NCBI RefSeq assembly: GCF_033153115.1
Contig: NW_026889764.1
Span: 11,904,001 to 11,968,000, forward strand
DNA from: Saccostrea echinata
Taxonomy: Eukaryota
Direction: 5' to 3'
Length of the DNA: 64,000 nt
In this document: in pieces, positions 1 through 64,000 of the stretch
Numbering within the stretch: position 1 is the stretch's first letter
Layout of the letters: each line of letters starts with the position of its first letter
Made by a program: the position numbers and the translations under genes
The notes under the pieces: generated by a model
What the model saw: only the letters and a program-made list of their open reading frames with translations
The model's database searches: none
What the model was told of the DNA's origin: nothing

Positions 1-462
1 GACGACCAAATTCATACAAAATTTGTAAAATAAACATAGACTCTATGTTTTATAATGCATGAAAAATATTAACTACTTACCTAAACACTCAAACAGAAAT
101 ATGAAATCCTGACCATTATAATATGAAATATTTTCAGCTGTTTCAAAAAGAAATGGTCAATGAGTGCATAATGCTTGAATTTCAATCATAAGCACGAACA
201 ATACAAAGAGCTGGATTTTACGGCGGAAAATCCAGGTGTCTAGTCTACGTTATATTTAATTATTTATGCACATAACCTTAACATTTTTACGATGCCGGTG
301 ATTCTTTGTTACAGCTATTAAAGATCTTGTTCAATTCACCCAAAAGGCTTTCTGTTTGTATGACTACTATCTCCCCCAATGTATTTAATTACAGAGTGTC
401 TATTTTATATTTTGGATGTTTTACACTAAGGACAATAAGGACCAACAAACAACTACACTGTA

Positions 463-3297
463 CACTGTAAAAAAATGATGTTTAACTTGTGTTTTAATTT
501 TTAAACAGTCGTGTTTTACAATTAAACATGGTGAGTTTAAATACAAAACATTAACGTTTAACATATAAACACGACTATTTAAATTGGTGTTCAATAAGTT
601 GGGTGTTTAATCATCCATCTTAAACACGCAATGTTTATATGCATCAAATCAAAAAATTAAATTAGGTGTTGCTTCTCAGTATTGCTGTGTGCATTTGTTA
701 TTTGTACAATTTCTTAATTTATGAAGTAATTTCGTACATACTAGTAGATATTTTTCGACACAGAAAAAATATGAATAGCCAGGCAATACGTTGACTTTAG
801 ATCATACCAAAAGCAATTACAATTAACATTAATTTATGGTAATTTTATGCCAAAAATTCATAAATTTCATAAACTGTTAAAGGGGAAAGAGAAACATATA
901 CTATGATGACTTCTATAATTTTATCAATATTTTAATCACCGGTGTTTAACACGAGTGTTCATTTCTTAACCATAATATATTTATAAATTAAACACTTGGC
1001 ATATATATAGAAATTGCAAAATAAACACCTGCGTTAAATACGTGATGATAGAAAATGACGCAATTGATTATGTCATAACATGCCATTTGAACGCAGAAGA
1101 TGCAGAATCACGCATATACTGGCAAAAACACCATATCTAACAAGGAAACAGGAGGTATTTATACATTTCTTTATATAAAATCTGAAAAAAATTGAATGTT
1201 TAATACATTAGAGATTTATACTGCTTTTCATTTATGAAATGCAGGATTGTTAGGCTTATCGTCTGAGTGCAAATGCTGCCATGTGCAGCGGTCGGCATAA
1301 AATATTTGTAGTCTTTAAGTATTTTGCGATATCTAATTAATTTGCAGGGACGTTCCTCTCTTATTGTGAATCCTGAGAAGAATACATTACTTGATAAAGG
1401 AAAGTGATTTTAAACGAAGATCACACTTAACCTTGAGAGGTGAGTTTAAAGGGCATTTCAAAGAAAAAGGGGCACCCCCCTTACACACACACACCCTCAC
1501 ACACAACCCCTTACACACACAAACACAAACATCATTGTTTCCTAGCCTACACTAGTTTTGGGTCTCCCAGTAACATGAAATTTAAGTAAATGTAATCCAA
1601 TTACCTGCCCTTGATAAAATTTATGCTCCCTATCACGCATTATTATGATTATTTGCTGACCATACATAACTTAACACATAAGCGTTAACAACAACACTTT
1701 CCATCCCCTGCCAGCGCATGTATTCTTTAAGGAGACTTTACATTTTTGGGGAGTGTTGTTTACATGATAGAAAATGCCTTGGGTAGCCCCCCCCCCCCAA
1801 CCTTCCCCCTTTTAATTGTTGCTGTTGGGCTGCTCCTGCAGGTACATTAATATTTAATTTTTTAGTGTATACATATACACTGTTTGTATGCTTATATGAT
1901 TTATTTGTATTGCAGATTTTTATTTCAAACTCGTTTCTCAATATGTATTTTATAATTAAAACTGGCGTGAAGGATAACAATTTTTTTTTATCTCAATGTA
2001 TTCTTTCACAGATAATTTTCTGAATTTGCATAGTGAATATTTTTTATCTATCTATTTTTCAGGATATTTCTGATAAGAAGAAGGAATTAGAAATACTAAG
2101 GTTGAATAAAATTTTGGAGAATGGAAAACTGGAGATCATCATCCGTGGCAGAAGAACCTGAATTTTACACACAAGCAGAGGAGACTGTTTAACTCGGTTA
2201 GAATATCATATGAAATTTAGTGAGTGATGCCCCGGCAGCTCTTGTGAAGTTGCAAGAATATTTAATGAATTAGTCGTTTACAGGTAAAAACTGGAAATTT
2301 TCTTCATTTGGTTAAAACTCTGAATATTAGTGAAAGTAAAATTATACGGGTACAACTGGATTTATTAACTGCAATACATACACAATGTATATATCCCGTA
2401 CCCAGGCAATAAATAAGATTTTCAGTTTTTGTGCATTATATTTAATTATGAAATTGTTTGTTTAATTAAAAACGATGTAATGGACGCCCTTTCCCTTTTT
2501 TAAGATAAAGTTTCAAAATTTTATTCCTGAAAAATAATATTTCATTTTATTAAGCGATTTTCCTATTTCACCCCCCCCCCCCCCCGCCACCAGTTTTATT
2601 GAATTTAGTTCACATGCAGGTTTTACATGTTCATGCTAGATTTTTTTTTTTTTTATATAATTCTATCTTTTAACTTGAATTGAATTATGTATCTACATGT
2701 GTGTGTTAGCAAATGTTGATAAATGTTATAATTGTTTATAAAGTTTGAATCTCTATTCAACATTAAATCATTTATTAATTAAGCTTTATGTACATGTTCC
2801 TCATCAAGAAGATGTGTGTTTTGTACTGTTTTATGTTTGTTTCAAATAAAAATGTTGAAAACTTATAAACACGTTTAAGTGTTTATTTATTTTGTAAATT
2901 AAACACGTTGAAGTGTTTAAAAAAATGACGTATAAACATGTTTAAGTGATTATTATCTGTTGCATCGAATAAACATGTTTAAGTGTTTAGGTTGAACGTG
3001 TTTATTAATAAAACATGAAATGTTTAAATTTTAAACACGTACGGTGTTTATTTAGTAAACTCCTTGTGTTTATTCAGTGTTTAATCTTTAAACATTTTGT
3101 GTTTTTTAAGTGTTTAGTATTTAAACAGAATGAGAAGGAAGTATTTAAATATTAAACCTCATGTGTTTAGAATTTAAACATTCTTACGTGTTTATTTCTT
3201 AAACACTTCACGAAGTGTTTAAATTTTAAACGTGTTAAAGTGTTTATTATCTGTGGCAATTTGGTGTTTATTTTTAAAACACTTATTTTTTACAGTG
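463..3297. mobile_element. Non-autonomous CACTA/EnSpm-like (CACTG-ended) DNA transposon, 2835 bp, TA target duplication
   Basis: Termini CACTGTAAAAAA (463) and TTTTTTACAGTG (3297), with TA on both sides (461-462, 3298-3299). Dense TAAACAC/GTGTTTA subterminal repeats at both ends. Removing it restores a Penelope-like frame ACT ACA CTG TAT GAC AAA CAA GAT GAC TTC (TTLYDKQDDF). No transposase ORF. Confidence 0.85.
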
Positions 3298-3820
3298 TAT
3301 GACAAACAAGATGACTTCAGCTTTTCCATCGTTATTCTACTATTATTCTACTATATTCATCGATATTCCACTATCACGTGCATATGATGTTTACAACTCT
3401 CTTATTCGATACTCATGAGCAGAGCCCGAGCACGAATTTCTAAACCAAGGCAGGCTGCTGACAATAAGTTGTTAAGGGATTTCAACAACCCCGTTTAAAG
3501 TCAACATTTCGTGAATTCTGTGGTTGTTATAATGACCTTGTTATATTTTGACTGACATATTTCATACTAATTGTTAGGCCTTCGTTTTTATGCTCAATTT
3601 GACTAGAATATTCCGTCTATCTGATCAATAGGATCACATTAATGGGCTCACGGCTGGAGTGAAAGGTCGACAGGAAGATGCTTACTTATCCTAATCACCT
3701 GATCCCACCTCTTGAATTTCCGGGGGGGGGGGGGGATTTTATGCCCTGTTGACATATTCGTATTGTTTGTAGGTTTTTTTTAAAGATCAATCACTGAACG
3801 TTATCGTCATCTCTTCATCT
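3298..3820 (+). mobile_element. Degenerate Penelope-like retroelement, 3' part (continues from ~330-462)
   Basis: YDKQDDFSFSI and RLKSTFREFCGCYNDL remnants (consensus-like YDKRDDFNF, RLKSSFRKFYGRYNDL), plus the conserved 3' motif GGTCGACAGGAAGATGCTTACTT..CACCTGATCCCACCTC. Confidence 0.75.
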
Positions 3821-4117
3821 CTCTTTTATTTTATACTCCTTAGACTCTGCATGGCGGTAAGAAATACATAGAAGAGGGGGTCTCTTTCTGGCTTTGTCCT
3901 TATGTAAGGTTTTTTAGATCAGTGGTCTATGCTGCGGCCTAAAAAAAATTAAACTTCTAAAAATGTTGTTAAGAAAATACATGTAGTATTTAGTAAGAAT
4001 TGAACAGACATGCTTTAAAAATTCGCACAATATCTAGTATGAAATTCGTAATGGTGTAGAGCACAACTGAAGAAGTGCAATTTCTAGTACGTGATATTCA
4101 ATACAAGAAGATCGTTT

Positions 4118-4208
4118 GGTAACTTAGTGGTAGGGGCGTTCGCTTCTTGATCGGGAGGTCTGGATTTAATTCTTGTTCGCCGCGCCGCGTCAAACCTAAG
4201 ACGTAAAC
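4118..4208 (+). mobile_element. tRNA-derived SINE head (truncated)
   Basis: TAGTGGTAGGGGCGTTCGCTTCTTGATCGGGAGG...GCGTCAAACCTAAGA, nearly the same as the SINE head at 52100. Confidence 0.7.
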
Positions 4209-4639
4209 ATAAATATGAATACAAAGTCATAATGTAACAAATCGTTCCATTCTTTCGATGTCCCGAATTGTAATCGACTTTCCTTCCTACTTGCCGGCAA
4301 ATTTCCTTGGTTGTTTCCCTCTGATAGAGATTCATACATACACAATTGAACGTTCATTATCAAAGGAATATCGTTGATGTCATAGTTTCCACCATCCGCA
4401 CTGTATAGTTGATTTATTTAACACTTAATCCATTCGTTGTATTCATCCTACGACCAGCTATTCGACACCTATGTCATTTTAGTACCACGTAACCGTACCT
4501 TTTCCTGCGAGGACGATAAATCACGGGCGTTTTATCGCCTAATTAGGACTGTTTTCAGCTAAATTAAACGTTCAGTTCAGTCAATTCTCTCAAAACCATG
4601 TAAATGGTACATGAGGTATTAAAAAAGAACATATATACA

Positions 4640-5440
4640 TATATTAATACAATGGGTGAAGCAAGAAGTTTGAGTCGCATCTAGCTAGAGGGAGAAAAGA
4701 CCAAACAAATAATTTTAATAATAAATGTACACAGCTTTTTTAAAATTTCACCATCTTTTGAGCACATGTTTTCACAGAATTTTATAATATTTGGCTTACA
4801 ATAAAATTTCGGGCCCGAGAATATTTTCTTCAAATATTCTAAAGCATTACATTCCAAAATATATTGGTATTCATCTATATTTTTTACTATCGCACAAATA
4901 ACAAAGTTGTTCATTTCTTTGTGTACAATTCCATCTGCCTGTTTCGACTGGGAGATGGTGATTTGTTGTTCTAAATTTTACAAGAGTTTCTCTCAATTTA
5001 CCGTCTGATTTCCAGTCCGTTGTAGCAGAATGTTTTATATACAGGCGATATAGTGTCTTGATTACTGTCACTGTTCGCAGGGCTTGATCCTGTCGTTGTC
5101 CACGGTGTATGTACACAGACGGCGCTGGTGCTGTGCGGCGAGGCGAGTTCGTCTCTTCTGGGGCGGGTTCCATATTTTCATACAGGTACAGCTAGCGGCC
5201 AATGTAAGGAGTGTCTTTAACCAGTTTTACGCATGTCTTCTCTTTTCTTGCCTGTCAGATTCCTGGATATCGTCTTTTTATCTAGCTCTTTATCGTCTGG
5301 GAGAAATAGCTCATTTACCTACAGCTTCTAAGAGGCATGGAATCAAACAAATTCTCTGTCTTGAAAGAAAGAGAATTTTGCCGCTATATTGCAAGGTTTG
5401 GAGCTGAATTCATCATAAATTCCCATTCTGTGAACTCCCT
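4640..5440 (-). mobile_element. LINE ORF2 C-terminal remnant (Cys/His knuckle), frameshifted and interrupted
   Basis: LVKFRTTNHHLPVETGRW...LCYLCD..DEYQYILEC, typical of the C-terminus of mollusc CR1/L2-group LINE ORF2. Confidence 0.8.
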
Positions 5441-5451
5441 CAAATGAAATC

Positions 5452-5749
5452 AGTCGCCTGCTTGGCGCAGTGGTTAGAGCGTTTGCTTTTAAGTCGCGGA
5501 GATCCTTAAGTGATCCTTACGTCGCGGGTTTGAATCCCACTGCGGGACGTAGAGACCGGTCCTTCGAATGAAACCTTATAAACCAAGGTCCCGTGTCGCA
5601 GTAGGTGCTGGCACGAAAAAAGATCCCCCACTGCTCAATGGCCCTGAGTGCCAAGTACAGGTCAAAATTTGCAGCCCTCCACCGGCAAGTGGTGGCGTCT
5701 CCATATGAGTGAAAAATTCTCGAGAGGGACGTTAAACAACAAACAAACT
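5452..5749 (+). mobile_element. Near full-length tRNA-derived SINE (bivalve Meta/MESC-type core)
   Basis: A-box TGGCGCAGTGG, B-box-like GTTTGAATCC, core AAGGTCCCGTGTCGCAGTAGGTG..GGCACG, tail TCTCCATATGAGTGAAAAATTCTCGAGAGGGACGTTAAACAACAAACAAAC. Related copies at 22500, 48875 and 52088. Confidence 0.85.
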
Positions 5750-5759
5750 CAAATAAAAT

Positions 5760-6460
5760 ATAAGCATGGATTTTTAGCTTTCATTTTTAAGAAGTTATGT
5801 AGCACTGCCTCACAGTCTTCATCTTTCCTTTCAAGAAAACCACAGAAACTAAATTGTCTCTCATTGATCTACTCTTGTGATCAGTGGTGGATTCCTGCAG
5901 TTCGTCGTTTTTCTTTACTAAGGAGTCAACACTTGTACCAAGTTTTGCGTCAATTCTCCTTGAGGCATCTTTTACCTCTATTAGTTCTGTATAAGCGGTA
6001 ACTTTGACACTATCAAACATGTCACTAATAGATTTGGTTTCTTTTGTTGTTTTCATTTCACATTCAAATATATTTGCATTTTATTTTTTGAGTGAGACAA
6101 CGGCCTCTGCTATCGTATTAATCGAACACATTTTAATCTCAATGTCACACCTTCTTTTTTCCAAAGTAGAATTATTTGCTGAAATGTTTGTAAGGCGTGT
6201 ATCAGTTTTCTATAGAATGGGATGTAGAGTGCTAAGTGAAATATATCATGATCAATAGGCTGATCATGAACACCCAGCTCACTTCCATATATAACTGGAT
6301 GACTTTGGGATAATAAATTCGCTTGTTTCTCTTAGAGATGTAGTAAAATTCATATAAGCTAGTCCTATAGTCCTGGATAAATTGAATACAATCTATTTCA
6401 AAACTCACCGAAACTTGATGTTTTCTCTCCCACGAGATTTACATAATTCTTAAACTAACT
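5760..6460 (-). mobile_element. LINE ORF1 remnant (coiled coil plus start of RRM-like region)
   Basis: Coiled-coil-like stretch followed by KSRSMRDNL(V), matching the CRSMRDNLLF motif of mollusc LINE ORF1; frameshifted. Confidence 0.65.
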
Positions 6461-6796
6461 GCACCATTTTTCAACCTCACTGAATATTCTTTGTAGCGTT
6501 TTCTCACTTTTTCCACAAAGCGAATTTTTTATACCACTTAATTTTACTTGACTCTTGACCTAAGGCTGTGTAACGTTAAAACGATTATAAGTAATAACAA
6601 GACTATAATTTTGTTTTGTTTGATTTAATATATCATACATGTAGGTTACATTTAACACAATTGAAAAAGCCAACTTTTTCAATATAATTTTTTGGAGTGA
6701 ATTCCATAAGATTTGAAATATCGGTCAAAGTCAGACAAAGTGATTATCGGTAATTGTGCATTCATGTTTACTTCTTGTACTGTAAAATTCAATATT

Positions 6797-8333
6797 TCAT
6801 AAGTCTTCAATCAAATTGTTTCCAACTTCTTTGCGCAATTTTTGGAACAAAACAAAAATCCCATACATGGTTAGAATGCTAAAAAGCAGACTTTCCCCGG
6901 CAAGCATGATGGAATAAGGAAACAGTGCTTCCACTGCTGTCTTTTCACTGTCCCCAATTTGAAGTTTAAAACGCTTTAATCCTTCTTTGTTACTTTCGAT
7001 CGAAGAGATTATCAGAAGGAATTCAAGTAAAGCTGTATAAAAACAGGTACAAAAAAGTTGTTAGGTTTTACTCATTTAAATCTATCAGATAATAAAAATT
7101 AATGAATAAGATTCATTTAAAGCTTAGTAGCCATGATGCATTTTTATAAATATATATTTAATGGAAATAAACCTCTCGCTGCATAATTTATACAAAGACT
7201 GCTACATCATCTACTGGCACATTGTTTTGATTATTATACCACAAAATAGTCCATTGTCCGAATTTGAACTAAATCTACTATCAATGAGACAATAAAACAA
7301 CTTGCCTGCGAGGAACATAGAAATTCCTGCTGCGAGAACTCTGTGGGAAGATCCAAAGTTTAAAAGGAGAAGAAAAAAGGTAACAGAGCAAAGACCTAGG
7401 ACAGCAGCAGAGCTAATCATCTGACCTGAAAAAAAATACATCTTTTATATTAAGCTATAACAGGACTCATTTCAGTTTTTCTTTTTACAATACTTAAATT
7501 GTTTTTATGATGAACTCTTCCAGGAATAGAGATAAATATATGTAACTTACTTATAATAAGGACAAGTGCTGGAGAATTGTTGCCAAGCGGGCGACGATGA
7601 CAAGTTCGATTTCGATAAGTATAAAGGTCATAGCATATATCAGTATAAAAGAAATTTCCCTTTAATTCCCAAAAGATGAAGCGTTGAACCTAAAAATAAT
7701 GCTACAATTAATATATGTAATAGGTTTGCCTCTCTGTCTCTTTCTCTCTTGTATACTCTCTTCGTCTACACTTAATCACAATAATAATATTTCTAGTATT
7801 TCCAAAAATATATTTCGAACAATCAAATGTCTTATAATTACGTAATCTTTGTAGAAATATTTGTAATAGTGTAAGATTGTGTTATTCCACATCATCTGCT
7901 CCTGAAAAATGAAGAAAAATATTTCAAATATGTCGGAATGTACCGTGAACTGCATGTTAGGGAAGAGGGGTTTCTATTTACTTAATATTTCGTTTTTCTG
8001 GATTGAATTGTTACTCAACAAAAATTGTTTCTATTTGCATAGATAAAATAAACTAACGTCTTGATTTATATAATTGTGATATGCTTTATGTGATGACGTT
8101 AAAATGGAATTGGAGATCAGGAATTTTTTTCCTTTAAACACCATTTTTCAGATCTTATTTTTGTCACATGAAAAACAACAATTCATTTGCACGAATACCT
8201 TTACAGACTTATTTGGGACGGGAATGTAAGCTGAAAACAGAATCCACCCCGGTGTGAGTATGGCGGAAATCCAAAATCCAAATGTTATTACCACCAAAGT
8301 CAGCGTCAGCATACTTGTAGTCCTTATTTTCAT
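6797..8333 (-). CDS. Claudin/PMP22-like four-transmembrane protein, 229 aa, 5 coding exons
   Basis: Exons 8333-8199, 7901-7842, 7689-7551, 7425-7306, 7032-6797 (690 nt, phases 0,0,1,1, open to TGA). TM1 followed by TPGW, two Cys in loop 1, TM2 and TM3, FPYS before TM4. Intron 4 has a GC donor. Exons 1 and 2 are supported by the paralog at 61515/63937. Confidence 0.85.
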
Positions 8334-8873
8334 CTTGAAAGCTTTGAAAATATTAAAAGTATAATTATCGGTAGGAATACATCGACAAATCTTTAAAGAC
8401 GCATTGCCTTTGTGAACATAATAACATTATCCAAGTGATTTGAAAACATAAACTAGATGTCTCAATCTTCATCATAATAGCACAGACAGTTGGTTACTAG
8501 GTGTCAAGATACAAAGAAAAAATCCAAAGATGTACATCGTTTTCAATATGTCGTCAATAAAGATTACATGGTCTATAACTCCTTATTAACGTCTAAATAG
8601 ATTTTTAGATATTCCAGAGTAAATATGAAAATACATGTATTTAGAGACAAAATGTGTCTCAATAAATGCTGGTTCTGTACAATTGGCATCTGAATCCTCT
8701 ACTCAGGTGTCATATTTCTTTTAATTTTAGCAAAACGTGGATGGCGTCTCACAATGATACTAACTACATATATTTTTATGTTCTGGAAATAGTTATTCAA
8801 ACATATTTATCGCATTCTCATTTCGTGATAAAAATATTCCAACAATCGGGTTTGAATCAATAACTACCCAGAG

Positions 8874-8877
<4 letters not shown>

Positions 8878-8917
<40 letters not shown>
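8878..8917. repeat. (CT)n(AT)n microsatellite
   Basis: Direct reading. Confidence 0.9.
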
Positions 8918-9115
8918 ATAGACTATATAATACAGTATAGACTATATAATACAGTATATATGTTTGAAATTCCTGTAGTCTTTTCAAAGAACTACCTGGA
9001 TAGTGTGGTCAATTTTTTTATGTTTCAATGATAAGTTCAGCCCTTTATCATTTACATGACGTATAATTCGTAACAAATAAAAATAGATGTTTCTAGGCCG
9101 AGTTTCATGTAATTA

Positions 9116-9333
9116 TTTGTCCCCTACCGGTGAAACCGTAAGGGACTATAGGTTTCCTCTGAGTCTGTCTGTCTGTCTAACTGTCTGTCTAGCTGTCCGT
9201 CTAGCTGTCCCTCTGTCTGTCTGTCAGTCTATCCCACTTGGTTTTCCGCACTTTTTCGTAAACGCTTGCAGATATTCAGCTGATTTTTGGTATGTGGGTG
9301 TATCTTTATGAGTCACAGATCAAGTTTGCATTT
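9116..9333 (+). mobile_element. Helentron-associated non-autonomous element (HINE-like), one end
   Basis: TTTGTCCCCTACCGGTGAAACCGTAAGGGACTATAGG hairpin followed by a (GTCT)n microsatellite. Confidence 0.65.
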
Positions 9334-10639
9334 CGTTTAATGCAATACTCTCAGAATGCTTGCTTTCATTTACTGAAATGTAAAAAGAGAGTTTTCCATT
9401 CGACGAGTTTCATCATATACATGCATATATCTTTATATTATATATATTATATTATCTTTAAATTAAAATCATGTCTTTTGTGTTATCAAGAAATATCATT
9501 GCTTTTGTGAAATACTTGTATCTTACATATGATGTCATTCACATTCCCTCACATTAAAATATTTAAAAAAGAAAATACAGACGATGCACGATAATAAAAA
9601 AATAAACAACATTTTCACATTTTACAACGGACTATGCCGTTTAGAAGCATGATAAATTACAAATATAGAATGCATAACACAAGGATTAAACCCATAAAAT
9701 ATACTTACGTCAATGGTATTTTGAAGGGTTTTTTTTTATAACCACGACGCTGAAATTCAATGGAATAGAAGTCAGAAAAAAACCTGAATTTTGATGGGGA
9801 AAACCCAGTTTCACATAAATATATTATAGGTCTTCGTTCTATATAATTCGAGCTCACATTTTAGAAGGTAACTAATCGAATATCACGGCTATAAAGTTTA
9901 GTTGGTTACAAAGTGTGAAATATTCAAAAGTTAAATAACAAGAATTGTATATGATAAGTATCAAAACGTTGTAGTTAGCATTAAATGCACATAAAGTGCG
10001 CCAAGTTTTGAATTTGCTTTTTTATGTCGATGATTTCAGAACGTGAAAATTTATAAATATTGGTTTCAATGCTCTTCACAGATATACAAATGTCAATAAA
10101 ACAAATGTTTTAATAAGAAAAGATTGCATGAAACCCAGTATGTGTTAAAACATACTATTTACATCCCTGTCGGAAGTAGACTGTGAAGTGACAAAAGAAT
10201 TAAAAAGATTACAATAACAATACATATGTAATGGTTCCAGCTGACAAACCTTGCAACAGCATAGTCCTTGTTTGTAAATTTCACTATAACAACTGTACTT
10301 TAAGAGAACTTAGCTTTAAATCCACATGTGGTAAAACAACATATACTGTAAGCTCTCTTTCTAAAGATGCAAGTCTTCAAAACCACGTTTCAGTTTTAAA
10401 TATTCTCAAAGTCCCAGTTAACATGAGTGAATTTAAACTACCGTGCTTATATTGCAACGTACATCAAGGTCAAGAAAATGTTTCTTTATCTTTACTCTTC
10501 TCAAAAATAGTTACTGTTGTGAAGAAGAAACTGTAGAAGCACTTTACTACAACATATAGGAGAAGTACAGTAAATCAAATGTTGACTCTAAAACCACCCA
10601 GAGGGTTTTTCGAAAAAATTGAATTCAACTGTATAAAAA

Positions 10640-11150
10640 CTTACGATGTTTGAAAACAATTTTGCAGGTTTATGACATCACAGCCAACTACTTCCTCAAA
10701 AATATGGCATATTTATATTTTATGATCAGTAGACTACCAAAATACTTTGTGATTCTACACTGAAGTGTACTGATTTTGATACTGAAGAGATTCTGGCGTT
10801 CCTCATGAAGAATATATCTAGTCTTTGGAGATCAGGTCTACCAATAATCTGTTGGAATTCCCAGGAGCACAAATTGTACGCCTTTATTAACCGACCCGAC
10901 TATGTATTTTTACGAGCAAAATTTATTTCAATTTTAAGAACTTCTTCTTGAGAGGAAAAGACTCTTGGTGTGGTCTTCAATTCGACAAGTGGACACATCT
11001 AAACCTTATATCAATTAAAACTTTTCATTTTCATTCATTCATTCACTCAAACATCCAATTAAACATTGAATATAAAACACCTCAGAGTGCGCAACATCTT
11101 TCTTGCCATCAATAAATCTCCCTATTGACACTTTTATAGCAATATTTCAT
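10640..11150 (+). mobile_element. Penelope-like RT fragment
   Basis: GDQVYQ.SVGIP..TNC.PLL.D (consensus QQSVGIPMGTNCAPLLADL); degenerate. Confidence 0.75.
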
Positions 11151-11184
11151 TGTCACATACCTAAAGCGTCTGTTTCCAAATGAA

Positions 11185-11990
11185 ATAGGTGAAGATAAGA
11201 ACAGTGATCGATCTAAAAAAAATTACAAATAATACAAATCTGTGAACATGGCATAACACATGAACCCTGAAAATTACAGAGGTGGGTTCAGGTGCCTAGG
11301 AGAAGTAAGCATTCCCTGTCGACCTGCCACTCCCTCCGTGATCCCAATGTATTGATCAGGTACTAGACGGAATATTCCGTAGTCAATTTAAGTTAAAAAA
11401 AAAACAACAAAGGCCCAACAATTGGCATTAAATGTCAGTGAAATACGATCTCATAATAGATTTTACATGTATTTGCTAACAAGGTCATTATAACGACCAT
11501 AAAGTGAACGAAATGCTGACTATAAATGGGGTAGTGAAATCCCTGTAACATCAACTTACAATTTTTTCAGTAGTCTGTCTGTGTTAAATATTGATCGTAC
11601 TCAGAGCTTTTCTTGAGTATCGAATATGTTAGGAAACATAAACACCATGTGCAGTTGATAGTGGAATATTACTGCAAAAATAAGAAAAGTTGACGATTGA
11701 AAATCTGAAGATATCTCGTTTGTCCTACAGTTTAGTTGATAGTTGGCCAAATACATTCTATGAAACAGATGTGGTAGACTCTGTCGTGTCTTTTATTTCG
11801 AGTTCACTGGGATACATCGAGTTGACATATGATCACTATATGACCATTGAACACTGTTCTGTATCTTCACCTTTTACATGAATGGAGTAAGTATTGTTAG
11901 TCGATTGTTCAAATAAGATCGTACATCATTGCTTTTATTATTGACGCAAAACAGTGAGCCTAGCAGCTGATCTTAATAAAAAATAAGGCA
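11185..11990 (-). mobile_element. Penelope-like fragment (RT thumb plus 3' motif), facing the previous fragment
   Basis: YPSELEIKDTTES and RDIFRFSIVNF remnants; 3' motif GGTCGACAGGGAATGCTTACTTCTCCTAGGCACCTGA. Confidence 0.75.
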
Positions 11991-12589
11991 GTGTTCTCCT
12001 TTATGGTTACATAAATTTAATCCTTATCAATTATTAAATGTTAATTTTCCTTATACTCAAAGAATACACTGATATATTTCATTGTAGAATATTGATACTT
12101 TTTTTTCGGAAATAAGTTATATGCTTCTTAGGTTTATACTTCAGTATAGGTTACAAATCTTTATTGGAAAGCTTGATTATGCTTAAATGTATTGCACACA
12201 CTAGAATAAAAACTACATACGGATTCTTAATCAAAATATACCTTTCCTTGATTCGTTCAGTGACTGAGTATGAGGGTATACTATATATGGGATAACTGTA
12301 GTCATAGCCAATGCAAATTATTAAGAAGTGTACTTGTGAACGTTGCACCTTAAATATACGTATAATTGACGACATCACGTGCAATACATCAAAAATAATT
12401 TTATATTGGGTTGGAATGGGAAACTAAGTTTACCTTGGAAAAATCACAAGCTCACAATATTGTATGAACTACAACGTAACGTAAACCGGAAACATAAATA
12501 ATACGATTTATGAATGCATCCCAATTCAGCATATTAAGAATTTACGAAATACAAATTTATCGTACTCCCTCTCATACCTTACACAGTTA

Positions 12590-13190
12590 AGAGTTCACCT
12601 GAGTCACATTGGCCCTGCTTTTCTTAAGATTTTGTTTGATTTTTATTCCCATGAATGTTTGGATCCCATACAGATTTTTTAAAAACATTCTCCCCAGAAA
12701 ACATGCATTACGTAGAATTTACTTTTCAATTATGGCACTTCTTCCATTTTTTTTTTTTAACTTTTCATAGCTCAGCTGTTTTTCAGAGAAAAATTTGATT
12801 TTTTTCCAATAAATTTCCATGTTAATCCTCACTCTCCTATTATGGCTCAAATTTACCATCTGGGGTCATGATTTAAATGAAACTGAATCCACACTGTGTT
12901 AAGAACCTTTCATATTGATAGGACTAATAATGACAGAGCTGTACTTCAGAAGAATTTTAAAGATTTTTCCCTATATATTGCAATATATATTGCAATGTTA
13001 AAATGCTACCTCCTATTATGGCACCACCCTACCTCCGGTGCCCATGATTTAAACAAATTTGAATCTACACTACCGAAAAATGCTACCATATTTATATGAT
13101 TAATCATGGATCTGCTGTTTTTCATAAGAAGACTAAGATTTATTCCCAAGTTCAACGTCGACCTCCTTTTGAAGCCCTTTATTGAATATA
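12590..13190 (+). repeat. Degenerate Cg170-like ~166-bp satellite monomers (Helentron-borne)
   Basis: CATGATTTAAACAAATTTGAATCTACACTACC-type monomer motifs; same family as 61855-62840. Confidence 0.65.
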
Positions 13191-13248
13191 TACTAACATA
13201 CCACATATATGCCAAATAACTTTAAATGCATATAAATACATTAAGATA

Positions 13249-16200
13249 CTACTGGTTTTCAACGTCGTCAATCTCTATTCCATTGTTGTCGACTGCAGCA
13301 ATTAAATTTCTTGTCTCTGTCGCAGACACCTGTAAAATATATAGATAATAGTTTGAAATGTGAAGATAACGAAAAGTGATCATAGTCAAAAGTTCAATTA
13401 AACAATACAAATTGTGATTAGAGCAAACATGGTCCACCGAAAAAAAGAAGTGGAGTTGTGGTATTAGGTGCCATGGAGGAGTGAGCAGGCCCTGTCGACC
13501 AGTCACACCCTCCGAGTGGTCCCTTGTCATGATCGGGTGAACAGAAAAGTCTCATTTCAGTGTGAAAATTAGTGGCCTAACAAATTGTATAAATTTCAGC
13601 CTTATGATAGCTAAAAATACAAACAATGGCATTGTATCGACCATAAAATTTGCGATATGATGAGTTTAAACGAGATTGTTGATACCCTGTATCATCAACC
13701 TATTTGGCAGTTGCCTGACTCGTTTAAAAAAATGTTCGTACATAGAAAATGCTCTTGCGTATCGAAACACATGGTATACATCAACCCCATATGAAGGTGA
13801 TAATGGTATATTGATACATAAATAAAGTAGACGATGAAAAAGTTGATGTCATCACGTTTACCATAAAGTTTATAGTTGTTAGTTTGCCATCAGTGACTTT
13901 CTGTAGTAAAACATCCAAGTTTGAAACAGATGTGTCAGACTGTGGTGTCTTTAATTTAGAGTTTGATTGGATATATCGAATTATCACAGGAATGAAAATG
14001 AATATTGCTAATTGATAATACGTCGATGAAAAATCTAAATTGCGAAAATCGAAGGTCAGCAGCAAGAGAATTCTTCTTTTCATGTAGATTCTGCTTCAGA
14101 AGAATACAAAAAAGCCTGCTGAAATAAAATTGATAGTTTGTAATTTTTTTTTTATTTTACTTTGAATATTACCTACCTTCCCAAAACCAGCACAGTCTCG
14201 AAATAAACAGCGAGGTAATCCTTGAAAACAACATATTAAGTAGAATAACAAAGTACATGAAACACCAATAAAACCAAAAGTGCTTAAATCAACAGCAGAG
14301 GGTGTGTTATTGATGTTCTCGCAAACAAAGTACGTATTTATCTCACTAATAAACGTATGTGATGGACAATTTTGATAGCAAGTGTTTTCATATATGTAAA
14401 ATTTTTTACCGAAAAGGCACATAGAATGGCTGATACATTTATTCAGATAATTCACATACGTATCTGGACACACTGAGTAACAAACGGTTCCATTAAGACT
14501 TTCGTTTCTTAATCCATATGGCTTTGTGCTAGTGCAATTGTTAACACATGTGCCATCTACGATAACCATGTTCTGAGGACACCAGCGGACACATTTTCTT
14601 CCGTTACTGAAATAGGATATCGGGCATTTTGTTGTACATCGATAACCATACATTGGATCTAGAGTGACAAAATAAGAATTAGGACACTTTTCAACTTTTG
14701 AACACACATTATCTATCACAATATGTGTTTTCATGGGACATTTTTGAATGCATTCTTTTGTATTTTCCAACAAAACTGTTTCTTTTGGACAACTTTCCGA
14801 ATAGATACATACTTTGCCAACATCAGACACTATATAAAAAGAAGTGTTTTTGCTACAGTTTGAACTACAAATTCCGTTTTCAACATGAAATAGGTCTTCA
14901 GGGCATTTTCCGTCACAAATATTTCTATTTAGTACATGGCCTTCTGAACATTTTCCAACACAAGTTCTGTTGTGTTTATATAAAAAGGGAAATGATCCAT
15001 AGCATTGTTCTACACATGTAGATAAATAGTGCACCAAATCTGCAGGACATTGACTGTAGCAGGTATCATTATAGAGAAATTCATTTTCTTCACAATATTC
15101 AACACACGAAAATGTTTTATTGTCTTTTACAGACATTATACTTTTGTAAGGATGAGATTCGGGACATTGTGAAAGACAGGTGTAGTTAAATAAGGAAAAG
15201 TTTTTCGGACATTCTACAATACAATGGCTTATGTTGTTCAAGGATAGAACATATTTTTCAGCAGGGCAACGGGAAAGGCATTGCTGATGATAAATAGATG
15301 ATTTCAAAGCTGGATTTGCATTTATATATGGTCGAAGAATATCACACTTTTCGACACATTCCTTCTTTACACTATCAAGATAAGTATTGTTTGGACATAC
15401 AGAAACACAGACATTTTTAAAAGATGCCATGTTGGACTGACATTTTGTGGTGCAGACCCATATCCTGTTGAAGGAAGATGTTTTGAGATACATAAGTGGG
15501 CTTGTTGTTGGGCATTCCTTTGTACAACTTCTATTGAAAAGCAAAGGAAGCCCATGTGGACACACCGTATCGCAGGAATATCCGTTAACTGCTGTAAAGT
15601 CTGGACATTCCCTTAAGCAATGTTTAATATCACGAGAATGGAAGACAAATGGATGGGAGTTTGGACAGGTTACCGAACAAGACTTTTTCCCAGAGTAACA
15701 CACACCATCACAAGAATAGGCTGTCATATATGGGGCTTCGTCTGGACAATGCATTAGACATGTTTTGTTAAAATCAACCGTATATTCGGGACAGTAATTT
15801 AGACAATATCCATTAAAACAGTACAGGAGTTGCTGATTACACATAGCTTTAAGGCATTCTAAGTTTCTGTTGGGGCTATTTATACAATATTTTATGAATC
15901 CATTGTCCTGTTTGAATGTCAAAATTGGGCAGTTGTCGAAACATTTTTCTTGAAAAACATACTGATTTCCTGGACATGTTTCTTTGCAAAAGGTTTTTGA
16001 AACGAAGTGTGTTTTAGAATTATATATCCGTGTTGTAACAGTCACTTCTGTTGGCAAGCAGTTTGTTTTAAGAACCTGAAAAGGAGCATAAATGAAATCT
16101 TAATTAAAACATAACAAATTTAGCATGAAAATTTTGAAATACATATTTAAGAAACAAATAATCTCATTTTAAATAATTATGAGTTTACAATGTAAATAAT

Positions 16201-16755
16201 ATTTAGAACATGAACTTATTGCAATTGACATCGTATCTAGTCAGTTCCTGAATTATACAACGACAGGATGTATTGCCTTCTGTTTATTTGAAAGCAGAGA
16301 TGCAAAATATAAATGCATCAACATGCAATAATTTCAGGGTTTAATATTGTTCAGAAAAAAGTCATCATAGCCAATTAATGTGTCTTTTTCATTGGCATTT
16401 ATTATTTTTGCGTGACTTTAATAATAGAAGATGTATACATATATGTCCTTTCGTTTTATTACCTGATGCAAAACCTCCAATAAATTTAATATTTGCAATT
16501 GTAATTAAAAAAACCATAATAAATTAAATCATCTATGGCATTGTATACATATTTCATATACAATACCTTACGGCATTACATTTTTGTATTTTTTCTCCAT
16601 CTGTTAAACTGTTTTATTTTTAAAAAATGAAGTTTGTTATCTTGAATGTAAAAAAACTTAAAGGGAAATATAAAGCGAATTATTTTCCTTACCTCTAAGT
16701 GAACAAAAATGCCATGGAATTGAAGTATCTCAAGTATTAAGCCGATGATTCTCAT
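13249..16755 (-). CDS. Type I membrane protein with furin-like Cys-rich repeats (PCSK5-CRD/VSP-like, no protease domain), 680 aa, 3 coding exons
   Basis: Exons 16755-16693 (MRIIGLILEILQFHGIFVHLE, signal-peptide-like, GTAAGG donor), 16075-14177 (633 codons of CxxxCP repeats plus TM LSTFGFIGVSCTLLFYLICC), 13329-13249 (VSATE..ENQ*). All phase 0 with GT-AG sites. Confidence 0.85.
13355..14040 (-). mobile_element. Penelope-like fragment in intron 2 of the Cys-rich gene
   Basis: LDVLLQKVTDGKLTT, RLKLIISQILW remnants and the conserved GGTGTGACTGGTCGACAGGGCCTGCTCACTCCTCCATGGCACC motif. Confidence 0.75.
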
Positions 16756-19700
16756 TTTATATCGATGTGGTTGTGTCGAAAGTTTGAACCATTGAATCTG
16801 ACGAAAAAATAAATACACTAAACAAAATAGGCCGATCATGCAGGTATGGATGAAAATGAATCCTTGATCCCTTGTCAAGAGGATCACATGTTCAAACACT
16901 AGAATTTTCATTAAATGTGATTAATAATACATATAATCTCAAGATGAAATACCATGTTGAAGGATCTGGAAGGTGAAACATCAACGACTGAATTAATAAC
17001 GATAACAACGACTGAATTAATAACGATAAAGATATGAGAATCGGTTTGTAAGTTGTTAAAATATTTTACCTAAAATATCTAGATAAAAAGTTACAGATTT
17101 CAAAAATTCATAATTGTGTGACTAGTATAAAAATATTTTGGATGATTTTCCTTATACACAGAAAAGATCCAAATAGTTTTGCATTTCATAAAGTGAAGTT
17201 ATGAACTTGTCCTAAGGTTTTCAAAAAAAAAGCACATCGGAGCATGAAATATCTCAAAAGCTGAGGTTTTACCTGGGTTTTCCTTATTCAGTAAATGGAT
17301 TGCTGTGTTTTGCACATAAGTAGGTCAAGCATAGAATACCTGTGTATGAAACGTTTATGAGAAGAAAACGAAGGCAAAAATAAAACTGGGACAACTGGTA
17401 TCCTTTGCGCAGTGAATGTCAACCTTCGTTTTGTGAAAGAGATTGTATTACATGCAGGGCTTTACAGACGTTTTTGAAATAATACATATTCGTTCGGAAA
17501 ATCCTGTATTTGGTATGAATCATCAATTTGGGTTTTCCTCAGGTTGATGAATGACAAAATGATTTTTTCCTCACGTTTGTCGTAAAAAAATTTTTCTGAA
17601 AGTGGCATAATATCATTAAACCTTGCATTCTAAACGCATATGAAGAAACCTAAAATAATCTTCTTACCCATGCAATAACATTTTTTTCTTTCAGGTTGTG
17701 TAATTTTGATTTGTATTAAAAGAAATTATGCTAGTCTAAAGTATGTTGACTAAGCATTTTTACCCGTTGTATTATTTCTTATATATTTCATGAAATATGA
17801 AAGTAACAGTACATTAGTAATTATCTTGAAAGAATAAAGAATTCAGAATGGCAGTATCTGTCATAACTTTATTTTGTTTTACTTATAAGGTAATTACAAA
17901 ATAAAACAATGGTAACAAAACAATGGACAATGATCAAGCATTATAGCAAGTGTCAGTGAGTAAGCGCCAATCCTCAATCTGGCATACATTTGCAAAACAA
18001 AGAGCCACATGGTGCTGACAACCCTGGAAGGTAACCAGAAGTTGTCAGTGATGGCTTGTTGCAAAATTCTGCAGAGTGTCGGCATCAATTGCAGTCTGGG
18101 AGGGTCATTTAAGCCCTGACGATGGTCGATGTGGCACTGGAATCATAAAATTATTCCAGCAGAAACACAGAAGAAAACTACTACAACTTGTACAACGAAG
18201 ATTTATGCTCTAACGTGTCTATACCGAAAAACTATATGTTTTGCTTTTGATTTTAATTTTCTACAGTTTGAATGACCAATCAAAATTTAGCTTTCAATTC
18301 ACTTGTGATTGTAAGCGGAAGTAGAGCAGTCTAGCAAAATTCTTAGGCACTTGGAGGTGTAAAAACGTCTATTTCGTCAAATAAAATGCATTAGAGCGAA
18401 ACGAAGCAAGATATACATTGTAAGTAAAGTATATTGAGAGGATTTATCGCATCAGGCCGTTTACATAAACATCAACAATACCCCAAACCCAATTTTGCCT
18501 CAAAAAGAGTGTCCTACCCTTCCTTTTTTATGCATATACATACTCAATATTTACATAACTTCCAGTGCCCGTGGGTGAGAGTGGTTGGGTGTTCAAAATT
18601 GATGAAGCGGAAAGGATGGGCGCACAGGCGCATTTTATGACCTGGGACTACTTGGGAAATTTGGTTAAGGGGAGCAGAGTTATCGCGCTTAGACTATTCT
18701 TCTTCGATAAGTTGCACGTACCGCACATGGCGGTAAATGCAATTATGCTCAATAGTCCAATTAAACCAGAGAGCAGAGCAAATACAGACCCCTGAAAACA
18801 TCAGAGGTGTCATGGAGGAGTGAGCATCTGTATATCTAGTAACAAAAATGAGTAGCAGTAAAAAGATAAATACTAAATATTTTATTATGTACAAAGATTA
18901 AAAGAGAGTCAAAATGTTACCGATTTTTTTTTAAATTAACATTAAATAGCACACAGAACAATCAAGGCATTAAATTTGAAAAAAAAGAAGAGGAAACTTG
19001 CATGCGGACTTTCCTTTATTTAGTGATTGGAAGGTGTCCTATGTGATCCAGAAATAAAAAAAAAATGTCGTAGGATTATCTTACGTTTAGGAAAATGTAC
19101 TGAAAAAAATTACATTTTCAAATGTCTTTGTGAAACTACAAATGAGGAAATCGCTTTATATCTTCATAAACCCAAACGCTCATCGCGTGACGGAACTGCC
19201 TTGTGTGGCATAATAATGCACTGAGCCGGGCTTGTTGGCATATATAAAATTAATGTTAATTAATATCTAATTTTTTATTGAATCAATAACCAAGTAAAAT
19301 GGCCTTTGTCGTGTATCAAATTTACACCTGATCAATCTGTTTGATCATATCATTACCCCCCCCCCCTCCAAATAATTAAAAAATAATCATAATAAAAAAT
19401 AATAAAAAAAAGGTATGCTAGTAAAAGTACAAAGAATTGAGTCAAGTGGTTCCCCTTTACATTTAAATGACAAGCTGCTTACTTTGTGCTTTTGAGAATA
19501 ACTCATAGCTCTAAATACTTTCTACATGTAACATTATTCGAAATTTAACCATTAAATAGAAATAACAATTACTTTATCTGAATTTTCTTTATCATCTTAG
19601 TTTCATTTTTGGTCAATAAATAGAAAAATTCAAATTTCTTGATGTACATTACTAAAAAAAAGTGTATTTGAAAAGCAACTCAATAGTTCTAATAAAATCC

Positions 19701-22499
19701 AAAAACGACATTTCAAAAATTCAACATTCCTTATTAAATAAAGGGTGTACTTTTAGGTTGTATATTAAAAAAAAAAACATTTAAACAGCAATTAAATGAG
19801 CTTATTTTAGCCTTATCAAGCTTCTTTACCAATAAATTGATTTCTGCTTTATTACTTTATTCACAAAATACACCATGGATAGGCAAAGCCTAACCTTTTA
19901 TCAGTGAAGAAAATACAATTCTATATGCAAAACGAAATACAAAACAATCAGCTTTAAATAAAATCAACAGATTCAATTGCAAAATCAACTGACTCCTTCG
20001 CAAAACGAAAGATCACCGATGCAAAACTAACAGTCATTTCTGTTGAAAATATTAATAGTAAATATTACTTTAAGGTTTGCAATAATATCTGAAAATATGT
20101 GCAATTAACCTATGAGAGCGTCTGCATTATTTAGACTCGTTCAATTAGACAAAAATCTAAATGGAATAAAGGACTTCACAGTGCTTATAACATGTACAAC
20201 AAAATTATGACCGCAACATCTCATTTCATAGGATGCTTTTTTTTGAAACGCATCGGTGTTGATTCTAGCACTGTAAGGAAGATAACTCAAAGACTACCTG
20301 CAGAATAGCAACGAATTGATTCGACAAAAGTCACAATGATTTTATGAAGTGAGATATTGAACACAGGTAATGCTGAAAATTTTCGATATCTGAAATACTG
20401 AATCATTTAAGGCCAATAACTTAATTTGTTTATTAGCTCTAATTAAAAGAGGTGTTGTTTTCACCAATCTTTGTCAGTTTTTCGATCGGTTAAGCTTCTG
20501 TCACAGACATTGGAAAAAACGAACAAATTTCAATAGAAATTTAGAAAACAGCGTAGCTCAGACTGAACAAGAAGAAATCAGATCCCCCCTAAATCAAAAG
20601 ATTCAATTCAATTCAATTCTTTATTTTCCTTATGCCGTATGGCACATCAGATAGTACGATACAAAATATACAAACGAAAAGTAACACATGATAATTTCAG
20701 TAGACTTCCTACATTATATATATACTGAAACGCAAAAGAAACGCAACAAGCAGTAATCTACAAATATTTGAATTTTTCATCTAATGATTTTCATAAATGA
20801 ATACACTAAGGTAAAACTTGATTTGAAAACATCAAAGATTTGATTAAAATGTTAAATGATTATCTTTTAACTTTAGAAAGTAACACATGACTGTTAAAAC
20901 ACCCCCACCCCGGCCATTCAATTACAGCGTGCAAGTCTGCCATACACAACAATTGTAGCTTGATTTCTACGATGCAATAGGTTCATCAGTCGCGAGATCT
21001 GAGCGAAAGAAATATTCTTTGCCATTTTTAAATGCCTGTTTTCCAGATGATGAGGTCGAATTTTCTGTAGCCAAGCGCAAAGTAGTAACCCTTGGACTTC
21101 CGGTCCAAGGGCTGTCATTCATGCTAATGATACGTAAGAGCCTGTTGAGGCGTGATATAGGTCATATTTGCTTCTGCAACTCTCCATCACCTTTATTTTG
21201 AGATTTTCCAGCTAGAGCAATGGAAATGCCTTCTTCAGGAAGCCTTGGCATCGCTTACGGAAAAGATAGGTGAATTCATTTTTCGGAACATTGCTGGTTT
21301 ACTTATGATAAACAGATACAATTCCTTAAAACCCCATAATATTCCCAAATATTTTGTTAAACATGCAATTTTTGATATTTGTTAAGCAGACTCAAATTTA
21401 ACTTCCGGTAATGGTATGAAAATCATTCAATCGTTAAATTACCGATATTTACAAAGTTGAAGAAGTCCTTACTTTTTAGATACAAAATTATATCCTATAT
21501 GTATTATTTCCCCCTAAGATATGATGTTGCGTTTCTTTTGCGTTTCAGTATGTATACATATATAGACCTACATATACAAAACTATTCGATTCTTTCCGTG
21601 TTATATATATTAAATATGTATATACATATTATATGCTACACAAAATTTAGTGGTTCTAATCTTCGTTGTGAAGCGCTAAACAAAACTCTCCCTAATTTTG
21701 ACATTTCTTTAACATTTTGAACACTTAACAATTATTGTATAAATTTAAAGATGGAATGATCTCTATCTGCAGATAGAGAATTAGATAATGGGCATCCTTG
21801 CAACGAACTATACAGTAATTTTAACATTAGAGATTCTGAAGAAGAAAATTAAGAAACACTTTCCTCTTCTTCTCTCCTAATTTATTCTTTGAGCATCATC
21901 TGTGTTTTTGTCCAATTCATTTTCTTTATAGGATTTATGAGATTGCTTATTGTTTCTTTATCTTCACCTTTCAGAAAAAAAAGTGTATTCATATGACTGA
22001 TTTTTAGAAATCTTTAGAAGTTTTTTGCAAATAGCTTGCTTATTCGTGGAAATGAAAGTTTAGAAAAAAAGGTTTTCCATTATAATTCTTTGATCATGAA
22101 GAATAACCTGAGAAACTGTACATATCTGCGGAGTTTTAGTGATGGAAAATCATTTTTTTTTAACTCAGTGAATAATGAATGACTTCCATTGTCTTTCCTG
22201 TTAATAATTAGTCGTATGTCTTTTTTCTGGTACATTAGGGAATCCCATTAAATTTTACAGATAAGTGGATAAGGATGAAGGTTCAGAAATGTTCAATTTA
22301 ATTTGTATACATTTTTCCTCATTTTGCGATATGCAATTTTTAAAGAAATTGAAAGCCAATTTCCAAATCGTTCCGAGCACTATGTACAACCTTCGACATT
22401 TTTTGTAACATTAGAACTTTTTCACTTTAGCTGCTTAACGTAAATGTGATTATTGTATCTATTTATTTTTTTCTTTTTGGCATCAATATTTTCTTATCA

Positions 22500-22745
22500 C
22501 AAAGGCAGTCACAGTTCCTTCGCTAAGCACCCGAAATCGGCAGTGAAAGACACGGATATTTCGGATGAGACCCTTTATACCGAGGTCCCGTTTTGCAAAG
22601 ACACGGCGTTGGCACGATAAAGAACACTCACTGCTCAATGGCCCTAAGTGTCGAGTGTAGCTCTAATTTTAATCTTTTCTCCGGTATATGGTGACATCTC
22701 TAAATGAGTTTAAAAATTTCGAATGGGACGTAAAACAACATACTA
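22500..22745 (+). mobile_element. 5'-truncated tRNA-SINE (core plus tail)
   Basis: TTCGGATGAGACC..ACCGAGGTCCCG..GGCACGATAAAGAAC..CTGCTCAATGGCCC..GGGACGTAAAACAAC. Confidence 0.8.
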
Positions 22746-22967
22746 TTAATCAATCTTATCTTTTATATTAAAGAAGTTTTGAATGTATCTCTTAAAGTGG
22801 AAAAGGTCGTGAGTTAACCATTTATTTCCATACATAAAATCTTCCTTTGAAAACACTTGAAATATTGATAACAATACGAATGATTTTGTCGGAATGTTCC
22901 TTTAATATCACAAACTGTTTTAGTCTTTAAAATTTACATTACATCGAATAACTTTCTAATAAACCTC

Positions 22968-23538
22968 TAGCTGCAATAATGTAGCCCTCTCCGATTTTTT
23001 TAATCTGATATTTTGAGATGAGGGCTACAAATCCTACAATTCCACTGCATCTCCGTAATGGTGCAAATATATTTTTTTAGATACGGGCGACTTCAGGCAA
23101 AATAAATTGTTTTTGCATTCAACTTACTTCCAAAAAGACAGAATTTTTAATTTCTATCAACAACATAGCCCTTCATACGAGAAAACCAAGTAAACTAAAT
23201 CTGCGTGTTTACCAGTCGTTCTCCACAGCAGCCATGACAGTTCTTGTGTGATGTACTGAGACTTTCGATTGAAATTTAGAATCACTTTATAAGGTAAATA
23301 TCGGTTAACGCTAGATGGTACAATGTACAGGTAGGCGGTAAATATCGGTGTGGATAAATGTTTGTGTTGTTTGGTTTCACTAAACATCGATAAATAAAAG
23401 CATTCCATGTGATATTTTTTTCATAAACATTGATATTTATGCTTAAAATAAGGAAATGTTAATAAAATACCCACTTACTGATAATTTGAGCCGAAATTTG
23501 TGCGGTAGTGAATCACCCCCGCATTTGTACCATTACGG

Positions 23539-23573
<35 letters not shown>

Positions 23574-23591
23574 GCTACATTATTGCAGCTA
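22968..23591. mobile_element. MITE with 22-bp TIRs and 9-bp TSD (Mutator/MULE-like)
   Basis: TAGCTGCAATAATGTAGCCCTC ... GAGGGCTACATTATTGCAGCTA, flanked by ATAAACCTC at 22959-22967 and 23592-23600. Confidence 0.85.
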
Positions 23592-23876
23592 ATAAACCTC
23601 ATGAATATTTTTTGTCAACCATCCTCAAAAAAATATTTAAAACATCTGAGGTAAAGCAATTAGCCAAAAAAAAAAAAAAAAAAAAAATCTCAGATATTTG
23701 CCTGAATTGTATTTAGAAAGCATACTCTATTTTAAAAGATATTATTTTTTCAAGGTCTATCAATATAGAATTATTTGGTATATTTATTAAAATATAATGT
23801 AAATCTTCTAACTTCTGCATTATTTTCACGTCAACTTTCTATTAAATGCTTAACGGTCAACTGTACGCAGTTGAAA

Positions 23877-23922
<46 letters not shown>

Positions 23923-24149
23923 ATTGTGTAATTATTCCACTCTAGCTTTAGAAAAGCATAGAAAAGAATATTCGTGTACAAATTGTAGTTTTAAAATTTG
24001 AAATTCAAGAGGCTCATTATTTTAATTGTATTTTAGAGAGACTTGGATTTAATTCTACGAGTGCTAATTGAACTTAAGGTTCCTTTTCAAAAACGGAAGT
24101 TCTTCAAAATCATGTGTCAGTTTTTAAAATTATTTACAATACCTATATT

Positions 24150-25377
24150 GGATTCCTAAACTACATGAAAAACCTCAGAAACAAATATATAATGCAGTTT
24201 CCATGCAGTAAATGTTCTACCAAGCCTCTTTATTTATCACTTAAATATTAACAACAGTGAAGGAGAGACTTCATGAGTACTAAACATATTCGAGAAAGTA
24301 GTGTTAATTAGATGTGGATATTTAAAAACTCCGAGGAACTTTTCGAAAATTTGAAATCACGAAATTTTACTAAATTCAATTACATCAAAGTTTATGCCTT
24401 TTCAACACTTTATACAACCTTTCTCCACGATAAATTAAAGTCCAGGGTTTTTTTTACATCATAGATTAGTTGCTTTTTCAATACAAATGAAACTCGTTTA
24501 TTCACATACCTTGTCACTGGTCATTTACAAAACTATTTTGCATTTAAAAAAAAAGCCACTATGTAAGTAGTCCAAAATATACATGTATATAAAAGATTCT
24601 TTACTTACTGATTAACAATATCTATAATTTAAGATGTATATAGTTTTTGAAAATTGATTCTTCCAACAATCTGTTGGTATTCCTATGTGTTATAATTGTG
24701 TCCCTTTATTTACATACCTATTTTTATATTCATATGAAGCAAAATTTATTCAAAAATCTCTACAAGAAAAGAAGAAGTTTCTTGCTATGACCTTCAATTC
24801 GACATTTTAGATACGTGACGACGTTTTATCATTTCACAATATATATTTTCATTAATATTTTGAATTGATATATCCCTTTGAACTTGAAATAAAAGACATT
24901 ACAAATGAATCTGAACTTATTGAAGTTAAGTTCATCTGTTTCATATATGGATATTTTACTAGAAAAAGACACAACCTAACAACAAAACATTATGAAAAAT
25001 GTGATTTCATTTATTCTATCGTCACCTTCTCTTATTCATGTAGCAATATACTGTTAGCATCTGCATATGGAGTTGATTTGTAGAGAACTCACTACATACG
25101 ATTTGTTTTAAACGATACAATCTATTGACAAATAAGATGATGATGAAAAGATATCAAAAGTCTCGTTTGAAGTCAACATTTCGTAAATTCTATGGTCTAT
25201 ACAATGACCTTGTTAACAAATACAATTTATCATAAAGTCGAATGTTGACAAGTCAAATGCTGACTGACATATTATACAAATTGGTAGACCATTATTTCCT
25301 CACTGAATTGTCTACAGATTTTTTCACTTTGTCTGATCATGACAAAGTGCACACGGCGGCTTTGACACCGGTAGACA
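24150..25377 (+). mobile_element. Penelope-like retroelement RT, long degenerate fragment
   Basis: MWIFKNSEEL, YAFSTLYTT, QQSVGIPM, RY(V)DDVL, IYPFELEIKDIT, RLKSTFRKFYGLYNDL in order; cut off inside its 3' motif. Confidence 0.85.
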
Positions 25378-25485
25378 AATATTATTATCATTCTATTACA
25401 TATCGCCTTTCGGCTCTACGAGGGTATCATGTAGCATTATCTCCGATGCGTATCTCAATTTAAAGAAGCTAAAAAAATGACCTGT

Positions 25486-25593
25486 GTGACGTAAACACAC
25501 CTGTGGTCAGTAGTATATAAAGCACAGCTCCACGTGCCGAAGTCATTCTTTTTCCCTGAGCGGCGTGAGAGTTTACCTGTACAAAAGGTAAAC
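25486..25593 (+). promoter_or_regulatory. Putative Pol II core promoter (CRE-like, TATA, Inr) and first splice donor
   Basis: TGACGTAA ~25487, TATATAAA at 25514, TCATTC initiator ~31 nt downstream, AAG|GTAAAC donor at ~25588, polypyrimidine-TAG acceptor ending 25755. Confidence 0.5.
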
Positions 25594-25914
25594 ATTATCA
25601 AATAGAGATACTTTATAAACTTAGAACTTTGTTCAAAATTTTTAAGGGGTTTTTACTGCTGTAAAACAACTCTTGTTAGATATTAAACTGTTTGAAGGTA
25701 AGTTACGTATAACGTATTCCAAAATCAAAACAGAAAATCTTTTTTTCTGTTTTAGGCATTTTGCCCTTAGGTATTGACAAAATCCAACAGAAAACACAGT
25801 TTTGTAAGATATTTATTGATAAGATTGTGAAAAATCAGCATTTTTCTAATGGAAACACGATCTAGTGTCACAAATAAACTGAAATGTAAATATTTGGAGG
25901 AAATATTGACAATT

Positions 25915-26940
25915 TAGCAAGACTTTACGGGGTAAATTTCCCCCCAAAGAAAATCACTGATTCACAGCTTAAAGATAGCAAAAACCTACAGGCTAAATTT
26001 CCTCTCAAAAATGACATTGATACAGTTAACCTACAGTAATTCAAAGCAAAAGCAACCATTTTTTAGATAGCAAGACTTTACGGGGTAAATTTCCCCCAAA
26101 AGAGTATCACTGATACAGAATTTATGCTTCACAATATCTTGGCAGTAACGAAAATCTACAGGGTAAATTTCCTCTCAAAAAATATTATTGATACAGTTTA
26201 TATACATGTACAGTGATTAAAAGCAAAAAAAACCCCATCTTTTAGATAGCGAGACTTTATGGGGTAAATTTCCCCCCAAAGAAAATAACACATTCACAAC
26301 ATCTTAAAGATAGCAAAAATCTACAGGGTAAACTGCTTCTCAAAAAATTACACCGATACAGTTTCCAAATATTAATTCAAAGCAAAAACACCAATCTTTT
26401 AGAAAGTAAGACAAGATTTTACGGGGTAAATTTCCTCCCAAAGATGGTATCACTAATACAGTATTCAATACTCTTATAAAAGCGAATATTACACTTCGAA
26501 AATCGCAGAACTCTACAGGGTAAATTTCCTCTCAAAAATAACATTGATACAGTTTATATACAGTGTTTCAAAACAAAAACACCCATCTTTTAGATAGAAA
26601 GACTTTACGGAGTAAATTTCCTCCCAAAGGATATGACTGATACAAAATTTATGCTTCGCAATATTTTGGAGGTAGTAAAAATCTACGGGGTAAATTTCCT
26701 CTCAAAAATATTACTGATACAGTTTACATCATATTTAGAACAAACATTGCAACTCGATGATAGCAAGACTTTACGGGGTAACCCCCCCCTCCCAACTAAG
26801 AATATCACTGATACAGTTTATATAATTCACAAAATGAAACAAATATTACTTTTTGAAAAATGAAGAATTTTCAAGGTAAATTTCCTCTCATAAAATAAAT
26901 TAATCCTGTATATATTGTTTACAGAAAAAAGCATACATCA
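25915..26940 (+). repeat. Tandem array of ~70-100-bp monomers with GGGTAAATTTCC(C/T)C core (left arm)
   Basis: Alternating ACTTTACGGGGTAAATTTCCCCC and CTACAGGGTAAATTTCCTCTCAAAAA monomers. Confidence 0.9.
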
Positions 26941-53476: not shown

Positions 53477-54748
53477 AATACTGACATAGAAATAACAAAT
53501 GTACAACAAGTATTGCCCATTGGACTAGTTATGGCAAAAAAGATGGGACTAATCCTTATAAAAAACGCAAACAAACATTATAAAAACACATAACATGCTT
53601 GTACAAATGAATGGGACTAGAGTAAATGTATAAAACTTGATCAATTGTATTTCAAAAATATATTTAGCCTAAGACACCAAGTACAAATGCAAAAACAGGT
53701 GGAAGATAAGGTGATGGAGGTGGGTAAAAGTTTCTACACATTCAAACAATGGCTACAGCTTCAATAAACAAATATCACGTGATCAATATGGCGGTAAAGT
53801 ACAGAACCGTAATGGAAAGATTTTTGTTATTCCGGAAAAAATTGACAATGTAATCGAGATGCTATAAATTACTTTATGTTTTCACATAAATACAATTATA
53901 CCATCCTCTTCTAATATAATAGAGGTACCTTTTTAGCCATGAGTCTACTCTGCTCTGTTTTTTGCCCAGCAGATAACATAACACCGAGTTTGTCGAAAAA
54001 GAGCATTTATTATTGAAAATGCCAAAAATGTTTCCCAATCTTAGAAGTACATATGATACTCGTAAAAATTCTAAGGCACAAAATAGGACAGTAAATCTCA
54101 TGTAAAATATATCTCATTACATGTACACAAAGATAAATGTGCCTAAGATATACACCGTACAAATACTGACATAGAAATAACAAATGTACAATAAGTATTG
54201 CCCATTGGACTAGTTATGGCAAAAAAGATGGGACTAATCCTTATAAAAAACGCCATGAACTTGTTGTCAAATTGGCAACAAGTGGCCCATCCAGAGGAGA
54301 CGAATGGGAAGAAAGGTAATCAAGTCCCACAGAGTAACATATGTACTTTCCAAACAGGAAATATGCTATCATTGAATAAGAACTACTTATTCATGTTTGT
54401 TTACATCTATTCTATAACAAATGTGCACAATTAACATGATTAAACCCACAACTCTGTTTGAATTTGATCACAAGTTTCGAAAAACAAATCAACATGTATT
54501 TTTGGAAGTATATATACCACAGTTATGTAAAATTAGGAAGCACCAAGTCAGCTATATATACATATCACACTCATATCTAAAATGAAAACCCAAACATTAA
54601 AAAATAAGAGTTTTCTATTATAGCTTCTTTAACCATGACCTACAATAATCTACAAGAAATATCTTGTGCATATAATTACATGTCATTAAACAAACATGAC
54701 TAGGGTTTAATACTTAAAATCAAAAACAATAAAAAACTTGTTATATTC

Positions 54749-54999
54749 ACAAATGCCGCCTCAGACAGTCATTTGCAAACATGTAATGTTACCTAGAAGT
54801 CATAGTTAAATTTAAAAAACTATCAAACTTGACGTAATCACAAATGCCGCCTCAGACAGTCATTTGTAAACATGTAATGTTAAAAAACTATGAGTACTGG
54901 GTAATGGCCACCTTGAAAAATTGCTCACCTAGCAGCTGCCTCAGACAGTCTGACTAGAGAATACAACATTATTTCATAATCAGCTGCCTCAGACAGTCC
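54749..54999 (-). repeat. Four copies of a GACTGTCTGAGGC(G/A)GC hairpin motif downstream of YR
   Basis: GCCTCAGACAGTC on the + strand at ~54759, 54849, 54938, 54986. Confidence 0.8.
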
Positions 55000-55057
55000 A
55001 ATTATAAAGCAATAGCCAATTATGCAAAGTCTGAATGTAAACTGTCTAAAATGTAAA

Positions 55058-55975
55058 TCAAACAAGATTAAGAGGTGAAATTTCCACTGTATCAAAAACT
55101 GGTATCCTAAAATATCGCCTAATAGCACTGGAGTTCCAGCGACCCATTAAACGAATTTTATCCTCGGGAATTTTGCACTGAAAAGCATAAGACGCTGCTC
55201 CTATACGAAAACTATGTGATTTGTACTTAGTTGTGTCAAGACCAACAAATGATAATGCATTTTTTAGTTCATTTGTAAAGTAAGCCTGATTAATTGGTTT
55301 TTGACCATCAAAACTGAATAAAGGGCCCTGACATTTACTTCTGACTGATAAGTACTTTTGCATAGCTTTTACTGGACATATATTTTTACAAGTCTGAGCT
55401 GCTATTTGCAAGGACACAGGTCTACCTGAGTCATGATGTTTGAAATGTCTGAGTGTTAATGTCATAGATTTAGGTCTTCCTCGTACTGGGTCAAATGATA
55501 AATTTTTTAGATGAACAAGATTTCTACTTGAATTTTTTAAAGATTTCACAGTTACTTCACCTACTCTCAGGAATGCAAAGAAACAGAGTGTAAACATGGC
55601 TGTCAGAAGGCGTCTGCTAAACTTTCCAGCCACTGTGTGTTTAAGCGCATGGACTAGCTTGAAAAGAATATGAGGTGTTATTGGTAAACGGATATCTGGA
55701 GCATTGGATAAGTGCTGAGCTCCTTTGAGAAGCTTCTTGATGACAAAAAACTGAGTTGGGTCAGAGAGACCATGTATTTTGTGATAATAAGAAATACCTG
55801 CCACATAGGTATTTATTGTGTTGTAAGATTTTTTATGTTGATATAACCATGCTATAAAAGACATAATGTGATTTAACTGAGATGGAAATGTTGGACTTGT
55901 ACTGAAATTTGCCCGGAAGAATTTATGATAAGCATTTAAAGCTACCTCATATGACACCTGGGTATTTTTTGACAT
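55058..55975 (-). CDS. Tyrosine recombinase of the Ngaro element
   Basis: N-terminal SAM-like region (TINTYVAGISYYHK), catalytic FLRVGE, HSFRIGAAS, GRWNSSAIRRY. The frame is open upstream into the end of pol. Confidence 0.95.
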   Translation of the reverse strand: MSKNTQVSYEVALNAYHKFFRANFSTSPTFPSQLNHIMSFIAWLYQHKKSYNTINTYVAGISYYHKIHGLSDPTQFFVIKKLLKGAQHLSNAPDIRLPITPHILFKLVHALKHTVAGKFSRRLLTAMFTLCFFAFLRVGEVTVKSLKNSSRNLVHLKNLSFDPVRGRPKSMTLTLRHFKHHDSGRPVSLQIAAQTCKNICPVKAMQKYLSVRSKCQGPLFSFDGQKPINQAYFTNELKNALSFVGLDTTKYKSHSFRIGAASYAFQCKIPEDKIRLMGRWNSSAIRRYFRIPVFDTVEISPLNLV

Positions 55976-56007
55976 TGCAGCATCAAGCAGTTTTGATGTC
56001 GAATTTA

Positions 56008-57957
56008 CTAAATGTGTAGGTACTCCTGAGGGATGTTGGCTGGGAACTTGTCCATGTAAGGTGCTAATTCCTTGAATTTCTCTACCTGCAAACGCGAAAG
56101 TAAGTCTGGTAAAACATTTTTCTTCCCAGGAATATGCTCGGATTTGAACAGAATATTAAATCTCAAGCAAGCTAGAACCAATCGTCTGACTAATGACATC
56201 ACTGATGGATCTTTCGAAGAAAGTCTATTAATAATGTTGACTACTGCCATATTATCTGAATGAAACAATATAGAACAGTTAGCCAAGGTTTCTCCCCAGA
56301 TTTCAATGGAAACCACGATTGGGAAAAGTTCCTTGAATGTAATATTGTGATCTTGAAGGTTTATGTTCTCCCAGCTTCCAAAAAACCATTTTTTACCTAA
56401 GATAGCCCCATAACCTAAGCTTCCCGCTGCATCAGTATACAAATGAAGTTTTTGGGAATTTTGCCATCTGTCGTCCAGAAAGATTGACTTGCCATTAAAG
56501 TTGTCTATGAAAGTTTCCCAAGCTAACAAATCCAACCTTGCTTGCTTATTCAGACGAATCCTATGATGAGGCTTTTTTATACCTACTGTTAAATTAATAA
56601 GACGACGCAGAAATGCACGTCCAGGTACAACAACACAGCAAGCAAAATTTAACAGCCCAATCAAGGACTGAATTTCACGAAGTTTCATCTTTTTGCGATT
56701 TTTTGCTAGCTTAACTGCCTCACGGATTTTTTGGACTTTATCTTGGGGTAATCTAGCTTCCCACCTAACTGTATCTAGTTGTACTCCTAGGAAAACAATA
56801 TCTGTAGAAGGGCCCTCTGTTTTTTCTGATTTAATTGGAACCCCCAACACCTCACATAAAGATATAAATTGTTGTAATGCTAAACCACATATTGTAGAGT
56901 CCCGGGGTCCTATAAATAAGAAATCATCCAATATATGCAACATGTTAGGGACTCCAAACTTGTTGCAAGCTATCCACTGCAATGCTGTACTGAAAGTTTC
57001 AAAAATGGAGCAGGATATTGAGCAACCCATGGGAAGACATTTATCAAAATAAAATTTATTTTGAAACTGAATACCTAGTAACTCATGGTCAAGTGGGTGG
57101 ACAGGTATTATACGAAAAGCAGAAGCAATGTCAGTTTTTGCAAGAAGGCACCCAGGACCAATCTGCTTTATTAATCTGATTGCGTCATCGATTGTTGTGT
57201 AGGAAACGGAACATAATTTGTCTGGTATAAAATCATTTATTGAATGCCCATCAGGAAATGACAAATGCTGAATCATTCGAAATTCGTTAGCTTCTTTTTT
57301 GGGCACCAGACCTATTGGTGAACACTGAATATTAATAAAAGGAGGTTCCTCAAATGGGCCAGCTATTCTACCAAGTGAAATCTCTTTGTTTAATTTTTCT
57401 AATGTTATATTTGGAAGAGTTTTGGCTGATAACAAATTGGAAGAAAAACGTGGTTGTCTTGGACCCTCATAACCTAATCTAAATCCCTTTTCAAAACCTT
57501 CATATAAAAATTCTTTCAAATTTTGATGATAGCCTTCTAATAGCTGTTTTAAAATAGTTATGCGTACTGGAGTAACAACAGAACTATTTGTTTGCAGTGG
57601 TGGCTGATGAGAATGAACTTGATGGGTAGCTTGGGGAGCTGTTGTTTGGGGCTGACTGATTACCTCTTGGGCATTGAAGGGCTGAGTGGTTTTTCTTACA
57701 CTGGTAACATGTGTGTTTATATTGACAGTTGTTCTGGTAGCATTTCCCATTTCTGTGAAATGCATAGCAGAATCCAGGTGGTGTTTTCCTACCTTTCTGG
57801 GGCCCCCCTCTTCTTTGAAAATTGTGTTTGGTACGAAAATTGGTTTGGAAATTATGATGAAAATTTCTAGATGTGGTGGCCATAACCCAATATTCATAAT
57901 GCAACTGGCCCCAAGGGATAGACCTTGCCTCAATGTCCTTACGAACTTGTTTATCAT
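56008..57957 (-). CDS. pol: Reverse transcriptase/RNase H of the Ngaro element
   Basis: SPIGLVPKK, FRMIQHLS, KTDIASAFR, LPMG, HILDDFL, FLGV, RNase H LYTDAAG..KELFPI..SDNMAVV..DLLSR. The conserved part starts near 57590 and overlaps gag, so the true start is uncertain. Confidence 0.95.
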   Translation of the reverse strand: MINKFVRTLRQGLSLGASCIMNIGLWPPHLEIFIIISKPIFVPNTIFKEEGGPRKVGKHHLDSAMHFTEMGNATRTTVNINTHVTSVRKTTQPFNAQEVISQPQTTAPQATHQVHSHQPPLQTNSSVVTPVRITILKQLLEGYHQNLKEFLYEGFEKGFRLGYEGPRQPRFSSNLLSAKTLPNITLEKLNKEISLGRIAGPFEEPPFINIQCSPIGLVPKKEANEFRMIQHLSFPDGHSINDFIPDKLCSVSYTTIDDAIRLIKQIGPGCLLAKTDIASAFRIIPVHPLDHELLGIQFQNKFYFDKCLPMGCSISCSIFETFSTALQWIACNKFGVPNMLHILDDFLFIGPRDSTICGLALQQFISLCEVLGVPIKSEKTEGPSTDIVFLGVQLDTVRWEARLPQDKVQKIREAVKLAKNRKKMKLREIQSLIGLLNFACCVVVPGRAFLRRLINLTVGIKKPHHRIRLNKQARLDLLAWETFIDNFNGKSIFLDDRWQNSQKLHLYTDAAGSLGYGAILGKKWFFGSWENINLQDHNITFKELFPIVVSIEIWGETLANCSILFHSDNMAVVNIINRLSSKDPSVMSLVRRLVLACLRFNILFKSEHIPGKKNVLPDLLSRLQVEKFKELAPYMDKFPANIPQEYLHI

Positions 57958-58687
57958 ACGTCAGCCATGATAAACCTGCATGTCTATTAGCCAACTCTCT
58001 GACAATTTCTCCATGTTTAATAACTGATGCAACTTGCTTTGGAAATTTTTCTGAATAAATTGCCAAAAATTTTAGAAAAGCTGATGTCCATTGATCTATG
58101 GATTTGATGAGAGTTTTTGACTTGGTTGAAAGTAATTTTAATTCAGAATTGCCTGTACTTTTAAGTTGAACAGACCTGTCTGAGGCAATATCTTCCCTTG
58201 GCAAAAGTTTACTAAAGTCAATATATTTATTTTGCCAGATTTTGTTTTTGATTTTTGTTTCAACCTGTGCTGATATTGGCGTTGACAGCAAATAGTTGTC
58301 ATCATTATCAGACTCAGCTGATGAGGAGTCATCAGTACTCGTATTTTCATCTGAGGAATTTTCATCACCTGAAGAGTCAATCAAATCTGAGTTAGTACCT
58401 GCAATGGAAGGTGATCTAGGAGGTGAAGATATTCTTTTTCTCTTTTTCTTTGGCTCTCTGTGCTTTTTCCTTCCCCTATCCTCAGTTTCTACCATCTGTT
58501 GGGACTCCTGATTGGATTCATTTCTGATCGCTTCTAGGACCTTGTCCGTTACTGCTGCCACCAGCTGGTCCTGTGCGGTCTGTTGCACAGTCTGTTGTGC
58601 AGCCTGCTCTGCAGACCCTGCTGCTGCTGGAATGACCTGAGTTCGCCTCCCTCTTTGTTGGCGTTTGGCACTTTTGGGTTCGCTCAT
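57584..58687 (-). CDS. gag: Gag-like ORF1 of the Ngaro element
   Basis: KIWQNKYIDFSKLL, SIDQWTSAF, WLTYDKQVR; C-terminal CYAFH..C....C.YKHTCYQC...H....C zinc fingers. The ATG is directly preceded by TTTTACAG. Confidence 0.9.
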   Translation of the reverse strand: MSEPKSAKRQQRGRRTQVIPAAAGSAEQAAQQTVQQTAQDQLVAAVTDKVLEAIRNESNQESQQMVETEDRGRKKHREPKKKRKRISSPPRSPSIAGTNSDLIDSSGDENSSDENTSTDDSSSAESDNDDNYLLSTPISAQVETKIKNKIWQNKYIDFSKLLPREDIASDRSVQLKSTGNSELKLLSTKSKTLIKSIDQWTSAFLKFLAIYSEKFPKQVASVIKHGEIVRELANRHAGLSWLTYDKQVRKDIEARSIPWGQLHYEYWVMATTSRNFHHNFQTNFRTKHNFQRRGGPQKGRKTPPGFCYAFHRNGKCYQNNCQYKHTCYQCKKNHSALQCPRGNQSAPNNSSPSYPSSSFSSATTANK

Positions 58688-59110
58688 CTGTAAAATTGTT
58701 TATCAAAATGATATAAATGAAATATATTTTATTCTTAACCACAGCTCTGGTCAATGAATAAGGCTTCAGTACTAATACTGTAATACTGGTACATGGACTT
58801 AATATCAAACACAATTATTGTACCACAACAAATTCATTGACTATGTAAAAACATAGCTTTTTTGTGGAAATTATCATACATATTTGGTTAATTAACAGCT
58901 TTCAACTGATAATATAAGCATGTATGTAAATTCATTTAGAAATACCATTATACCAGTGTGGACTTGAGCATAATAAGTCAAATCTGAATTTTTAATACAT
59001 GTCAATCAACATGGTAAAATTATTGACTCTCACAATGGACTTGAGTAAAAGATACTTATAACAAACATTTATGAACAGGAATGCCATATTTATAAGAACT
59101 TAAACATGCC

Positions 59111-60311
59111 CACCAACCATATAGGTGCATAGAACTTCTGTCACCTTTATCAATGGCCATGTGTTCCCCAACCATATAGGGGTATATAATTTTCATCACA
59201 AATTACACCTGATAAGGATTAAGGCCCCAACCATATAGGAGCCCAACAATATATATATAAACATATTGCCACTTAAACATCAGCATTCCTTGTGATTACA
59301 CAATCTTAGTCACCTATGGTCTAATTACACGTCCAATTAGATGTAACAAGCCCACTTGAACCACCAATTTATGATAAACATATGTAATTACATCAAAGAA
59401 ACCCCAACCATATAGGGGCATGAATATACACAGAAAGCCCCAACCATATAGGGGCATATTAATAAACCTGTAACCATAACTAGGAAACACAGCATATCCT
59501 TTATTGCATAACGCACATATTCATTAACTTTATCCAAAGCTAAAAGACATGTGTTTGTCTATAGAGCACATTTTAATAAATCCCCAACCATATAGGGGCA
59601 CAATCATAAACCTGTAATCAAAATTAGGAAACAAAGCATAACCCCCAAAATGAATATTACTGCACTTCTATAGAGAACCGAAAGATGGTGCCCCAACCAT
59701 ATAGGGGAATACCCCAACCATATAGGGGCAAATTTAACTAAACCCACACCATACGTATATAGGCATAATAATAATCTATGATCATAATAAGAAAGACAGC
59801 ATGATCATAAATGCAATGTGTAATATCTTCTATTCAGTGCTAAAAAACACGTCCCAACCGTATAGGGACAAGTTTCAATAAGGCAGGTGTAAAAAGCACA
59901 AAAACATGAAAACTGGTGAGGGAGGGGGATAAAAAATACAAACTCCAACCAAGTAGGGTACCCTTGAAAAACCCCAACCATATAGGGGTCAAATAATAAA
60001 GTGTTCATATCCAAAAAGCAAACAACAGGCAGATAGTGTAATTAATAAATCTTATATATCTTTATATATAACTAATTATCCCCAACCATATAGGGGAATA
60101 ATCACAGAACTCATATCCCAGCAGAGAAAATACACCTAATATAGGGATATGATAATATAAAAGCACTGAATAATATATAAATTAAGCAAACATATTCTAA
60201 TCAATAAATTGTTGATTAGAAAACAAAAACCCCAACCATATAGGGGTAAATTCCTTTTTTAAATAGCCATGAATAATAAAAACTGTTGTTTACCCCAACC
60301 ATATATAGGGG
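59111..60311 (-). repeat. Dispersed array of 14 17-nt hairpins (CCCCAACCATATAGGGG on +) with variable spacers
   Basis: Exact copies at 59166, 59402, 59438, 59582, 59691, 59712, 59972, 60080, 60230; variants at 59111, 59225, 59852, 59943, 60293. Confidence 0.92.
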
Positions 60312-60519
60312 AACAACAATTCCAAAGTTATGTGCCTCGACCATAAAGAGACAACATTTTAAACTTTGTAATAAACAGTTGAGTAAGGCTTATTATTTTG
60401 TTTACAATTCACTTGAACAAAGACTTAGCTCTGCCTTTGACATATCTTGAAACCAAGTGTAAAACATAGGCCCAGTGGCAGTGACAAAAATGTTTTGCCA
60501 TGTGTAGTTAACTATCCTC

Positions 60520-61161
60520 CTATATTTTCAAACAAAATTCATACCCACCATTTGTTATGGTTTTAAGTGTAGAAACTACTACTGCTCGCAAATTATTATA
60601 ATACTTCTTCATTCCTTGCAAATTCAGGTGTACACCATCTTGAGAAAACACCATGTCCTGACTTGCAGAGGACCAGAAACCTGATAAGCGGAAAAATTTT
60701 GATCCTTCCACATTACATAAATAGGATGATATTCTCATATTAAGTTCATCCACTCTTTCATTGAACCACTGAGTATCCACTTCATAACGTATGCGGTAAC
60801 TGGGGGGTCTTCTGTGTAAAGTTTGTAGAATTACAACATGTTTCACTGATTCTGCATAACGAAGGGATATAACAAAGTCAATCAATTGTTTGAAGACATC
60901 TGATACTGATTTAGTAGGATCACAGAGGTCATTTGATACGGCTTGCAATACCACCACATCTGGATGAAACAGCCTTACGTAACGCAGACCTTGCGCCCTA
61001 ACCTTTGACAATGTCGCTCCCCGAAATCCTGCATATGAAACATGAATTTCCTCCAAACTTAAGTTCAAATTTTTTGTCACACGGTTATCAGGAGAACTAT
61101 TCACAAAGTCTTCCAATCTACTGACAAATGAATGTCCTAAAACTACAAGTTTCATAACCAT
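60520..61161 (-). CDS. SGNH/GDSL hydrolase-family protein carried by the Ngaro element, 213 aa
   Basis: Block I VVLGHSF, block II RGAT, block III VVVLQAVSNDL, block V DGVHLN. Confidence 0.9.
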   Translation of the reverse strand: MVMKLVVLGHSFVSRLEDFVNSSPDNRVTKNLNLSLEEIHVSYAGFRGATLSKVRAQGLRYVRLFHPDVVVLQAVSNDLCDPTKSVSDVFKQLIDFVISLRYAESVKHVVILQTLHRRPPSYRIRYEVDTQWFNERVDELNMRISSYLCNVEGSKFFRLSGFWSSASQDMVFSQDGVHLNLQGMKKYYNNLRAVVVSTLKTITNGGYEFCLKI

Positions 61162-61514
61162 GATGGCGAGTTACGTAATCGGATGTAAACCGCCACAAAC
61201 TCTTTTACATTATATAAAATTAAGGAGAATGTACTTACGATGCACCGTCAAACACTAGCAATGAAACATGTGTCTTGCATGAGAATATATGGACACAAAC
61301 GCAAGGAAAATATCAAACAAATGTAAAAGTTTCTACACATTCAAACAATGGCTACAGCTTCAATAAACAAATATCACGTGATCAATATGGCGGTAAAGTA
61401 CAGAACCGTAATGGAAAGATTTTTGTTATTCCGGAAAAAATTGACAATGTAATCGAGATGCTATAAATTACTTTATGTTTTCACATAAATACAAATATTT
61501 TCAAAGGTTTTAAG

Positions 61515-64000
61515 ATGAAAATAAAGGGTACAAGGAAGCTTACATTGCCTTTGGTGGTAATAAGTTTTGGGTTTTGGATTTCTGCCATACTCACACCGAG
61601 CTGGGTTTCCTGGTCCGTTTACTATCCATTACCAAACAAACCTGAAAAGGTACAAGTACAAATGTAATTCTGTTTGTCGTCTTCGTTAAATATTAGATGA
61701 AATAAATGGTGTTAATTAATGGAATTGATTTCTTGTCGTACATTTTGATTTCAACAGCATCACATGTGCATCCCTATGCCAATAGAAACAATATCTATAA
61801 TTACAACGGTATTATAACATTTTGGTATAAAGGTTACAATGAATAACTATGAATAACATGAGGTCTATTGGTCACATCGCTCAGTTGAGCACTTAGAGAT
61901 CACAGAAATCAGTTCAGAATTGAAGAGTTAAAAAATTATTATAAATGACTCCACCTACTCCCAAGGTCGAAGGTGGAAACAAACTTGCTTCCATATTGAT
62001 AAGACTAACCATGGCTTTGTTCTTCCTGAGAGGAAGATTTTTATGATCTTTTTCCTACATCTTCCCATGTAAAACTTTCATCGCCTAATATGGCCCCACC
62101 CTACCCCAGAAGGTCAACATTTGAACAAACTTTAATCTACACTACAATACCAGAGAATGCTTCTGAATCATTATGAATAAAAATGGTTCTGTTGTTTTAA
62201 AAGAAGATTTAAAGATATTTCCTACATCTTCCTTTGTATAATTTTGATCCCCACTCGTGAACAAATTTGAATCTACACTACCTGAGGATGCCTATGTATT
62301 ATTTTGACGATTCGTGGCTTTGCAATTCTTTTTTCCAACCTCTTTCTATAAAAAACTTATATTCCCTGTCGTGGCCACCCTACACCTTGGGGTCATGATT
62401 TGAACAAACTTGAATCTACACCACCTGAAGTTTTTTCTATATCAATAGGACTATACATGGCTTTGTTGGTCATGAGAATTTTCCTATGCATAAGTTGGAT
62501 TCCCTATTGTGCCCCCCCCCCCCCACCGGCCGGGTCATTATTTGAAAAAAAATGAATCTACACTTCCTGCGAATGCCTCTTAATTATTTAGACTAGTCTT
62601 GACTTTGCTGGTCATGAGAAAATGAGCTTTGCTATTCCTGAGAAGATTTGTAAAAATTTCCCATATATTCCTGTGTTTAACTTTATTCCTCCATATCCTC
62701 TGTTGTGGCCCACTCTACCTCGGGGTTCATGATTTGAACAAAGTTGAATCTACACTTTGTAATGACGCTTTCAAGTATGTTTCATCTTTTCTGGTTCAGT
62801 AGTTTTTGAGAAGATTTTTAAAATATGCCAATAAATTTACACTACGCAGGTAGGTTAAGGCTTCCCGTAGAATATGACAGTGCACTCTGTGCCTTCACAT
62901 CTCTGAACTACCAAAATATGACGTCATAATGGAAAATGACGTCAGGTCACTGCAAACTTGAGGTGTTATGACGGGGAGAGTGTCATGAACTTCACACTTT
63001 ATTTCAAACTGCATGTAAAATGCTAGATAGCCATTGCAAAATTCACGGGTCGTTAAAGGTTTTTTAAGTCTTATATGTCCGAATATTTTAAAAATACACC
63101 ACTTACCTACCCTTGATTGAAATTCATCATGTTCAAAATGATTATGAAAAATATACTTTTGAAATGTACTCTGTTTTATACCCGTGGTTGGAGGTAGAAT
63201 TTATTTTGTGTGTATAAAATTGTCTGGCGCAGGTGATTAATGAGGATTAATCTGATAATTTTTGTGGAAATCTGTAAGAAGAGGTTGCGCTCTAACTGAA
63301 TCTTGCTTGGGAAAATGTGTGTTGGCTTTGTTTTAATACAGATTACGATATTGTATGGAAAATACCCTAAAATTTGTAGGTAAGTTGAATTTCTCAGGAT
63401 ATATTTTGTACCCAAGTAATACTATGACTTTTCCCAAGCACATTTCGGATACACAAGGATACGATGAGCTTATTTATATAACAAAATGTTAATAATTATT
63501 GTGTTAATCAGCTGCGCCGAAGCGATTTATATGAAACACTTCCAAAAATTATAAATGACCGTCACGTGATCAACAAAGTCATGTGATATCATAACAAATA
63601 TGCTAATATATAACCGGGGAAACCCTTTATATAAATTGGAAGTACTAAAGTTCAATACTTGTAAATTAAAACCAAAACCGACCTCGCAATGACATATTAT
63701 GTTTTGAGCGCATTTTAAAGCTTCGGGAAGCCTTAACATAGCTGCGTAATTCTTAATTAACCCCCTTTGAAAGAGGGCGCGGCCATTCCTGTGAACAAAC
63801 TTGAACCACCTCACTTGAGCCAATTGCTCAGGTGTGCTAAAATTTAAAGGCTGAGGGTAAAAATCCCACTCCAATTCAGTGCATTTCAAGGAATATTTCC
63901 TACGTTTACATTAAACATTTTCCCTTCACCTTTCAGGAGATGATGATATGGGAATCAACACTGAATCACACATTGCTACACTATTATAATATATTCTTCA
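61515..64000 (+). CDS. Claudin-like four-TM paralog of the 6797-8333 gene (5' part; continues beyond the window)
   Basis: Exon 61515-61649 MKIKGTRKLTLPLVVISFGFWISAILTPSW..PNKPEK|GT (135 nt, same length as in the paralog). Exon from 63937 EMMIWESTLNHTLLHYYNIFF matches EQMMWNNTILHYYKYF. Confidence 0.8.
61855..62840 (+). mobile_element. Helentron-type element with ~5-6 Cg170-like satellite monomers (intronic)
   Basis: End motif ACATGAGGTCTATTGGTCACATCGCTCAGTTGAG; repeated TGAACAAACTTGAATCTACACTACCTGAGGATGC. Confidence 0.8.

Follow-up and report, generated by a model that had tools for sequence, protein, structure and literature searches.

A spliced leader intron carrying an SGNH hydrolase ORF and a stem-loop array in Ngaro-type retrotransposons of Saccostrea echinata

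Organisation of the element

The analysed window, a 64,000-nucleotide stretch of Saccostrea echinata DNA, carries on its minus strand an 8.0-kb (8,022-nt) Ngaro-type tyrosine-recombinase retrotransposon; a stretch of N (42165-42334) lies distant from it. The element opens with split direct repeat A1 (61323-61498, 176 nt), where the similarity of close copies begins. An SGNH/GDSL hydrolase ORF (60520-61161; 213 aa in the unspliced frame) follows, with a Pfam Lipase_GDSL_2 match (E = 1.6e-8), intact GHSF and DGVH motifs and, among solved structures, no sequence relative at E < 0.05. Downstream of it lie an array of 13 irregularly spaced stem-loops (59110-60310) and a gag-like ORF (57584-58687, 367 aa), assigned by its position and zinc-finger motif, whose product has a basic N-terminus, a coiled coil, a helical core and CCCH and CCHC-like zinc fingers. 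The reverse transcriptase/RNase H ORF (56008-57957, 649 aa; Pfam RVT_1, E = 4.9e-11) overlaps the final 374 nt of gag in a different frame. The tyrosine recombinase ORF (55058-55975, 305 aa) was assigned from weak Pfam matches (Phage_int_SAM, below the cut-off) and from HSFR and W..Y motifs read from the translation. Four short 3' UTR repeats (54758-54996), present in every RNA form, precede the terminal repeats B1 (53900-54253, about 354 nt), A2 (53724-53899, 99% identical to A1 in a repeat comparison) and B2 (53477-53568, 3'-truncated in the window copy).

The order A1 ... B1-A2-B2 is that of Ngaro split direct repeats, and complete sets were found in relatives such as L095, L099 and L100. 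The overlapping gag-like, RT/RNase H and tyrosine recombinase ORFs are likewise those of Ngaro elements, and no methyltransferase domain was detected when the four ORFs were scanned against Pfam, a lack that separates the element from DIRS-like and PAT-like retrotransposons. We distinguished 21 SGNH-Ngaro families in the S. echinata genome, with no more than 57% gag identity (the RT tree comprised S. echinata families only), and in all of them, as in the window and in three metagenome contigs, the SGNH ORF lies 5' of gag. A search with SGNH gave 986 representative sequences at E ≤ 0.001, which carried neither names nor context. The zinc-finger motif was present in the Gag of 13 of the 21 families; the window Gag matched no Pfam family and no PDB sequence or fold, and its predicted structure (pLDDT 70) gave a best Z of 5.5 and no Foldseek match at E ≤ 0.001.

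Xenopus DIRS-53_XT, a Ngaro-like element with an SGNH hydrolase, shares the A1...B1-A2-B2 repeats, gag, RT/RH and YR, the lack of a methyltransferase and the extra SGNH ORF, but its hydrolase is placed after YR (PMC9210276), an arrangement absent from the window element, where the hydrolase lies 5' of gag within an intron. The words intron, splic- and hairpin do not occur in that paper, which describes the hydrolase of Ngaro elements as being without proven function (PMC9210276).

Two introns share the acceptor at the gag start codon

The initial annotation had described a 2.55-kb leader intron that holds the SGNH ORF and the hairpins and ends at the gag ATG. Inspection of the minus strand revealed the signals as described, namely a donor ATC/GTAAGT (61233-61238, G at 61238; the sole GTAAGT in the 8,022-nt element) and an acceptor AATTTTACAG/ATG (58688-58700), whose CAG lies immediately 5' of the gag ATG at 58687. 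They delimit an intron of 2,551 nt (58688-61238) behind exon 1 (61239-61498; A1 plus 84 nt), which has five genomic copies, each followed by SGNH sequence. We examined contigs from four probable RNA runs (X1-X4; 3 samples, 2 studies), the RNA type of which was guessed, as it was for five runs in all; contigs start at 61311-61350. The junction sought as evidence, 61239>58687 (GT..AG on the minus strand, 2,551 nt skipped), was present in X1, X2 and X3 and not in X4, with 30 letters on the shorter side, one below the 31-letter bridging rule. A second join, 60549>58687, was present in all four runs; it skips 1,861 nt (58688-60548) from a donor AATG/GTGGGT (60543-60548) inside the SGNH ORF, after nucleotide 613 in phase 1, and the X4 contig had 188 letters on its short side. 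Contigs covering the intron occurred in X1, X2 and X4. No splices to RT or YR were found in the four runs, where contigs of 2.9-3.5 kb were colinear; bins without contig cover (e.g. X3 58696-60399 and the RT/YR region of X1) were excluded as evidence. X1 also contained a third acceptor partner, which had no match in the genome.

Because the run type was guessed, we weighed whether the joined contigs derive from DNA, as would be the case if the sequenced animals carried processed or deleted copies. The exact GT..AG ends, the use of one acceptor by two joins in two studies and the conservation of the signals in 21 families all speak against such an origin, as does the assembly, where a 22-nt probe for the junction 61239>58687 gave 0 matches and the intron was present in each of the three close copies of the gag 5' end, so that neither join was found. 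We give this reading hardly any weight. Both introns thus have GT-AG ends and an RNA junction, as spliceosomal introns do, in runs of guessed type. The leader intron is real and spliced, and we hold the splicing scheme of the element with high confidence.

The long-spliced RNA has gag as its first long ORF, in agreement with the proposal that spliced RNA expresses gag. The proposal that the hydrolase comes only from intron-retaining RNA did not hold, since the second splice yields a hairpin-free SGNH mRNA encoding a 260-aa form that ends in the +1 frame of gag. Over 204/204 residues, RefSeq protein P0001 is identical to locus L036; it then ends in DE rather than GGYMFV..., as predicted for a donor-2 splice, and is therefore an independent sighting of this product. 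Logan-derived proteins terminated in NDEPQWER or NDEFQWER, and spliced ends in RefSeq and Logan proteins occurred in other subfamilies and species. A scheme with a single intron and a hydrolase made solely from intron-retaining RNA accords with the join 61239>58687 and with database proteins that have the unspliced NGG end (clusters 4 and 5 contain both kinds of end), so unspliced RNA may also encode hydrolase. The second join in 4/4 runs, if its RNA is translated, and the spliced-end proteins nevertheless make that exact scheme very unlikely. The donor at 60548 had been overlooked in the initial annotation.

Donor 2 occurs at an identical site and phase in the L035 and L038 subfamilies. A clade-wide donor 2 was not borne out: the site was clear in the window's own clade only, and a loose post-hoc pattern matched 9 of 19 families. 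Two in-frame SGNH-gag fusions (P0026, P0044) are gene models in which the joins differ, and were left uncounted. Related elements conserve the splice signals: in 20/21 families a YAG lay no more than 12 nt from the gag ATG, compared with 1,431 of 4,534 background ATGs (0.32) and 6/21 SGNH ATGs, and a GTRAGT lay within 260 nt upstream of SGNH in 10/21 families, compared with 43 of 599 background windows. The plain YAG acceptor rule is the least tuned of the three rules, the second and third having been formulated after an earlier acceptor rule had missed the window's verified acceptor.

Intron retention in genomic copies

We searched the genome for family copies precisely lacking 58688-61238. 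The intron end was kept at all 43 distinct places, of which 22 were not probe sources and 8 were found via gag alone, and no intronless copies were found at these places, although copy numbers were small and the searches score best candidates alone, so that rare intronless copies could escape. The intron therefore survives in copies, as had been proposed. Dead copies of other kinds were common in the genome. For a retroelement, keeping an intron through reverse transcription in a whole clade is unusual. Because every copy seen keeps the intron, unspliced RNA would have to be the copying template. In Dictyostelium, DIRS-1 RNA carrying an engineered intron is spliced and the new copies lack that intron, and RT acts in trans (PMC7192593), so retention of the Ngaro intron requires explanation.

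A family-specific stem-loop array

The 13 hairpin units (59110-60310) lie between donor 1 and the acceptor and share a stem of 4-6 bp and the 9-nt loop TATAYGGTT (UAUAYGGUU in RNA). The entire array sits inside both introns, so the hairpins occur only in unspliced RNA or excised intron, as the initial annotation had held and as in a psi-like signal. In the window the units are interspersed among unrelated spacers, and the conserved parts are the stem and loop only. An exact 17-mer gave 71 matches (control 0) at 22 places, all Ngaro-derived and all in sense orientation. Viral contigs were dismissed as carriers, having two single 17-mer matches and no element proteins. Arrays of at least four same-loop hairpins were present in 13/21 introns, compared with at most two in coding controls and at most three in shuffles, and in 0/3 metagenome relatives. 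Loops differ between families (they include UAUAUGGUU, CAGUAU and GGACCAUA), and an identical loop can sit on unrelated stems (CAGTAT in L097 and L100; GYTA in L144). No Rfam family scored above its gathering threshold for the hairpins, with three chance-level matches.

Stem pairing was assessed on 43 distinct units chosen by the loop alone, in final loop-anchored sets, after a fuzzy loop anchor had given noise matches that inflated covariation and was replaced. In these units, which are related by descent, 86% of cells pair, compared with 26-63% in slid registers, and 31 two-sided stem changes were counted versus 10.2 in shuffles. Three of five covariation measures lay beyond all shuffles and above the slid controls; the other two fell within shuffles (pairs with a two-sided change, 245/500; further pair types, 105/500). 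G-U pairs outnumbered C-A pairs 16 to 7 (p = 0.047), weakly favouring the RNA strand. A 361-nt piece of the array folded no better than shuffles (z -0.62), and one of its five units formed its own hairpin in the MFE structure. Covariation and the weak G-U bias thus point to a conserved RNA structure without global stability, and on this comparative evidence the array very probably consists of selected RNA stem-loops.

The arrays may instead have no tagging role, being neutral minisatellites or DNA-level enhancer or insulator sites such as the Su(Hw) repeats in the gypsy 5' UTR; spliced RNAs would then also be copied, their intronless products being dead ends or too rare to be seen. DIRS-1 does copy spliced RNA (PMC7192593). 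The arrays of L035, L084 and L095 are plain tandem repeats, which can expand neutrally; the tandem periodicity in L035 and L084 and the folding z of -0.62 accord with this reading, and 8/21 families, including L048 and L099 with several near-identical copies, failed the array rule. It is at odds with window units that conserve stem and loop alone among unrelated spacers, with the two-sided changes, the G-U bias and the sharing of a loop by unrelated stems, and with the absence of intronless copies at 43 places where otherwise dead copies are common. On balance, we consider it distinctly improbable.

A proposed division of labour among RNA forms

We propose that one start in A1 gives rise to three RNA forms with divided labour. 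In the first, whose join is present in the contigs, donor 1 is spliced to the acceptor beside the gag ATG, so that hydrolase and array are lost and the gag mRNA results; RT and YR would presumably be made by frameshifting, leaky scanning or reinitiation. Splicing from donor 2 to the common acceptor, likewise present in contigs, drops the array only and yields the hydrolase mRNA. The third, unspliced and array-bearing form would be the template for new copies. Its loops would most likely be bound by the element-encoded zinc-finger Gag, which would draw unspliced RNA into the copying RNP and perhaps also protect it from splicing. From the sequence comparisons we lean towards the hairpins being a selection tag read by an element protein. 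Loops that vary by family would be more readily explained by a reader encoded in the element than by a single host factor.

In retroviruses, signals confined to unspliced RNA (psi, RRE, CTE) set the genome apart from spliced mRNAs, gag is translated from unspliced RNA, and splicing serves the accessory genes. In the oyster elements it is gag that depends on a splice; the candidate signal consists of a small hairpin repeated in 4-15 dispersed copies, without an Rfam match, and no capsid fold was found in Gag. We tentatively suggest, with some doubt, that the clade runs a reversed retroviral logic, in which gag requires splicing while a family-specific, multi-copy stem-loop code in the leader intron marks the genome RNA and is read by the cognate zinc-finger Gag. 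If so, each of the many families within this genome would recognise its own RNA, and non-coding parasites would compete through extra copies of the tag.

Gag is made from spliced RNA in copia and Evade. BARE1/BARE2 Copia elements likewise make Gag from spliced RNA, keep separate RNA pools for translation and copying, and include a parasitic subfamily that uses helper particles (PMC3735527). They differ in having LTRs and integrase, a Gag-only subgenomic RNA and pools distinguished by cap and poly(A), and the accessible account contains no leader intron with an accessory gene and hairpin array. DIRS-1 is also a YR retrotransposon with overlapping ORFs, but has inverted repeats and an ICR, and its accessible description does not mention a natural intron; its primer is unknown and its proteins act in trans (PMC7192593). 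Catalytically intact accessory SGNH esterases occur in ORF1p of CR1/L2/RTEX, upstream of pol in LINEs (PMC3905857), and in bdelloid LTR and Penelope elements, where ORF3 of LTR elements is typically expressed from spliced messages (PMC5408684); the window SGNH, in contrast, has an ORF to itself and a dedicated splice form. We found no earlier description of a spliced, hairpin-bearing Ngaro leader intron in the literature searched, which did not extend to key reviews; no pertinent passage was found in PMC9341512, PMC4157794, PMC3783388, PMC5718144, PMC10294476 or PMC13465315.

Our results bear on how DIRS/Ngaro elements express overlapping ORFs and pick the RNA to copy, and supply junction evidence for two natural splices and a defined hydrolase mRNA. 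They also provide a short RNA element, repeated and specific to each family, in which stems and loops can be mutated or exchanged, and a comparative set from a single genome: 21 families, some with arrays and some lacking them, plus a non-coding derivative.

Non-coding derivatives and solo units

The non-coding family comprises eight loci with differing flanks, and A1 and A2 are 99-100% identical in the four that have both. Its array is expanded to 19-39 units, compared with 9-13 in related coding elements. This bears on the reading, compatible with the favoured one, that the hairpins govern splicing or nuclear export, either like an RRE/CTE or by feedback, with the acceptor blocked by Gag or a host protein, while copying selection resides elsewhere, e.g. 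in the terminal repeats. The array does lie in the portion common to both introns, some unspliced RNA must escape splicing, and intron-covering contigs occur in X1, X2 and X4. However, a non-coding family that does not need regulated splicing keeps and expands the array, and family-specific loops would disfavour a single host export factor. We therefore regard this reading as rather unlikely, though worth keeping in view beside the favoured one of a selection tag. The array expansion in the non-coding family was a single event. Loss of all donors in this family was considered and discarded, as GTAAGT is retained in 5/6 readable copies. L049/L050 proved not to be non-autonomous Ngaro elements: they are a piece of L040 (1032-2991, which does not coincide exactly with the intron) within a larger repeat of 99% identity. 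Array-free solo A-B units also exist, and the length given for B1 was taken from such copies.

Structure of the element

The Ngaro-type tyrosine recombinase (YR) retrotransposon lies on the minus strand between 61498 and ~53477. Of its four ORFs, all on this strand, the first encodes an SGNH/GDSL hydrolase (61161-60520); behind it come a gag-like ORF (58687-57584), RT/RNase H (57957-56008) and YR (55975-55058). No methyltransferase was found in the element by Pfam. Its minus-strand repeats run A1 (61498-61323), B1 (54253-53900), A2 (53899-53724) and a truncated B2 (53568-53477), the split-direct-repeat plan given as the defining trait of Ngaro elements in PMC9210276. There, the SGNH hydrolase of amphibian Ngaro elements follows the YR, whereas in the present element it lies 5' of gag. 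Named hydrolase homologues came from Saccostrea, Magallana and Crassostrea oysters, and a copy in this genome was matched by one RefSeq protein; together these identify the host as an oyster. Two further copies of the element were 96-100% identical, depending on region, and both carry insertions (L031, 5973-7941; L032, after 8748), one in RT and one between A2 and B2.

In the window copy, B2 breaks off after ~92-97 of its ~354 nt, and next to it stands a second copy of 40 nt from the 5' flank (53437-53477, 61495-61535); insertion by a recombinase is not expected to give flank duplications this long. Four repeats of GACTGTCTGAGGC(A/G)GC in the 3' UTR (54758-54996), present in every RNA form, could make a small hairpin by eye. 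At loci L109, L112, L113, L115 and L116, the window's family is represented by solo A-B units, which resemble those described for Cafeteria Ngaros (PMC8547959).

Two splice joins share the acceptor at the gag ATG

The initial annotation had predicted a 2.55-kb leader intron, with a GTAAGT donor at 61238 and an acceptor directly before the gag ATG (58687). Both sites were found as placed, and GTAAGT occurs only once in the whole element. Of six candidate sequencing runs, five contain part of the window; we then examined contigs of four of them (X1-X4; three samples, two studies). The RNA nature of all these runs is a guess. The results revealed two joins to this acceptor, each skipping a stretch with GT..AG ends. 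Join 1 (58687-61239) skips 2,551 nt and was present in X1, X2 and X3, three of the four presumed-RNA runs, and absent from X4; its short side is 30 letters in each, one below the bridging rule of the alignment tool. Join 2 (58687-60549), from a second donor (GTGGGT at 60548), skips 1,861 nt and was present in all four runs, with a short side of 188 letters in one X4 contig. Contigs covering the intron were also present (58794-60254 in X1, shorter ones in X2 and X4) and may represent unspliced RNA, excised intron or DNA.

In the assembly, the first 208 nt of gag had three matches, all preceded by the intron end; exon 1 (61239-61498) had five full-length matches, each followed by SGNH sequence; and a join 1 probe had none. 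Therefore, no assembly copy could yield joins 1 and 2 as DNA. In one X1 contig, acceptor 58687 was joined to a third, unplaced upstream sequence without a match in the genome, possibly a host exon spliced into an element copy. Contigs from two studies stop within A1 (61311-61350) and just before B2 (53588-53597), which weakly suggests that transcripts end there. Exon 1 also has an upstream ATG (61340-61248) in the gag frame, but its stop precedes donor 1.

The hydrolase has a hairpin-free mRNA

Donor 2 lies after nt 613 of the SGNH ORF, in phase 1, and both site and phase recur in two subfamilies with SGNH 55-64% identical. Join 2 exchanges the last residues of the hydrolase for the +1 frame of gag, so that the spliced hydrolase measures 260 aa in the window, whereas the L035 subfamily has a 206-aa form with NDE at its end. 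RefSeq protein P0001 matched locus L036 at 204/204 residues and then read DE, where the genomic frame gives GGYMFVQHLYLV; P0002, from a second Saccostrea species, had the same spliced end. Proteins from Logan contigs ended in NDEPQWER (8 records) or NDEFQWER (7 records). Spliced and NGG-ending members occurred together in protein clusters 4 and 5, cluster 6 had NGG ends only, and in P0042 SGNH runs directly into the gag N-terminus. The gene models P0026 and P0044 were left out of these counts, since gene models may invent joins, whereas contig-derived proteins cannot. Join 2 and the spliced-end proteins therefore indicate a hydrolase mRNA without hairpins, contradicting the earlier claim that the hydrolase comes only from intron-retaining RNA; unspliced RNA may encode it too. 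Beyond the window's clade, a loose, post-hoc donor 2 pattern matched 9 of 19 families, which does not establish clade-wide use.

In L035 (3169-3176) and L036 (2721-2728), the spliced hydrolase ends almost at the gag ATG, its stop codon occupying positions +5 to +7 (ATGAATGA), a layout that could permit reinitiation in this subfamily; in the window's family the two frames overlap by 56 codons. Metagenome relatives L156, L157 and L159 share CAGATATGTATA immediately behind the SGNH stop codon, and this motif may correspond to donor 2.

Splice signals are conserved across families

Genome searches gave 150 SGNH and 113 gag matches, from which 60 stretches were taken manually and 21 families (gag at most 57% identical) were retained. 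Extra copies of retained families, three loci with a broken or unclear gag start (L134, L136, L138) and three SGNH-less families were dropped. The gag start was protein-based: the first ATG with at least three K/R in 15 residues, a cut-off lowered from four. In 20 of 21 families a YAG ended no more than 12 nt from the gag ATG, compared with 1,431/4,534 background ATGs and 6/21 SGNH ATGs, and a stricter U-rich acceptor rule, written post hoc, held in 18/21 against a background of ~0.10. In 10 of 21 families, the 260 nt preceding the SGNH ATG contained GTRAGT (background 43/599). Both signals exceed background and are conserved in related elements. In the RT tree (midpoint root; L038 omitted), 20 SGNH families formed one group against the three SGNH-less families (100/99). 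Three of five metagenome loci extend to gag, all with SGNH first; in two of them CAG precedes the gag ATG, at distances of 0 and 5 nt, and the gag start of the third is ambiguous.

Genomic copies retain the intron

We searched 90 loci with the acceptor probes of the families and obtained matches at 60, corresponding to 43 distinct places (22 not probe sources, 8 found via gag alone), and the intron end was kept in all. No copy precisely lacking the intron was found at these places among the best-scoring candidates, most of them located through SGNH, a route that disfavours copies processed at donor 1. New copies of DIRS-1 lack an engineered intron that had been spliced out, and its RT acts in trans (PMC7192593), so that spliced RNA can serve as a competent template in this order.

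Eight loci (L081-L087, L090) constitute a non-coding Ngaro family with ORF remnants only and differing flanks; A1 and A2 are near-identical in the four loci with both ends. The array has 19-39 units, versus 9-13 in related coding elements, and this expansion, a single event, would agree with selection of unspliced RNA. The donor was kept in 5 of 6 readable copies, and the donor 2 and gag acceptor motifs were lost. This derivative was recently active and measures ~7.3-7.6 kb with its 40-nt hairpin array expanded; around L084 6360-7560 it carries another array of repeats. L049, L050 and similar SGNH matches represent 2 kb of Ngaro sequence, with a broken SGNH and the array, within a larger repeat that is 99% identical over 9.9 kb.

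Stem-loop arrays in the shared intron

The window array (59110-60310) comprises 13 units with loop TATAYGGTT, irregularly spaced with unrelated spacers. It lies wholly within both introns, and the hairpins are absent from the spliced forms, as originally proposed. An exact 17-mer gave 71 genome matches versus 0 for the reversed control, in 22 places, all Ngaro-derived and all sense. The stems covary: in 43 distinct units from five families, chosen by loop alone and related by descent, 86% of stem cells were paired compared with 70.6% in shuffles (slid registers 26-63%), and two-sided changes occurred in 31 cells versus 10.2 in shuffles. Two other covariation measures showed no excess over shuffles in these units. 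Distant families carry different loops: CAGTAT (L097, 15 copies; L100, 4 copies on different stems), AGAGTA (L143, 10 copies), GGACCATA (L151, 9 copies), GYTA (L144, four unrelated stems) and TTTAC (L145, 6 copies). At least four same-loop hairpins occurred in 13/21 introns, compared with at most two in coding controls and three in shuffles; the eight families failing this rule include L148, whose five GGACCATA units escaped it, and in L047, L095 and L098 the rule-picked loop was not the folded one.

G-U pairs outnumbered C-A (16 vs 7, p = 0.047, 10 loci), thus a weak sign that sense RNA is the folding strand. Several observations count against selected hairpins: several arrays are tandem repeats, a 361-nt array piece was no more stable than shuffles (z -0.62), its units cross-pair in the MFE structure, and arrays were found in 0/3 metagenome relatives. 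A search of Rfam gave no matching family.

Proposed RNA roles and relation to known systems

We infer that gag is translated from the long-spliced RNA and the hydrolase from the short-spliced one, and that unspliced RNA is the template for new copies. No splice joins to RT or YR were found in the four runs, and both proteins would probably be made via frameshifting, leaky scanning or reinitiation. The initial scheme stands for its splice sites, splicing and conserved signals, and fails, through join 2, in restricting the hydrolase to intron-retaining RNA. The array loops would be read by the element's own Gag, a reading with about even odds. Family-specific loops would suit an element-encoded reader; kin families, however, share loops by descent, with no co-evolution evident on the tree. 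The nearest rival, an array controlling splicing or export, is likewise compatible with confinement to the intron and has to be weighed against the expansion in the non-coding family; arrays that are neutral or that act at the DNA level have lower odds. As to Gag recognition, a CCCH plus a CCHC-like motif occurred in 13/21 families. In the Gag model, a coiled coil and a helical core were predicted, with no capsid match; the Gag-RNA complex may therefore be an RNP rather than a particle.

A few YR elements of fungi are reported to have introns, and an intron in order DIRS may therefore not be new in itself. Natural splicing, a 5' SGNH and a hairpin array were not found in the DIRS/Ngaro literature searched. 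SGNH esterases occur in LINE ORF1p (PMC3905857) and rotifer elements (PMC5408684), and Gag from spliced RNA with separate RNA pools is already known for BARE1 (PMC3735527). The present elements form a Ngaro clade with a hydrolase-bearing leader intron, alternative splicing to the start codon of gag, and stem-loop arrays that differ between families and occur in the unspliced RNA alone.

Outside the element, diverged 140-190 nt repeats lie upstream of A1 (61980-62840), and past B2 there is a tandem repeat of 21/42 nt (52400-52700). Elsewhere in the window are a cysteine-rich ORF of 582 aa in which furin-like repeats can be seen by eye (14096-15844, minus strand) and a 252-aa ORF with TIR-domain likeness by eye (39765-40523, plus strand).

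Follow-up and report, generated by a model that had tools for sequence, protein, structure and literature searches.

An apparently undescribed array of intronic hairpins in an Ngaro retrotransposon of Saccostrea echinata

The host element and its two hairpin arrays

The window, by which we mean the whole 64-kb stretch of Saccostrea echinata DNA analyzed here, holds an intact, recently copied Ngaro retrotransposon on its minus strand. Its parts follow the order A1-SGNH-array-gag-RT/RH-YR-B1-A2-B2 (Table 1). Two features mark it as an Ngaro element: split direct repeats in A1..B1 A2 B2 order and overlapping gag, RT/RH, and YR ORFs. The gag ORF, which had no Pfam match, was recognized by its position and zinc motif. 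YR was recognized by a sub-threshold Pfam match together with a visible HSFRIG..RW....Y pattern, which we take to be the catalytic pattern of the recombinase, and the RNase H label was taken from Ngaro architecture rather than from a domain match. Pfam returned no methyltransferase domain in the element ORFs, no terminal inverted repeat was present among the 25 longest repeats listed, and neither capsid, protease, nor envelope was detected in the window element.

Table 1. Features of the Ngaro element, in 5' to 3' order of its sense strand (window coordinates)
Feature	Position	Strand	Basis or remark
A1 split direct repeat (5' end)	61323..61498	-	176 nt, 99% identical to A2
Splice donor 1, GTAAGT	61233..61238	-	GT..AG joint in contigs of X1, X2, X3
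SGNH/GDSL hydrolase ORF, 213 aa	60520..61161	-	Pfam PF13472, E 1.7e-8; S11, G48, N77, D175, H178 kept
Splice donor 2, AATG/GTGGGT (slash, joint)	60543..60548	-	joint in 4/4 runs
Array 1, 14 hairpins CCCC-UAUAUGGUU-GGGG on element sense strand	59111..60311	-	within both introns
Common 3' splice acceptor TTTTACAG	58688..58715	-	end point of both joints; immediately before gag ATG
gag-like ORF, 367 aa	57584..58687	-	position; basic N-terminus; CCCH+CCHC-type zinc motif
RT/RNase H ORF, 650 aa	56008..57960	-	PF00078, E 4.9e-11
Tyrosine recombinase (YR) ORF, 365 aa	55058..56155	-	integrase SAM-like domain, E 7e-4, under Pfam cut-off
Array 2, four bulged hairpins, core GACUGUCUGAGGC(A/G)GC	54740..55010 (hairpins 54753-54998)	-	3' UTR after YR
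B1 repeat	54162..54253	-	92 nt, 99% identical to B2
A2 repeat	53724..53899	-	pairs with A1
B2 repeat (3' end)	53477..53568	-	pairs with B1

The same split repeats, gag, RT/RH, YR, and SGNH ORF are described for Ngaro elements of the DIRS order, including DIRS-53_XT and DIRS-54_XT of Xenopus, in the portions of the sources consulted (PMC9210276, PMC8547959, PMC7192593). According to those portions, the SGNH ORF of the hydrolase-bearing Xenopus type follows YR, whereas in the window element it comes first and is intronic. The window element further differs in that its gag needs splicing and in its two hairpin arrays. Both SGNH layouts, 5' and after YR, coexist in this genome. Intact SGNH hydrolases also occur in other retroelements, namely, ORF1p of the LINE ZfL2-1 and rotifer LTR and Penelope elements, and the consulted parts of these papers mention no array or intron (PMC3905857, PMC5408684).

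The catalytic S, N, D, and H were invariant in an alignment of 23 SGNH proteins, and the oxyanion G was nearly so. Three non-catalytic residues, R15, R117, and N141, were likewise invariant, and all 23 proteins were basic (pI 8.5-10.1). The structural model had a pLDDT of 92, and its Foldseek matches were GDSL esterases. An SGNH profile search gave 473 protein clusters with an E-value of 1e-30 or lower. Names were attached to 3 of the 10 clusters looked up, and the named homologues came from Saccostrea, Magallana, and Mytilus. The top profile match, P0012 (2341 aa), contains six SGNH-like stretches and is possibly a gene model spanning several elements. None of the 191 matches of a metagenome pattern scan was confirmed. 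In Gag, 4-9 of the first 25 residues were K or R in 13/13 ORFs, and the zinc pattern was present in 7 of the 13. Neighbors of Gag in the Atlas include a C3H1-type mollusc cluster, which we treat as a lead only.

Some repeats lie at or beyond the element ends. A 51-nt stretch, 92% alike, flanks both outer sides of the element (53437-53487 and 61495-61545) and could be a long target duplication or recombination-site homology. Outside the element, a tandem repeat with a 42-nt period occupies 52400-52684. Repeats with a period of ~142 nt at 61982-62837, followed by a 28-nt inverted pair 850 nt apart (62843-62870/63721-63748), are likely other small transposons.

An earlier note on this DNA had described a 17-nt motif repeated 14 times between the SGNH ORF and gag, nine times exactly, at irregular spacing of 21-177 nt. 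Searching the window with CCCCAACCATATAGGGG, we recovered 13 matches at ≤3 mismatches, all within 59111-60309, 9 of them exact (shuffled sequence: mean 0.04, maximum 1). The 14th copy, at 59943, has 4 mismatches. We measured the same range of spacing, and the location agrees with our ORF map (SGNH at 60520-61161, gag ATG at 58687, minus strand). The paired stem-arm variants CACC..GGTG (59111) and TCCC..GGGA (59852) are present as described, as is the extension of the stem into the flanks at 60293, a copy with a 2-nt insertion in its loop. Among the 13 in-register copies, conservation was 0.85-1.00 in the 17-nt core versus 0.31-0.77 in the 20-nt flanks, a comparison that is partly circular since copies were chosen by their core. 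Against known RNA families (ribozyme, snoRNA, SECIS, and others), Rfam gave 3 matches at E 0.3-0.6, all far under the gathering score.

Nine spacers are at least 25 nt long, and 2 of their 36 pairs aligned above shuffles. One is the pair after 59438 and after 59582, already named in the earlier note; the second, weaker pair shares the after-59438 spacer. TRF found no tandem array in the array 1 region. A head-to-tail unit conserved over its full length is absent from the window and present in sister families, where units of 40 nt or ~78 nt stand in tandem. The tandem units there imply that the array likely grew by tandem duplication, with its spacers drifting later. That the spacers are decayed minisatellite copies, which the earlier note had set against its own reading, is thus half borne out through the sister families, and selection on the hairpin is not refuted by it. 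Whether other intact family members keep the array had been proposed as a check: it is present in both of the other genomic copies of the element, which are 98-99% identical.

Array 2 combines a fixed apex with lower stems that vary and stay paired. Pooled over five loci, its lower stems covaried (91/156 versus 61.8 ± 5.6, p = 1e-4), and its wobble bias is on the sense-strand side. Counterparts occur in most families with a 5' SGNH. A repeated motif (≥4 copies) followed YR in 20/24 loci examined; this count was made without a shuffle control, so the argument depends on the folds. In a canonical Ngaro, which does not have the intron layout, four covarying bulged hairpins follow the 3' SGNH as a small tail array (L099:9539-9830, oriented L099+L127 stretch).

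Splicing of the array-bearing interval

Splice joints were read from contigs of four public runs (X1-X4), which we guess to be RNA and which come from at most three samples and two studies. The long intron (61238-58688, 2551 nt; joint in 3/4 runs) takes out SGNH and the array, and the short intron (60548-58688, 1861 nt) takes out the array interval only. Both joints have GT..AG ends. Donor 1 lies 80 nt upstream of the SGNH ATG, while donor 2 lies 613 nt after it in three families (window, L021, and L029). Both the SGNH form and the Gag form of spliced RNA are thus without the array. We infer that removal of the long intron yields a gag/RT/YR mRNA and removal of the short one an SGNH mRNA, and that the genomic RNA keeps the array. 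An X1 contig covers 58794-60254 unspliced, and X1 depth over the array interval was about 11; as these runs are assembled contigs, strand and level are not readable from them. The earlier suggestion that the hairpins act in RNA is strengthened by these joints, to the extent that the runs are RNA.

Across the short joint, the SGNH frame does not continue into gag and gains a non-conserved tail. We rejected an SGNH-Gag fusion, since this joint falls in phase 1 and the frame beyond it reaches a stop after 55, 1, and 10 codons in the three families compared. Two X4 joints, 59185-60074 and 60101-60227, lack GT..AG and connect motif copies; they were set aside as likely assembly collapse.

Splice signals were also found at other loci. 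A YAG lies ≤20 nt upstream of the gag ATG in 16/16 loci listed, with a strict pyrimidine tract at the acceptor in 11 of these 16 (background, 0.185). GTRAGT occurs ≤150 nt upstream of the SGNH ATG in 7/19 loci, versus 0.086 in shuffles. The intron interval is kept in 3/3 near-identical genomic copies (a fourth match, at 71%, was left out of the count), and the absence of intronless copies rests on these three.

Hairpins across families of the genome

The exact motif matched 71 times genome-wide, in clusters, while a control pattern matched 0 times; a degenerate form gave 226 matches. At least 6 copies of a repeated 10-mer family were present in 36/49 loci with a 5' SGNH (shuffle maxima 2-5) and in 3/21 comparison loci without one, picked by RT, with the qualification that the loci are mutually non-independent and that the 2 kb used as a control at the 21 loci takes in some host flank. 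Not every 5'-SGNH locus has a large array, as the other 13 of the 49 fell below 6 copies. This DNA-level survey covers one genome, and its 49/21 count leaves out L016, L059, L068, L072, and L085 (interval out of range) as well as L012, whose motif copies lie upstream of SGNH (L012:2900-3115). Several 5'-SGNH families have short intervals with just 2-4 repeated motifs (L071, L073, L075, L089, L054, L090, and L037/L039/L043/L086); these are either natural minimal versions or exceptions.

We extended 17 of the 21 loci without a 5' SGNH. In 12 of them SGNH followed YR (E-value of 3e-8 or lower), and another 2 had weak fragments at that place. No large hairpin array was present near gag in any of these 14 loci, and A1 was close to gag in all five 3'-SGNH loci where it could be placed. 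Since 3'-SGNH elements are without large arrays, the arrays track the intron-bearing layout and not SGNH as such. Locus L076 has a decayed 5' SGNH plus arrays, and L101 has a long 5' region bearing an array.

The same 9-nt loop recurs in families whose SGNH proteins are only 43-64% identical and whose intervals are non-alignable, with motif spacing that is irregular, 40 nt, or ~78 nt. In one locus (L034), the stems around it read GCCC/GGGC. More distant families carry other loops at the same position (CATTT, CAGTAT, GGACCATA, GYTA, and TTTGTG), on stems that often change and remain paired; in L041, L061, L065, L084, and others, the loop is constant and the paired stems vary. Loops are thus many and unrelated among families and uniform inside each. 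The SGNH and RT trees, built from loci of this genome only, are broadly congruent. The gag tree is unreliable, being spoiled by mixed segments, and a search for recombinants found none separating Gag from SGNH.

Covariation was assessed by permuting 3' arms among distinct stems. For the window, 60/84 cells were Watson-Crick versus 52.6 ± 2.2 permuted (p = 0.0028). Together with the retention of the loop between divergent families, this agrees with the claim of the earlier note that selection acts on hairpin and loop. In all, 9/25 families reached p<0.05 and 16/25 showed no significant covariation, many of them with few distinct stems; array units share ancestry, so these p-values overstate independence. 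The strand bias of the hairpins is mixed. On the sense strand, G-U exceeded A-C by 54:20 over 25 arrays (p = 1e-4 versus even, p = 0.024 versus composition), and the two were equal (28:28) when the 4-bp cores were counted over the whole TATATGGTT clade with its dead copies.

Two non-autonomous families carry the array. The first, of about 7.5 kb and represented by eight loci (L015, L018, L019, L024, L026, L027, L028, and L030), retains only short ORF remnants, and its termini are 77-80% like those of the window clade. It holds the loop of that clade in 20-41 array 1 copies per locus, and each of three loci checked had 12 array 2 motifs. A1 and A2 are 99-100% identical at loci with both ends, indicating that the family is young there. 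That it retains its termini and both arrays is what one would expect of cis signals recognized by helper proteins. A scattered 26-copy element (L011) is related to this family.

The second family is chimeric and present in many copies (L017, L022, L023, L050, L051, L052, and L069). It joins the termini and remnants of an L095-like canonical family with a 3' SGNH, an origin tested on L023 and L069, to the SGNH and array 1 of the window clade, without array 2. The captured fragment corresponds approximately to the long intron of the donor family, and in many copies SGNH is frameshifted near codon 161. Fixed differences numbered 1/167 in cores versus 2/236 in spacers; the cores are not better kept, and the test is uninformative on selection. 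An array on non-cognate termini from an array-less family is a poor fit with strict cognate recognition.

The hairpin array is real and general within this genome and apparently so far undescribed. In a literature search by titles and abstract beginnings (with Repbase entries, the Goodwin/Poulter papers, and the 2015 review by Poulter and Butler being outside its scope), we found no description of introns or hairpin arrays in Ngaro elements. A word search of the text of PMC9210276 and PMC3783388 did not find "intron", and one of PMC3783388 did not find "hairpin", "packaging", or "splic".

Candidate readers of the array

If splicing is required for Gag, RT, and YR, spliced and unspliced RNAs would all retain the terminal repeats. 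With terminal repeats on every RNA form, the element would need a mark unique to the unspliced RNA, and array 1 is placed so that unspliced full-length RNA alone would bear it. Our preferred reading, on which we find the case evenly balanced, is that the array is a set of family-specific intronic stem-loops forming a multivalent candidate site by which an element protein, most likely Gag, selects unspliced RNA for export and reverse transcription. Gag would be the putative reader through its basic N-terminus and CCCH/CCHC zinc motif. We favor it over SGNH on two grounds: SGNH appears to be a functional enzyme, and canonical elements have it but no array. Loops that differ from family to family, set against congruent SGNH and RT trees, are easier to reconcile with a reader encoded by the element than with a single host factor. 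Units would multiply by tandem duplication while the spacers drift, and loop and protein are predicted to change together in each family. Counting against selection by Gag are the chimeric-family mismatch, the even wobble count in the clade cores, the 16/25 families with nonsignificant covariation, and the 13/49 loci with fewer than 6 copies.

Retroviruses offer a parallel. The psi signal is a structured signal between splice donor and gag, missing from spliced RNA, and its one compact structure is read by a zinc-finger Gag. By analogy, array 1 lies between donor and gag and is lost on splicing, with a zinc-finger Gag as candidate reader; both joints excise it, so confinement to unspliced RNA would hold here too if our guess about the runs is right. 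Whereas psi is one compact structure, the arrays here repeat a small hairpin 6-40 times, with a loop particular to each family and with putative binding. In the Rev/RRE, Rex/RxRE, and Rec/RcRE systems, an intronic multivalent RNA element is paired with a small accessory ORF, expressed from spliced RNA without that element, whose product is an arginine-rich peptide with an export signal. The window element may be compared with these in having an intronic multivalent element and an accessory ORF on spliced RNA, although its accessory protein is an SGNH hydrolase fold with all catalytic residues rather than an arginine-rich peptide with an export signal. If the preferred reading is true, psi/RRE logic would have arisen independently outside retroviruses, and the families would be a source of orthogonal RNA-hairpin/protein pairs. 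The element supplies a 17-nt candidate signal, splice forms that set this signal apart from the mRNAs, and many loop families, making cognate versus non-cognate binding directly testable. More tentatively, and with rather less confidence than we place in the preferred reading, a whole lineage of animal YR retrotransposons may run a complex-retrovirus-style program, with three RNAs made by alternative splicing, a hairpin/protein code for each family, an intronic array read by the SGNH fold or Gag, and a further role for the second array in the 3' UTR. One genome would in that case contain about 18 natural, mutually orthogonal hairpin-protein pairs similar to that of MS2. In the consulted parts of the sources, Gag reads the psi packaging signal on unspliced retroviral RNA (PMC7157774), the start of DIRS-order cDNA synthesis is unknown (PMC7192593), and the Ngaro hydrolase is without proven function (PMC9210276).

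SGNH itself could be the reader in a loop resembling Rev/RRE, although we consider this unlikely. Made from array-free mRNA, it would bind the hairpins of the pre-mRNA and restrain splicing or export unspliced RNA. A dedicated, position-conserved donor yields the array-free SGNH mRNA, arrays stand directly behind 5' SGNH genes, and SGNH and array moved jointly into the chimeric family. The basic charge of 23/23 proteins and the invariant non-catalytic R15, R117, and N141 would suit such a role, and RNA binding is described for an SGNH-like domain, OSK of Oskar, in the part of the source consulted (PMC5785220). That domain, however, is without the catalytic residues retained here, and the ZfL2-1 esterase bound phospholipids and not oligo-A RNA in the consulted part of its source (PMC3905857). 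The 3'-SGNH elements without large arrays and the frameshift in many chimeric-family copies also speak against SGNH as reader.

We regard it as improbable that host proteins or structure alone explain the array, which would then be a set of intronic splicing silencers that determine how much RNA stays unspliced, or a decoy carried by the intron after excision. The array does lie entirely within both introns, X1 covers the interval at a depth of about 11, and the module sits on foreign termini in the chimeric family. Many unrelated, family-uniform loops are nevertheless hard to fit to one host factor, and the ORF-less family amplifies its clade's own loop. The missing gag/RT cover in X1 proves nothing and was set aside.

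Somewhat more improbable again is that the sites act as DNA, either as cDNA hairpins bound by YR or RT or as an enhancer or insulator cluster of the kind that su(Hw) sites form in gypsy. The gypsy su(Hw) cluster, the 3' UTR repeats of Ogre/Tat, and the 76-bp train of TOC1 are all non-coding repeated motifs with AT-rich spacers, and the su(Hw) sites are bound as double-stranded DNA by a single host protein. We know of no description of the Ogre/Tat and TOC1 repeats as covarying intronic stem-loops. Array 1 shares repeated motifs and AT-rich spacers with these elements and differs from them in being made of covarying intronic stem-loops. In favor of action as DNA, Watson-Crick stems can form on both strands, G-U and A-C are equally frequent in the cores, and DIRS-1 replicates via a single-stranded cDNA that is the antisense strand, according to the part of the source consulted (PMC7192593). 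Against action as DNA, variable stems around fixed loops oppose a double-stranded site, the pooled wobble bias is on the sense strand in array 1 families and array 2, and canonical elements with the same RT/YR machinery are without the array.

Least probable of all is that these are neutral minisatellites in a tolerant AT-rich intron, their covariation mimicked by template switching at small palindromes: the plain 40-nt or ~78-nt tandem units of sister families, the 16/25 families without significant covariation, and the chimeric-family cores that are not extra conserved agree with it, but the 9-nt loop persists across families at 43-64% SGNH identity with non-alignable intervals, the core boundary is sharp, and arrays occupy one position in 36/49 loci.

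Two further candidates were rejected. Repeat-spacer arrays of the CRISPR or integron kind would have spacers of uniform length taken up from elsewhere, whereas the spacing here is 21-177 nt and the sister-family spacers are tandem duplicates of one another. The motif also bears a likeness to what we take to be SRF/CArG, RUNX, and CRESS nonanucleotide sites; in every comparison a key base is mismatched, and the loops of other families are unrelated.
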